Origin: a virus
Taxonomy: Duplodnaviria; Caudoviricetes
Strand: one strand, 5' to 3'
Length of the DNA: 55,330 bases
Virus record (IMG/VR): IMGVR_UViG_3300003267_000247
Location: 1 to 55,330 of that record
Below, in pieces: positions 1 through 55,330 of this stretch; within the stretch, counting starts at the first letter, position 1; each line of letters begins with the position of its first letter. Below the pieces are notes generated by a model. The model was not told where the DNA came from. It searched no databases and saw only the letters and a program-made list of their open reading frames with translations. The position numbers and the translations under genes were made by a program.

Positions 1-46
1 GGCTATTCGGATTAGTTGGTTGAAATCAACACAGAACGATTTACAG

Positions 47-490
47 TTATGGAACCATTTTGCCAAGTTCCGTACTGACATAGGTAGGTTCGCGCCAGCG
101 CCATAGAACGGTCATCGGGGGGTTGCTGTGTACCCACTCGCGCACGGCATCGGGTGACGTTAGGCCACTCACAACAATTCGACCAGGGCTGCTGAGAAAG
201 TCAATTAGCGCATAGTCACCACGCGAGTCTTGACCAGGAAGATAGCCAACCGCTATGTCTACAGCGGGCTTGATCAAGACGCTGCCACAGCGATCACACT
301 TAGAGTCTAACCATCCGCGTCGCGCAAGCCATGTAGGTGCATCATCTCCAAAGTTTGATTCATTCGGAATGTATTCAGAGCTATCAATACTCGGCCATCC
401 AATCACTCTGTCGGCGTTTTTATTTGCAGCCTCCAAACAGATTTCCGAACAGTAGAGCCATGTCCTCTTGCGCATATAAAGTACAAACAT
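47..490 (-). CDS. hypothetical protein
   Basis: 147-aa ORF co-oriented with neighbours; one CxxC; no recognisable family; start uncertain. Confidence 0.4.
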   Translation of the reverse strand: MFVLYMRKRTWLYCSEICLEAANKNADRVIGWPSIDSSEYIPNESNFGDDAPTWLARRGWLDSKCDRCGSVLIKPAVDIAVGYLPGQDSRGDYALIDFLSSPGRIVVSGLTSPDAVREWVHSNPPMTVLWRWREPTYVSTELGKMVP

Positions 491-574
491 GTGTCAGTCC
501 TTTCTGGTAGGGATCAACCAACTAATCCGAATAGCCCAAAATCATCAGCCCTTGGATAATGCGCTCGATTTTTG

Positions 575-802
575 TCATTTCTTTGCCTCTCGATCTAGTC
601 TAACAGTTTCTAGCGCATCATCACGGATTTTTGTCAATAGCTCGATAATTTTATCGATTGTAGGCAAAGTAGCGACGATAAACACATCACCATCTTGCTC
701 AAAACGTACCACCGAGCTATTGACGAGTCCTGTTTCGTTGTTAATCCAAAGCTTCGCCGTAATGTCTTCTGGTAGCTCGACAACCTCTAATCGTGTGCTC
801 AT
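575..802 (-). CDS. hypothetical protein
   Basis: 75-aa ORF, AAAGGA SD upstream, ATGA overlap with the 799..972 ORF. Confidence 0.7.
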   Translation of the reverse strand: MSTRLEVVELPEDITAKLWINNETGLVNSSVVRFEQDGDVFIVATLPTIDKIIELLTKIRDDALETVRLDREAKK

Positions 803-972
803 TTATCGGTGTCCTTTGCTGCTTGTCCAAGATCGAATGCCTTTAGCAACACGTCTTCGATAATATCAAATGTCTGTAGCGCGTTTGGCGTCTTATCCTG
901 ATGATACAACCGCTCGTAAAGCTCCATTGTTAGAGCTACAATTCGCGCTGCTGCGTAATCATCGATCTGCAT
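799..972 (-). CDS. small hypothetical protein (57 aa, not in ORF track): MQIDDYAAARIVALTMELYERLYHQDKTPNALQTFDIIEDVLLKAFDLGQAAKDTDK
   Basis: Translated by hand; GAAAGG SD, lies just downstream of a promoter, its TGA overlaps the next ATG. Confidence 0.7.
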   Translation of the reverse strand: MQIDDYAAARIVALTMELYERLYHQDKTPNALQTFDIIEDVLLKAFDLGQAAKDTDK

Positions 973-1007
973 TACCGTTGCCTTTCGTGTAATTGTTAAC
1001 TGCGCTC

Positions 1008-1036
1008 ATCATACACCCACGCGTGTTATTTGTCAA
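1008..1036 (-). promoter_or_regulatory. sigma70-type promoter TTGACA-17-TATGAT
   Basis: Near-consensus hexamers with 17-bp spacer, in the gap after thyX. Confidence 0.7.
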
Positions 1037-1058
1037 GCCCCCAATCGTAAAGATTTGG

Positions 1059-1823
1059 TTAACGTTTGTAGTGTGGACTACTGAGTAACAATAGTTCTAA
1101 GAATTCCTCATCATCAACACCTAAAGCCGATAATGTCTGTAAAAGCTTTTTGCCGCTAGCCTCATCAGCGCGGATACTATCAAGCGCCATAAACACTGTA
1201 GGTAGATACTGCCGTAATATATTCTCTACTGCACAAGCAATATCACGATGTTCTTTTTGTGTATCTTCTGCGGTACGCAGTGCAAGATAATGTATCCACG
1301 ATCGTACATTACCTGTCATGTAGATTGTTGTTTGTGTTGCAAGCGGCATAACCATACGAGCAACTTCTTTTGCTACCCCATGTACTCGCAAATCAAGATA
1401 CAGTGACTTAGCTTGCTCAAAAAATGCAACAATCGCTTCACTAGCTTTCTGATCGTAGTTATTTTGTGCTGTTCCAATAGTTCTAATAACAGGATCGAAC
1501 ACATCTGTACTAGACTGACGGTTTTTTAATGCCTGCTTACGTACTTCAACAGGCTCTATATCAGTAGTAGCACTGTAACGTTGCGAGTATTCTTGAAATG
1601 AGAACGAACGATGCCGTAGTATCTGTGCAGCTATTGCACGACTTGTAACGATTTCAAACGTAAACATAGCATGCTCAAACGGGCTATAGTGTTTATGCTT
1701 AATAAGGTATGCAATAAGTTTTGCATAATCTGGATTATCTTGGTTTGCTGGATTAGATACGCGCGCCACGTAACTAATAAATGCCTCTGGATTTGGCGTG
1801 TGGTTAACTAGCGTTACTTTCAT
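1059..1823 (-). CDS. thyX: FAD-dependent thymidylate synthase ThyX (likely start ATG 1823)
   Basis: RHRSFSFQEYSQRY signature, HYSPFEH, KEVARMVMP, QKEHR motifs. Confidence 0.96.
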   Translation of the reverse strand: MKVTLVNHTPNPEAFISYVARVSNPANQDNPDYAKLIAYLIKHKHYSPFEHAMFTFEIVTSRAIAAQILRHRSFSFQEYSQRYSATTDIEPVEVRKQALKNRQSSTDVFDPVIRTIGTAQNNYDQKASEAIVAFFEQAKSLYLDLRVHGVAKEVARMVMPLATQTTIYMTGNVRSWIHYLALRTAEDTQKEHRDIACAVENILRQYLPTVFMALDSIRADEASGKKLLQTLSALGVDDEEFLELLLLSSPHYKR

Positions 1824-2046
1824 CGGTTTCCTCAAACTCAACGAGTTTTTCAATGCGCGGGTTATTATAATCATTCATGTATACATATTCCCATATTCCT
1901 GACGGAAAAAGAGCTATTGCTTGTGTTGTGTCGCTCCGCATATCGTAGAACTCGATATTATTTTTAGAATCTAGCTGCCAACCATCGGCGTATATTTCTA
2001 TTACCTTTCCAGTATATAATACAACGGCCCAAGTATACTCTCTCAT
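1804..2046 (-). CDS. hypothetical protein
   Basis: 80-aa ORF coupled to both neighbours. Confidence 0.7.
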   Translation of the reverse strand: MREYTWAVVLYTGKVIEIYADGWQLDSKNNIEFYDMRSDTTQAIALFPSGIWEYVYMNDYNNPRIEKLVEFEETDESNAS

Positions 2047-2975
2047 AAATGTTTTCCTTCTTTAAAGTATTTTTTCCAATAATCAAAGTTTCTGCGATTA
2101 CCGTTTAGTGGTGTATTTCCGATATCTGAGAAATGAAACGGATGATTATTAATGAGTAACAAAAATCCTAACATAAACGGTGGAAACACATTCAATCTGC
2201 GGCTTTTATACCAAAAACGATCCGGTGTTAACATTGCACCTATTGATATACCAATATGCCCTTTTTCCCCATACCGATGCCCGCGTAAATGATCATGTCC
2301 TACTGCAACATTACGATCGAATAAATCAGCAATACGAGAAGCAAGATAGCCAGGATCTTCATGATACGATGATAAATGCCCAACAACCCAGTCGTCACCA
2401 CGTAAGAAATAATCATAATCTGTTGCGGTTACTTGATTACTTAGTTGTCCCTGTAGCACTTCATTGTAAATCAAATCTTGAAACGTACTTCCACGATGTT
2501 TCTTTAACCAGTATTCATCGTGATTGCCGCTTACGACACGTATTGACTCAAAATGATACGCAAGTACATGTAGTATCTGCCTTGCGTGGCTAATATCTGT
2601 ATCAACATCTGTTGATGGCTCACCCTTATTCATGGGTGAAATAGCATTGAAGTCATGTAAATCGCCTGCAATATCAACTTGCTTGATTTTTGCTGCGCGG
2701 GCTAACTCTATTGCTGTATTAAGTAGTTCACTATTTTGATACGGTGTGTGAATATCACCAATGATCAATGCATCAGCATACGGTATTGTTAATACTGATG
2801 CGACAAGTTTCTCAGCAGGTTCGGGAATAACAATGTTGTTACGTGCATCTAGTAGTGATTTACGTAACTCACTTGCTTTATTTGCATCACCAAACTCTAG
2901 TTGTGCCAACTGTGCATAGGTATGATTAGGTTTCAATGCAAGCAATCTGCGTACTTGTTCGTAATCTAACTTCAT
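2043..2975 (-). CDS. calcineurin-like metallophosphoesterase with possible N-terminal HTH-like segment
   Basis: GDIH, GDLHD, GNHD and GHDH metal-binding motifs. Confidence 0.88.
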   Translation of the reverse strand: MKLDYEQVRRLLALKPNHTYAQLAQLEFGDANKASELRKSLLDARNNIVIPEPAEKLVASVLTIPYADALIIGDIHTPYQNSELLNTAIELARAAKIKQVDIAGDLHDFNAISPMNKGEPSTDVDTDISHARQILHVLAYHFESIRVVSGNHDEYWLKKHRGSTFQDLIYNEVLQGQLSNQVTATDYDYFLRGDDWVVGHLSSYHEDPGYLASRIADLFDRNVAVGHDHLRGHRYGEKGHIGISIGAMLTPDRFWYKSRRLNVFPPFMLGFLLLINNHPFHFSDIGNTPLNGNRRNFDYWKKYFKEGKHL

Positions 2976-3358
2976 TATAAATCATGGATAAAAAATCGTT
3001 GCCCATGTTTTGACAGAAACTCAATAAGACGTGCTTTTCGTACAGAAGTATACTGATTTGCGATTGTATTTATAAATCGTTCATCGGTATAACCACTTAC
3101 TGTACTGATTGCGGTGAGCATACGCGTTAACGTTTGCTCAATAATATCAGTTGTTGTATTATATATTTGTGCTATCTCTGGCGCGTTGTAGCCAGCAATG
3201 TAATCGTTTAGCACGTGTAAGTCAAAATAACTAAAAACACCTGCCAGGTAGAGAGATGAAATAGCGTTTGATATGTCACTTCTTTGATCTACACCTAAAC
3301 GATTTAGCCCATAATCAAGCATAAGCTCTTTCAGCCAACCGTTTGATGTATTATTCAT
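2975..3358 (-). CDS. hypothetical protein, possible sigma region-4-like HTH
   Basis: GYNAPEIAQIYNTTTDIIEQTL resembles an HTH. Confidence 0.5.
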   Translation of the reverse strand: MNNTSNGWLKELMLDYGLNRLGVDQRSDISNAISSLYLAGVFSYFDLHVLNDYIAGYNAPEIAQIYNTTTDIIEQTLTRMLTAISTVSGYTDERFINTIANQYTSVRKARLIEFLSKHGQRFFIHDL

Positions 3359-4118
3359 CCTCTTCTGTACCTACTTCACTTGTAATATAACAAAGATTAT
3401 AAAAAGCACACTCTCTTTGACATGTGGTATCAATCTGTCTACGCGGATAATCTGCTTGCGTTTTACTTGTTTTACTGATCATAGCCATGATATCTTCAAC
3501 AAGATATGTTAGTTTTTGATCAAACCCTGTAAATATATCTATTTCAACAAGTTTACCTGTGCGCAGTTGATTCCAAACCACAGCAGTTGGTAACTGTCCA
3601 TAGATTTGTTGATAAGCCCATGCGTACAAAATAAACTGTCCATCGTTATCTAGCAAATCTTTTGTTGGTACACGTGATTGTGATTTATGATCAATAACAC
3701 GTCCATCGCGTGTAATCATATCAATAATACCCGTAACGTAAAAAAGCGGAGCTTCTTTGTTCGGATATGGTAAAAGAAACTCAAATTCAAGTTGTATTGG
3801 ATCAAAACGTGTCCAATCAAACTCGCGTAGGATTTTCTTACCCATTGCCATGAGTTTGTTAACCCATTCAGCGCCCTTTACTTGTCCAATCTTTTCTTGT
3901 TCTTCTACCGCTTTGAGTAGGTAATCTTGAAAATAGAACGTTGGATTGATCGTACTGTCTTTATAATAGGCTTCGATTGTTTTATGTAATGCGGTACCGA
4001 ATAATGCGCTAATACCAGCTTGATCCTTTGGCCGCTGATTTTTCGGTAACACATACTTATAAAAGTATTGTCGTTGACATGTGCGAAAAGATTTTAATCT
4101 TGACGCGCTAATCGTCAT
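3351..4118 (-). CDS. PD-(D/E)XK RecB/Cas4-like exonuclease
   Basis: ISASRLKSFRTC, GTALH, GIIDMI..DHKS, QFILY, C-terminal CxxxCxFxxxC cluster. Confidence 0.88.
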   Translation of the reverse strand: MTISASRLKSFRTCQRQYFYKYVLPKNQRPKDQAGISALFGTALHKTIEAYYKDSTINPTFYFQDYLLKAVEEQEKIGQVKGAEWVNKLMAMGKKILREFDWTRFDPIQLEFEFLLPYPNKEAPLFYVTGIIDMITRDGRVIDHKSQSRVPTKDLLDNDGQFILYAWAYQQIYGQLPTAVVWNQLRTGKLVEIDIFTGFDQKLTYLVEDIMAMISKTSKTQADYPRRQIDTTCQRECAFYNLCYITSEVGTEEDE

Positions 4119-4749
4119 GTGTTTTCCTTTGTGTATCATGTATTAGTTCCTGCTCAACGTGCTTATAGGCCCATAAAAGATCAGGTAATACGATACGATA
4201 ATAGTTAAGTCTTTTTTCAATATATTTTACCATTTCTTCAACTTCGTTCCAATTTTGCGCACGTGGAAGCGTTGTATGTCCTCTATTCCATTTTTGATCG
4301 AAAAGGATTGCTACGCCCTTAAAATCAATAAGATTTTTAGGACTATCATCGATCAGTATATCTGCTTGTACCCATGCTTTGGGTGCAGTTGCCATGATAA
4401 TGTTTTTTACTCTTGGATAGTGTATCTGTAACCACTCCCAACCAGCTTTTGCTGCAATTGGATTTGCTATTTTTGTGATTATACCAAGATCATACCCACG
4501 ATCAAGCCAGCTATTGATAACACGCTGGCTATCTGGATAAACAAGCCCATTTTTCCAAACAGTATCAACAGTAAAATACTGAAAGATATCAACTGGACAG
4601 TTATTATCTTTACAACGTTGCCCATCTTCCCATTCATCTGCGGTAAGTGTATGGATACTACCATACTCTTTATTATGTAGTTCGTACCAATGATCTACAA
4701 ATGCATAAAGTACATCGTCTTTATCGATTAGAATCCTCAAATTGCTCAT
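4108..4749 (-). CDS. HAD-family 5'(3')-deoxyribonucleotidase
   Basis: IDKDDVL (DxD) motif I, DILIDDSPKNL motif IV, LFDQKWN. Confidence 0.85.
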   Translation of the reverse strand: MSNLRILIDKDDVLYAFVDHWYELHNKEYGSIHTLTADEWEDGQRCKDNNCPVDIFQYFTVDTVWKNGLVYPDSQRVINSWLDRGYDLGIITKIANPIAAKAGWEWLQIHYPRVKNIIMATAPKAWVQADILIDDSPKNLIDFKGVAILFDQKWNRGHTTLPRAQNWNEVEEMVKYIEKRLNYYRIVLPDLLWAYKHVEQELIHDTQRKTHDD

Positions 4750-5128
4750 GAACGTCTGTTGGTATTCCCCTTTCTTCTGCTAATCGTACCATATTCCATG
4801 TGCCCCTGCTTTGTGGATCAGGGAATGCAAGTACCTTGTCTGGTTGTGGTTCTTCATCTAACATGGCTGCATTACGCAGGTTGCCTGCATTTAACCCATC
4901 GCGTTCCCATGAGTAACCGTAGTATTCTACAGGTCGAGACTGTATGTTTTCTTTTGGTATACCAAGTAATAGCGCCTGTAGGTGTGCTTTTCTATCGCCA
5001 CCGCGTGCATTTCCATGTCGAATAATAATGTTGCGCGCGCCGTGTGTATTTACTTCCGCATCTATAGCATTACGGATTGTTTCATCATCGGTATATTCTC
5101 TACCGGCTGTTATTTGAATAATAATCAT
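4721..5128 (-). CDS. SLOG-family (DUF2493/YspA-like) protein
   Basis: ITAGREY, HGNARGGD, AGNLRNAAML, VLAFP..SRGTWNMV motifs. Confidence 0.82.
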   Translation of the reverse strand: MIIIQITAGREYTDDETIRNAIDAEVNTHGARNIIIRHGNARGGDRKAHLQALLLGIPKENIQSRPVEYYGYSWERDGLNAGNLRNAAMLDEEPQPDKVLAFPDPQSRGTWNMVRLAEERGIPTDVHEQFEDSNR

Positions 5129-5490
5129 AACTCGTACGTCTGTTTGTGTTGATAACTTGCGGTTTTGAACATCTCTTTACGAAACTCTAGCAACCGTATT
5201 CTATTTTCCACAATAGCTAACTGCGCGTCCAACTCTGCTAACTCATCCTGTAGCAAGTATGTTGCTTCTAACTTCAACATGCGTGTATCATTTGAACGAG
5301 GTCGATCAGCAGTAAGCACTACGTTGTTTTCAACACGTCTAATCTCACGTTCTAACTTTGCGCGTTTTGCTTGTAACTCACCGCGCTTTGTATATGCTTC
5401 TGATACATCCGCATAATCAGGTGGGTTTTTCATCCATGGGCTTAACTTTGTTGCTAGCTCGTTAACAAGCAATGTTTCACCTAGTGCCAT
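5125..5490 (-). CDS. coiled-coil protein, possible UvsY-like recombination mediator
   Basis: 121-aa helical protein directly downstream of the recombinase; function inferred from position. Confidence 0.45.
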   Translation of the reverse strand: MALGETLLVNELATKLSPWMKNPPDYADVSEAYTKRGELQAKRAKLEREIRRVENNVVLTADRPRSNDTRMLKLEATYLLQDELAELDAQLAIVENRIRLLEFRKEMFKTASYQHKQTYEL

Positions 5491-6486
5491 TTATTCATCA
5501 CCTTCTATTTCTTCTGTTGCTTCTACTGTCATAAGGCGATCAACAACGGCTTGTGTGATTTCTAGCCATGGAAAAGATTTTTTCATTTGCGCGCGGCCAT
5601 GTGCTTTATATTGTTGATCATCATAACTTGGATAGTAGTATCTTGCGCCGCGTTGTTCAATGATATCGTAGCGTAACGCAAGTTCAATGATGTGTGCTTG
5701 ATAATCAATACCTTCTGTTGATACAAGTTCAAACTGAACCTTGATGCCTTTTTTGCCGCCCATTTTGTTCTTTGCAACAAAAATATCAATCACGTCTCGA
5801 TCTTCATTCTGTTCGATACGGCGTAGCTCCCATGTAAGTTTGCTTGCATAACCGATAACTCTTGCACCGTACGCCTTTTTATCTGGTGCATGGCCCATTT
5901 TATTAATGTTTGCACGGTACTGATTAATCACAACAACAAGCGTTTTTGCATCCATGTATGCCTGCATGTGTTTAATATGCCGTTGAATCGCTTTTGCTTC
6001 TGTTCCTAGTTTCTCAGGATCATTATGATCTTTATCGGCTTCATCTTTTGCAACAATCTGGCCGATTGAATCGATTAGGAAAAACTGTACACCGGCAAGT
6101 AGTGCTGCTTCTGCTAGATTAAATGAATCTTCTGCAAATCGTGTACGAACTACTTTTACTTTACTCACATCTACACCAAAGGTTTCAGCGTACGCAGGAT
6201 CAAAACTACGCTCAAAATCAAGTACAATCGCATTTACTTGTTGCCCTTGAATGTTTATTTCTCGCAAGCCACTTTCTTGCGCTCTTGCAAGTAAATCCAT
6301 AGATAGGCTTGATTTTCCATGTCCACTTTCACCAAGTAACTGTATAATACTTCCGCCTGGTATCCCACCTTCAACGCTTGTTACTGCATGAAGTGCAGCT
6401 AAACCAATGGGAAAATAATGTTTATCAGTAAAGTTAACGGCAAGATGTTTTTCATAATCTTGCCATAGTGCTGCTGCTGATTTCAA
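5491..6486 (-). CDS. recA: RecA/UvsX-like recombinase
   Basis: GGIPGGSIIQLLGESGHGKS Walker A, DFERSFDP, IDSI, INQYR, KNK motifs; TTG start with AGGAG SD. Confidence 0.92.
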   Translation of the reverse strand: MKSAAALWQDYEKHLAVNFTDKHYFPIGLAALHAVTSVEGGIPGGSIIQLLGESGHGKSSLSMDLLARAQESGLREINIQGQQVNAIVLDFERSFDPAYAETFGVDVSKVKVVRTRFAEDSFNLAEAALLAGVQFFLIDSIGQIVAKDEADKDHNDPEKLGTEAKAIQRHIKHMQAYMDAKTLVVVINQYRANINKMGHAPDKKAYGARVIGYASKLTWELRRIEQNEDRDVIDIFVAKNKMGGKKGIKVQFELVSTEGIDYQAHIIELALRYDIIEQRGARYYYPSYDDQQYKAHGRAQMKKSFPWLEITQAVVDRLMTVEATEEIEGDE

Positions 6487-6508
6487 GGTAACTCCTTTTC
6501 TTTTTGCT

Positions 6509-6538
6509 ATTATACCATAGCCTTATTATTATTGTCAA
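6509..6538 (-). promoter_or_regulatory. sigma70-type promoter TTGACA-18-TATAAT with extended -10 TG
   Basis: Perfect hexamers upstream of the recombinase. Confidence 0.75.
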
Positions 6539-6545
6539 GCCGTTG

Positions 6546-8546
6546 CTACTTATCGTAGCGTTGTGATTCCTTTGGCACTACGCTTAGTGTTTCGTATTTG
6601 CCAACAAGATCAGCAATCGTTGGCAACGTATCCCGAATCGATTGTTCCATAGCTGCTTTCATAAGTGCTTTTGCTGTATCAACGTAACTGTCAACTGCTT
6701 CAACAATGATTTCATCATGAACAGTAATAATGATTCTTGCACGTTTCATATCAAGACTCTTCCATAAGTACCGTATGGCAACTTTTGTCATTGTTGCACT
6801 GGTACCTTGAATGGGCGCGTTTTTCCCTTCCCTACCTGCTGCTAACTGCTTCCAAAAACGCTCTCTTGGTGGTGAAAAGTGAACAATGTTACGATCCCAA
6901 TTTCTTCGACGCCCCCATGCATCTGTTACATATAGATCAGTAACAGCTTTCTTTGCGTTTGTTTCAAGGTATGCAGCAGTTTCAGGAAATAGCGCAAACC
7001 ATTGTTTGATAAGTTCATCGCCTTCTTTTGCAGTAAACTTAATACCAATCAACGCAAGATCAATGTTTAACTGCTCACTAAGGTTCTTTCCTGTTGTACC
7101 ATATGCGTTACTATAACTCGTACGTTTTGCACCTTGACGAAAAGACTTCCACGGTTGCTTACTTTTATTTTCTTGGCTAATCGATTCAATACCGCGCTGT
7201 TGCATGATTTGCCCAAAGATTTCTTGCACAACGTACGTATGAATGTCACCATGAAGTATTTGATCGAGTAGCTTCTTATCATGTGATAATACTGCAAGGA
7301 TAACAAGTTCAATTCCACTAAAATCTGCAATGATTAACTTACGGCCTGCTTTTGCTTCGATAGCTTTTCTAATACTATATTGCCCTAAGCCAAGTAACTC
7401 AAGCTTTAAATCATTTGGTAAGTTCTGAAAGTTTGGCCCAACACTGCTCATACGACCTGTTCTATGTGCGCCTAGTAACTTAAAGCCTGCATGTATGCGC
7501 CCTGTTATCGGATTAATCGATTCGATCAACCCTTCAATAAACGTACTTACAAGCTTCCGTGCGCCGACAAGGAACGTATATGCGCGCAATACTTTGTTAT
7601 TTAGTAACTTATAATCATCTAATGCATCGGCTACATCTTCATCTTCAATCAGATCATGATAATCAAGATTATCGAATTTTGTGTTTTTCTTAGTATTCGC
7701 TAAATCCCAACGTTGCACAACTTTACTGTTCAAACTTGGTACGTTAATACCTGCACGATGCAACATATCAAGTACTGCAATTGGCGAGTTACTATTAACA
7801 ACTGCATACCCATCACGTGAAAAAAGTATTTCTTCTGCTACACCCGCACCAATAAGAATATCTTGAAACGCTTGATCTGCTTGTTGCGTGAATCGGTAAA
7901 AGGGTTCTCGCATATCTTCGAGTGTCTGCTTATTGATCGGTTGTCCGGTATACTCCATCATAGCAACTGGTGCAATATCATCCATTTCTAACTGATATAC
8001 ACGCTCTAGCTGCTTATCTGCTATTTCCTGCATTTGCTGTGCATATACACGTAATGGATAGACGGCATCCATTTTTGAGTACTCTATTTGTTCTTCTGTA
8101 AAGGTTGTGCCAACTTGCCAACCAATAAAATCTTCTCTGATCTCTTTATCAAGTTCAATGCCTAAACGCCGTGATACTACATCTTTTAGACCGAAACGCA
8201 TTGGTAGACCGGCGTTGATAAGTTGATCGGCAATCATTGTGTCATGCATGTGTACCATCATGATTTTACCATGATGGTAGAACTGTTTCCATTCTGCGGT
8301 AAGGTTATGCCCTACCTTTAGAATCTTCGGATCTTCGATAATGTCACGCAACATGGTAAACACAGTAGTATTATCAAGTTGTGTCATATCAATAACATAT
8401 GCTTGATTTTCTGTTGCCAAAGATATGAGAAGTAGTGTACTTGCATATACATCAAGACTTGTAAACTCTGTGTCAATACCAATCATTGTGGCTTCACTTA
8501 TCTCGTTTATTGTCGCGCGAAGTTGTTTTTGTGTTGTAATCAGCAT
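6546..8546 (-). CDS. polA: family A DNA polymerase with 3'-5' exonuclease, no 5'-3' exonuclease
   Basis: ExoI DTE, GHNL, DAVY; RTGRMSS..PNFQNLP; motif A ADFSGIEL, motif B RQGAKRTSYSNAYG, motif C VHDEI. Confidence 0.96.
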   Translation of the reverse strand: MLITTQKQLRATINEISEATMIGIDTEFTSLDVYASTLLLISLATENQAYVIDMTQLDNTTVFTMLRDIIEDPKILKVGHNLTAEWKQFYHHGKIMMVHMHDTMIADQLINAGLPMRFGLKDVVSRRLGIELDKEIREDFIGWQVGTTFTEEQIEYSKMDAVYPLRVYAQQMQEIADKQLERVYQLEMDDIAPVAMMEYTGQPINKQTLEDMREPFYRFTQQADQAFQDILIGAGVAEEILFSRDGYAVVNSNSPIAVLDMLHRAGINVPSLNSKVVQRWDLANTKKNTKFDNLDYHDLIEDEDVADALDDYKLLNNKVLRAYTFLVGARKLVSTFIEGLIESINPITGRIHAGFKLLGAHRTGRMSSVGPNFQNLPNDLKLELLGLGQYSIRKAIEAKAGRKLIIADFSGIELVILAVLSHDKKLLDQILHGDIHTYVVQEIFGQIMQQRGIESISQENKSKQPWKSFRQGAKRTSYSNAYGTTGKNLSEQLNIDLALIGIKFTAKEGDELIKQWFALFPETAAYLETNAKKAVTDLYVTDAWGRRRNWDRNIVHFSPPRERFWKQLAAGREGKNAPIQGTSATMTKVAIRYLWKSLDMKRARIIITVHDEIIVEAVDSYVDTAKALMKAAMEQSIRDTLPTIADLVGKYETLSVVPKESQRYDK

Positions 8547-8857
8547 TATTTTCTCAATGTTACCTGTAAGTTATCGTTAACTACAATAGAAATACCGTTT
8601 GCTACTCGCGCAACGTATACATCTTCAATCACGAAATTAAGCTTGCCTGCATTTGTAATGATCTGTAAAACAGAAGGAGTCTTACCATCGCGCTTTTTAG
8701 GCGGGTTATCCATCTTACTTACAGCAGCGATGGTAAGTTCCTGAATGATTACATCAGCAAATGAAAAACGCGCAAAGCTAAGAGTCAATGGTACGTTGAT
8801 AAAGTCTGCAAAATCACGCTGCCATACTTCTAAAATAGCTTTGTCTACTTTTTTCAT
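8546..8857 (-). CDS. hypothetical protein (likely start ATG 8857)
   Basis: GGAAGGGG SD; coupled to the polymerase start. Confidence 0.65.
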   Translation of the reverse strand: MKKVDKAILEVWQRDFADFINVPLTLSFARFSFADVIIQELTIAAVSKMDNPPKKRDGKTPSVLQIITNAGKLNFVIEDVYVARVANGISIVVNDNLQVTLRK

Positions 8858-8858
8858 A

Positions 8859-9632
8859 TTATACCCCTTCCATAAAGTCCCGAAACTGATCCAATCGTAA
8901 AATATAGTATTCACCGTCCGGTACACGTACTTTTGCTACATCATAGCCGTTTATGGTTGTGAAAAACTTTTCTAGTACGGGTTGAAGCAAGCCGTAAAGA
9001 ACGCGTACTTTGCCGCTATCAAAATGCATTAAATCGTATGTCGGTACATCTGCGTTATACAATGCTGACAGTTGTTCAGTAAGGATACTGCGCTTACGTA
9101 CCCAATTTAAATGATCTTTACGAATAAAAACATAGTCTTTACTCGATTGGTGGTAATGAATAATCAGTATAGCAAATTGCGCATTTGCAGATATTGCATC
9201 GCGTTGCATTTTATCAAACCACTCCAACACAAGCTGTATTCTACCTTCACCTTTGTTGCCTACGATTGCACTTAACTTGCACTCGATAAGATATTTTTTC
9301 TTTTTATCAGCAAAAGGGATCGTCACGTCACCCTTATATGCAGCAAGTGCGCCGCTACTTGGTGTGCGTTGCCCGCGTAGATACTTTGCGATTCTGCGCT
9401 CCATATCACCTGCTCTGCGACGATTTGTTGCATTAATTTGTTTACGTGTTCGTTTATAGACAGCTTCGCTTGTTAGTGGTTCAGGACGTACTACACGATA
9501 GTATGCATTTTTTGCTGCTAGTTTTTCAGCGTCGGTTTGCTTGCGTTTCTTTTTGATGACTGTCGTCAATCTCTTTCTGACCGCCGGTAGTTTCGTCAAT
9601 GTTTTTTTCCTTGTATATTGGTTCGTTACCAT
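8859..9632 (-). CDS. Holliday-junction-resolvase-like PD-(D/E)XK nuclease with basic N-terminus
   Basis: RRAGDMERRIA..SGA..KGDV..LIECK pattern of Hjc-type resolvases; start uncertain. Confidence 0.72.
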   Translation of the reverse strand: MVTNQYTRKKTLTKLPAVRKRLTTVIKKKRKQTDAEKLAAKNAYYRVVRPEPLTSEAVYKRTRKQINATNRRRAGDMERRIAKYLRGQRTPSSGALAAYKGDVTIPFADKKKKYLIECKLSAIVGNKGEGRIQLVLEWFDKMQRDAISANAQFAILIIHYHQSSKDYVFIRKDHLNWVRKRSILTEQLSALYNADVPTYDLMHFDSGKVRVLYGLLQPVLEKFFTTINGYDVAKVRVPDGEYYILRLDQFRDFMEGV

Positions 9633-9729
9633 CAGGACGTACTATTTTTTCATAAATAGTACCCTCATGAATACCGCCAACGGGTATCTCTACACGTGGC
9701 TTGAATATCTTTTTTAGTATATTTATCAT
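9526..9729 (-). CDS. hypothetical protein
   Basis: 67-aa ORF coupled to the helicase stop; overlaps the next ORF. Confidence 0.45.
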   Translation of the reverse strand: MINILKKIFKPRVEIPVGGIHEGTIYEKIVRPDGNEPIYKEKNIDETTGGQKEIDDSHQKETQANRR

Positions 9730-10976
9730 AATGCTAGTGTACCTTCTTCAAATCTCTGATATGGGCCATTGAAAATAAGTGGAATCTTTCCTGTTGCACC
9801 AAAACGATTTTTAACGCGCGACATTGTAACATTGCGCAAACCGCTACCGAGTGCTTGATCATCATCCAATGTCAGCTCAAACATTACATCAACGATTGAA
9901 CCAACGTCACCACTATTACGTGTACGGAATGTGCCTGAGTTATCTTCTGTTATTTGTGATAAAATAACAATCGTAATATCTTCACGCTTTGCTAATGCTT
10001 TCATGTGTCGTGTAAAATCACCAAGATCACTATTTTTATTACCTGTTGGTGAATAGTTCACAATCTGCAAATGATCGATAAAAACAACTCGCACTCCGTA
10101 CTCACGAACATGTTTCTTGATTTCATAAATCATCTGTCCTAGTGTCAGTGCAGGGTTATCAATAACGTACATTGGTAGTCCTTGAATTTGCACAGCCTTC
10201 TTTTCGATAGTATTGAACTGCGTTGAATCTATTTTTCCACTTTGTAGATATTTTGTATCAATGTTTAGTGTGTTACCAATCCATTTTACCATCAAATCAT
10301 TTTTACCCATTTCAAGACTAAACAGTAGTGATGGTGTAACAACAATCTCACCTGTTGATTCATTCAAGTAGCCGCTTGCCATTGCTAACATAGATTGCGC
10401 AACAAATGTTGTTTTACCGCTGCCTGGTGAAGCAGCAAGGATAACTGATGCTTTTGGTTTCCACTCACCGCCTAGACTCGCGTCAATCGCATTAATACCC
10501 GATCGTGCATAACGGTACAAGCCTTTTTGCTTTTGTACCAAATCGGTAAGTAGCTCACTTGCACCTGGCTTTAACGTACTGTCCTCTTCTGCAAGAATAG
10601 GATCAAATATAAGTAACTGTTGAATCTCTTCGAGTGATGGATTATGTTCTGTTGATACCACGCGCAAACGTTGTGATAGGTTGTGTGCTTGTCGTTTTCT
10701 TGCCATTCGTGCTAGTTCTGCTACAATGGCATTCAGGTTGCCACCTTGTGCTGCAAATAACTGCCCTGGCATACTTCCGTAAAAATGATTAACACCCTCT
10801 GGTGTAACAGTACCATCACGAATAAATGAATCTTGAATCGCATGAAATACAGATACACGCTCTTGTGTGAATAACCCAGGTGCAAGCCTATTAATCCAAT
10901 CTCCGTTTGCAGGCTCTAATAGTAATGCAAGTGCGCGCCATTCTGTTGTAATATCTGCAAAAACTTCAACGTTCAT
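9726..10976 (-). CDS. dnaB: DnaB-like replicative helicase (likely start ATG 10976)
   Basis: ASPGSGKT Walker A, FSLEM, VFIDHLQI, LSQI, KNRFG. Confidence 0.93.
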   Translation of the reverse strand: MNVEVFADITTEWRALALLLEPANGDWINRLAPGLFTQERVSVFHAIQDSFIRDGTVTPEGVNHFYGSMPGQLFAAQGGNLNAIVAELARMARKRQAHNLSQRLRVVSTEHNPSLEEIQQLLIFDPILAEEDSTLKPGASELLTDLVQKQKGLYRYARSGINAIDASLGGEWKPKASVILAASPGSGKTTFVAQSMLAMASGYLNESTGEIVVTPSLLFSLEMGKNDLMVKWIGNTLNIDTKYLQSGKIDSTQFNTIEKKAVQIQGLPMYVIDNPALTLGQMIYEIKKHVREYGVRVVFIDHLQIVNYSPTGNKNSDLGDFTRHMKALAKREDITIVILSQITEDNSGTFRTRNSGDVGSIVDVMFELTLDDDQALGSGLRNVTMSRVKNRFGATGKIPLIFNGPYQRFEEGTLAL

Positions 10977-11854
10977 CGTTGTAGTTCCCTCCATGTTTCA
11001 TATGGTAATGCAGCATCAACAACTGCATTAAAAAGACTTATCCCGTATTTTAAAATAAAACCGTCAATATCTTGTTTTTGATCACCAAGTAACGGTAACG
11101 TTGCAACCAACGGGTTTGTTAACTGTGATGCAACATGCGTAATCGCATTGCGTACTTCTTTGATATGCTCACGTTGACTATCAAACAAGATAATATACGT
11201 GCGATCAAGACGAATACCTTTACGCCATGCGTTAATCCCTGGTAATGCAATCGCAGGATAGTTAAACTGTACGGCGATATCGGCTTTTATTTCACCCTCT
11301 GTTAAGATGATCGGTTGATCAGTATCCGTTAAGTGATGATTATATGGGTAAATAGCGCCACGAAATGTTGATCCATTATAGGGTGACTTATAGATAAGAT
11401 CAGCATTTGGACTCATAGCGCGGGCGCGTATATCTGTTACTGTTGTATGATCACAAAAATATGGAAATGTGATTCTATCCCCTAAAAATGCTGTATGAGC
11501 TTGTGTTGCTAGCCCTGCTTCCTTGGCTATTGCACTGCGGTACATTGGGTTCATACCAGTTGGGCAGTAGCCTATTTGTAATGTATCGATTGTTTGATCA
11601 GTAAACCCACGATCATGTAAAAAGTCACGTCCCTTTGTATCAAGTGAACTGTGATAATAGTACGCCGCTTGCGTATATAATCCACGGATTTCATCTATAT
11701 GTTCACTTGGTGCTGGCGGTTGGTAGTTTACGTTATGATCATGTTCTACGTATTTACAGTTAAAACAATAGCGCATACCATTGTCTTCTGTTACCCAAAA
11801 GTTACCCTTATGACAAACAGGGCACTCTTTTTTATAACCTCTACTATAGGCCAT
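10973..11854 (-). CDS. DNA primase (Zn ribbon + TOPRIM)
   Basis: CPVC..CFNC, FLHDRGF, RITFP, LTEGEIKAD, LFDS, DID motifs; adjacent to the helicase. Confidence 0.9.
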   Translation of the reverse strand: MAYSRGYKKECPVCHKGNFWVTEDNGMRYCFNCKYVEHDHNVNYQPPAPSEHIDEIRGLYTQAAYYYHSSLDTKGRDFLHDRGFTDQTIDTLQIGYCPTGMNPMYRSAIAKEAGLATQAHTAFLGDRITFPYFCDHTTVTDIRARAMSPNADLIYKSPYNGSTFRGAIYPYNHHLTDTDQPIILTEGEIKADIAVQFNYPAIALPGINAWRKGIRLDRTYIILFDSQREHIKEVRNAITHVASQLTNPLVATLPLLGDQKQDIDGFILKYGISLFNAVVDAALPYETWRELQR

Positions 11855-11886
11855 ATTTTACCATTTTTATATTGTACTTGCATAAT

Positions 11887-11920
11887 AAAAAAAGAAAGGG
11901 GATTGGTGTATCCCCTTTCT
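11887..11920 (-). terminator. intrinsic terminator after ssb
   Basis: 11-bp stem AGAAAGGGGAT/ATCCCCTTTCT followed by a U-run on the minus strand. Confidence 0.8.
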
Positions 11921-11945
11921 ATAACTGATCCTTTGGTTAAGTTAT

Positions 11946-12854
11946 TTAGTTATCGAATAACTCTTCCTCCGGCTTTTCTTGTACTTTCAACTCAGGGTAA
12001 AGTGTTAATCCAAATGTTGTTACCACTTCGTTGAAATCAGCACCGTTAATAACTGCAATAACTGCTTCATCAGGCCATGGGCGTAGCCATTGCTCAAGAT
12101 TGTAACGCGGTGCAAATACAAACACATCATCCAGCTTACTAAAGCTAGACAACGCGCGTACGCCGCGACGTACCATCTTATCAATACCCTTGACTGAAAT
12201 CTGCAAATCTACTTCATACGGCTCTCTTGTGTTACCGTCGCCGTCTTCAAGCCCTGCAATAGCATCAACAATGAGCTGAAAAAAGTGTTTTCCGCCTGGA
12301 TCACCCGTTGTTTGCTCCAAAATGCGCACTTGATTCAGCGGCGTTGGTTTACCATCTGGTGTAAACTGAATGATCTTACCTTGTGGGTTCAGTCGATATG
12401 CGCCATTTTCATCAGGATATACTGCTACACCTTCTGCGGTAAAGTAAACAGGTGTACGATCAAGCACATTCAATGCAAACTTCTGTCGCATCGCTGTACG
12501 TGCTTGGCTTCCTTTCTCAGTTGGCTTTGCAACAAGCTCCCAATATGGGTTTGACCAAGGTTTGCGCCAATCGAGAATAATACGACCGCGTTTCTGTTGC
12601 CCTTCTGATGTAACGGGTAGCCAAACCTCCAAAAAACGAGTCTCTGTTGCGGCTTCCATAGGCTTAACAAGATTACCTTCATTGTCAAGCTCTGGCAATA
12701 AACGAATGCGGCGATTACCGCCTTTCGGTTCATTGTCTGTCGCATTACCGCCGTTTACTGGAATCCATTGCCATGTAAACTGCTGCGCTGGTTCACTGTC
12801 TGCTGTTGTCTTGTTGGCTGTTTGAGGCTTTATAAGCGTCTGTCCGAATGCCAT
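11946..12854 (-). CDS. putative single-stranded DNA-binding protein (gp32-like)
   Basis: Upstream of primase, RIRLLP and FALNVLDR segments, acidic C-terminus EEELFDN, own promoter. Confidence 0.65.
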   Translation of the reverse strand: MAFGQTLIKPQTANKTTADSEPAQQFTWQWIPVNGGNATDNEPKGGNRRIRLLPELDNEGNLVKPMEAATETRFLEVWLPVTSEGQQKRGRIILDWRKPWSNPYWELVAKPTEKGSQARTAMRQKFALNVLDRTPVYFTAEGVAVYPDENGAYRLNPQGKIIQFTPDGKPTPLNQVRILEQTTGDPGGKHFFQLIVDAIAGLEDGDGNTREPYEVDLQISVKGIDKMVRRGVRALSSFSKLDDVFVFAPRYNLEQWLRPWPDEAVIAVINGADFNEVVTTFGLTLYPELKVQEKPEEELFDN

Positions 12855-12911
12855 AAAATAGTACTCCTATCATGGTAGGTTTTGTCTTGGCACACTACCA
12901 AGACTGTCGTA

Positions 12912-12940
12912 AGTATACCATGCTTTCCTAGCAGAGTCAA
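12912..12940 (-). promoter_or_regulatory. sigma70-type promoter TTGACT-17-TATACT with extended -10 TG
   Basis: Near-consensus, upstream of the ssb/primase/helicase operon. Confidence 0.7.
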
Positions 12941-13070
12941 GCCCATGCGGTTGGCTTTGCAATGCATAATAATAAAGTATTTACAACTTTTACCCATCAT
13001 GGCCTAACATGGGACAGTTCAGCGCATTATAAAAGCCTCTGTGAAAACGCTTCCTATATTTGTAAGCAAT

Positions 13071-13129
13071 AAAAAGAAGGCTCTCTATAGAGGAATCGCG
13101 CGCATGCGCATGTACCAATATAGAGAGCC
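13071..13129 (-). terminator. putative terminator with large loop
   Basis: GGCTCTCTATA/TATAGAGAGCC 11-bp inverted repeat followed by TTCTTTTT on the minus strand. Confidence 0.6.
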
Positions 13130-13146
13130 ATAGTCCAGTACTCTTT

Positions 13147-13503
13147 TTATGCTGTCAGAGCTGTGGGCGCTTCCTGTGATGTTACAGGGGTATGCGCGCT
13201 AGGGTCTGGATTCTCTGCGGGAGTCACAACGATCACGTCAGGGCTAAACCAATTCACCTTAATCAATACCTGCCCATGTTGATTCGCAAGACTAGTAAGC
13301 ACATCACGTAATAGATCATCCACGTATAAACCAACTTCGTTTGAATCTTTTGTAAAAATCATGCCGAAATCAAATGCAACCACATCTTTTGTTGGCTTTG
13401 CACGTAATACAAGTTCATAACCTTGTTCACTTAGTGCATCGTTTATTTCTTTTATCTGTGCTGTGATATTTACTGTATTATCAGTCTTTTTTCGTCGTGT
13501 CAT
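13147..13503 (-). CDS. hypothetical protein
   Basis: 118-aa ORF with SD, in operon. Confidence 0.7.
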   Translation of the reverse strand: MTRRKKTDNTVNITAQIKEINDALSEQGYELVLRAKPTKDVVAFDFGMIFTKDSNEVGLYVDDLLRDVLTSLANQHGQVLIKVNWFSPDVIVVTPAENPDPSAHTPVTSQEAPTALTA

Positions 13504-13666
13504 ATCCTAGTTCCTTTAAAATATCGCGCATCATGTCATTGAAACCATCAAGAATAATCTTTCTTACTTCTACTGATTGTTGCCCTGCTAACTCAATGAG
13601 TGTTAATGTACGTTTTATATACTTTCCTTTTATGTTTGTTAGTGTTTGCTGAGTATCATTCATCAT
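13481..13666 (-). CDS. hypothetical protein
   Basis: 61-aa ORF overlapping both neighbours. Confidence 0.65.
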   Translation of the reverse strand: MMNDTQQTLTNIKGKYIKRTLTLIELAGQQSVEVRKIILDGFNDMMRDILKELGYDTTKKD

Positions 13667-15704
13667 CTACGCCTTTTGTTTTTAACACATTTTTGAATGT
13701 TGTATTAAACTCTTGTGCAATGTGCTGCCATGTGAATCTTTTTTGTGTTACAAGCTCATATCCTGCTTGCGCTGTACGTTCCCGTAGATCTTTATCTTTG
13801 TACAGTAGCTCTAACGCTTTAACAGTTGATTGTAATGTTGGTACACCTGCTTGTGTATTCACACCTTTTGTACTAAAATATGGAATAGGATCAATATCTG
13901 TATAGATAACTTTACTTTCTGTCCACTCACCAAGTGCGGAGTACTTTGGTACAATCTGTGCAACACGACACGCCATTGATTCCATTGTGGTTAATCCCCA
14001 ACCTTCACCTTGTGTTGTTGATAGCTTCACATCAGCTACACTGTACACAGCTTTCATCATATCAAGTGGAAAACCATGCGCAGGATTAAGATTTCTATGA
14101 CTTAAGATAAGACGATCGTCTATACCTAAGTATTTTGCAAGTTGGGCCAAATCCCACTATACTTGGACTGTCGCTTACACGTATTAAACGTGCCTACTTC
14201 GCTCAGTCTCTACAACTGCATGTTTTTCAATAATAAAAGGCATATCTCTAAATGTATGCGGATACTGTACTTTATATCGCATAGATGGAATAATAAATGA
14301 TTCTATAGCATTTCTAAAGTTATCTTTACTTGTAATATCGCCAACTACAAGATAATAACCTCGTTTATTATACATATGCGAAATAACATCAAACGTTGTA
14401 CGCAACCAATCTTGGATTAGTACAACTTCATCATACGTAAAGTTATTTGTATATAACTCGTATGCTTTTATTTTCTTTGTCTGATATCGTATTACATCAC
14501 CATTGCGTAATGTATTCGCCTGTAATGTAGAAATAGAACCATCGTCCATAAACCAGTATGCTAACGACTCAGCGTCAAGCTGGCGTAGCAATGCTTTGTC
14601 TATAGTTTTTATTCGTTTATTATACAACCACTTATGTGCTAACGTGAAATCTGCATGACTATTCGTAAGTGCAGTATACGTACGATCTGTTTGCAGTTCT
14701 CGTACAGTATAACCGTATTCTCGTAACCGCATTGCTTTATGCTGCACATAATCACGCTGTTTAATACTATGACCTAGTTTAAGGCGCGCATGTTTGCTAC
14801 CTGTGGTTGCAAATCCAAGATATCCATCACCTAGTGTGAAATCTATTATTGTTTTGATTGACATCATAACGTGTCTCCTATCATTATAGCTATCATAACG
14901 TAGCTGTATATACTGCTTGTTGTCTGTCGCTTTACGCTTCCAGCTTAATCAGAAGTAGTTTATCGAGAGCTAGGACTATATTGACTCACCCTCGTCCAAC
15001 AGTGCGCCGTGATAATAGAGCTTTACGCTATCTGGTTTATCTGTCATATGTACCCATTGTGCAAAATAATAGAGCGCAAGATCGATACGTTTACGTATTT
15101 GATTACGATCAACAACTTGTACAATAAACCAGTTTGGATCTAATCCCCCATCCGTTCGTATTGCATTCTTATCAAGTGGATAGAACTGTTGTGTATCTAC
15201 ACCGTGTGCAATAACATTTGTTGGCAATGTTAAACCGGCGCGCGTTAACTCATTAGCACCAAAGTGCGTATAGGCGATAACGTGATGATACTGTTTATTG
15301 ATTTCATCAACAAAGATTGGTTTTACATTCTTTGCGTCAATAGGTGTATATAAAACTTTCTTGCCAGGTGTATTTGTGAACGGGCCGACATACTCGGCAG
15401 CAATCCATGGATCGTTAATCACAAGTACAACATCGGGCTTGATATTATTCAATAGTACAGGTACACGATTGAATCCGTACAAATCCTGCTGTGTTACGCC
15501 TGTTGGTGCCCAAATACGTGCTTTTTGTTGGATTGGATGCGGATCACCGTAATAGTTGATACCGAGTACATCTATATCCCATTCTGTATGTAGATTTTCT
15601 ATTAAGTTGTGTGTTACTGTCGCAAATCCTGTATCGACAGCTGCATCAGCGATAATAAAAAGTTTCTTTTTTGTTGGTACAGCGCGTCCCTTTTGTTTTC
15701 CCAT
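13656..15704 (-). CDS. GT-B (GT4-like) glycosyltransferase, split by a group I intron: exon1 15704..14988, exon2 14156..13656; 405 aa spliced
   Basis: Exon1 has TGFATV, HGVDTQQFYP, RNQIRKRID; exon2 has YSVADV..TTQGEGWGLTTMESMAC; junction reads LLDEG|WDLAQL in frame. Confidence 0.9.
14157..14987 (-). mobile_element. group I intron (831 nt) in the glycosyltransferase gene
   Basis: IGS AGUCCUA-GCUCUC pairs with exons GAGGGU|UGGGAUU (U.G at 5' site); P3 CUACUUC/GAAGUAG; P7 GACUG/CAGUC in GUAGAGACUG..AAGCGACAGUCC; P8 GCACGU/ACGUGU; terminal G. Confidence 0.9.
14184..14867 (-). CDS. intron-encoded LAGLIDADG homing endonuclease
   Basis: IDFTLGDGYL and LAYWFMDDGS motifs; AGGAG SD; 3' end overlaps P7/P3/P8. 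Confidence 0.92.
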   Translation of the reverse strand: MMSIKTIIDFTLGDGYLGFATTGSKHARLKLGHSIKQRDYVQHKAMRLREYGYTVRELQTDRTYTALTNSHADFTLAHKWLYNKRIKTIDKALLRQLDAESLAYWFMDDGSISTLQANTLRNGDVIRYQTKKIKAYELYTNNFTYDEVVLIQDWLRTTFDVISHMYNKRGYYLVVGDITSKDNFRNAIESFIIPSMRYKVQYPHTFRDMPFIIEKHAVVETERSRHV

Positions 15705-15716
15705 AAAATAGTTCCT

Positions 15717-16310
15717 TTATATATTGATTGGTGTTGGCACAGGCGCAAATGCAAGTACACGTGGTTTTGCAATGTTCGCGCGAAAATAATCATTCAAAGC
15801 TTTTAAATCATCATTTACAAGCCCTGATAAACCGCGCTCACTTCCAAGATTAGAATAACGGATATCTTCTGTACTCCAAGAAACAAATCCCGTAAGGCTA
15901 CTGCTTACTTGCACGCGGCGTAGTAAATACGTTGCGGCAAGTACAATAGCCTCTTCATCGATCGTTTCAATGATTGGTGGTGATGGTTGATTAAATGTAA
16001 TAAACGGATTACGAAAAGCAGAGCCGTTTTCTAGCGCATCAGGTATATACCCTGTGCCGTGTGCCGTATTTGCGAGTACAAACCCTGCCGGTACTGTTGA
16101 TGGTTGCGGGTCAACCAGTAAATCAGATCGATATGTCTGATATTTTGATGACCAACGATTCTGTAAAAACGCAACCGCATTTACAAGCGCGGTACGTAGT
16201 GTTGCATCACTATACGTAGATCCCGTAAGATCGCCATAACGGATACGTAGATTAATCATCAGATGATCAAGATTCGTTGGTTCTGTGTAATAGGTAACAA
16301 GTGTTGTCAT
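15717..16310 (-). CDS. putative head-tail adaptor/connector protein
   Basis: LRIRYGD..YSDATL..EAIVLAA..SWSTEDIRYS pattern resembles gp6/gp15-type adaptors. Confidence 0.55.
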   Translation of the reverse strand: MTTLVTYYTEPTNLDHLMINLRIRYGDLTGSTYSDATLRTALVNAVAFLQNRWSSKYQTYRSDLLVDPQPSTVPAGFVLANTAHGTGYIPDALENGSAFRNPFITFNQPSPPIIETIDEEAIVLAATYLLRRVQVSSSLTGFVSWSTEDIRYSNLGSERGLSGLVNDDLKALNDYFRANIAKPRVLAFAPVPTPINI

Positions 16311-16498
16311 TTCTTCGCTTTGGTATCAACGAGCTGCTTAAGTTCATCATCCGTGATACTACTTAGTAGTTGTTGTCTTTCCTGTTGTTCTAGTTGTTGA
16401 ATAACGCTTTGCAACGCAGTTATCATTCTGCGCGCGGTAATGATCGTACCAAAAGGTACTATCACACCGTCTTCAAAAACCATGATTCCATTGTGCAT
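16307..16498 (-). CDS. hypothetical protein
   Basis: 63-aa ORF, AAGGGA SD, upstream TTAACA-18-TATAAT. Confidence 0.65.
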   Translation of the reverse strand: MHNGIMVFEDGVIVPFGTIITARRMITALQSVIQQLEQQERQQLLSSITDDELKQLVDTKAKK

Positions 16499-16556
16499 AT
16501 TTTTTCCCTTTTTATTATACGCCGCTAGTTGTGAAACTGTTAAGCGTTTTTGCTAT

Positions 16557-19496
16557 TTACGCATTTGCTATCGTGGTTACAGTACCACTAGATCCCCTGT
16601 ATTTAAGTGCGCCTGACTCTGTATAGAGAATACCGCCACCTGTAGGGTTAGATGAAGGTGCTGCGGTGCGGTTCAAGATAAAGATAACACCTGTACCACT
16701 ACCGAATGATGCACCATTGATACCAATGTTTTCCCCTTCTGTTATTGTAATGGCATCGCCGCCAGTTGATAATCCAATGCGTAGTTCATCACCGGCACTA
16801 TTCCATTGTACATAACCGAAATCGCCCCCGGCTGTTGAATCTCCAACAATCATACGCGGATCGCCGCCACTTTGTATAATAAACACGTCGCCAGCCGCAG
16901 TAACTAGTCCATCTCCACGAACAGAAAACATATCCGTAGAGCCTTTGATACCTTTAATAAAATATGATCCTGTGCCAATAATGTTTTCAGCATTATCATC
17001 TAACTTCAACAAAACATCGGCACTTGCATTATGTACTGACAAGTGCCAGCCTGTTTTTGAGCCACCAGTAAATACAGCATCAATACCGCCTGCTGGTGGT
17101 GCTGTTGCTGACGTTCCTAAACGCAATGCGTCGGTAAAGATACCTACCTTACTAATAGATGTTGAGTTATACCCGTCAATGTTAAATGCAGCATAACTGA
17201 GTGATGGCGTTGTTTTGTCAGTAACAAGCTGTAGTTGCGATCGTACAAGTGTACCGGCTGTATTATACGTACCAAGATTCATGATGTTAAAACCAACAAG
17301 GTTATCAACACCAAGTTCTGCAATCATTGTTGTGGTTGCTTTCCAATCTAAGTATACGTATCCGGTGTTCACACCAGCGGCAGTAAAGTCAAAATCAATG
17401 CCTGTACTATCTAAAATAACAGCACCGCCTGCCGCCTTAAGTTTACCGTCAGTATCAAGCCTAATTTGCTCTACACCGCCACTATACGTAGTTAATCTAC
17501 CAAGGCCGCCAGTACTATATATTTTTAATCCTGTATACGGTACGTCCGGTGTGCCTGTACCTTGCCAAATATAACCTGTTGGATCGATAACAAGCTGACC
17601 GATGTTTGCAGTGATTGCACCAAGGTTTAAAACAAAGATATGATCTGCTAAAATGTTTCCCGCAGCGATATTTATCGCCTTAATACTTTCTGCTTCAATA
17701 TCGTCACTTTGTACTAACCTACGCGGATAAAACTCTGTTAGGTTGTGTATGTTTCCTCTGTGGCCCATACGTACAAATCGGGCTTCAATGATTGAAGGAA
17801 GATCAAATCTATTGATGTTTGTTGCTAGTACGGCATTTGTTTGCGCATTTGCTTCTGTACCATATTCTGTAAGCGTTGTATTACCGGCTATACTACCAGT
17901 AGATGTTAATGGCCCACTCCACCAACGAAACGTATTATTATCACTACTGGTACCGAAATACAAGCGTGGCATATTTGTTAATGCACCAGATAATGCAACC
18001 GTAATACTACGATAACGATCAAGTAACGGACGTTCGGCCATGTGCCAACGCCATGTAGTACCAGATGGTATGGTAATAACAGATTGTACCAGATTACCGT
18101 CTTTTAGTCCAGTTAAGCTACTCGGATTCGTACCTAAACTATTCGTATATTCTGTTTCAGCACGTAACTGTGCAATCGTTAAACCATCTAGTGATGATGT
18201 ACCTGATAGTGTTGCACTTTTCTGCCCAAACATATCAACAGCATATACTTGTAACTCATATGTGCCGTTAAGCGTAGTAAAGGATATTTCAGGTGTATTA
18301 CTAATCGCACTCTTTACCGTTACACCACCGCTGCGTAATGTCCAGTTATAATAGTTTAGGTCTTTTATTTCTGTTGTTGGTGTTACATAGGCATATAGGC
18401 TACTAAAACCGGCTACCATTGTGAGCGCGAGATTACTTGATTGTGGCGCTACATTCGTTGCGGTACCGCTTAATCCAGGCGATATTTGCCCTAACGGATC
18501 GCGTGCCTGAATAGTCATGGCTAGTACAGGATCACCACTTTGTAATGTTGGACGATGATCACTTACATTTTCACTGAATGTATACGTATACTGTAATAGT
18601 GGCGTTATCTTTTGATTACCGTCGATCGTAAGTACATAATCTGCCGCACCTGATACACCGCTCCATGAAACAACAACGGTTTCATCGTACGTACCATCGT
18701 CACCGCTCCATGTATGTGTTAGTGTTGCAGGTTTTGTTACCGCTGGTTTGGTCACAGTACCGCTGATTGTTGTTACTGCCGGTACGCCTGCAAGAGAATA
18801 AGCAAGTAACTCATACTTTACGCTCGTTAAGAACGTACCACCTGTTACTTGACGGTTCTCATCAACAGTAAAGCGGTATTGTGACGTGCTGCCAGGATTA
18901 CCAACAATCATTACCTCTTTATAAAGTATACTACCTGCTGCATTGTAAATACGTAAGCGTGTTTGAAAGAAGTTACTACTACTTGGATTTGTCCATGAAA
19001 TAATAAGATCGCCAGTTGTCCAGTTTGTTGTTACGCCACTTACAGCAGCAGGTGGTGTTGTATCGTCAATCGTATGTACTGACACCGTTGGGTAGTTACT
19101 TGGATACTCCCATTCACTATACAATCCACGAATCATGGCGCGTACGCGAATCCAGTAATCCGTATTCGTTTTCATTTCCAATGCAGCAGTAGTTTGTGAA
19201 GATGTAACATTTAATACATTTACTGTAAAACCACTATCTTCTGCGTACTGAATCTGATAAAACTCAGGTAATAAGTTAGCAGGTGCGCCATACGATACAT
19301 TTACTGCTACTTTTGGTGTATATGTTGTACGTAGTAGTACCTGTGTACCAACTGTAACAAATGTTGGGCCTGGTGGCTGTACAATGCCAGGTGACGTTAC
19401 TGCACTACTACCAATTTGTAAGAGATCAGCACCGCCAGTAACAATGTTATCATTGCGCTCGTCTATTCTACGAACTGATCTTTCTTTTCTTGCCAT
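16557..19496 (-). CDS. tail fibre / host-specificity protein with fibronectin-III-like domains
   Basis: YWIRVRA..YSEW and DTTPPAAV FN3-like motifs, G/T/S-rich C-terminal fibre region; last gene of tail module. Confidence 0.78.
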   Translation of the reverse strand: MARKERSVRRIDERNDNIVTGGADLLQIGSSAVTSPGIVQPPGPTFVTVGTQVLLRTTYTPKVAVNVSYGAPANLLPEFYQIQYAEDSGFTVNVLNVTSSQTTAALEMKTNTDYWIRVRAMIRGLYSEWEYPSNYPTVSVHTIDDTTPPAAVSGVTTNWTTGDLIISWTNPSSSNFFQTRLRIYNAAGSILYKEVMIVGNPGSTSQYRFTVDENRQVTGGTFLTSVKYELLAYSLAGVPAVTTISGTVTKPAVTKPATLTHTWSGDDGTYDETVVVSWSGVSGAADYVLTIDGNQKITPLLQYTYTFSENVSDHRPTLQSGDPVLAMTIQARDPLGQISPGLSGTATNVAPQSSNLALTMVAGFSSLYAYVTPTTEIKDLNYYNWTLRSGGVTVKSAISNTPEISFTTLNGTYELQVYAVDMFGQKSATLSGTSSLDGLTIAQLRAETEYTNSLGTNPSSLTGLKDGNLVQSVITIPSGTTWRWHMAERPLLDRYRSITVALSGALTNMPRLYFGTSSDNNTFRWWSGPLTSTGSIAGNTTLTEYGTEANAQTNAVLATNINRFDLPSIIEARFVRMGHRGNIHNLTEFYPRRLVQSDDIEAESIKAINIAAGNILADHIFVLNLGAITANIGQLVIDPTGYIWQGTGTPDVPYTGLKIYSTGGLGRLTTYSGGVEQIRLDTDGKLKAAGGAVILDSTGIDFDFTAAGVNTGYVYLDWKATTTMIAELGVDNLVGFNIMNLGTYNTAGTLVRSQLQLVTDKTTPSLSYAAFNIDGYNSTSISKVGIFTDALRLGTSATAPPAGGIDAVFTGGSKTGWHLSVHNASADVLLKLDDNAENIIGTGSYFIKGIKGSTDMFSVRGDGLVTAAGDVFIIQSGGDPRMIVGDSTAGGDFGYVQWNSAGDELRIGLSTGGDAITITEGENIGINGASFGSGTGVIFILNRTAAPSSNPTGGGILYTESGALKYRGSSGTVTTIANA

Positions 19497-21001
19497 TATC
19501 GTAAATACTCAGAGAAGAATGATACTTCTCTACCTAAAATCCAGTAATTTGATCCCACGTACAAACCAGGGAACTCATCAAAGTAACCTTCATGTACTTC
19601 CACTTTATCACTACTAATCAACTCTTTCTCGTTTGCAAATTCATATGGATGTCTGTTTGTAGGATCTTCTGCAAGGCTTGCTGTAAGCGAATAACCGCCC
19701 CATGCTATTTTTACACTCTTCCCTGCTACAACATAGCGCTCACCAATGCGTTGATTACGGGGCAAACTTTGCCACTCTAAGCTGCTGTTCTGATGATCAT
19801 CAACACCAACTTTCTTTCTAAACATGCGGGCGCGATTGAATAAATGTGAGTTATTATTTATTCGATTATATGCAGCGGTTGTTGCGCTGCCGATCGTGTT
19901 AAGGCGTGATTTCAATGTACTATATGTCATTGATTCGCGCACGCCAAATTCTGTTGGTGTAGAAGAATATGATCGCGTTGCCGTAAGCGCGATTGTCTTG
20001 ATTGTAAAACGACTATTAATGATCGCGCCGCCATATAAGTCCAACTCCGCTTGCCCTTGCCCTGCTACAACGTCTTCAATAATCTCAACACGATAGTTTA
20101 CGTTATCACTTAATGCAGAAAGATCGATCGATGCGCTGATTGATCCCGATGTGTTATTTGTTAGCACCGCACTCGTATATTTCAGTGTACCACCAACATA
20201 AATCTTGATCGTTTCTTGTGCATTGTAAATATGATAATCGATATTAACAATAAGGGTATTTTGCCCATTACCCTTGTTGATCCAACTATAATGTAATGGC
20301 CGTGGGTTATTTGGAAACCACAAATCAGACTTATGCGTACCATTAACATACATACCAGTAATAAATGGCACACGTGGTACAAGTGCTAGACGTGTCATGA
20401 TGTAATCTTGTGCATCTGATAGCTGATTTAAGTTTGCTGCTGTTACTGAACTACCCGCGCCGAATGATGGTACACCAGGCCATGTTGGTAAACCAGTAAG
20501 CGACGTAAGACTTTGTGTATATGCGTTTTTTACTTGATACTGTCCTGTTTTTGGATATGATGGCCCAGGAAAGTATACTTCAACAATGGTTTCTACAATC
20601 TCACCATCTGTATAACCAGATAACGTTAATGATATTGTTGCACTTGACGGCCATGGTTGATCGTATACAAGCGTACCAGGGGAAGGATCAAGCAACTTCT
20701 TATGGTAAATGCGAATACGTTCATTAGTTGCAATAGTTGGCCCTGCTACTTCATATACTGCGGTATTGACACCTGATCGATATTGGAAAGCTCCCCACCA
20801 TGCGCGCGGCATAGCAAGTGTTACAGTATTACGCATCATGAAGTACTCCGACTCGGCATAAATACCTTCTACAAATGCAGTGATTGGTTGTTGTGTTACA
20901 CCGTCTAAGAAAATAGCATTTTTACGTAACGTATTTGCATCTGCGCCACTTAACTCTACGCCATCTACAAAGAAAGGTGCGTCCTCGTAGTTATTTATCA
21001 A
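19496..21001 (-). CDS. minor tail/baseplate protein
   Basis: Position in tail operon; VTAANLNQL motif common in tail proteins. Confidence 0.6.
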   Translation of the reverse strand: MINNYEDAPFFVDGVELSGADANTLRKNAIFLDGVTQQPITAFVEGIYAESEYFMMRNTVTLAMPRAWWGAFQYRSGVNTAVYEVAGPTIATNERIRIYHKKLLDPSPGTLVYDQPWPSSATISLTLSGYTDGEIVETIVEVYFPGPSYPKTGQYQVKNAYTQSLTSLTGLPTWPGVPSFGAGSSVTAANLNQLSDAQDYIMTRLALVPRVPFITGMYVNGTHKSDLWFPNNPRPLHYSWINKGNGQNTLIVNIDYHIYNAQETIKIYVGGTLKYTSAVLTNNTSGSISASIDLSALSDNVNYRVEIIEDVVAGQGQAELDLYGGAIINSRFTIKTIALTATRSYSSTPTEFGVRESMTYSTLKSRLNTIGSATTAAYNRINNNSHLFNRARMFRKKVGVDDHQNSSLEWQSLPRNQRIGERYVVAGKSVKIAWGGYSLTASLAEDPTNRHPYEFANEKELISSDKVEVHEGYFDEFPGLYVGSNYWILGREVSFFSEYLR

Positions 21002-22518
21002 TATGATACCTCTTTTGTTGTACTATCTGAATATGAGCTACCAACAACAAATACCGTGTCGCGTGTCGGCAATCCAGAAATAGGAGCAAGCATAACTTGC
21101 ATTGTTTCACCGTTACTATAATCAAGGCCGATTATTCTATGTCGTGCAGATGACAAACCCCATTCTGCGAATGTAAGTTCAACAACTTCACCAAGATAAC
21201 GATCAGGGTCATAACCCACATTATTCAATGTAATGATAGCACGGTTTGTATGGTAGAAGTCGAAATACATACGCACTAAACGATACGCCTGTGCGAAGCT
21301 TTGTACATAAACATTATCTTCTAACATCAACTCCGCACCAGATCCACCATTTGTATAGGTAGCAACACTCTCTGATCCCGCTGTTACTGGTCTACCGTGG
21401 ATTGTAATCTTGTTAATCGATATTGGTTCGCCGGTTGAGTTTGTAAATGTTAGATCAAGTAACTGCGCTGCTTTATCGTTGATTGCTACTGTAAAGTTTG
21501 CATTTTGTGTAGCATCGCGTCCGTCTAGGAAAGTTGCTTTAATCGCAGCACCGCTTGCAATAAGCCGCGCGGGATTCATGTATGACGCATATGAATACAC
21601 AGGATATTGCATTTCTAGCGGCACGTTTGTTGCGCCTGCCGGTAGCAACTGCGGTGTTGTACTCGTATATACTTCTTGCATTGGCTGTACAACACGTTCA
21701 ACAAATGATGCTTTTACAGTATCAAGCTGCTCTACAGTACTTGCTTCCTCGGTTATGCTTTCAAAATCACTTTGATCGTATGCAAATAATGTAGCACCTG
21801 TTGGTACGTAGCCAAAACTAAGTGGCTGCTTGTAATAAATAACACCGTTGCGGTCTTGATAGAGTTGTCCACCGGCAGCACGTACAAGGCGTTGTGTTTC
21901 TTCCCATGCATCATCTCCGCTTACCCATGCCCATTTTGGTTTTACAATACTTGCATCAAACGAGTACCAAAACTTAAAGTTAGGATCACTAGAATATGCA
22001 GGCTGTTCGTACGGTCTACCACCAACTTCAAACATAATTTGATTCAGTATGCCAGGGCGTGATCCTACTACGGTTGCATCTTCTACGCTTGTTGATGTTG
22101 TTTTTGTTGCAATCGCGCGTCGGTATAATACGTCGGTATATATTTTCTTGCGCGCGATTAAATAGTTAAATCCTTCGCATTCATATTGATACCAACGATC
22201 TTGTCGTTGACGTTTAATAATAACGCCCTCGAATGCTGTTATTTTATCTGATGTGTCAAAACCGAATTTGATTCGTATTTTAGCTGTTTGCCAGTTTGAT
22301 AAAACAAAAGCATCCGTTATCTCTACAACAGCACTTGCAGTAGCAACAGTGCCAAATGCAAACGCATTATCTTGATTTTGTGTTGTTTGCAGTTTGGCAC
22401 TGATTGCTTTTACTTCTGCCTGTGTTACGGTTGTATAGCCACTGCCTGAGTCTACTTCTACTGAAAAAGTTGGCAAAGCAAGAGATGCCTCAATCTGCGG
22501 TCTAGTTGGAGGAGTCAT
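20998..22518 (-). CDS. baseplate hub / Tal-like tail protein
   Basis: Second gene after tape measure; FEGVI, GGQLYQDRNGVIYY, YLGEVVEL hub-like motifs. Confidence 0.65.
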   Translation of the reverse strand: MTPPTRPQIEASLALPTFSVEVDSGSGYTTVTQAEVKAISAKLQTTQNQDNAFAFGTVATASAVVEITDAFVLSNWQTAKIRIKFGFDTSDKITAFEGVIIKRQRQDRWYQYECEGFNYLIARKKIYTDVLYRRAIATKTTSTSVEDATVVGSRPGILNQIMFEVGGRPYEQPAYSSDPNFKFWYSFDASIVKPKWAWVSGDDAWEETQRLVRAAGGQLYQDRNGVIYYKQPLSFGYVPTGATLFAYDQSDFESITEEASTVEQLDTVKASFVERVVQPMQEVYTSTTPQLLPAGATNVPLEMQYPVYSYASYMNPARLIASGAAIKATFLDGRDATQNANFTVAINDKAAQLLDLTFTNSTGEPISINKITIHGRPVTAGSESVATYTNGGSGAELMLEDNVYVQSFAQAYRLVRMYFDFYHTNRAIITLNNVGYDPDRYLGEVVELTFAEWGLSSARHRIIGLDYSNGETMQVMLAPISGLPTRDTVFVVGSSYSDSTTKEVSY

Positions 22519-22519
22519 G

Positions 22520-22876
22520 CTATACCTCTTCTATCGTAAGGGTTATATCAAAATACATTGTACCGTTACGGCTGATTCTGTCAGCCGCTAGATTTTCTGT
22601 CTTTGTTGTTGTTACAACCGTATAGTTCGTATTATTAACATCATTGAACGTTTGTGAACTTGTTGTACGGTACGCAGTACGAATACTTGTTACATCAGCG
22701 CTTGTTTCCGGCACACTTGTCCATGTCAGTGTCCATTTCTTTTTAAAGCCCCTATGATACATACGTAACGTACCGTCTAACATGCGCAACGGGCCTAACG
22801 CGACACGTACATCCTCTTCATCAATCGAAGTAGGGTACATGGTTAATCCCGCGAGAATGATTCTTTTTTGTGTCAT
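22520..22876 (-). CDS. distal-tail-like protein
   Basis: Directly after tape measure; RMLDGTLR..KKKWTLTW..ITLTIEEV pattern. Confidence 0.6.
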   Translation of the reverse strand: MTQKRIILAGLTMYPTSIDEEDVRVALGPLRMLDGTLRMYHRGFKKKWTLTWTSVPETSADVTSIRTAYRTTSSQTFNDVNNTNYTVVTTTKTENLAADRISRNGTMYFDITLTIEEV

Positions 22877-25800
22877 TATGGTTTAATCGCTGTACGGTTG
22901 CTACTTGCGACAGCAGAGCGAACCGAATCAAGTTTTGATCCAAGCATAGCGGCAGTTGATCCTATTTGCGCAGCTACGCCATCTAACTTACCCTCTAAGC
23001 GTGACGTTTGATTGCCAATAGCGTCAATAACACCTTGATCGCGTACAGTAAACAAATCAAGTTGCTTTACTGTTAGTACGTCTGGTGCTTGCACTGGTAG
23101 TGGCGTGTCTGCTTTTACAGGAATAGAATCCGGCGCGGTAATCGCTGCCGGTTGCGCATTCGTACCTTGTGTTTGAGCTGCTGCCGGATTGGTCGTTGAC
23201 GGTGCTAGCGGCGATGTAGGTACCTGTCCACCGTTTTTTGCTGCAATCTTATCATACAATAGTACCTGATCAGCAAGTGCTTTATTTTCAGCATCTACAA
23301 CAATCTTGTGCCGCTCTGCGTTCTTTACCTTTGCATCACCGGCGCGATCAGCAGCAGTAGCAATCTTATCAGCTTGTTCTTCGTATGCTTGATTTTCGTC
23401 AGCTAAACGCTTATTAAGCTCGTTTTGAATCGCATCTCCACCGTTTAGTAACTGTTGTTCCTCTTCTCGTTGTGCATCAGCAAGTAGTCTTTTTCGTTCT
23501 TCTAAGTTTGCAAGCTGTGCTTGTTTTTCACCTTTGCTTGTTTCTTTGTCACTTTTAATACTTTGTTCTTCTGCTGCTAGATCTTGAAGTTCTTTTAGGT
23601 GACTTTGTTTCAATGCAAGAAACTCTTGTGCTAACTTCGCGCGGCCAGATTGTGCAATGCGTTGCGCTTCTGCAAAGGCTTCTTCGTATGCTGCTGCAAA
23701 CTTTTGCTTATCAACAGGTGTAAGATCAGATTTATTTAAATCACTATAGAAATCAAATCGTGATCTACGTTTTGATTTTTCGTTTTCATTTTGCTGTTCT
23801 AGCTGTTTGCGTCCAAACTCGGTTACAATGTCAAGTAGCTTTTGTTGATGACTTTTCTCTAGGTCTTCTGCTTTTGCACTAAACTTATCTTGCTGTGCAA
23901 GTAGCTGTGCATTTATTTTTTCGTTAGCGGTAAGTTTGGGTGATGTACCACGCTTGTTACGCTTCTTTTCCAATGCTTCTTCTGCGCGATCTATTTCTGT
24001 TTGCTTACGTATATATTCTGCTGTGCCTGGGTTTAACTTACCAAGTTCATCTTTCAGTAAGCGTATTTTTCCAGCGGCATCTGCTGCTTGAAACTTTTGA
24101 TCGCGTAATGCATCATTAAGATCATCTACTGCTTTCTGTCCTTGACGAAACGCGTTAAGATCAACTGCTCTACCTGCCAATGCATTAACAGCAACAAAGT
24201 TCGATTCTGTTGCATTAGTTGCTGCTGAAAGATTTTGTGCAATCTTTAGATCGCGTAACTGCTCAATAAGTGCTGCTGCTGCGCTTTCTGCAATACCGAA
24301 TTGAGATGCCATTGCACTAGCAGCATTACCACTTGCGCCCATTCCTGTAGCAGCAAGCAATGCTGCTTGATAGATTTCTTCTTGTCGTGCTTTTAGTTGT
24401 GCTGATGCTGTTTCAGCGTTAATCGCTTCTACGGCGCTTGCTGATAACGCATCGGTTTCTTGTAAAATACCTGCGGCGGCGCGCTCATGTGCATCTGATC
24501 CATCTAATGCACCAACGTTTGCTTGTCTCGTTGCTTCAAGGTATGCATTTAAACGTGCTGTTGCCTCTGGTACACTTTCTGAACCGCTTACAATCGCTTC
24601 AAAAAATGCATCTGCAATACTTGCACTTTCGCCACCGCGCTGTTGTGCGAGTAACATAGAAGCTGAAAAGCTATCAAACTGTGCTTTTGTACCTTGTATT
24701 GTACTACCACTACGCGCCCATGCGCGTTCTAGCTCTTGTGCTGCTCCTGACGTATCGCGCATGGCGGTTGCGATTGTTTGGATACTTGCACCGCCCTGTT
24801 GTAATTTGGTAAGAAACTCAAACTGTCCCTGCGTTACTTGATCAAACTTCAATCCGGCAGCAGTTGACAAGGATAGTGTATCAGCTAACTTCTGTGCGCC
24901 TGGGATAAGTGCAAGAATACCAATGTTAACACCTTGAAACGATTCGGTAATGATATTATTTGCAGCAACAACACGCTGGTTAAAGTCTTCTGCGGATGCA
25001 CTTGCCGTAAGGAAAGATTTTTCAACGTCAAGTTTCTTATCACCACCTTTTGCAAACTGCTCTAGCCCTTGTGCAACATTTGTAAGTACAGTTGTTAACT
25101 TTACCGCAGCAGGTTCTAGCGCTTGTCCTAGTAGTTGACCAACCGTTGCTAGTGCATCTTTCGCAGCACCGCCAAGTTTTTCGTACTGAACGGCGGTTGT
25201 ATTTGCTTGTTCAGCTAGTAAGCTTTGCGAAATGCCAAATTCTTCTAGTACTGCCTGTAATCGCTGAAAAGCAGCAGGAGCATCGTTTTGTGCAAGTTCT
25301 TTTAGCTCGTTTAGCCGATCGCGCGGAATCTCGAAACGTCGTGCAAGTGATGTAATATCCAAATGTTATCGCTATGGCTTTTTATCCATAACTTCTATAT
25401 CTTTTATTTGATATAGGTCGGCGTACATTTTCACCTTGTGGTGTCTGCCTCTCTTGGGCTTTGTATTATATTCTTCTTTCTTTACGATATTTCCAAATAT
25501 ATTTATAGTTAGTATTGAACTCTTTAGCAATCTGACTATTGCTATAACCAAGATATATCAACTCTACAACCCTATCATAGTTTATTTTAGATGATCGTTG
25601 TTTTGTTATTGGTTTTCTTCGCGGTATATTATTACGCTCTAGTGCCTTTACAATACCGCCTATACTCATATTCATTGTTAAAGATATGTCTTTGACACGA
25701 ACATTATCTTGATACATTTCAATGATTTGTTTTTCTTGCTCTACAGATAAACGAGTATCTTTAACGCCATCTAAACGCCCTTTTCTGATATTATAACCAA

Positions 25801-27065
25801 AAGGCGTTATTGTATTATACTCGTTTATGTATTGTTCTTCTAATGTATCAAGCTCTTCTTGAGTCTCAATATCTGTTTTTACAATGTCTATTGTAAAGTT
25901 TTCAATACCATATCTATGAATAGCTTTTGCTAATAGTGGGCTACCTTTACCTTGCGATTGAACTTGTACTCTTCGCTTAATATATTTTGTTTGCCCAATA
26001 TATTGCTTACCATTCAGTATGTTTGTAAATAAGTAAATAGTTCCTATCACTATCGTATCTCCTATAAAAACTAAAATGTCTCCTGTATATTATACGATAC
26101 TATAGTAACAAAAGTTTCAACAGCCTACGCTCTACGCGGGTGAACATTTTTTAGATATACACTTCGCACGGTGTTAGCATCTCAGCTTTCACCGTTTTAG
26201 GCAGATTCGGTTTTCTTTTTGATAACGGAGTAGAACCCTGTGGCAATACTACACTACAACCACTGAAGAACTCCTTCAAAGCGATACTAGCACCTTTGAA
26301 ACCTTGTGCAGGATCTACAACAGCTAATGCGCGTGCGGTGTTTGCAAGGTTATTAATATCAATACCAGTACGCTTTGCTAAGTTTGCAAAACCTGAAAGT
26401 CCTTCAATGTTCTCTTGTAAGCTGCCACCAAAACGATCTTGTTGCGCCCTTGCTGCTGCTAGATTTTTTTGATACGCAGCAGTGTCACCTGATAGTGCTC
26501 TAAAGCTTGCTTCTGCTTTTTCAAGATCATTACCGGCTGAAATAGCAGCACTAAATGCGGTAGCAGCTTGCGTTACTGCAAAGTATGCACCAATAAGTTG
26601 CTGAAAGCCGCCAGCAAAGTTAGTTACAGCACTTAGGTTTTTTTGATATGCTGCTGCTTCCTCTTTTGCAACCTGTGCGGCTTGTTTTGCAGCAGCGGCT
26701 TGTTGTTTTGCTGCCTGCTCTGCTGCTTGTGCTTGTCGATTTAATGTACCCTGTAACTGATTTAGTACGTTATTTGCAGCGGTTGTGTTTGGTGTTAGCT
26801 CTTGAATAGCTGCTGCAAGTCGCTGTACTGCTACACCTGATTGACCAGAAGATTCAGCAAATCGCGCCTGTGACTGAGCATACGATGCAATCGCTGATTC
26901 ATTGCGTTTCTGGCTATCTGTAAGCGATGCAATGGTCGTGTCAAAGTTTTTGGCTGTGGTAGCGCCGCGTTGCATCTGTGTTTCTACTTTATTAAGCAGT
27001 TCTGTTAGATTAACGTCGCGCCCTTCTAAAGTAACAACAAGTGTACCTGCGTTTACTGTTGCCAT
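22876..27065 (-). CDS. tape measure protein, split by a group I intron: exon1 27065..26259, exon2 25359..22876; 1096 aa spliced
   Basis: Ala/Gln-rich helical protein after the tail chaperones; junction reads KEFFSG|DITSLARRF in frame. Confidence 0.88.
25360..26258 (-). mobile_element. group I intron (899 nt, IA-like: insertion between P7 and P3') in the tape measure gene
   Basis: IGS UGUAGUAUU-GCCAC pairs with GUGGU|GAUAUUACA; P3 UCUGCCU/AGGCAGA; P4 ACGGUG/CACCGU; P7 GCGUA/UACGC; P9 hairpins; terminal G. Confidence 0.92.
25466..26050 (-). CDS. intron-encoded GIY-YIG homing endonuclease with C-terminal HTH repeats
   Basis: GTIYLFTNILNGKQYIGQT, EEQYI, GYNI motifs; GTG start with AGGAG SD. Confidence 0.92.
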   Translation of the reverse strand: MIGTIYLFTNILNGKQYIGQTKYIKRRVQVQSQGKGSPLLAKAIHRYGIENFTIDIVKTDIETQEELDTLEEQYINEYNTITPFGYNIRKGRLDGVKDTRLSVEQEKQIIEMYQDNVRVKDISLTMNMSIGGIVKALERNNIPRRKPITKQRSSKINYDRVVELIYLGYSNSQIAKEFNTNYKYIWKYRKERRI

Positions 27066-27075
27066 GTATATTCAC

Positions 27076-27381
27076 CTAATTAAGCTGTGAAAGCTTACGT
27101 AATAGTTCGTCTTGTCTTTTTTGTTCCTTTTCTTTATATTCCTTAATCTTTCGATTGTTTGATCCGCGCATGGCACGTGTACGCAAGATTAACTCTTCTC
27201 GCATATCGATCATGCTCATATTAGCATAATCGCGTATTTTCTTTGTGCCGTCTTGAATAAGATGCCCGTAAAGATTTACCACAAATATCATATATTCACG
27301 CATAAGTACTTCCCGCGTACGGTTTCGTACAAGCTCTAGCTGATACGTATACGGAATATAGTTGTTATATCTGTGTTTCAT
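27076..27381 (-). CDS. hypothetical protein (position of second tail assembly chaperone)
   Basis: Between chaperone and tape measure. Confidence 0.55.
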   Translation of the reverse strand: MKHRYNNYIPYTYQLELVRNRTREVLMREYMIFVVNLYGHLIQDGTKKIRDYANMSMIDMREELILRTRAMRGSNNRKIKEYKEKEQKRQDELLRKLSQLN

Positions 27382-27808
27382 CTAAGTCTTTAAATTCATT
27401 GTTTGCTATTTGATTTGCTTTCTTACTTTCTTCTACAAACTCATTCCAAACTTTTCGACTAATGCGCCCAAACTCCCAAACTTGATCGGCTAAAGCTTTT
27501 ACGTACTCACCATTTGATTCCGCGAGCCTACGTGCCTGTTCTATTTTAAACTTAGGACGAACAACACCTTCAACGATTGTCCAGTATGTCCATTCATCTA
27601 GCTTCAAGTTGCCTGTTTCTGGATCGGTTGCCATTTTATTAATACGATCCATTTGTCCAAAAGTAAGCGCGCGTATTCTAAACTTTCGTTCCCATCCAAC
27701 TATGCGGATGTCTGTTTCAACAATGTCTTCTGCGTTAATAACATCGTCTGGACTATCAAAATAATCTGTATCTTTGTCTGGTAGCAGATCAACAAGTGCA
27801 TTTGCCAT
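27365..27808 (-). CDS. tail assembly chaperone
   Basis: Follows major tail protein; WERKFRIRALT..IVEGVVRP pattern. Confidence 0.7.
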   Translation of the reverse strand: MANALVDLLPDKDTDYFDSPDDVINAEDIVETDIRIVGWERKFRIRALTFGQMDRINKMATDPETGNLKLDEWTYWTIVEGVVRPKFKIEQARRLAESNGEYVKALADQVWEFGRISRKVWNEFVEESKKANQIANNEFKDLDETQI

Positions 27809-27827
27809 ATAAGTTCCTTTTTACATT

Positions 27828-27868
27828 AAAAAAAAATACCCCTTCACGTGATAACGCAAAGGGGTATT
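27828..27868 (-). terminator. intrinsic terminator after the major tail gene
   Basis: AATACCCCTT/AAGGGGTATT stem plus U-run. Confidence 0.8.
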
Positions 27869-27875
27869 AAGATTA

Positions 27876-28271
27876 CTAAGCTACTGTAAAGCTACCGCTT
27901 GATGAGAAGTCAAACGATACCGTTACCGATTCAGCAGCGTCTTGCTTCATGCTAAACGTACTGATTGTACCTGATGGTACAGTAATCGTGTAACCGTTAG
28001 TTGTTACGAGTACGATATTAATGCTGCTACTATTCAATGCACCCGACAATAGAATAGTTTGCCCCGCATCTTTACCGATTGGGATTGTTGCTTCTAGTTT
28101 ACCAGCAAGTTTACGTGATGTAGTATACGTATAAAGTACACCACCGTCGCCAATGAACGGGCCTACGGTTTTCTCTTCGGTTTCTAGATTCACTTCCCAA
28201 TTATTTACAAAGCCTGCCGCTGTACCTTGTACAGTAATAGTGCCATCGTAACCTTTAATTGGTTGTGCCAT
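27876..28271 (-). CDS. major tail (tube) protein
   Basis: IKGYDGTITV..NWEVNLE..VSFDFSSSG tube-protein pattern; synteny. Confidence 0.78.
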   Translation of the reverse strand: MAQPIKGYDGTITVQGTAAGFVNNWEVNLETEEKTVGPFIGDGGVLYTYTTSRKLAGKLEATIPIGKDAGQTILLSGALNSSSINIVLVTTNGYTITVPSGTISTFSMKQDAAESVTVSFDFSSSGSFTVA

Positions 28272-28682
28272 TTATCTGCCTCTTTTTAGTTTTTTAAGTG
28301 TAGCGATGTATTGATTAATCAGCGTACGATCAAGCTGTTGATAGTTTGGAATCGTATAAAATGAAAGTGCTGTATCAATTTGATCTCTTTTGACAATGGT
28401 ATACGGTTGTATCCATTGTAGAAATCTATATGCTATGTCATTATGTGCTTTCCAAGAAAAGGTATCTACCCATAAAACATTTTTTGCCGATGCTTTATTA
28501 TTTTCTATACGCCCGCCAAACTTATTTAACGGGTACATTAATGCGGGTTGAAACACACTTATTAGTTTTATGACCAATGTTGGCTGTTTTTGCACATTAT
28601 ATACAATAGCAACGCTACCTTCGCCATCAAAGAGTCCAGCATAATATACTGGCGCGAGTATTGCGTTATTCAAAAAGTCCAT
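28272..28682 (-). CDS. free-standing single-motif LAGLIDADG endonuclease (start ATG 28682)
   Basis: YYAGLFDGEGSV motif, IQPYTIVKRDQ; GAGG SD; neighbours intact. Confidence 0.88.
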   Translation of the reverse strand: MDFLNNAILAPVYYAGLFDGEGSVAIVYNVQKQPTLVIKLISVFQPALMYPLNKFGGRIENNKASAKNVLWVDTFSWKAHNDIAYRFLQWIQPYTIVKRDQIDTALSFYTIPNYQQLDRTLINQYIATLKKLKRGR

Positions 28683-28692
28683 GAAATGTCCT

Positions 28693-29115
28693 CTAATTCT
28701 TATAAACAGAAAAAGAAACAATCAAGGCAGCGGTGTACAGTGTCCCGTATTCTGTTGTTTTTTCTATTGGGAACGGTTGTGGATGATCAGGAATCGCACG
28801 AATGGTATAACCTGCTACACCGCTAGCAGTTAACCCTTGTAATCGATCAGTTAGTAGTACTATATTATCCCATGCTGTAGCAAGATTATTTGCAATGCTA
28901 CGAAATGTGATAAGCCCCGACCATCCGTTTTGATCTATAAAATCAGCGCGTTTGCCGCCGTTATCTTGTGATTGATATACACCAAGTGGTAGTGTTGGTG
29001 TAGCAGGAGCAACGAACGCATATAATCGACCATCAAACACATCTGCAAGGTAATCTTCAAATGCAGCCATGAGTACAGGAAATACATGCGCTTGAAAACT
29101 ATTATCGTATGTCAT
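28693..29115 (-). CDS. tail terminator / tail completion protein
   Basis: GRLYAFVAP..PLGVYQ pattern of DUF3168-like proteins; synteny. Confidence 0.65.
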   Translation of the reverse strand: MTYDNSFQAHVFPVLMAAFEDYLADVFDGRLYAFVAPATPTLPLGVYQSQDNGGKRADFIDQNGWSGLITFRSIANNLATAWDNIVLLTDRLQGLTASGVAGYTIRAIPDHPQPFPIEKTTEYGTLYTAALIVSFSVYKN

Positions 29116-29504
29116 TATGCTACCGATAGCGTGACTTGTGGCATAGCCGTTATTTTACCAACTTCCGGCGTACTGATTGTTGTATCATCGCTTAGTTTTA
29201 CTTGAATATCATATTGATACTCACTAAGTGGATAGAGTTTTTCAGTATCACTACCGTTAAGCATAAAAATAACGTGCCCTGTACCATCGCCCCCTGTATC
29301 ATCTATATGTCCAACACCGGCTACTGCTGCCGATGTGATTTTCTTTTGAAAGATTGCAGCGGCATCTGCGTCTCTAAAGTCTCGCTTTACCGTTAACCAT
29401 GCCGTTGTCATAACAGTGCCCGATGGTATCTGTGTAATCGTACGCTCGACTAATAATGTATCGCCTGCTGCAAAATCTGTGATTGTGCCAACAAATGTTG
29501 CCAT
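29115..29504 (-). CDS. BppU-N-like virion structural protein
   Basis: AGDT..WLTVKR..GHVIFMLNGSDT..YQYDIQV..GKITAMPQVT pattern. Confidence 0.6.
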   Translation of the reverse strand: MATFVGTITDFAAGDTLLVERTITQIPSGTVMTTAWLTVKRDFRDADAAAIFQKKITSAAVAGVGHIDDTGGDGTGHVIFMLNGSDTEKLYPLSEYQYDIQVKLSDDTTISTPEVGKITAMPQVTLSVA

Positions 29505-32179
29505 TATAAAGTATCCTCATCTTTTGTGTGAAGTGAAAGACCAACAGAATCGCGCAAACGTAATGCTCTATTTATTGTATTTTTAATAACTAGCCCTAGT
29601 GTACCAGTGTTGCGGTTCATTGCACTAAACTGAATAAAGCCGAATATGTTGGTAATCAAAGACATAGAACTACTAATAACTACTGAAAAAGCTTTATCAA
29701 TGCTCTTTGTAAGTACAGCAGATGTAGGTACTATGGTATTGAACGTTTTTTGTATTGACTTTAATAATGCTATTGATACATTCTCTGTTATTATAAATAC
29801 TTTCGCTGTTTGTTTTGCTAGTAGTGTGTTTGTAGCTATTGATACACTGAATAACTTATTTACAGTTTTTGTAAAAGTTATAATACTATCTACATTTACA
29901 GTAAGTACTTTGATTGCTTGTAACTGCATTGTTGTTGCAACTGAACTTGTTACAGAAACAACCTTCGTATAGAGTGAACCACCAAGAATAATAACATTAT
30001 TTGTTGCCGTTACTGTGATTGTATATGCTATATTTTTTACAAGAGCAAAAACTGTAGTTATTGCTACAGCAATAGTCTTATTCACAGAACGAGATAGTGT
30101 TACTGTACTATCAACACTCACACTAATAATGCGGCCAACTGTGTATACAGTAGATAGTGATACACTGTTACCGACTGATGTTGATATGCTTTTTATTGCT
30201 TGTTTTACAACTGATACTACGTTACTTACTGTACTTGTTATTGTTTTTGTTGCTTGCTTCGTAAGTACTACTGTGCTTGCTGCTGTACTTGTAATGCTCT
30301 TACCAACAGAACGCAACACTGCTAATGTACTACCAGCGGTTGCTGAAATAATCTTTACACCTTGCTTTGCAAGTGTGGCCGTTGGCGTATTGCTCATTGT
30401 AAGAACTTTGCCAACTGATCGTACGAGTGTTAAGGTGCTAGCTTCTGTTGCTGAAATGATTTTTCCAACTGATCGTATGGCTGTTACTGTAGTGCCTTGA
30501 GTTATAGAAATAATCTTACCGGCTGATTTTAGTATCGTAGCTGCGTTTGCAGCAGTAAAGCTTATCACATGCGCTACTTGTTTTATTACGGTAAACGTTG
30601 GTGTGTTTGTAATACTTGTTATTTTACCAACTGAGCGTACTATTGTTCTAGCTGTTGCTGATGTAGCATTTACGATTTTATTCGTTGATCGTAACACTGT
30701 AACTGCATTTGCAGCAGTGAACGCAATACTTTTCACAGTTGTGATAGCACGTGCCATGGTCATAGCACTTGCCGCCGTGAATGCAACAGCCTTTACTACT
30801 TGTTTCAGCAGGCTAAAACTTGGTGTATTACTAAAACTAAGAATCTTACCAGTTGATCGTAACATGGTAAACGTTGACGCGCGTGTAATCGACGTTACTT
30901 TACCAGTTTGCCGTACCATCGCAAATGATGATCCTTCTGTAGCAGATACCTTTTTACCACTTGATCGCACCATGGTAAAGGTTGTGCCAGATGTAGCAGT
31001 TACACTTTGGTTTGTAGTAGTACCAGACAGCTCTAACGAGAATGCAACAAGCGTTCTTTCTTGTACACGTAACGTTGTACCAGCAACCATTGTTACATCA
31101 AGGTTAATCGTGCGCGATGCCCCTGAGCTTAACTGTTTTTGCTTGAAAATGTTTTCCGGTACAATATCTGTCGCATCCCATGAATCTTGTCCTGGGTCTG
31201 TTGTTACATTTGGATCACTTGCTAAACCACCGCCTGATGCGTTAATCTGCAAACGCATATTAAGATCATCAGTAAGTGTACCAACATCATTCGATAGATA
31301 GCCCCAAATAAACCAATCACCTGTTACACTTGGAGTTGGTGCTACGGTGCGTGTTGTTGTCCATGTAGGACTCGCTGCCGGTGTATCTTGTGCTGCTGCG
31401 CTTGAAAACGAGTGCTGTGAAAAACGATTAAGCCGTAAAGCAAATATACGATTACTGTATACGGTACCTGCTGTGGTTTCGTGGCTAAAGCGCATAGAAA
31501 ACGTATGACTTGCATTTGTCGGCGTTACCGTCGTCATGAGCAAGTGCCCACGTTTATCGTTCGTTACATCTTCACCTTCAATGTCAACAGATACTAAAGC
31601 ACCGGCTACACTATCGTTGATATCCATCAAATAGTTTGCGGTTGCACTGCCTGGGAGCTGCATTGCATTACCGATGATTAACCAATCATCGGTACCATTT
31701 GGTGTAAATGTAACACTTGCCTTTGATACTTTTGATCCTGTTGTAGTGTAATCGGTTGTATCTTCTGTATAGTACCACTCAGTATTTTGTGCGCCAACAT
31801 CATCAAGATTAAGTGCAAATATCTGCCCTAGATCACATGTACCTGTACCTGTAGAAGAAATAGAAATCTGTAATGTTACGGCTTCTGCGGTACCTGGCTG
31901 TGTAAACACATACATCCAACCAAAGTTTGTCTTTTGGTTATCTGCGGTTAACTCAGCAGCAAGTGATGCATCAGTAAACTCTGTTGGTGTTGATCCATGT
32001 ACAAGGCGCATGCGCACTTCGTTCAATGAGGAAGTATAGCGCGCAAACGCGCTTGCAAGGATAAGATATTGTTTTCCAGCAGTAAAACTACCTGCTGAAA
32101 TACTACAAACGTCTACCCACGTCGTAGATGTGGCAGTAACAGCGGTACCTTCTGCGTATGCGCTCTGTGCTGCTGCCAT
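29504..32179 (-). CDS. large virion fibre-like protein with ~18-aa tandem repeats in its C-terminal half
   Basis: Repeats such as MVRSSGKKVSATEGSSFA / MVRQTGKVTSITRASTFT / MLRSTGKILSFSNTPSFS. Confidence 0.7.
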   Translation of the reverse strand: MAAAQSAYAEGTAVTATSTTWVDVCSISAGSFTAGKQYLILASAFARYTSSLNEVRMRLVHGSTPTEFTDASLAAELTADNQKTNFGWMYVFTQPGTAEAVTLQISISSTGTGTCDLGQIFALNLDDVGAQNTEWYYTEDTTDYTTTGSKVSKASVTFTPNGTDDWLIIGNAMQLPGSATANYLMDINDSVAGALVSVDIEGEDVTNDKRGHLLMTTVTPTNASHTFSMRFSHETTAGTVYSNRIFALRLNRFSQHSFSSAAAQDTPAASPTWTTTRTVAPTPSVTGDWFIWGYLSNDVGTLTDDLNMRLQINASGGGLASDPNVTTDPGQDSWDATDIVPENIFKQKQLSSGASRTINLDVTMVAGTTLRVQERTLVAFSLELSGTTTNQSVTATSGTTFTMVRSSGKKVSATEGSSFAMVRQTGKVTSITRASTFTMLRSTGKILSFSNTPSFSLLKQVVKAVAFTAASAMTMARAITTVKSIAFTAANAVTVLRSTNKIVNATSATARTIVRSVGKITSITNTPTFTVIKQVAHVISFTAANAATILKSAGKIISITQGTTVTAIRSVGKIISATEASTLTLVRSVGKVLTMSNTPTATLAKQGVKIISATAGSTLAVLRSVGKSITSTAASTVVLTKQATKTITSTVSNVVSVVKQAIKSISTSVGNSVSLSTVYTVGRIISVSVDSTVTLSRSVNKTIAVAITTVFALVKNIAYTITVTATNNVIILGGSLYTKVVSVTSSVATTMQLQAIKVLTVNVDSIITFTKTVNKLFSVSIATNTLLAKQTAKVFIITENVSIALLKSIQKTFNTIVPTSAVLTKSIDKAFSVVISSSMSLITNIFGFIQFSAMNRNTGTLGLVIKNTINRALRLRDSVGLSLHTKDEDTL

Positions 32180-32195
32180 ATATTTTTACCTACGT

Positions 32196-32555
32196 TTACG
32201 TGAACTGCAAATTGAAGGTGAAAGCAATGCTATCGCCGCTTGCAAGGTTAATTGTTGAAAAATCACCTTTTACGAGCAAGTTACCGGCTGATGATGCATC
32301 AAATACACCCGCATTTGTTACAGCGCGTGTTGCGGTTGCTGTTACAGTACCAACAACACGATATGTATCGTTTGTTACCGATGTTGTCTGTTGTGATTGT
32401 GTACCGCTTGTACGTGTTTCTACTTCTGTAAACAGCGTTGTATCAGCAGCAGCAGCGGTACCTGCTCCTGTGCCCATTGCTACATACTTTGCAGTAGATG
32501 ATGCTAGTGCTGATGTAATAATCGCGCGCCCTGCATTTGTTAAAACTGATGCCAT
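32196..32555 (-). CDS. collar/fibre-base-like structural protein (DUF3751-like)
   Basis: VLTNAGR..YVAMGTG..DTTLFTE..VTNAGVFDA..GNLL pattern. Confidence 0.62.
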   Translation of the reverse strand: MASVLTNAGRAIITSALASSTAKYVAMGTGAGTAAAADTTLFTEVETRTSGTQSQQTTSVTNDTYRVVGTVTATATRAVTNAGVFDASSAGNLLVKGDFSTINLASGDSIAFTFNLQFT

Positions 32556-32567
32556 GTTTTCTCCAAG

Positions 32568-32777
32568 TTAATGTATATTTCTAAGTACTCGTAAACGATC
32601 GCGTAGGATTTTTAGTTTGAGTACGATATTTTTAAAAGGGTTACGATTCCAACCGGCAACAATACCTTGTGGTTCTACATCACCATTGGCACGAATAACA
32701 GTTGCTTCGATTGTAAATCCCTTAAGTTTTGTTGATGCCATTAATGCATCAATTTGATCTTGTGTTAGGTTTTGCAT
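32568..32777 (-). CDS. hypothetical protein
   Basis: 69-aa ORF coupled in the structural operon. Confidence 0.6.
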   Translation of the reverse strand: MQNLTQDQIDALMASTKLKGFTIEATVIRANGDVEPQGIVAGWNRNPFKNIVLKLKILRDRLRVLRNIH

Positions 32778-33115
32778 TATACACCTAGTTCCTTACGCAC
32801 ATGGAATAAAATATCTACAGCATTCAACGCAGGTGTTAAATACGGTTGCGCTGGCATAAAAATAGTACCGTACTCCTGTGCTATTGCTCGTTCGTCTGGT
32901 AAACCTTCACCAAATGTAATAATAACTGAATGATTACTTACTGCTTGCACTTTCCCTGATTCATTCAAGTGACCGCCGCGCCCGTCACCAACAGGTGCTA
33001 ATGATGCCGCAGCATCGCGTACCTCTTGTGCGCCACGAATAAGTGCAGGAAGCATATTCTGTTTGATTGTAGCCTGTAAGCGCATGATTCCGTCGTTGTT
33101 AAATGTTATTGGCAC
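32777..33115 (-). CDS. HK97 gp10-like neck/tail component
   Basis: APVGDG..GHLNES..QEYGTIFMPAQPYLTPA signature. Confidence 0.82.
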   Translation of the reverse strand: MPITFNNDGIMRLQATIKQNMLPALIRGAQEVRDAAASLAPVGDGRGGHLNESGKVQAVSNHSVIITFGEGLPDERAIAQEYGTIFMPAQPYLTPALNAVDILFHVRKELGV

Positions 33116-33513
33116 TATAGTGACTCCTTGATTGCAATAATGAACGCGCCCATGTATTTATTAAATGGCGGCACGAAAATAACATCAAATCGCCGTGTAC
33201 CGTTTTCATCGGTAAACTCTATACGATCATCTACTTCTACAACAGTACCATAGGGTAGTTGCAAGCGATAAATACCAGTAAACTGTGTTTGTGCGGGTGT
33301 TCTTTCCTGTGCTGCAATGTTTGCACGGTCACTACCACTTCTGATAATCAACCGACATGCAAGTTCATCACCGGCGCTATATACAGGAATGCTTTCACCT
33401 TTTACAATCGTCTCACCTTCCTTGCGCTTAAGTACACATGTGTCAATCAAAAATGCTTCTGCGGCTGCTCTAATCTCTAAAACGTTTTGCTCAATCGCTG
33501 CTTGAAAGCTCAT
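33115..33513 (-). CDS. head-closure (stopper) protein, DUF6093/gp16-like
   Basis: FLIDTCVLKR..YRLQLPYGTVVEVDDRI pattern; synteny. Confidence 0.68.
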   Translation of the reverse strand: MSFQAAIEQNVLEIRAAAEAFLIDTCVLKRKEGETIVKGESIPVYSAGDELACRLIIRSGSDRANIAAQERTPAQTQFTGIYRLQLPYGTVVEVDDRIEFTDENGTRRFDVIFVPPFNKYMGAFIIAIKESL

Positions 33514-34021
33514 TAATACGACTCTCTATTGCTTTAATGATACTTATTGGGCGATCTAAATCTTTTGCAGCTTCAAGAACACGATTTAACGTAATAATAC
33601 TGGTAATGTCATTAATACGCTTCTTTAGTGCTGTTACCTGTTTAATGCTTGCTACTGAAAACACATTTGTATCGATAAGTGCATTATCTGTATTTATAGC
33701 AGGCGCTTCACCTTCGTATGGAATAAGCAAACCGGCTTCTATTGCAGCTTTATTTAATCGCTCGAATAAGCGTACCTCTACATCACTGTATAACTCCACT
33801 ACTTCATCTGCGTACGAAAAAGCAACACGATCAAGCGTTGGTTTTTCGCCGTCTGTCCATGTTTGTTTAAAGCTGCTTGTTGGTGATACAAGTAACCAAT
33901 CGATTCTATTCTCTGGCCGATGCGGATCGAGTCTCAGCCCTGTAAGTACACTAGGAACTGTTTTTTCGTATCTTTTTATAATACGATCTTCAAATTCAAT
34001 ATATTGATGATTTTTTGACAT
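33491..34021 (-). CDS. hypothetical protein
   Basis: 176-aa ORF with AAAGGA SD after the capsid gene. Confidence 0.7.
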   Translation of the reverse strand: MSKNHQYIEFEDRIIKRYEKTVPSVLTGLRLDPHRPENRIDWLLVSPTSSFKQTWTDGEKPTLDRVAFSYADEVVELYSDVEVRLFERLNKAAIEAGLLIPYEGEAPAINTDNALIDTNVFSVASIKQVTALKKRINDITSIITLNRVLEAAKDLDRPISIIKAIESRINELSSSD

Positions 34022-34072
34022 GATATTTTATCCTTTCAGTTACTACGCCCGCCTTTTATGGTAGGGAACGCC

Positions 34073-34140
34073 AAAAAACCACGGTTTGTATACACTGAAC
34101 GCGGCTGTATAAGTCGCTTACGGTATATACAAACCGTGGT
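34073..34140 (-). terminator. long hairpin/terminator after the major capsid gene
   Basis: 15-bp perfect inverted repeat ACCACGGTTTGTATA (34078-34092 / 34126-34140) then a U-run on the minus strand. Confidence 0.75.
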
Positions 34141-34152
34141 AATCTTATTTAG

Positions 34153-35130
34153 TTATGTGTTTGTTTTGATAACAGCGATTGCTTCAACGTCGTCCACAAT
34201 CATACCGTATGCCTGCCATGCATGCAATACGTAGTTAGGTGGCTGTGTTGTAGGATCGGTGTAATCTTGATACTCGGTTGCGCCCATTAACGCGATTTCA
34301 CCAGCTTGATCGCCAATAACCACAACACGATCGGTTGGGATCATACGCTGTGACGCATTACGCAACCCGCCAGTAGCACCGGCAGGTAAGCGATTGCGGT
34401 AAACCTGTGGAAGTTCAATCAAAGGAATACCAGCATAAGTTGATACCTTACGGCTATTAGTAAACTCGTTGAATGCTTCCTGATTTACAAATGCTACTCT
34501 TGCAGGATCACTTGCTGATAGCGCAAACTCGCGGTACTGTGCAAAGGTGTATACAGGCAAAAGGGCACGGCGTGAGCCGATGATTGCACGAACACTACCA
34601 GTATAATCTAGCAATGTTTCAATCGTATTATCAAGCGCTGTTGCGGTAATACCTGTTGAACTTGCATCAACAAAGTTGTTTGGTGTATCGGTACTATTCC
34701 ATACCGTTGCTAGGAGCGTAAATACACGTGATACAAGTTCATCAAAAATATCTGCGCGTAGCTCATTTCTGAACTGATCAGTTGTACCTACTTCACCTGA
34801 CTGGATTTCCCATAGGTTATGTGATGTACCTGCAATCAAGCGATCAAACATATACGTTTGACTTTCTACGAATGACAATACATCATGTAGGTGCTTGCTG
34901 CCAGGTACCATAGTACGTACTGGATATCTACCGCGACGAACACGTTTGCCAATACGATCGCCAATGTTAAACTGACGTGTAGGCATGAATGCACTAAAGA
35001 GATCCAAACTTAGGTGATTTGGTTCTACAATAGTCATAATAAGATCAGCAAAAGCTGATCGTTGATTTGGGGCAACACCCGCGCTAGCCGCGCGCTCTGC
35101 GATTGCTAGTTTTAATGCTTCTCTATCCAT
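34153..35130 (-). CDS. major capsid protein
   Basis: 325 aa, follows scaffold and decoration genes, YAGIPLIELP and WQAYGMIV..IAVIK HK97-fold-like ends, strong terminator. Confidence 0.8.
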   Translation of the reverse strand: MDREALKLAIAERAASAGVAPNQRSAFADLIMTIVEPNHLSLDLFSAFMPTRQFNIGDRIGKRVRRGRYPVRTMVPGSKHLHDVLSFVESQTYMFDRLIAGTSHNLWEIQSGEVGTTDQFRNELRADIFDELVSRVFTLLATVWNSTDTPNNFVDASSTGITATALDNTIETLLDYTGSVRAIIGSRRALLPVYTFAQYREFALSASDPARVAFVNQEAFNEFTNSRKVSTYAGIPLIELPQVYRNRLPAGATGGLRNASQRMIPTDRVVVIGDQAGEIALMGATEYQDYTDPTTQPPNYVLHAWQAYGMIVDDVEAIAVIKTNT

Positions 35131-35139
35131 TATTACCTC

Positions 35140-35679
35140 TTAATGCCACAATGTGAAGATAAGCACGTCATTTACAGGGCTGTATTCTTCGGTTACACCA
35201 ACTGCTTCCGCTTCTGTTGCTGTATATTCCCAAAGACCGCCAGTACCAACGCGAATCATGTTGCCAGGAACGCGAATGTTTGCACTCATAATATACGCAC
35301 CACTTGGTACCGCAAAAGTACCACCGCGCATCATAAGTGCCAGTTCACCACTTACAAGTGTAGGATTCCACAAAGTAGACTTACCTACCAAGTAGTTTGT
35401 TTCGGTACGTACAGGATCACTAAATCCTGAGTTCTGATTAAACGTTACACGTGCTGGCGCTGTGTACAGTCCTTCTAGTGTAGGACGTGCAAAATCATCA
35501 GGGCTTTTGAAAACAATACCAATTGTATTGACATTGTTTTGTGAAGCCTTCATGAATACAGGAAGTTCACCATGAACACCTGCGCCACTTGTGGTTAGTT
35601 TAACGGCTGTACCTTCTTGCATGCTTTCACCAACTACGCCCCCGCGAACGTAATCAGCAAGTCTTGCTACGTATGCCAT
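35140..35679 (-). CDS. capsid decoration/cement protein
   Basis: Between scaffold and capsid; Gly-rich beta-type sequence. Confidence 0.6.
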   Translation of the reverse strand: MAYVARLADYVRGGVVGESMQEGTAVKLTTSGAGVHGELPVFMKASQNNVNTIGIVFKSPDDFARPTLEGLYTAPARVTFNQNSGFSDPVRTETNYLVGKSTLWNPTLVSGELALMMRGGTFAVPSGAYIMSANIRVPGNMIRVGTGGLWEYTATEAEAVGVTEEYSPVNDVLIFTLWH

Positions 35680-35700
35680 AATACCTCAAATTTATTATTA

Positions 35701-36852
35701 TTATTTGCCGCGCGTTTCTTTGTTAAAAGCGCTAGCTAGTTCTTTGTTGGTCAGTGTTTGACCATCTGTTGAAAGCGGCTCTGGAATACCACCGGCATTT
35801 AGCGATGATTCTGCCTTTTTACCGCTTGCGTTACGTACCGCAGTAAGATCAGCAATATACTGATCAAATACGATTGCTGACATGCTAAGATACAGATCAG
35901 GGTTTGCGTCAAATGAAATGCTTACTGTCTCTAATGCTGTTTTGCGTGTTGAACGTAACTCGGCTTCTGCCGCTTCTTTTTCTTTCTTTTCTTGTTCTTC
36001 TTTTAGCTGTGTTAGCTCTGCTTGCACAGTTGCAAGATCGGTTGTTAGCTGACTCTTCTCTGATTCACTTAGCCCTAGCTTCGTAGACATCTCATTGATA
36101 CGATCAGCGATTTTACCTAGTTTCTCAGCAAACGATGTTGCGATTGCGCCGATATCTTTTTCTACGGTTTGCGCTTCTATTTCAAATGTTTTGTTGAATA
36201 GTGCATCTACACCATCCCATAGTTGAAAAAGAAGATCACTTACATTACTAAGATCGGTGCGCAATGTGTCAATCTCTGTCTCTGAGTTTGCTACATTATC
36301 CGCCATAATGTTGTTATTCGTCTCCAAATTATCTTTATGCAAATGTTCTGCGATTGCAAGAATACGTGTTCGTGTTGGCCCGTATGCTGGTACTTTCACA
36401 ACACATGTTCCACCAAAAACGCATCCGTGTAACCACTCATTACCATCCGCATCAACGGTACTATCTTCAAAATATATTTCCCAAGATGTACCAACACCCT
36501 CACTAAACGCAACTTTTAAATGATCTGCAATGGGTTCATAAAGATCCGCCCAAATAACACCTTCTGCGGCGATAACTGGACGCCCTTCATCAGTAGACTC
36601 AAATACACGCGTAATTGGGCCTAATGGTACTGCACCAATGTGACCTGCATAATCTACACCGTCAAAGTTTATCTTGATTGGTTGATTCATTGCAGTTGCA
36701 AGTATATTCTGCTTTTCCGTTTCGGGGATTCCTTGTTTATTACCATTCGGTAAGAAGTCAGTCAGAATGAGGGATAACTTTGTTTGTAGAGGGTGACTTA
36801 CATCTGCAACAGCGCGAATATAGCCATTTACAATAACTTTATTCTTTGTCAA
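35701..36852 (-). CDS. prohead protease-scaffold fusion (likely TTG start 36852)
   Basis: N-terminal PNGNK..GHIGAVPLG..GTSWEI..FGGTC..PAYG protease-like domain, C-terminal coiled coil; AAAGGTGG SD. Confidence 0.75.
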   Translation of the reverse strand: MTKNKVIVNGYIRAVADVSHPLQTKLSLILTDFLPNGNKQGIPETEKQNILATAMNQPIKINFDGVDYAGHIGAVPLGPITRVFESTDEGRPVIAAEGVIWADLYEPIADHLKVAFSEGVGTSWEIYFEDSTVDADGNEWLHGCVFGGTCVVKVPAYGPTRTRILAIAEHLHKDNLETNNNIMADNVANSETEIDTLRTDLSNVSDLLFQLWDGVDALFNKTFEIEAQTVEKDIGAIATSFAEKLGKIADRINEMSTKLGLSESEKSQLTTDLATVQAELTQLKEEQEKKEKEAAEAELRSTRKTALETVSISFDANPDLYLSMSAIVFDQYIADLTAVRNASGKKAESSLNAGGIPEPLSTDGQTLTNKELASAFNKETRGK

Positions 36853-36935
36853 TGCATCACCACCTTTAATCTTGTGGCAAAATAAAAAGCACCCTTCGCA
36901 GGATGCTTTGTGTAAAAAATATCTATTCAATTTTA

Positions 36936-37766
36936 CTAATCAAGTTTTGAAACAGGTATACGGCTAGCATGTGCTGTCTCTTTGTAATCACAGTTAGTGC
37001 GTTGATAATCAAGATTATTGCGCTTTAGTATGTTTCTAACGGTAATATACTGTATGCCTGTAAACTTAGCAATACGGCGCAAAGATGCACATGGGTTATT
37101 AATAGAATAATCTATAACTGCCTGATGTTGATCTTTTGGTAGTTCTGGCCGTCCTACACGATCTCTAACTGGCAAACCTAGTTCTAGTTTACGCTCTTTG
37201 TTACGTTTTCTATTACTATTACGTCGTTGATCAATTCTTTCTTTCTGTAAATCTGTTAACTCGTATGCGCGTGTCCAACCTTTTAGCGTGTTTTGATAAC
37301 CATTTAATAAGTTATATAGTTGCATTGTTGAAACATTCATTTGTGTTCTTGCAAAATGAGCCGCATTAGTAATTGGGCCAATTTTTTCTCCGTCTGGACT
37401 GTATACATAATAGTTTTTAGTGCGTACGGTTGTAACTCTGCCAGCCGTACTATTAGCAACCGGATTTATATTATAGTTACCGTTACCAAAAAATATATCT
37501 AAATAAAACTGCTCTGCTTCTATAATGTTAGATTCATCATCAATTACTTCTAAAATCATAAACTCAAACATTGGTTCGCCATATTTATTCCAAGCGGCTT
37601 GTAAGTAGGGATTACCATGTTTTTGATTACGCAAGTTATCAACATGACTTTTCCAACGATCTTTAAACGTAACATGCGTGCTACCTACATATACTTTTCC
37701 ATTTGCATGATTAACAATAAGGTATACACCACGTTGTTTTAACTCAACACGATCTTTTTTTGTCAT
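36936..37766 (-). CDS. free-standing GIY-YIG homing endonuclease with NUMOD-like and HTH segments
   Basis: GVYLIVNHANGKVYVGST, RWKSH, HGNPYLQAAWNKYG, EQFYLD, YNINPVA. Confidence 0.9.
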   Translation of the reverse strand: MTKKDRVELKQRGVYLIVNHANGKVYVGSTHVTFKDRWKSHVDNLRNQKHGNPYLQAAWNKYGEPMFEFMILEVIDDESNIIEAEQFYLDIFFGNGNYNINPVANSTAGRVTTVRTKNYYVYSPDGEKIGPITNAAHFARTQMNVSTMQLYNLLNGYQNTLKGWTRAYELTDLQKERIDQRRNSNRKRNKERKLELGLPVRDRVGRPELPKDQHQAVIDYSINNPCASLRRIAKFTGIQYITVRNILKRNNLDYQRTNCDYKETAHASRIPVSKLD

Positions 37767-38206
37767 AAAATAGGTACCTTATCTGGAAATACACTTGCAC
37801 GGTATGCTTTTAGTATTCTACGTACTGTAAGGTACTTTACTCGATTATTCATACGTTTTGATATCTGGCGCAAAGATAATCGTCGTCCAAATCCTTGTTC
37901 CTCTCTGGAAACTGATTCATCGTAAATAGAAAGTACTTCGTTTACAAGTATCCATCTTGTAGGAGGTCTACCAACTCCTTTCTTAACTGGTACTGTTGTT
38001 GATTCTATTTTCCCTTCTGCTTTTGTTATTCCTGTAAGTAACGTGAATGATTCTTGTCTATCTATCTCATCCTGTTTGCGTTGCATTCGCTCTAGTTCAA
38101 TAAACCAAGGCTCATGCATTTGATCCTTGTATTCTTGATAACAACGTGAGCAAAGCTTGTGCTGTGGTTTTAGTTGTGTGTTTGAGCACAGAACACATGT
38201 TTTCAT
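37763..38206 (-). CDS. Zn-finger + HTH DNA-binding protein (start ATG 38206)
   Basis: CVLC..LCSRC, GRPP, LSLRQISKRM..YLTVRRILK. Confidence 0.65.
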   Translation of the reverse strand: MKTCVLCSNTQLKPQHKLCSRCYQEYKDQMHEPWFIELERMQRKQDEIDRQESFTLLTGITKAEGKIESTTVPVKKGVGRPPTRWILVNEVLSIYDESVSREEQGFGRRLSLRQISKRMNNRVKYLTVRRILKAYRASVFPDKVPIL

Positions 38207-38234
38207 AAAGTTTTTCCGCCGTCTATTATACATG

Positions 38235-38565
38235 TATTATAGAATCATGTATATAATAGAATCATGTAAAAAAGAAAGAATATAAGAAAGAGAATATAGA
38301 ATAGAGCATATAGAAAAGATAAATAGTATATGTATAGTATCATGTTTCTAAATACAGAGAATAGAATCATGGATAATATATTCATGGGACTATTATTATT
38401 TTATATACACTATATACACTATATACTAGACTACTACGCGCTATTGGTATGTATAGATTCTTACTATGCACCAATAGTGATGCTTATATAGATGCTCCAT
38501 GAGCATCTTATAATGATCATCATATAGGTGCTTATAATAAGCATGATAATAAGCATCATGATAAA
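38235..38565. repeat. AT-rich non-coding region with iteron-like repeats; candidate replication origin
   Basis: ATAG(A/T)ATCATG at 38239, 38256, 38334, 38361; TATACACTA tandem near 38404-38425; located at the strand switch. Confidence 0.5.
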
Positions 38566-38593
38566 GTTGGGTCGTGGTGCGCCGATTATAAGG

Positions 38594-38622
38594 ATAATAC
38601 CACAAAAATCAAGGCTTGTCAA
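38594..38622 (-). promoter_or_regulatory. sigma70-type promoter TTGACA-17-TATTAT with extended -10 TG
   Basis: Points leftward across the AT-rich region toward the head genes. Confidence 0.65.
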
Positions 38623-38765
38623 GTACATGAAAACGGTGCTGTTTCAGCGCTACGGAATGCGGAAAACAGCCTATTACGTGTACATATATGTGTCAGTTGA
38701 CAACGACCAATTTTCATGATATACTACGAAGACTTGTGCCACTAGTTCATGAAAGGGTTAAAATC

Positions 38766-39206
38766 ATGTTAGGGATTATTCGAGTCAATGGACGAACGTA
38801 CCATGTACCACAAGAAGATTTTGCTATTACCAACGCATATGATAATCATCTCCATGTTTACCGCATTTCACTAGGTATACCAAACGTTGAAGGATTTGAA
38901 AAAGCGTTTGCTGCCATTGATCGATCAACGGATGGTGCATTTTTTGAAGGTAACATAGAGTTTATAGACAACAACGGCAAGTTACAAATGGCTATGGCGA
39001 TGGTTTCAAAAACAATCACACCTTTTGGCACATTTTATGAACTAGAGGCAGTACCAAGCGATACAAAGCTAGTAAAGGAAAACCATGAACAACATGATTA
39101 TAACAGGGGTAACAGCTCTACTGAAAGTAAAGCGCTTGACGGAGACAGCGCAGTTACCGCAACGAAAAAGCGAAGAAGCCGCAGGATTAGACCTATACGC
39201 GGATGA
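38766..39206 (+). CDS. hypothetical protein (likely start ATG 38766)
   Basis: GAAAGGG SD; 3' end overlaps dut by 122 nt. Confidence 0.6.
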   Translation: MLGIIRVNGRTYHVPQEDFAITNAYDNHLHVYRISLGIPNVEGFEKAFAAIDRSTDGAFFEGNIEFIDNNGKLQMAMAMVSKTITPFGTFYELEAVPSDTKLVKENHEQHDYNRGNSSTESKALDGDSAVTATKKRRSRRIRPIRG

Positions 39207-39537
39207 AGATGTACGTATTGCACTAGATGAAACCGCAAAGATAAAAACAGGTATTGCTATAGCGTTACCGCCTGGCACAGTAGGCTTGATCCTTGATCGT
39301 GGTTCAGTTGGTGCAAGCGGCGTGCATAACTTTGCCGGTGTTATAGATGCTGATTATCGCGGGGAAGTTATTGTAGTACAGCACAATGCAAGTGAAGTAC
39401 CAAGAGTTATTAGCTACGGTGATAGAATAGCGCAACTTGTGGTACTACCGTATATTAAACTTGAACCATATGAAGTACAGCAGCTAACCACTACACAACG
39501 TGGTAGTGGTGCTTTTGGTTCTACAGGAGTAAATTAG
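39085..39537 (+). CDS. dut: trimeric dUTPase
   Basis: AAGLDL, RGS, GVIDADYRGE, RIAQLV, RGSGAFGSTG motifs. Confidence 0.96.
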   Translation: MNNMIITGVTALLKVKRLTETAQLPQRKSEEAAGLDLYADEDVRIALDETAKIKTGIAIALPPGTVGLILDRGSVGASGVHNFAGVIDADYRGEVIVVQHNASEVPRVISYGDRIAQLVVLPYIKLEPYEVQQLTTTQRGSGAFGSTGVN

Positions 39538-39539
39538 AT

Positions 39540-39839
39540 ATGAAACTTGTCATTACATCAGCTCGCCCAATTAAACCGATGGTTATTCGGTTCTCAATTG
39601 AACTTTTTGATGATGAAGGTAATTTTACATCAGAATACGAGATTGCTACCGATGTTGAAGAATTTGTGCAATTTGAGCTACTTGAAGACCGTACAAATGT
39701 AAACATTGATGGTAGTGCAATTCAACAGCATCTAACAGATCAAGTTGTGCAAATGCAATTCACTGCAATGCTTGCAAGCAATTTTAATGGCCTAGAGTGG
39801 GAAGCATTAAACAATGACGAAAAACCAACTAAAGAATAG
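39540..39839 (+). CDS. hypothetical protein
   Basis: 99-aa ORF with AGGAG SD. Confidence 0.7.
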   Translation: MKLVITSARPIKPMVIRFSIELFDDEGNFTSEYEIATDVEEFVQFELLEDRTNVNIDGSAIQQHLTDQVVQMQFTAMLASNFNGLEWEALNNDEKPTKE

Positions 39840-40038
39840 TTACTATATTATATTCAACCCGCATACCGCTATGTATGACTTGTACCGCTACGTTTCTGTA
39901 TTACAAGATCCTACATGTATCAACAATGAGCTACAGTTAATGGCAACTGATATTACAGAAGAACTTGTTAGCCGTATTATATATGAACTATCTAGCGATT
40001 ATGGATTTGTTACGACAATGCAGAAATCGTATGGATAA
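39814..40038 (+). CDS. hypothetical protein
   Basis: 74-aa ORF filling the operon gap. Confidence 0.55.
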   Translation: MTKNQLKNSYYIIFNPHTAMYDLYRYVSVLQDPTCINNELQLMATDITEELVSRIIYELSSDYGFVTTMQKSYG

Positions 40039-40210
40039 ACTAGAAAAGCGTATACAATTACTTGAAAAACAAATCGTAGAACTTAACGAAGTAATTCAAT
40101 ATATTCAAACTATACTACATACACATGGAAATGCAATTAGCGGCAAACTATCTGCGGGTGATGCAGAAATGATAATTCGATCTCTTATTAATGAACAAAA
40201 CAAAGAATGA
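40031..40210 (+). CDS. small coiled-coil hypothetical protein (start ATG 40031)
   Basis: ATGA overlap with RNR start. Confidence 0.6.
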   Translation: MDKLEKRIQLLEKQIVELNEVIQYIQTILHTHGNAISGKLSAGDAEMIIRSLINEQNKE

Positions 40211-42321
40211 CATATTTATCAAAACAGTTTCTTGACTCGTATACTGAAAAGGATGTACCTTTTGGCGGTAATGGTTTAGGACATTTTATTTATTTGCGTA
40301 CATATAGCCGTTGGCTAGAAAACGAAAATCGTAGAGAAACATGGCGTGAAACTGCCCAACGTGTAGTAGAATATTCCATGGCATTGTATACCGGACATGC
40401 AGATAAAGAAACGTTGACACATGAAGCAGAGGCACTGTTTGATGCAATGTTTCACTTAAAAATGTTTCCTGCTGGTAGAACATTATGGATCGGCGGTACA
40501 ACAGCAGAAAAACGCTACGGAAGCGCTAACTTTAACTGTAGTTTCGTTGTTATCGATAAACTATCTGCATTAACTGATTTATTTCATTTATTGATGGTTG
40601 GTGCTGGTGTTGGTTTTCGTATTTTGCCGACCGATGTAGCAAAACTACCGAAATTTAATACAAAAATTGTTGTAGCACATAAACCATACAATGGTAAAAC
40701 ACCTGATAATCGCAGAGAAGACACAGTACAATTTGAAGAATCAGAAGGTAAGTTTTCTTCGATACATATTGTTATTGGTGATAGTAAGCAAGGATGGGTA
40801 GATGCGCTGGCAAAATATTTTGCTGCAATGTTACGTACCGATGTAGAGAGCATTATTTTTAATTATGATAGTGTACGCCCTTATGGGGAAGCTCTTAAAA
40901 CCTTTGGCGGTCGTGCTAGCGGTCATCAAGCGCTCAAACGTATGTTCAGAAACATCCATACAACAATCACAGCTACAGCTACGGGTGTGTTACGTCCTGT
41001 GGATGTTTTGGATATTGCAAATCATATTGGTTATAACGTTGTCGTTGGTGGCGTTCGGCGTACTTCTGAAATCGCACTCTTTGATGTAAACGATCGTGAT
41101 GTACTAGATGCAAAGATTGGACTTTGGGAAGTTGGTTCAAAAAACTTTGGACAAGATCAACGATCTATGAGTAATAATAGTATTTTCTTTACTGAAAAAC
41201 CATCACGCGATATCCTTGTTGATATTTTCTATCGCATTAAAGATACTGGTGAGCCGGGATTTGTGAATGCAGAAGCCGCAAGAAAACGTAGACCTAACTT
41301 TCAGGGGTTAAATCCGTGTGCAGAAATACTACTAGATAGCCAAGGTGTATGTAATCTTACAGAAATAAACGTACGTGCGTTTGTAGATAAAAATGGTACA
41401 CTCGATTATACGGGTATTGAACAAGCGGTACGTATGGCGGTACGCGTTGGATTACGGCAAACAAATACAACAATTGATTTGCCAACATGGGATATCATAC
41501 AAAAACGCGATCGATTACTTGGTGTATCGTTAGACGGTGTTATGGATGCTGTTGATGCATTAAATTATACTAACGAAAATTTAGCACATTTATTAAGTCA
41601 TCTACGCAACATCGCGCATCATGAGGCCCGTCAATACGCATACGAGATGCGTGTACCTGAACCATTACTTGTTACCACAATTAAACCAAGTGGTACATTA
41701 AGTAAGTTACCGAGTATTAGCAGTGGCGTACATCGTGCAAGAGCGCCGTACTATGTTCGCCGGGTACGTATTACATCTAGTGATCCGCTTGCACGTGTTA
41801 TGCTTGATGCTGGATATCCAGTGTATCCAGAAAATAACAGTGCAGGCCCAACTGTTGAGCAGTTCGATAAAATGCGCGCACTAGAACAGTGGGAAGTCCT
41901 ACAACAAGCGCAAACATGGGTTATTGAATTTCCAATGCAATCAAGTACAAAAATTGGTGCAAATGATGAATCTGCCGTTGATCAGCTCATGCGGTACTTG
42001 TCCTTTCAAAAGCATTGGACAGACCATAATACCAGTATTACAATTAATTTTACAGTAGATGAGATTGATGCACTGGTTGATGCTATTTTAGAGCATTGGG
42101 ATGATTATATTGCGGTATCTTTCTTGATAAAAGAAACGATGGCATACCCTTTGCTACCAGAAGAACCAATAACCAAGGAAGAATACGAACGGCGCGTTAA
42201 TGATTTACCGCATCACACAGAATCCGATATTATAAATGCATTAACACAATTAGAATCACACAACGGTGCAACAGAGCTACTAGATGCTGATTGTGTAGGC
42301 GGGGCATGTCCAGTACGGTAA
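40207..42321 (+). CDS. nrdJ: class II (adenosylcobalamin-dependent) ribonucleotide reductase, monomeric RTPR type
   Basis: YLRTYSR, PAGRTLW, NCSF, GGVRRTSEI, NPCAEI, CNLTE, TIKPSGT, C-terminal CVGGACPVR; no beta subunit gene. Confidence 0.95.
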   Translation: MTYLSKQFLDSYTEKDVPFGGNGLGHFIYLRTYSRWLENENRRETWRETAQRVVEYSMALYTGHADKETLTHEAEALFDAMFHLKMFPAGRTLWIGGTTAEKRYGSANFNCSFVVIDKLSALTDLFHLLMVGAGVGFRILPTDVAKLPKFNTKIVVAHKPYNGKTPDNRREDTVQFEESEGKFSSIHIVIGDSKQGWVDALAKYFAAMLRTDVESIIFNYDSVRPYGEALKTFGGRASGHQALKRMFRNIHTTITATATGVLRPVDVLDIANHIGYNVVVGGVRRTSEIALFDVNDRDVLDAKIGLWEVGSKNFGQDQRSMSNNSIFFTEKPSRDILVDIFYRIKDTGEPGFVNAEAARKRRPNFQGLNPCAEILLDSQGVCNLTEINVRAFVDKNGTLDYTGIEQAVRMAVRVGLRQTNTTIDLPTWDIIQKRDRLLGVSLDGVMDAVDALNYTNENLAHLLSHLRNIAHHEARQYAYEMRVPEPLLVTTIKPSGTLSKLPSISSGVHRARAPYYVRRVRITSSDPLARVMLDAGYPVYPENNSAGPTVEQFDKMRALEQWEVLQQAQTWVIEFPMQSSTKIGANDESAVDQLMRYLSFQKHWTDHNTSITINFTVDEIDALVDAILEHWDDYIAVSFLIKETMAYPLLPEEPITKEEYERRVNDLPHHTESDIINALTQLESHNGATELLDADCVGGACPVR

Positions 42322-42340
42322 ATTATTTATAAAAACTAAA

Positions 42341-42421
42341 ATGAGTACCGAACTAATTATTATTACGATATTAGTTATAGGTGTCTTTATATGGATCGTT
42401 CTACGAACCTTAGCAGAGTAA
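42341..42421 (+). CDS. possible 26-aa membrane peptide MSTELIIITILVIGVFIWIVLRTLAE
   Basis: Fills the gap after RNR; one hydrophobic helix; no clear SD. Confidence 0.35.
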   Translation: MSTELIIITILVIGVFIWIVLRTLAE

Positions 42422-42451
42422 TTTGCTAAGGTTTTGTAGTTTGAGGAAAAT

Positions 42452-43108
42452 ATGAAAAATACTAGTAAAGAGTTTAAAGAGGTATTTGAGCAATATCGAT
42501 TAAAGTATGAAGTAGATAATTTGCAACAACCAAATGATCTTGCAAACCTTGAAACAATGATTCGTAATCAAATTCTTGTAGGAAAGCTACAAAATAGATT
42601 AGATGAGCTTGTTGATACTGATGAACTAGATCCTGTTGAAATTAAAAAAATTCTCGACAGTCTTGTTGCATTATCGCAAACAAATATTCAATATGAGCGC
42701 ACGCTAGCAATTGATCGAAAGACTCGTAAAGCGCAGCAAGAAGAGTCTGTTGTTGATTATATCACAAAGCTAAAGCAGCTCGCGAAAGAGTTTGTTGATA
42801 ACGATCGTCGTATTCTGAAAGTACATTGTAAAAACTGTAATATCATGGTTGGTCGTATATCTGGCGTCTATGATACAACAGAGTATTTTGCTAGTTTTCA
42901 GTGCCCACAGTGTAAAAAGCAGATTGTTGTGACAAGAAAAGAGCGAGATATCTTTTTTGATGTAAAGGATGCTGATTGGCGACGTAAATACCCAATGGAA
43001 GTTATACAACCAAAACGTATGCGTAGAAAAGATGCACCTGATTTAGATGCTGGCAGTGCAGAGCTTATTATTGGTGATGATGATTTAGGGGTAGAGTATG
43101 GCGATTGA
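42452..43108 (+). CDS. putative terminase small subunit with Zn ribbon
   Basis: Overlaps large terminase start; helical N-terminus, CKNC..CPQC. Confidence 0.55.
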   Translation: MKNTSKEFKEVFEQYRLKYEVDNLQQPNDLANLETMIRNQILVGKLQNRLDELVDTDELDPVEIKKILDSLVALSQTNIQYERTLAIDRKTRKAQQEESVVDYITKLKQLAKEFVDNDRRILKVHCKNCNIMVGRISGVYDTTEYFASFQCPQCKKQIVVTRKERDIFFDVKDADWRRKYPMEVIQPKRMRRKDAPDLDAGSAELIIGDDDLGVEYGD

Positions 43109-45686
43109 AAAGAAGCTAGATGATGAAGATTTGGCACTGTTAGAAATCATTGAAGATCCTATCTGGTTGGGGGAGTTTTTGCGATCAACAGGGGAAGGCG
43201 AAACAGATAAAAGCATGCATTCGCCTGAACCGTGGAAATATCGTGATTATCAAAAACAGTTTCTTACCGATCAATCTGAGTTTATTTTATGTACTGGCGG
43301 TAGAGCAATTGGAAAGTGTCAACCAGGCAGTGCAAAGATACTTACTGATAAAGGTTATCAATCGATTAGTAGCTTATTGCGCGAAGAAACATTTATTGTA
43401 TACACACTTACACCTGATATGACTCTTGAACAACGCAGGGCATTGATTAGTTTTGATAAAGAAGCGCCGGTTTATCGTATTACAACAGAATCATCGTATG
43501 TTGTAGAAGCTACAATGAATCATCCATTTCTCACACCAACTGGTTACACTCCGCTAGAAAATATCAAAGTAGGTGATTATGTTGCAGTAACTACACATAT
43601 ACCACACGAAACACACAGATCAGCATTACAGTGGCATGAGTTGCGCATTATAGGATACTTATTTCTTTTGACCGAGTTTAGAGCGGAATATGAGATAATA
43701 CCGCGTTATAATGCAATGGGTAAAGAGTTAGAACATATTGCAGATAAGTTGTATGTACGCTGGTACAAAGATCGTAAAACAGGGGCATATCGTTTTGTGC
43801 ATCGCCCTGGCCCTTTTCGTCATCCGCTAAACGCACTACTTGATCAAGTTACGCTTTTTAATGCACTCAAAGTAAATGGCGGTATTAGAAAAGTGCCAAC
43901 CCTGATAAAAAATGAGCGTTTACAAAATGTGCAGATCTTTTTAGAAGCAGTATTTGCACAGTTTGGTGAACTATCTCAACATAAAATCGCCCTTGATCTT
44001 AACTGGCCGAAACTCGTTGAAGATATGCGAGAGCTTTTACTACGGTTTGGTATTGAAACACGTATTACAAATAAAGGGAACGGGTATCGACTAGAGACAT
44101 TAGATGATCGTGCTGCGTATCGATTTTGGCGCACCTTTGCATTGCCTGGTGTTGGAGTTGGTAAGTTACGGCTTCCACCTGCTAGTGAAGATGCAACGGA
44201 GTTTATGCGCTACGATCGCGTTGTTTCAATCGAACAAGTTGCAAGTGGCGCGGCAACGTATGCGGTATACGTGTACGACACAAATAACTATATTAGTGAT
44301 CACGTGTTTGTACATAATACTGTTATACTCGAAGACAAAATTATTTACGAAGTTGTGAATAGAGATATAACGTTCCCGATAACACCTGAATCTGTACTTG
44401 TTACACCAAACCAAGCACAAATGACACCACTACTTACGAAAATCATTCTTCGTTTTACCACAAGCAGATTGCTACGCGACTATTTGAATAATAACATTAA
44501 TCGTACTGACGGTACCATGAAGTTTTTCATGAAACAACCTGGCAAGCCAATGATTTTCAACTTTCGTATTGCCGGTAGTCGTGGGGAAAATAATATGGTT
44601 GGTTTGCATATACCACGAATACGTGGTGACGAGATGCAACTATTCACAATGAGTGCATTTACACAGCTATCGCACACTTATAACAGTTGGGAACCACAAA
44701 GACAACAACTATATGCAGGTGTACCAAACGGTTTACGTACAAGCGTATTATACAATCTTGATCTTGATCCACTATACAAAAAGTATCACATTCCTGCACA
44801 TATGAATCCTGTGTATTCATTTGAACGCGATCAACAAAACTTGCGCGATTATGGCGGTGAAGCAGATGATCGATACCAACAGCTAGTACTAGGAAGACAT
44901 GGACAAGCAGCCTTTCAAGTTATCCCGCGCGAGTCAATGACAGTAGAAAACTATCCTTTCTATTCGTATCAGTTTACAAGCATACAGAGTAAAAAAGGAC
45001 AACGTTTTGAAGATCATTTACAGCGTCCAAATCTACCGTCAGAAGTAGACATGTCTGTTATTGCAATCGATCCTGGCTTTGTTGATGCGGCTATTATGCA
45101 AGTTATGGGGCGAACAAAAAACGGGATATGGCGTACATACGTACGTTATCGATTAAAGCGTATTGATTTTAGCCAACAGCAAGATATTATCCATTGGCTT
45201 GCACAACACTACAAGTCTCCCATTATTGCAATAGATATTGGTGCCGGGGGTAATGGTAGTGCCATTATGCACAATCTTATGTATAACCCTACATACGCAG
45301 GGCAACAATATGACAAACGTATGGTTGGTGTACAGTTCTCAGAGTTGGTACTTTCTGGATACGATGATCAAGGGGAAGAACTTTTTCAAGATTCTAAAGG
45401 ATACGCAACAAACGAACTAGCACAAACCATTCAAGACGGAAGATTGATTTTTAGTGAAATCGATCATGAAGCAATGAGCGAGTTAGAACGTGTTGCAAAA
45501 TTACGTACCGCATCAGGGAGAGACAGATACTATGTACTTAGTTCTCGCGGTGCCGGTGCGGATGATGAAGATCATATTTACGCTACGTACGTTGTATGGG
45601 TACTTGCAACACGTATGGGTGTTGTTAATCCAACATTACGAAGACTAGGTAAGCCAAGGGGCTTACATACAAAAATAAAAAACTAA
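43098..45686 (+). CDS. terL: terminase large subunit containing an intein (528 aa after splicing)
   Basis: YRDYQ, Walker A GGRAIGK|T split by intein, Walker B GDEMQ, nuclease AIDPG, IDIGAGG, DEDHI. Confidence 0.92.
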   Translation: MAIEKKLDDEDLALLEIIEDPIWLGEFLRSTGEGETDKSMHSPEPWKYRDYQKQFLTDQSEFILCTGGRAIGKCQPGSAKILTDKGYQSISSLLREETFIVYTLTPDMTLEQRRALISFDKEAPVYRITTESSYVVEATMNHPFLTPTGYTPLENIKVGDYVAVTTHIPHETHRSALQWHELRIIGYLFLLTEFRAEYEIIPRYNAMGKELEHIADKLYVRWYKDRKTGAYRFVHRPGPFRHPLNALLDQVTLFNALKVNGGIRKVPTLIKNERLQNVQIFLEAVFAQFGELSQHKIALDLNWPKLVEDMRELLLRFGIETRITNKGNGYRLETLDDRAAYRFWRTFALPGVGVGKLRLPPASEDATEFMRYDRVVSIEQVASGAATYAVYVYDTNNYISDHVFVHNTVILEDKIIYEVVNRDITFPITPESVLVTPNQAQMTPLLTKIILRFTTSRLLRDYLNNNINRTDGTMKFFMKQPGKPMIFNFRIAGSRGENNMVGLHIPRIRGDEMQLFTMSAFTQLSHTYNSWEPQRQQLYAGVPNGLRTSVLYNLDLDPLYKKYHIPAHMNPVYSFERDQQNLRDYGGEADDRYQQLVLGRHGQAAFQVIPRESMTVENYPFYSYQFTSIQSKKGQRFEDHLQRPNLPSEVDMSVIAIDPGFVDAAIMQVMGRTKNGIWRTYVRYRLKRIDFSQQQDIIHWLAQHYKSPIIAIDIGAGGNGSAIMHNLMYNPTYAGQQYDKRMVGVQFSELVLSGYDDQGEELFQDSKGYATNELAQTIQDGRLIFSEIDHEAMSELERVAKLRTASGRDRYYVLSSRGAGADDEDHIYATYVVWVLATRMGVVNPTLRRLGKPRGLHTKIKN
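43317..44318 (+). mobile_element. intein (334 aa) with degenerate LAGLIDADG domain
   Basis: N-terminal CQPGSAKILT, block B TMNHPFLT, block F/G TYAVYVYDTNNYISDHVFVHN followed by Thr. Confidence 0.93.
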
Positions 45687-45689
45687 ACT

Positions 45690-47252
45690 ATGACAGAAAC
45701 AATACAACGGCTAGGCAAAGCACGCGCCGCTCAAACAGTACCGGCATTTTTACTTAACGGTGATTCATCGGTATTTAACGTACCGTCTACGCGTGCTATT
45801 CCTGGCTATTTTGATCCAACGGCTAATCTTGGTAAATATCATGACATTATTAAGACATGTCGCTGGTTTTATAAATTTGATCCCATTGCGGGTACTGTTA
45901 TTAATCGTATGGCTGATATGGCTGTTACGGTTGTTAAAAATCGCAAGAAAACAAAACTAAACGCCGATCAAGTAGATGAATCTATACAAGCATTCTACGA
46001 TGCGTTACTTATGCAGCTTAGACCGATTATAAAGCAAATAGCTGTAGAGTACTTTCTTCATGGAATGGCAGTACCATCTTATACACTAAGACGTGTGCGC
46101 GGGGATTTACTTTCTGAAAAACTTGGTAGAACGCGTTATACAACTATTGATCAGATTTGGTTACGTAACCCTGATAATCTTGAGTTAAAACGTCGTCCGG
46201 TTGGCACTGATCGTCAAGTATGGTTAAAAATACCAAAAGCAGATATTGAGCTTGTACAAAATAAAGGCGTGCGCAGCGATGGAAGTGAAGATAAAGAAGC
46301 GTATAACTATCTTATAACACACTTTCCTGATTACGTGGCCGCTATTCGTAACGGACGAACAAAGTTCTTACTCGAAGATGCTATTGTGATTATGCGCAAA
46401 GCAAATAGCTTTGAAGACTACCCATCACCGTTCCTTACAAATGCACTCGCAGCGTTACAACATAAAGCATATCTAAAAACACTCGACCGCAGTATTGCAA
46501 GCCGCGCAATTGAAGCAATCAGACACGTAAAAGTAGGTGACAAAGACTTTCCTGCTACAGACGATGATATTACTGCGGTAGAAGAACAGTTACTATCAAA
46601 CAGTAGTACAGGAGAACGTATCTTTAACTTCATTACTAATCATACGATTGACATGTTATGGGTACTTCCACCGTTAGATGTATTGTTGAATGAAGCAAAG
46701 TACGCAGAGCCAAATGCTGATATTTTCCTTGCAATGGGTTTTCCTCGTATTCTTACAACTGGTGAAACGTTGCGCAGTAATAGCAGTGATTCAAAGATCG
46801 CAAGTTTAGGCCCGAAAGCAACGCTAGAAGATATGCGAGAAGCTATTATTGCATGGCTACGAGTTATTTACGCAACTCTTGCAGAAAAGAATAACTTTAA
46901 GCGTTTTCCTGAACCGTACTTTGCACCCATTGCAACAAGTGACTATACAGCACTTGTACAGTTTGCGGTAGACTCAATGTCAGCCGGCGCGATTAGCAAA
47001 GATACGATTGCACAGCTTTATGGTAGTGACTTTGAAACAGAAGCGGGCCAGATTACAACCGAACAAGAGAGTGGTGTCCTTTCACCGTCTGAGTTACAAA
47101 AACAGCGTGATCAGGAGTTTCAAGCACAAGAAACACAAAAAGGGCGTGATTTTGTAGCCGAACAACAAGCAAAGAACGCACAGGAAAATAACAACAAGGA
47201 TAACAAGGATAACAAGAATAGCAATAAGGATAGTAATAAAAATGCAAATTGA
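45690..47252 (+). CDS. portal protein
   Basis: 520 aa directly after terL; FYKFDPIAGTVINRMAD, IFLAMGFP..LTTGE portal-like segments. Confidence 0.8.
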   Translation: MTETIQRLGKARAAQTVPAFLLNGDSSVFNVPSTRAIPGYFDPTANLGKYHDIIKTCRWFYKFDPIAGTVINRMADMAVTVVKNRKKTKLNADQVDESIQAFYDALLMQLRPIIKQIAVEYFLHGMAVPSYTLRRVRGDLLSEKLGRTRYTTIDQIWLRNPDNLELKRRPVGTDRQVWLKIPKADIELVQNKGVRSDGSEDKEAYNYLITHFPDYVAAIRNGRTKFLLEDAIVIMRKANSFEDYPSPFLTNALAALQHKAYLKTLDRSIASRAIEAIRHVKVGDKDFPATDDDITAVEEQLLSNSSTGERIFNFITNHTIDMLWVLPPLDVLLNEAKYAEPNADIFLAMGFPRILTTGETLRSNSSDSKIASLGPKATLEDMREAIIAWLRVIYATLAEKNNFKRFPEPYFAPIATSDYTALVQFAVDSMSAGAISKDTIAQLYGSDFETEAGQITTEQESGVLSPSELQKQRDQEFQAQETQKGRDFVAEQQAKNAQENNNKDNKDNKNSNKDSNKNAN

Positions 47253-48063
47253 TACTGTATCTTTTGATAAGCGAAAAGCTGTTATTTATGATCCTGAACG
47301 TGTTGATAATGGATATCAACCTAGACCGATGGGCAGATTAGCGCCAAAATCTATTATTGTACATACAACAAACGGTCATGCCGGTACATCTTTTTATAGT
47401 GAAGCTCGCTACATTCAACTATCTCGCGCTATTTCTTCACACTATCTTATTGGAAAAGATGGCTCGATTGTGCAGTTTCTTGATCCGCGTTATTACATCG
47501 CGTATCATGCAGGTTGTGTAAAAGCGCAGTTGTGGACGAATAACTTTGCTATCGGTATTGAAATGCATCACACGACAACAGAAGGACATATATCTTCTGC
47601 TATGTTAGCAGCACTGGATGCACTTGTACGCAACCTTATGCGAGACTATTCAATACCAAGTCAAAACATTGATACACATCGTAGTGTTGCGGTATTTTGC
47701 CCTGGTACCATAAACGCTGGTAAACCTGGCAGAAAAATAGATCCGTCTGGTTTTCCAGATCAAGAGTTCTATAACTGGCGATCAACCCTTGTAGCAGCAG
47801 GGCAATATACAACGTATCGTGTTATTAATCCGCGCGGGGTTAATGTACGTCAACAACCTAAAGTAAACATGAACATAGCAGGTGTTTTACTTTACGGTGA
47901 TACATTTGAGTCTGATGTGATCAAGTTAGATGAAAAAGGCGAGACGCATCAAGGTAAAGCAGGTACAAGTAATCAATGGGCGCATATTTATCGTGGTACA
48001 TCAAACGGACAACCCGTTGATCAGCTTGGTTTTGTTAGCCTAAGTAACTTACAACAGATATGA
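47242..48063 (+). CDS. endolysin: N-acetylmuramoyl-L-alanine amidase (Amidase_2) plus SH3-like cell-wall-binding domain
   Basis: IIVHTT, SSHYLIGKDG, AYHAG, IGIEM, THRSV, RKIDP; C-terminal GVNVRQQP..GFVS. Confidence 0.9.
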   Translation: MQIDTVSFDKRKAVIYDPERVDNGYQPRPMGRLAPKSIIVHTTNGHAGTSFYSEARYIQLSRAISSHYLIGKDGSIVQFLDPRYYIAYHAGCVKAQLWTNNFAIGIEMHHTTTEGHISSAMLAALDALVRNLMRDYSIPSQNIDTHRSVAVFCPGTINAGKPGRKIDPSGFPDQEFYNWRSTLVAAGQYTTYRVINPRGVNVRQQPKVNMNIAGVLLYGDTFESDVIKLDEKGETHQGKAGTSNQWAHIYRGTSNGQPVDQLGFVSLSNLQQI

Positions 48064-48437
48064 AATATAGATTTTTTCAACCCATGTCAACTACTATTGA
48101 TATGGAGATTGTTTACTTTATTTGCAATATATGGTGGATGATCGTTTTTATTTCACCCTCTGGTACCTTTGCTGGCGTTGTGTACGACCGTGCTATTCTA
48201 ACACTAGGACAAGACTTACTACTCTTTATCCTTGTACCCCTTATTATTGTTGGCGGTATGGCCTTTTTATATCGTAGCCTAGTAGTTTTTGCATTAAGTA
48301 CAGGGCCAATTGTTTTTATGTATTTTGGACTATTAAGCTTTTCAGGAACAACAATAGGTGTTAATGCGATTCCTTTGTGTATTGTAGCATTAAAAGGTTT
48401 CTATACACTACTTGCATTCACATACCATAGAGAATAA
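48060..48437 (+). CDS. membrane protein (lysis cassette)
   Basis: About four hydrophobic segments. Confidence 0.65.
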   Translation: MKYRFFQPMSTTIDMEIVYFICNIWWMIVFISPSGTFAGVVYDRAILTLGQDLLLFILVPLIIVGGMAFLYRSLVVFALSTGPIVFMYFGLLSFSGTTIGVNAIPLCIVALKGFYTLLAFTYHRE

Positions 48438-48440
48438 ATA

Positions 48441-48833
48441 ATGATTATGGAGCAACAGCCAAAAGATCAACAAAGAGAACATGTATTTATTCGATTTATG
48501 TTCTTTTTACGCAACAGGGATGCAAGGATTGTTGAGCTATTTTTCTTAGCACTAAACGCATACATTCTTGCGCTGATTGTATTTCCACCGTACTCATATA
48601 CTGGTATGGCACTCGTTTGGCGATCTGTTGTACAAGTCCTTGTAACAGGTTTTAATCTTGCCGCACTCATCGGTCAATCAAAAAGTACTCGTATCATAAG
48701 TTCTATCGCAAATGCAGCAATCATGACATTGATTTCTGTATCGTTGATGCGTATGGAGAATGCAAACGCAGGTACGTACGGTTTGCTTGCACTACTTGCG
48801 GCATTCGTTTGCTGGAAAATAAATATACGGTAA
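48441..48833 (+). CDS. membrane protein (lysis cassette)
   Basis: About four hydrophobic segments. Confidence 0.7.
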   Translation: MIMEQQPKDQQREHVFIRFMFFLRNRDARIVELFFLALNAYILALIVFPPYSYTGMALVWRSVVQVLVTGFNLAALIGQSKSTRIISSIANAAIMTLISVSLMRMENANAGTYGLLALLAAFVCWKINIR

Positions 48834-48836
48834 TGT

Positions 48837-49214
48837 ATGCTAAGTACGTATCTACCTATCGTTTCAGCCATTCTTGTAGCAGCCATTACCGCATTTGTAA
48901 ACTATCGAGTTGGATCACTAAAGACCACCGTTGATGTAAAGACACTTGCAAATAATGCAAGCGATGCGCTGCGCGATGATTTACTAGAAGCCATTGATCG
49001 TTACGAGCGAAGAGAGCAGTTTTTAGTAGATCGTATTGAACGTGCTGAAAAAACAAATGAAGCCTTACAAATCACACTATCACAACTAAGAGAAGAGGTT
49101 GCGGCCCTGAGAATAGAAAACCAGGGATTAAAGGTTGAGTTGCAAAAAACACGCACAGAGCTTGCACTTTTTGAGCGCAAGGTTTACTATGTGCCACCTA
49201 CAGAAAATAAATAA
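48837..49214 (+). CDS. membrane-anchored coiled-coil protein
   Basis: N-terminal TM helix then heptad-rich region. Confidence 0.7.
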   Translation: MLSTYLPIVSAILVAAITAFVNYRVGSLKTTVDVKTLANNASDALRDDLLEAIDRYERREQFLVDRIERAEKTNEALQITLSQLREEVAALRIENQGLKVELQKTRTELALFERKVYYVPPTENK

Positions 49215-49230
49215 CATAATAGAGGTATAA

Positions 49231-49650
49231 ATGAATCTATCAATTGATGATGCACAGATTGTACTAACTGCTATTTCAGCGGTTGTTATTCCTTTTGCGG
49301 TAACATGGCTGAAATCAGTAACATGGCCCGATTGGGCAAAGTTTGTACTTGCTGTAGTCCTAAGTCTTGTTGCTGGCGGGTTAACTGCATACGTAACAGG
49401 TCAAATTGTGGCAACAGGTAGCTTGATTCAAACAGGATCAGTTATTTTTACCGCCGCGCAAGTTGTGTACTATGCTGCGTTTCGTGGTCTAGGACTAGAG
49501 CGCGTATTGTTTCCACAATCAGCACTAGCACATGCAGCAGAAGAACAAGCTACAGCAGGTGTAGCAAATGTTACACGCGATCAAGCGCGCGATATCCTTG
49601 ATCCCGCAACGCCACCAACATTAGATGTAACAACAACGGTAAAATCTTAA
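49231..49650 (+). CDS. putative holin
   Basis: 2-3 TM helices, VIPFAVTWLK..WPDWAKFVLAVVLS pattern; GAGG SD. Confidence 0.68.
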   Translation: MNLSIDDAQIVLTAISAVVIPFAVTWLKSVTWPDWAKFVLAVVLSLVAGGLTAYVTGQIVATGSLIQTGSVIFTAAQVVYYAAFRGLGLERVLFPQSALAHAAEEQATAGVANVTRDQARDILDPATPPTLDVTTTVKS

Positions 49651-49694
49651 CCAGATCTTAACAAAGATTTAACTAAGTCTTTACTTTTAGATAC

Positions 49695-49723
49695 TTGACA
49701 ACCGCTCTTAGGCATGATATACT
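49695..49723 (+). promoter_or_regulatory. sigma70-type promoter TTGACA-17-TATACT with extended -10 TG
   Basis: Heads the ncRNA island. Confidence 0.8.
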
Positions 49724-49949
49724 TCGCTCACATCAGTAAATGACTGATGGACAGATACAACCAAACGGAGGAAACATGCCTATGTGTGACTATCGGTAGC
49801 AGCTTTTGAAAAGGGGATTGCCTATTGATTAGTACACGGTTGTAGCTCACGTGATATATGGTAGACAGAATAACGAAAGTGCGGTAGCCATCCTGTGCTG
49901 TCTTAACTACGTTCATGGACATAGGAACGATGCCATATATCACATCTGT

Positions 49950-50023
49950 AGCAGGGGATTCGGCAATCACCAGAGTCTCATAAGCTCAGGCATAAAAGGG
50001 TTCAACTCCCTTCCCTGCCACCA
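49950..50023 (+). tRNA. tRNA-Met(CAT)-like with aberrant D arm
   Basis: Acceptor AGCAGGG/CCCUGCC (1:72 mismatch) + ACCA, loop CUCAUAA, T arm AAGGG-UUCAACU-CCCUU; D region only GAUU-CGGC-AAUC. Confidence 0.7.
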
Positions 50024-50066
50024 TAGAACAGTTTACCGGTTAAGATACTGAAACCGTGGTTTTTAT

Positions 50067-50140
50067 ACTTGCATAGTTGAATGGCAAAACAGTTGCTTGG
50101 TAAGTAACAAACATAGGTTCGATTCCTATTGCAAGTGCCA
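50067..50140 (+). tRNA. tRNA-Thr(GGT)
   Basis: ACUUGCA/UGCAAGU acceptor, GUUGC-UUGGUAA-GUAAC, AUAGG-UUCGAUU-CCUAU, encoded CCA. Confidence 0.9.
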
Positions 50141-50227
50141 ATAAAGAGAGGATTACGATCATGTGCAATAGCTAGATAACGCTTTTATGAATGAATGATA
50201 TTAGTTACTTAGTGAAAAGGAATCATA

Positions 50228-50494
50228 ATGCAGGGTCGTAAGTTGACAGCAGATGAAGTTCAGGCAATCGAGTCAAAGGAAGTGCGTAAGCATGGTGTTC
50301 GTAGCGCACTAGCGGCTGAATACGATCAGCTTGTTGCTGGTTACGAAAGCGGTGAATACGGTGAAGTTACCCTAAATACAGGCGAGAACAAGCTTACCGT
50401 ACGCAAGCATATCAATGCCGCGTTCAAGCGTCGTGATCAGGCAGTAACATGGAATCGCGCAAAGGGCGATACTCTGCGTTTCCGTGTTGCGTAG
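50228..50494 (+). CDS. small basic hypothetical protein
   Basis: 88 aa, AAAGGA SD; from memory resembles small Chloroflexota proteins (unverified). Confidence 0.75.
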   Translation: MQGRKLTADEVQAIESKEVRKHGVRSALAAEYDQLVAGYESGEYGEVTLNTGENKLTVRKHINAAFKRRDQAVTWNRAKGDTLRFRVA

Positions 50495-50576
50495 GTAGAA
50501 ATCTTTCTAAAAGCGCATCAAGGGCTGATCCTACATTGTAGGCTATATGCGTAAAAAGCCCTTGAAAGGTAATGAT

Positions 50577-50786
50577 ATGTCTTTTTGGCAAGTATACATC
50601 GGTATTGTTGTTGTTACTACAATCATTGATTTATTCTATACGCTTGCATCAACAGGCCCAAAGTATACGGATTATCATAATGCAACAATGTGGCGGCGCT
50701 TTTGGGTAGCTATGTTTTTGCGCCCTATTGTTGTTTTTATTGTTGCTGTGATAGTTAAAGGCATTTATCTTGTGGTTAGTGCATAA
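50577..50786 (+). CDS. small two-TM membrane protein (start ATG 50577)
   Basis: GAAAGGT SD; two hydrophobic segments. Confidence 0.65.
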   Translation: MSFWQVYIGIVVVTTIIDLFYTLASTGPKYTDYHNATMWRRFWVAMFLRPIVVFIVAVIVKGIYLVVSA

Positions 50787-50787
50787 T

Positions 50788-50870
50788 GGGGTATAAATGG
50801 CGTCGATTGTGTCTTAAAGCCCTATAAGGGACGATGCAAGACTAGAGTTCGATTCTCTAATACTCCACCA
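50788..50870 (+). ncRNA. tmRNA tRNA-like-domain-only RNA (mini-tmRNA, 83 nt)
   Basis: GGGGUAU/AUACUCC acceptor with G3.U70 + ACCA; stemless D loop AAAUGGCGUCGA; helix UUGUGUC/GAUGCAA; GAC linker; T arm UAGAG-UUCGAUU-CUCUA. Confidence 0.8.
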
Positions 50871-50976
50871 TAAAGCTCTGTAATGCTGTATATCGACATA
50901 AGCGAATCCTGTATACGCGTAAATGAAGTAGTGTGTACAGGTAGGCGAAAACGTTATACAGCATTACAGAGCTTTA
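50871..50976 (+). ncRNA. long hairpin element closed by a 22-bp perfect inverted repeat
   Basis: 50871-50892 pairs with 50955-50976; inner 11-bp stem 50908-50918/50931-50941 with two G.U pairs. Confidence 0.55.
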
Positions 50977-51009
50977 AGCACGTAGACTCTACAAGCAAGG
51001 AAAATAATC

Positions 51010-51249
51010 ATGATTATAATGAAGCAGTTGCTTTATATGCCGATGCCAGCATTTAAACAGTACCTTGATATGTTAAGCGATCGAGAACGCATTGCATTAC
51101 AAATCATAATAGACGAAATTGAGCGGCGAATGGAACTAGAGGGCCGCAGAATCATGAACGATGAAGAGGCTAACTTGGTTGTACCAGATGTACCACAGTC
51201 TGCATACGAACTTTTAGGCTTGCAGACGCCAAACGTTTTAGGTACTTGA
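51010..51249 (+). CDS. hypothetical protein
   Basis: 79 aa, AAGGA SD. Confidence 0.65.
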   Translation: MIIMKQLLYMPMPAFKQYLDMLSDRERIALQIIIDEIERRMELEGRRIMNDEEANLVVPDVPQSAYELLGLQTPNVLGT

Positions 51250-51274
51250 CAGCGGCAAAAAGTCATGGTATAAT
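51246..51274 (+). promoter_or_regulatory. perfect sigma70 promoter TTGACA-17-TATAAT with extended -10 TG
   Basis: Exact consensus; heads the pseudoknot / tRNA / CAGCA-motif / DUF2828 unit. Confidence 0.88.
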
Positions 51275-51294
51275 GCGGCTGTATTAAAAATACA

Positions 51295-51377
51295 TTGCAG
51301 TACGACAGAATTAGTCAAACTGGCTGAATATAATAATAAGCCCTACTGTACTGCGATTATCAACAAAGTAGGGCTTA
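51295..51377 (+). ncRNA. predicted pseudoknotted RNA
   Basis: UUGCAGUAC/GUACUGCGA crossed with UAAGCCCUACU/AGUAGGGCUUA, plus a hairpin at 51311-51327. Confidence 0.55.
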
Positions 51378-51382
51378 CATAT

Positions 51383-51458
51383 ACAGGATGAAGTGTAATG
51401 GTTCTGCACCTGTCGTTTGGGGCGATATAGAGGGGTTCGATTCCCACATCTTGTACCA
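51383..51458 (+). tRNA. tRNA-Pro(TGG), irregular T stem/acceptor register
   Basis: ACAGGAUG/CAUCUUGU, GUGU/GCAC D stem, UGUCG-UUUGGGG-CGAUA, GGG-UUCGAUU-CCC, ACCA. Confidence 0.78.
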
Positions 51459-51516
51459 AAGATACTAACAGCAAACATAAAATTTTTTAACTTGATAAAA
51501 AACGAAAGGTATCTTG
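51459..51516 (+). ncRNA. CAGCA stem-loop motif, copy 1
   Basis: AAGAUACU/GGUAUCUU stem, AACAGCAAAC, inner U6A/UA6 hairpin. Confidence 0.65.
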
Positions 51517-51522
51517 CTTACT

Positions 51523-51762
51523 ATGCTAGAAGAAGTAATCGTTATTGTTATTGAAATAACTTTACACGAATCGTACAATGTGCCAGACACAATCTTTACT
51601 GTTACCGGCGTTAGTAGCGAAGGTTATTACGTTAATCCACGTGTATATCGTGTAGCCGGTATTCAAGATCGTTATTTTTTGCGACATCATTATCAGTTAC
51701 CCTATCCTGTAAAGTTAACGGTATCAGGCGATACCGTTTTAATAATGGAATCAATCAAATAA
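51523..51762 (+). CDS. hypothetical protein (start uncertain)
   Basis: Open frame filling the gap between motif 1 and tRNA-Trp; no clear SD. Confidence 0.45.
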   Translation: MLEEVIVIVIEITLHESYNVPDTIFTVTGVSSEGYYVNPRVYRVAGIQDRYFLRHHYQLPYPVKLTVSGDTVLIMESIK

Positions 51763-51766
51763 ATAT

Positions 51767-51841
51767 GCGTCCTTAGTTCTAATGGTAAAACCTCTGTCTC
51801 CAAAACGGATGATACCTGTTCGATTCGGGTAGGACGTGCCA
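51767..51841 (+). tRNA. tRNA-Trp(CCA)
   Basis: GCGUCCU/AGGACGU, UCUGU-CUCCAAA-ACGGA, ACCUG-UUCGAUU-CGGGU, G-CCA. Confidence 0.92.
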
Positions 51842-51849
51842 TAAACATA

Positions 51850-51916
51850 AAGATGGTAACAGCAAACAACTTTATCAGTTATTTTTGCAAAATAAACACG
51901 ATGAAATCCCATCTTG
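51850..51916 (+). ncRNA. CAGCA stem-loop motif, copy 2
   Basis: AAGAUGG/CCAUCUU stem, UAACAGCAAAC, inner UUAUU-UUUGCAA-AAUAA hairpin. Confidence 0.65.
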
Positions 51917-51919
51917 TTA

Positions 51920-51953
51920 AAGATTATTCAGCAGTATTATACATATAATCTTG
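51920..51953 (+). ncRNA. CAGCA stem-loop motif, copy 3 (minimal), abutting the DUF2828 SD
   Basis: AAGAUUAU/AUAAUCUU stem, UCAGCAG loop, then AAAGGA SD and ATG 51968. Confidence 0.6.
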
Positions 51954-51967
51954 AAAGGAAACTTCAC

Positions 51968-53473
51968 ATGAACAAACTCCTAGAAGCATTGCAAGTTGAT
52001 TTTAACTATACTCGTACCGAAAACGGCGCATTGACGTATCGTAGCACGCTAGATGCGGTGCTTGATTTTTATTACCACGCACCAGCTAAACGCGGGCAAA
52101 ACCAAGAGATTATTGATCTTTTTATGCGTGCGTTTGCAGAAGATCCTGTACTCGCACTGAAAGCTTTATTCTACTTGCGTGATGTGCGTAATGGGCAAGG
52201 TGAACGTGATTCATTCCGCGCCGTATTTACATGGCTTGCACAGAACTATACAAATGTATTTAATGCGCTTGTACCGCTTGTACCAGAGTACGGACGTTGG
52301 GATGACTTAACTGATTTATTCGTTGATCAGCCAACCGTTGCACAGTTTGTACGCGCTACACTGTTTAATGATTTTGATGCGTATCGCAAAGATGGTAACA
52401 TTTCTTTGCTTGCAAAATGGATGCCATCAGTAAACGCAGGCAAAGCAGCAAAGAAAATTGGCCGCAAATGGGCTAAAGCACTTGGTTTAACTGAACCACA
52501 GTACCGCCATTTGCTATCAACTCTACGTGGTAAGTTAAATCTTGTTGAAACAGCAATGACAAGTCAGCAGTGGAATGAGATCGAGTACGCACATGTACCA
52601 TCTCGCGCAGCGTTGCTGTATCGCAAGGCATTTAGCAAGCATGATGCTGATCGTTACGTAGCATACCTTGAAGCTGTAAAAGCAGGTAAAACAAAGATCA
52701 ATGCCGGTACACTGTATCCATACGATCTTGTACGTAACTATTCAACATATTTTATTGGTTACGATAGAAGCAGCAGAAAGATCGATGAAACGGTAGAAGC
52801 ACAATGGAAAGCATTACCTGATTATCTGGCAGGTTCAGAAGAAAACATTCTTGTGGCAGCCGATGTATCAGGATCAATGTTTACGGGCGCATCTATGCAA
52901 CCAATTGATGTAAGTGTCTCGCTTGCTATTTACGCAGCGCAGCGTAATCATGGTGCGTTCAAAAACGTATTCATGACATTTACAGATAAACCAAAATTGG
53001 TTTCTTTGTCAAATAACGGCACGTTACTACATCATGTTATGGAAGTTTTTCGAGATGTAGGATATAACACAGATATTCAGAGAATGTTTGATGTATTGCT
53101 TTCAACCGCAGTATTGCGTCATGTACCTGTAGAAGATATGCCAACAAAGTTCTTTGTTATTTCCGATATGGAGTTTGATAGTGGTAATGTTGGCGGCAAT
53201 CGCACAAATTTTGAGTTAATCAAAGCAAAGTACGCTCGCGCAGGATATCCAATGCCTACGCTTGTATTTTGGAATGTTGCAAGCCGTGGTAAGCAAACGC
53301 CGGTAACAAAAGATGAGCGTGGTGTATATCTGGTATCAGGGGCATCTCCAAGCATCTTTACCGCAGCATTGAATACCAAAGCAGTAACACCAACTGATTT
53401 GATGAAAGATGTGCTAAATAGTAATCGTTACGCAGCAATCGAGGAAGCCTTGATTACTACAGGTATTGTATAA
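51968..53473 (+). CDS. DUF2828-family protein (TROVE/Ro60-like helical domain + vWA/MIDAS domain), 501 aa
   Basis: TENGA, FYLRDVRNGQGER, YGRWDDL, AKWMPS, VPSRA, TLYPYDLV, DVSGSM (DxSxS), SDMEFD, FWNV. Confidence 0.88.
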   Translation: MNKLLEALQVDFNYTRTENGALTYRSTLDAVLDFYYHAPAKRGQNQEIIDLFMRAFAEDPVLALKALFYLRDVRNGQGERDSFRAVFTWLAQNYTNVFNALVPLVPEYGRWDDLTDLFVDQPTVAQFVRATLFNDFDAYRKDGNISLLAKWMPSVNAGKAAKKIGRKWAKALGLTEPQYRHLLSTLRGKLNLVETAMTSQQWNEIEYAHVPSRAALLYRKAFSKHDADRYVAYLEAVKAGKTKINAGTLYPYDLVRNYSTYFIGYDRSSRKIDETVEAQWKALPDYLAGSEENILVAADVSGSMFTGASMQPIDVSVSLAIYAAQRNHGAFKNVFMTFTDKPKLVSLSNNGTLLHHVMEVFRDVGYNTDIQRMFDVLLSTAVLRHVPVEDMPTKFFVISDMEFDSGNVGGNRTNFELIKAKYARAGYPMPTLVFWNVASRGKQTPVTKDERGVYLVSGASPSIFTAALNTKAVTPTDLMKDVLNSNRYAAIEEALITTGIV

Positions 53474-53500
53474 GTTAAAAACATGTTTCTTTAATATAAC

Positions 53501-53548
53501 GAATAGATGGACAATGCTAACTGTGAGGGAGGTTTTGTCCATCTATTC
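53501..53548 (+). terminator. 14-bp inverted repeat; terminator or processing hairpin after DUF2828
   Basis: GAATAGATGGACAA/TTGTCCATCTATTC; only a short U tract. Confidence 0.5.
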
Positions 53549-53572
53549 TTATATCCCTCAATTGGGAGTTAC

Positions 53573-54637
53573 ATGAAGAAAACTCTATTCGCTCTCTTGA
53601 TTGCAGTTCTTATGCTAACTGTACAGCCAGCACAAGCAGCAACATGGAATCCGTATAGAGGCATTTGGTTAACACGCACAGAGCTAGACTCGTTACCAAT
53701 GTCAGGATCAGGATGGAATCACGTTGTTTCGGTTGCTAACGGCAGTTGGGGCACGCCTAACATTAGTGATCAGGATAGTAAGCATGACACAAATGTACTT
53801 GGGGGCGCTTTATACGCTGCTCGTACAGGTAATGCTACCATACGTACAAAAACAGCTAATGCGATTATGAGTGCCATTGGTACCGAAGATGATGGTAGAC
53901 AGCTTGCACTTGGTAGAAATATGGTTGGATATGTTATTGCTGCCGATCTTATTAACTTACCCGCGTATGATGCTGCAAAAGGGACAAAGTTTGCAAGTTG
54001 GATTAGTGGTTTGCGTACACGTATTATTGGACAGTGTGATAACTTAATCCGTTGTCATAATAACCGACCGAATAATTGGGGTACACATGCTGGTAGTTCT
54101 CGTATTGCAATAGATGCATATCTTAACGATCGCACTGAGTTAGCATTAGCGGCCAAAACGTTTAAAGGTTGGTTAGGCGATCGATCAACATATGCAGGAT
54201 TTAAATACGGCGAGTTAAGTTGGCAATGTACATCAACCGCACCAGTAGGCATTAATCGTGCCGATTGTGGTGAAAAGTCAAGTATTTTACCTGATGATAT
54301 GCGTCGCGGCGGCTCATTCCAAATTCCACCCAAACCAACGAACTATCCATGGGCTGCATTAGAAGGTGTTGTTATCCAAGCTGAGTTACTTTCACGGCAG
54401 GGGTATCCTGCATGGGATTGGGGATTTAATAATCTAAATGATAAAGCAATCAAACGCGCGCTTTTGAAGTTAGCCGAGCTAGATCGTCGTTTCCCTGGTA
54501 ATAACTGGTGGGCAACTGGTGATGATGTAGCTACCGTATGGGTAGCACAACATGCATATCATGCTGGCTTTAGAACGGTTACACCTGTTCGTGCTGGTAA
54601 ATCAATAGACTTTACTGATTGGACGCATAATAGATAA
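53573..54637 (+). CDS. secreted alginate-lyase-like (alpha/alpha toroid) polysaccharide lyase (start ATG 53573)
   Basis: Sec signal MKKTLFALLIAVLMLTVQPAQA, YVIAADLI, RPNNWGTH, DDMRRG..NYPW motifs; GGGAG SD. Confidence 0.68.
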   Translation: MKKTLFALLIAVLMLTVQPAQAATWNPYRGIWLTRTELDSLPMSGSGWNHVVSVANGSWGTPNISDQDSKHDTNVLGGALYAARTGNATIRTKTANAIMSAIGTEDDGRQLALGRNMVGYVIAADLINLPAYDAAKGTKFASWISGLRTRIIGQCDNLIRCHNNRPNNWGTHAGSSRIAIDAYLNDRTELALAAKTFKGWLGDRSTYAGFKYGELSWQCTSTAPVGINRADCGEKSSILPDDMRRGGSFQIPPKPTNYPWAALEGVVIQAELLSRQGYPAWDWGFNNLNDKAIKRALLKLAELDRRFPGNNWWATGDDVATVWVAQHAYHAGFRTVTPVRAGKSIDFTDWTHNR

Positions 54638-54647
54638 AAGGTAGTAT

Positions 54648-54776
54648 ATGGCATTTTTGTTCAGACAGCATTGGATTTTTCATGAGGTTATTTTATTCGT
54701 TACAGGTTATCGAATAGTTAAAATAACTGGCGATGGGCCAGATAAATACATTTGGTCTGATCATTATCCATTATAA
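54648..54776 (+). CDS. small hypothetical protein (42 aa, not in ORF track)
   Basis: AAAGGT SD; MAFLFRQHWIFHEVILFVTGYRIVKITGDGPDKYIWSDHYPL. Confidence 0.5.
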   Translation: MAFLFRQHWIFHEVILFVTGYRIVKITGDGPDKYIWSDHYPL

Positions 54777-54823
54777 CTAGAAACTGTGCGGGGCGATTAT
54801 AGTATCAAACCGCACAGTGTTAA

Positions 54824-54898
54824 TGCAGAATCAGCTAATAGGTAGGCTGTCATTCTCTGAAAGTGATCATACAGGTTCGAGTCCTGTTTCTGCAACCA
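54824..54898 (+). tRNA. tRNA-Gln(CTG)
   Basis: UGCAGAA/UUCUGCA, UCAUU-CUCUGAA-AGUGA, ACAGG-UUCGAGU-CCUGU, A-CCA. Confidence 0.92.
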
Positions 54899-55014
54899 AC
54901 TACAATGCCCCTGTAACACCGCAGGACGGCTTCAGAGCGATGATAGCAAAAAAGTGGTATCAGGGTATGGCAAGACTCGCAGAATGGCGCACACAGCGTT
55001 AACTAAATCTTAAC

Positions 55015-55043
55015 TTGACACAGTACATGAATGGGTGTATAAT
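55015..55043 (+). promoter_or_regulatory. sigma70 promoter TTGACA-17-TATAAT
   Basis: Exact consensus hexamers. Confidence 0.85.
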
Positions 55044-55069
55044 CAGGGAAATGAAAGGACATAAATATC

Positions 55070-55330
55070 ATGATACTGAACGCAATCCCTGATCACAAAC
55101 TGGTGTACCGTAACATTCTTATAGGTGAACTAGCCTATATTGAACGTGATACCAACCTGTTGTTTGTACCGTTCGTGGAAGAGATTTGGCGCAACATGAA
55201 AACTGGTCAACACATTCGTGTGCTGGCAAATAATCGGCATCGCTATAATGTCAAATCGCCCTATTTCAAGAATCATTTTCGGAAGGTATCGTTAATATGG
55301 TCTTTACTTTTTAGTGCAGATCCAAAGACA
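55070..55330 (+). CDS. hypothetical protein, truncated by window end
   Basis: AAAGGA SD; 87 open codons to the edge. Confidence 0.65.
   Translation, partial: MILNAIPDHKLVYRNILIGELAYIERDTNLLFVPFVEEIWRNMKTGQHIRVLANNRHRYNVKSPYFKNHFRKVSLIWSLLFSADPKT

What the first reader, a model, noticed from the sequence alone, without database searches (positions are those of the whole stretch)
50788..50870. 83-nt mini-tmRNA: complete tRNA-like domain with no mRNA-like domain or pseudoknots
Seen: the RNA shows the tmRNA TLD hallmarks: GGGG start, G3.U70, A discriminator + CCA, a stemless D loop ending GG..UCGA, helix 2a, a 3-nt GAC linker and a canonical T arm. Only 19 nt (50814-50832, with a CCCU/AGGG hairpin) join the helix-2 strands, where bacterial tmRNA has roughly 250 nt including the tag ORF. 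There is no anticodon stem. Known: G3.U70 specifies alanylation, the TLD binds SmpB, and tag-less tmRNAs are known from some mitochondria. Inference: it could be an SmpB decoy that blocks host trans-translation, a tag-free ribosome-rescue or codon-independent Ala donor, or half of a two-part tmRNA.
Basis: partly seen in the sequence, partly recalled or inferred. Interest (0 to 1): 0.88.

Follow-up and report, generated by a model that had tools for sequence, protein, structure and literature searches.

The report
Tag-less mini-tmRNA gene in a phage
This phage carries an 83-base gene for a stripped-down copy of the bacterial ribosome-rescue RNA (tmRNA) that keeps only the tRNA-like end; one such gene was already known from a mycobacteriophage, but it proves to be common in uncultured phages and probably diverts or blocks the host's rescue system.

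Summary
Window 50788-50870 (+) encodes an 83-nt RNA with a 7-bp acceptor stem (G3.U70, A73, CCA), a stemless GG..UCGA D loop, a 7-bp helix 2, a GAC linker and a T arm. It has no anticodon arm, tag frame or pseudoknot.

It is one member of a family. Two motif scans recovered 107 other viral contigs (78 distinct sequences, 68-98 nt). Helix 2 and the T stem covary strongly. 13 of 14 relatives tested pass Rfam's tmRNA threshold with the central ~300 model positions skipped.

A model built without the window copy scores it 70.3 bits. True tRNA-Ala genes score at most 34. The window copy itself fails Rfam tmRNA and mt-tmRNA, and scores 21 bits (sub-threshold) as tRNA.

The same model scores the 'TLD only' tmRNA of mycobacteriophage DS6A (reported 2014) at 60 bits. 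The kind is therefore known and this is a new member. I found no paper describing its breadth in phages.

G3.U70 is kept in 15 of 15 copies found without constraining it, which argues for selection on alanylation. Most likely it is an Ala-charged, SmpB-dependent competitor of host tmRNA at stalled ribosomes. This is inferred and untested.

The parts
50788..50870 (+). Whole 83-nt tag-less (TLD-only) tmRNA gene
   Evidence: Sequence read. Motif is unique in the window, 0 of 100 shuffles. Family model R1 gives 74.4 bits and leave-out model R2 gives 70.3 bits.
50788..50794 (+). Acceptor stem, 5' strand GGGGUAU (pairs with 50860-50866; G3.U70 is 50790 with 50864)
   Evidence: Acceptor pairs 5-7 covary across the family. 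G3.U70 is kept in 15 of 15 copies found without constraining it.
50795..50806 (+). Stemless D loop AAAUGGCGUCGA (GG..UCGA motif of tmRNA)
   Evidence: GG and UCGA were imposed by the search motif, so their invariance in the family is not independent evidence.
50807..50813 (+). Helix 2, 5' strand UUGUGUC (pairs with 50833-50839)
   Evidence: All 7 of 7 pairs of this helix show changes on both sides across 41 sequences, 92.7% of cells paired. U20-A52 here replaces the commoner C-G.
50814..50832 (+). 19-nt cap of helix 2: A-rich internal loop (UUAAAG / AC) and CCCU-AUA-AGGG hairpin; stands where PK1, the tag frame and PK2-4 lie in full tmRNA
   Evidence: Most family members have the same layout; 4 of 78 have only a 4- or 5-nt loop. 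No conserved reading frame was seen on inspection.
50833..50839 (+). Helix 2, 3' strand GAUGCAA
50840..50842 (+). GAC linker before the T arm
   Evidence: G and A are 90-100% conserved in the alignment and were not imposed by the motif.
50843..50859 (+). T arm: UAGAG / UUCGAUU / CUCUA
   Evidence: 4 of 5 T-stem pairs covary; the fifth was imposed by the motif.
50860..50870 (+). Acceptor stem 3' strand AUACUCC, discriminator A (50867), encoded CCA (50868-50870)
49695..49723 (+). Candidate sigma-70-type promoter (11 of 12, TG-extended) from which the RNA could be co-transcribed with tRNA-Thr and two small ORFs; consensus match only
   Evidence: Promoter-like sites are not enriched over shuffles (9 found, 7.5 expected). 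The next strong site, 51246-51274 (12 of 12), lies downstream of the RNA.

Best explanation
The gene encodes a tag-less tmRNA: the tRNA-like domain plus a capped helix 2. It is the same kind as the 'TLD only' tmRNA of mycobacteriophage DS6A.

Proposed mechanism, with the status of each step:

1. It is transcribed with the neighbouring tRNA genes and trimmed like a tRNA. This is inferred from its position in the tRNA array and its 7-bp acceptor stem.
2. Host AlaRS charges it with alanine through G3.U70 and A73. This is inferred from conservation.
3. It binds host SmpB through the tmRNA-type D loop, GAC linker and helix 2, and binds EF-Tu. This is inferred. The phage record holds no SmpB gene.
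4. The complex enters ribosomes stalled on broken mRNAs in place of host tmRNA and accepts the nascent chain on its alanine. This is inferred.
5. There is no resume codon, tag frame or stop codon, so no SsrA degradation tag is added. This is shown by the anatomy. Release must then depend on other factors such as ArfB-type hydrolases, drop-off with peptidyl-tRNA hydrolase, or a further round. This part is speculative.

The net effect would be to divert stalled ribosomes and SmpB from the host tagging pathway during infection. My confidence that it is a TLD-only tmRNA homologue is about 0.9. The confidence field gives the figure for the mechanism.
For: Identity.
- 92 viral contigs match a 26-base architectural motif whose chance expectation is near zero.
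- With a relaxed scan the total is 107 other contigs and 78 distinct sequences of 68-98 nt.
- On a MAFFT alignment that was not fitted to the structure, 97.3% of cells pair, against 46-52% when partners are slid. 14 of 19 pairs show compensatory changes, and the covariation score is 0.796 against 0.08-0.15.
- 13 of 14 members score 50.9-74.5 bits on Rfam tmRNA RF00023 (cut-off 47), with about 304 central model positions skipped.
- Leave-out model R2 scores the window RNA 70.3 bits and DS6A 60.1 bits.
- In the same arrays, true tRNA-Ala genes score 21.9-34.0 bits and other tRNAs at most 28.5 bits.

Charging under selection.
- In the scan that left acceptor positions 1-4 and 69-72 free, 15 of 15 TLD-like copies with a full acceptor stem keep G3.U70, while pair 4:69 varies among G-C, C-G and A-U.
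- DS6A and a copy in a Pseudonocardia genome keep G3.U70 too.
- A G.U pair could become G-C by one transition, yet never has.

Not a tRNA-Ala substitute.
- 6 loci carry a normal tRNA-Ala in the same array.

Phage-specific.
- Only 12 motif hits were found in 596 billion bases of prokaryote genomes, mostly in MAG contigs.
- The four bacterial genomes checked each also have one full-length tmRNA, and the short copies are not copies of it.

Experimental precedent, at second hand.
- Passages in PMC4131195 and PMC11915505 state that a similar TLD-only molecule strongly inhibits endogenous tmRNA in E. coli (Mao et al. 2009, not held here).

No tag.
- Only 19 nt lie between the helix-2 strands, and ARAGORN calls no tmRNA here.
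Against: - Nothing here shows expression, processing, charging or SmpB binding. No RNA run holds the locus.
- The window copy itself gets no match to Rfam tmRNA or mt-tmRNA at E<=10. Its best curated hit is a sub-threshold tRNA match of 21.2 bits.
- It departs from the tmRNA consensus at G7, UUCGAC (here GUCGAU) and GGAC (here AGAC), which could weaken SmpB binding.
- Single-sequence folding disfavours helix 2 and the T arm.
[quoted passage not shown] Ribosome entry is therefore not needed for inhibition, and a pure SmpB sponge would do.
- No rescue-related protein (SmpB, RF-1/ArfB-type) is encoded in this 72%-complete record.
- No protein family accompanies the RNA across lineages; the best is 9 of 78 distinct copies. 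Context therefore gives no functional support.
- GGGG, GG..UCGA, the T loop and CUCCACCA were imposed by the first motif. Their invariance in the 92 contigs is not evidence.
Confidence: 0.5

Rival explanations
1. Pure sponge. The RNA acts only by sequestering host SmpB, and perhaps RNase R or EF-Tu, off the ribosome. This shuts down trans-translation. Charging and ribosome entry are irrelevant.
For: [quoted passage not shown] PMC11915505 repeats that the form inhibits endogenous tmRNA in E. coli. All tmRNA-specific TLD features are retained in the family.
Against: G3.U70 is strictly kept in 15 of 15 unconstrained copies, while neighbouring acceptor pairs vary freely. A pure SmpB sponge would not need this. 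The primary paper could not be read.
Confidence: 0.24
2. Decoy or shield against other factors that recognise tmRNA- or tRNA-shaped RNA. Candidates are defence systems with SmpB-like domains, RNase R and the accessory nucleases of type III CRISPR, and tRNA-targeting nucleases.
For: Only by analogy. CoCoNuT restriction systems carry SmpB-like OB folds predicted to bind tmRNA (PMC11090510, passages). The anti-CRISPR AcrIIIA1 works with tmRNA fragments of about 90 nt that bind RNase R (PMC11662646, passages). The genes often sit among early, replication or recombination genes such as ERF, YqaJ, DnaB-like and SNF2.
Against: No defence or anti-defence gene is linked to the RNA in the loci examined. 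Conservation of the alanine identity pair is not explained.
Confidence: 0.1
3. In this phage lineage the RNA is a ligand of the phage's Ro60-like protein, that is, a Y-RNA-like tRNA mimic. It may act together with the long hairpin that follows it.
For: A Ro60/TROVE-like protein gene at 51914-53473 follows the tRNA/TLD array here and in two related phages, L013 and L080. Bacterial and phage Y RNAs lie near Ro60 genes and mimic tRNA (PMC4201824, PMC12135203; passages). A very stable 104-nt hairpin with a GGCGAA motif starts 1 nt after the CCA.
Against: Only 2 of the 107 other loci hold a homologue of this protein. The hairpin is not a family feature. YrlA-type Y RNAs have a closed 'acceptor' and open ends at the Ro-binding stem, which is the opposite topology. 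No Y-RNA family was hit in Rfam.
Confidence: 0.04
4. Non-functional relic: a decayed tRNA-Ala, a decayed tmRNA, or an attachment-site fragment of host ssrA.
For: By Rfam's curated models, the window copy scores only as a sub-threshold tRNA. Many phages integrate into ssrA and carry its 3' end (general knowledge; also stated in PMC9004378).
Against: All 19 pairs are intact in the window copy. Compensatory changes run through the family. An attP fragment would lack the 5' acceptor strand and D loop. No integrase is present in the record. In DS6A the RNA lies about 10 kb from the integrase.
Confidence: 0.04
5. It is one half of a two-piece (permuted) tmRNA whose coding piece lies elsewhere.
For: Two-piece tmRNAs are common in marine phages (PMC9004378, passages). 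There is a marginal hit to Rfam tmRNA_permuted (12.0-12.7 bits).
Against: Both acceptor strands and a closed helix 2 are in one 83-nt unit. The score is far below the 47-bit cut-off. No other tmRNA part is found in the window.
Confidence: 0.01

Closest known systems
'TLD only' tmRNA of Mycobacterium phage DS6A (tmRNA Website tmID 11587; Hudson, Lau & Williams 2014, PMC4131195; Phage__Mycobacterium.9 in PMC11915505)
   Same: The architecture and length are the same (83 nt): G3.U70 acceptor, stemless D loop, helix 2 capped by an A-rich loop and small hairpin, and a T arm. It is phage-borne. It scores 60.1-61.1 bits on the family models, against 70.3-74.4 bits for the window copy.
   Different: DS6A ends CUA, so its CCA is not fully encoded. 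It is GC-rich (0.69 against 0.45), stands alone between a small ORF and a DNA polymerase III gene, and belongs to a temperate actinophage. The window copy sits in a tRNA array of an unrelated phage from a root metagenome.
Bacterial tmRNA (SsrA), Rfam RF00023
   Same: It has the tRNA-like domain: alanine identity elements, GG..UCGA D loop, GAC linker, T arm and the start of helix 2. 13 of 14 relatives pass the RF00023 cut-off.
   Different: It lacks about 300 nt: all pseudoknots, the resume codon, the tag reading frame and its stop codon. The window copy does not reach any RF00023 score at E<=10.
CDS-less organellar tmRNAs (mitochondrial mt-tmRNA RF02544; two ~65-bp plastid genes of Mallomonadaceae, PMC11915505)
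   Same: These too are natural tmRNAs reduced to the tRNA-like domain, without a tag frame.
   Different: They are a separate lineage. RF02544 gives no match to the window RNA at E<=10. Organelles import a dedicated SmpB, whereas the phage must use the host's.
tRNA-Ala
   Same: It shares the G3.U70, A73, CCA, acceptor stem and T arm.
   Different: It has no D stem and no anticodon arm. The Rfam tRNA model gives 21.2 bits, below the 29-bit cut-off, and covers only the acceptor and T arms. ARAGORN makes no call. Real tRNA-Ala genes coexist with family members in 6 loci and score 21.9-34.0 bits on the family model.
Two-piece (permuted) phage tmRNAs, e.g. Methylophilales phage Melnitz and Stenotrophomonas Menderavirus phages
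   Same: These are phage-encoded tmRNA derivatives placed among tRNA genes.
   Different: They keep a coding piece with a tag frame, and their gene order is permuted. On the family model they match only with the 3' half, at 20-33 bits.
YrlA-type Y RNAs (tRNA-mimicking partners of Ro60)
   Same: These are small non-coding tRNA mimics found in phages near a Ro60 gene. This phage has a Ro60-like gene 1 kb downstream.
   Different: In YrlA the acceptor-like stem is closed and the RNA ends form the Ro-binding helix. Here the acceptor is open with ACCA and G3.U70. There is no Rfam Y-RNA hit.

Membership tests
tmRNA tRNA-like domain (SsrA, RF00023) | 7-bp acceptor stem with G3.U70, discriminator A, 3' CCA | tested here: met
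   Read from the sequence. G3.U70 is kept in 15 of 15 relatives found without constraining it.
tmRNA tRNA-like domain (SsrA, RF00023) | D loop without stem (GG..UCGA), helix 2 leaving in place of the anticodon arm, GAC linker, T arm | tested here: met
   Helix 2 covaries at 7 of 7 pairs and the T stem at 4 of 5.
tmRNA tRNA-like domain (SsrA, RF00023) | Reaches Rfam's gathering score (47 bits) | tested here: not met
   The window copy has no match at E<=10. 13 of 14 relatives do reach it, at 50.9-74.5 bits. Membership of the window copy is therefore transitive, through leave-out model R2 at 70.3 bits.
Full tmRNA (functional trans-translation RNA) | mRNA-like domain: resume codon, tag reading frame, in-frame stop | tested here: not met
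   Only 19 nt lie between the helix-2 strands, mostly a hairpin. ARAGORN calls no tmRNA. No frame is shared across the family, on inspection.
Full tmRNA (functional trans-translation RNA) | Pseudoknots PK1-PK4 | tested here: not met
   There is no room for them: the RNA is 83 nt in all.
Full tmRNA (functional trans-translation RNA) | Alanylation by AlaRS; binding of SmpB and EF-Tu | not testable with these tools
   Only inferred from conserved identity elements.
Phage TLD-only tmRNA (DS6A type) | Matches a covariance model of the family built without it, well above tRNAs | tested here: met
   R2 gives the window 70.3 bits, DS6A 60.1, other members 67.7-84.2, tRNA-Ala 21.9-34.0 and other tRNAs at most 28.5.
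Phage TLD-only tmRNA (DS6A type) | Helix 2 closed by a short cap, total length under about 100 nt, carried by a phage | tested here: met
Phage TLD-only tmRNA (DS6A type) | Inhibits endogenous tmRNA when expressed | not testable with these tools
   Known only at second hand (PMC4131195 and PMC11915505 passages citing Mao et al. 2009, which is not held).
tRNA (RF00005) | Cloverleaf with D arm and anticodon arm; gathering score 29 bits | tested here: not met
   21.2 bits, with the D and anticodon arms replaced by unaligned stretches of 19 and 23 nt. No ARAGORN call.
Mitochondrial tmRNA (RF02544) | Match to the family model (cut-off 65 bits) | tested here: not met
   No match at E<=10.
Permuted two-piece tmRNA (RF04321) | 3' acceptor piece precedes the 5' coding piece; cut-off 47 bits | tested here: not met
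   12.0-12.7 bits. The order of the halves is the standard one.
Y RNA (YrlA type) | Ro-binding helix formed by the RNA ends, closed acceptor-like stem, GNCGAAN0-1G motif | tested here: not met
   The topology is the opposite. No Y-RNA hit appears in Rfam at E<=10. The motif definition is taken from a PMC4201824 passage.

The most novel reading that the evidence does not exclude
Tag-less tmRNAs are a widespread, phage-specific RNA class kept under selection for alanine charging, not an oddity of one mycobacteriophage. They would be a viral way of taking over host ribosome rescue: SmpB-dependent transfer of stalled chains onto a bare Ala-RNA, with no degradation tag or with iterated alanine tails, so that the phage controls the fate of ribosomes and proteins stalled during infection.
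Probability: 0.35. Interest if true: 0.75.

Novelty: new member of a known kind. Interest (0 to 1): 0.55.

Why it matters
A TLD-only tmRNA in a phage has so far been a one-line curiosity (DS6A). This window shows a second, unrelated phage with one. The searches it prompted show at least 107 further viral contigs with diverse sequences (GC 0.42-0.69 in the copies scored), clear covariation and an untouched alanine identity pair, against only 12 hits in 596 billion bases of prokaryote genomes.

This turns an anecdote into a testable class. It raises a sharp question for the trans-translation field: what happens on a ribosome after peptidyl transfer to a tmRNA that has no message? The same question is open for mitochondrial and plastid CDS-less tmRNAs.

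It also matters for annotation. ARAGORN misses these genes or miscalls them as full tmRNAs. The window copy escapes Rfam's tmRNA model. The DS6A copy is unannotated in its GenBank record.

Tried and rejected
- Expression. No RNA holder is listed for the locus, so nothing can be said about expression.
- Cultured phages. blastn of the region found no match. blastn of the 83-nt RNA and of three other members found only short matches to T arm and acceptor, apart from the DS6A records, which matched the DS6A query itself. The unannotated hits that I checked match the family model only with the 3' half, at 20-33 bits. These were Stenotrophomonas phage Bhz51, Tunturiibacter phages Tunturi_4 and Tunturi_5, and Synechococcus phage S-CRM01. 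They look like permuted tmRNAs, not TLD-only genes.
- Conserved protein partner. All-against-all BLAST of ORFs within 5 kb of 108 loci found no family in more than 9 of 78 distinct copies. The recurrent ones are lineage-specific replication or recombination genes.
- Hidden mini tag. I read frames from the GCC of the cap by eye. The window gives Ala-Leu-stop and two relatives reach a stop in helix 2, but most members have no stop and several lack GCC. I rejected this as chance. The conserved 'UAA' after helix 2 is really NAA (U, G, A or C at the first position), so it is not a stop codon.
- Downstream hairpin as a family feature. Rejected: the median folding energy of the 120 nt downstream equals that upstream, -28.1 against -28.6 kcal/mol over 70 loci. 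The hairpins of the window and of L013 share no sequence.
- ARAGORN 'tmRNA' calls in L021 and L064. These are spurious joins of a poor upstream 5' half to the real 3' half ('Tag not identified').
- Sequence search of the Ro60-like protein against PDB chains found nothing. The fold search did.
Mao et al. 2009 is not held. Supplementary tables were not opened. Those of PMC11915505 may list further phage CDS-less tmRNAs, which bears on the claim that the breadth is unreported.
- Literature searches for a described family returned only the DS6A mentions.
Full report
**What is there**

The window is a whole IMG/VR virus record of 55,330 bases, estimated 72% complete. It is a tailed phage. It has a terminase carrying an intein, a portal-like protein at most 26% identical to those of Bacillus phages, a ribonucleotide reductase and an amidase. 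The same DNA is held by four runs of one root-metagenome study.

Positions 50788-50870 (+) read GGGGUAU AAAUGGCGUCGA UUGUGUC UUAAAGCCCUAUAAGGGAC GAUGCAA GAC UAGAG UUCGAUU CUCUA AUACUCC A CCA.

- a 7-bp acceptor stem with G3.U70;
- discriminator A and an encoded CCA;
- a D region with GG..UCGA and no stem;
- a 7-bp helix 2;
- a GAC linker;
- a 5-bp T stem with a UUCGAUU loop;
- only 19 nt (50814-50832, with a CCCU/AGGG hairpin) between the helix-2 strands.

The RNA starts 2 nt after the stop codon of a small ORF (50547-50786). It lies on the same strand as tRNA-Thr, -Pro, -Trp and -Gln genes at 50067, 51383, 51767 and 54824.

Contigs of all four runs cross the site without indel or joint. One run is not flagged as a possible source of the record. 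It differs by two substitutions, both outside the RNA. An assembly deletion of a full tmRNA is therefore excluded for this locus, and the family described below excludes it in general.

**Standard detectors**

- ARAGORN calls nothing here.
- Rfam at gathering thresholds finds only three tRNAs in the window.
- With permissive thresholds the tRNA model gives 21.2 bits (cut-off 29). It aligns only the acceptor and T arms and leaves 19 and 23 nt unaligned where the D and anticodon arms should be. The permuted-tmRNA model gives 12.7 bits, against a cut-off of 47.
- Rfam tmRNA (RF00023) and mitochondrial tmRNA (RF02544) give no match at E<=10.
- Folding the single sequence does not recover the tRNA-like fold. 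The MFE is -23.0 kcal/mol (z = -1.77) and shares only the acceptor stem and the small hairpin with it. The proposed fold evaluates to -19.3 kcal/mol, and its helix 2 and T-stem pairs have probabilities of 2-3%.

Taken alone, the window copy is an orphan that curated models do not place.

**The family**

A motif was written from the architecture: GGGG N7 GG NN TCGA N25-55 GTTCGANTC N7 CTCCACCA, 26 specified bases. It matches once in the window and in 0 of 100 shuffles. It matched 92 other viral contigs, giving 65 distinct sequences of 68-98 nt including the window's.

A second scan left acceptor positions 1-4 and 69-72 and the D-loop length free. Of these 100:

- 16 have a fully paired 7-bp acceptor stem;
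- 15 of the 16 have the TLD-only architecture;
- the sixteenth is a tRNA-Tyr-like gene;
- the other 84 are ordinary tRNAs, tandem-tRNA junctions or chance matches.

In all there are 108 loci including the window, with 78 distinct sequences. The nearest relative is 80% identical to the window RNA and the median is 66%.

**Is the structure real?**

The test used a MAFFT alignment of 41 distinct sequences that was not fitted to any structure.

| Measure | Proposed pairs | Partners slid 1-3 columns | Shuffles |
|---|---|---|---|
| Cells paired | 97.3% | 46-52% | 66.7% |
| Covariation score | 0.796 | 0.08-0.15 | 0.175 |

- 14 of the 19 pairs show changes on both sides.
- Helix 2 covaries at all 7 pairs. 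The first pair is C-G in 33 sequences and U-A in 7, including the window.
- The T stem covaries at 4 of 5 pairs.
- The acceptor stem covaries at pairs 5-7.

Some of this was imposed by the selection. Acceptor pairs 1-4, the last T-stem pair, GG..UCGA, the T loop and CUCCACCA were fixed by the motif, and full acceptor pairing was a selection criterion. The independent evidence is helix 2, four T-stem pairs and the identities at acceptor pairs 5-7.

**Is it tmRNA or tRNA?**

Fourteen family members were scanned against all of Rfam.

- 13 reach the curated tmRNA threshold (50.9-74.5 bits against a cut-off of 47). Both ends align to the model and about 304 central positions are skipped. The fourteenth scores 38.2 bits.
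- One of the 13 is L038, which belongs to the window's own subgroup (GGCGUCGAU.., ..AAGA).

I then built a covariance model from 34 members, leaving out the window and its whole subgroup. Its scores are in the table.

| Sequence | R2 score (bits) |
|---|---|
| Window RNA | 70.3 |
| Left-out subgroup | 67.7-79.2 |
| Other members | 74.7-84.2 |
| DS6A copy | 60.1 |
| True tRNA-Ala genes in the same phage arrays | 21.9-34.0 |
| All other tRNAs | at most 28.5 |

The window RNA therefore belongs to a family of tmRNA homologues that lack the whole centre. It reaches that family through transitive homology, not through the Rfam model directly.

Six loci carry a normal tRNA-Ala beside the short gene, so it is not a stand-in for tRNA-Ala.

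**Anatomy of the cap**

- In most members helix 2 (5-10 bp) is followed by an A-rich asymmetric internal loop and a 2-4-bp hairpin.
- Four members have only a 4- or 5-nt loop, giving 68-71 nt in all.
- The first position of the conserved 'UAA' is U, G, A or C, so it is not a stop codon.
- No reading frame is shared across members.

There is no mRNA-like domain in any member.

**Already known**

Passages read in Hudson, Lau & Williams 2014 list 'Mycobacterium phage DS6A (TLD only)'. [quoted passage not shown]

The 2025 tmRNA database paper repeats this and names the other CDS-less forms: mitochondrial tmRNAs and two plastid genes (PMC11915505).

My family models find the DS6A gene at 28478-28560 of JN698994, with 61.1 bits on R1 and 60.1 bits on R2. 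It is 83 nt, has the same architecture and ends CUA. It lies between gp33 and a DNA polymerase III gene and is not annotated in the record.

The kind is therefore known. Six full-text searches found no description of a family beyond DS6A. I could not read Mao et al. 2009 or any supplementary table.

**Distribution and context**

- The motif, with a variable D loop, hits only 12 places in 596 billion bases of prokaryote genomes, mostly MAG contigs.
- Four of those genomes were searched with RF00023. Each also has one full-length tmRNA (130-198 bits). Short copies score 56.8-64.1 bits in three of them, and one genome has two. In the fourth the short copy scores 25.9 bits and its acceptor stem does not pair well.
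- The short copies are not copies of the resident tRNA-like domain.
- Of 93 loci (window included), 32 have a tRNA gene within 1 kb, and the nearby ones are on the same strand. In 12 loci a tRNA gene lies within 6 nt.
- No protein family accompanies the RNA across lineages; the best is 9 of 78 distinct copies. The recurrent neighbours are ERF, YqaJ-type nuclease, DnaB-like and SNF2 helicases.
- The window record encodes no SmpB, no RF-1-domain protein and no tyrosine integrase.

**How it most likely works**

Three things are shown. A conserved tRNA-like fold carries tmRNA-specific features, no message is present, and the genes are phage-borne.

The strongest functional clue is G3.U70, the alanine identity pair (established knowledge). 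All 15 copies found without constraining it keep it, while the next pair varies among G-C, C-G and A-U and pairs 5-7 vary freely. DS6A and a Pseudonocardia copy keep it as well. One transition would turn this wobble into a stronger G-C pair. Its persistence argues that charging with alanine is selected.

A pure SmpB sponge would not need charging, and the published inhibition reportedly did not need it either. I therefore favour the following model at 0.5. The RNA is processed like a tRNA and charged by host AlaRS. It is then bound by host SmpB and EF-Tu and delivered to stalled ribosomes in competition with host tmRNA. The nascent chain would be transferred to its alanine, but no tag can follow. 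Release would depend on other factors. All of these steps are inferred.

The rivals are:

- pure sponge (0.24);
- a decoy for other tmRNA- or tRNA-recognising factors (0.10). This rests only on analogy with SmpB-like domains in CoCoNuT systems and with tmRNA fragments used by AcrIIIA1;
- a ligand of the phage's Ro60-like protein (0.04);
- a non-functional relic (0.04);
- half of a two-piece tmRNA (0.01).

**Points against my reading, in full**

- There are no expression data.
- The window copy fails the curated tmRNA models and deviates from the consensus at G7, UUCGAC and GGAC.
- Thermodynamics of the single sequence favours another fold.
- Gene context gives no support for any rescue function.
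- Part of the apparent conservation was imposed by my own motifs.
- The relaxed scan was truncated, so '15 of 15' is a sample, not a census.

**Verdict**

This is a real, well-formed gene and a correct reading by the first stage. It is a new member of a known kind, and the kind appears to be far more widespread in phages than the literature I could search reports. I score interest at 0.55: moderate to high for specialists in trans-translation and phage RNA biology, but not a new category.

Noticed in passing
window 50871-50976 (+): A very stable 104-nt hairpin starts 1 nt after the CCA end. It has a 22-25-bp near-perfect lower stem, internal loops and an 11-bp upper stem (-55.5 kcal/mol, z = -10.5, 0 of 200 shuffles as good). 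Its arms occur nowhere else in the window. It contains GGCGAA, a partial match to the GNCGAAN0-1G Ro60-binding motif quoted in PMC4201824. It could be a Y-RNA-like partner of the Ro60-like gene 940 nt downstream, an RNase III processing site or a terminator-like element. The related phage L013 has a weaker hairpin (2005-2108, z = -4.3) just after its tRNA-Met, with no sequence similarity. The hairpin is not a general feature of the family.
   Followed up: partly
window 51914-53473 (+): A 519-aa protein with Pfam DUF2828 and DUF7788, matching PHROG 850 'RNA-binding protein' (E 6e-142). A modest model (pLDDT 66) has as its 12 best PDB matches only Ro60/TROVE proteins, including the Ro60 of Thermus phage phiLo (E 2.5e-7 to 2.3e-4, TM 0.32-0.48). 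The gene directly follows the tRNA/TLD array here and in the related phages L013 (45% identity) and L080 (38%). It occurs in none of the other loci.
   Followed up: partly
window 49951-50023 (+): A weak tRNA-like element that ARAGORN missed. It has a 6-bp acceptor-like stem, a D arm, an anticodon-like loop CUCAUAA (CAU) and a T arm GGGUUCAACUCCC. Rfam gives tRNA-Sec 17.4 bits and the family models give 16.6-16.9 bits. It overlaps the mechanical ORF 49851-50051. L013 has a normal tRNA-Met at the corresponding place.
   Followed up: partly
window 43098-45686 (+): The large-terminase gene appears to be interrupted by an intein: an Intein_splicing domain at residues 81-407 with a LAGLIDADG-like segment, and the terminase nuclease domain at 656-787.
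   Followed up: no
L021 5905-6228 (-) and L064 11650-11973 (-): ARAGORN reports a 324-nt 'tmRNA' with the tag AWDYNPMWVQCSA ('Tag not identified'). It does this by joining a poor upstream 5' half to the 3' half of the real 82-nt TLD-only gene. This is an annotation trap for the family.
   Followed up: yes
L208 (Tunturiibacter phage Tunturi_4, PP885687, record 43879-43911): An unannotated tmRNA 3' half (T arm, acceptor strand and CCA) lies about 35 nt downstream of a gene annotated 'RF-1 domain peptide chain release factor' (gp53, an ArfB-like size). This is a possible phage ribosome-rescue module. The RNA matches the family model only with its 3' half, so it is probably a permuted tmRNA.
   Followed up: partly
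L209 28478-28560 (Mycobacterium phage DS6A, JN698994): The published TLD-only tmRNA is not annotated in the GenBank or RefSeq records. It ends CUA instead of CCA. The same phage encodes an RtcB-like RNA ligase (gp76).
   Followed up: partly
G001 (Pseudonocardia sp. genome): L216 and L219: One bacterial genome carries two different TLD-only copies (59.9 and 58.8 bits on RF00023) besides its full-length tmRNA (132 bits). One copy has C4-G69 and no encoded CCA. The host tmRNAs of the two actinobacterial genomes do not encode CCA, whereas three of their four short copies do.
   Followed up: partly
L045 1859-1932 (-) and L072 1365-1438 (+): ARAGORN labels a tRNA in these phage arrays 'tRNA-Pyl', which would be a CUA-anticodon, amber-suppressor-like tRNA, near the TLD-only gene.
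   Followed up: no
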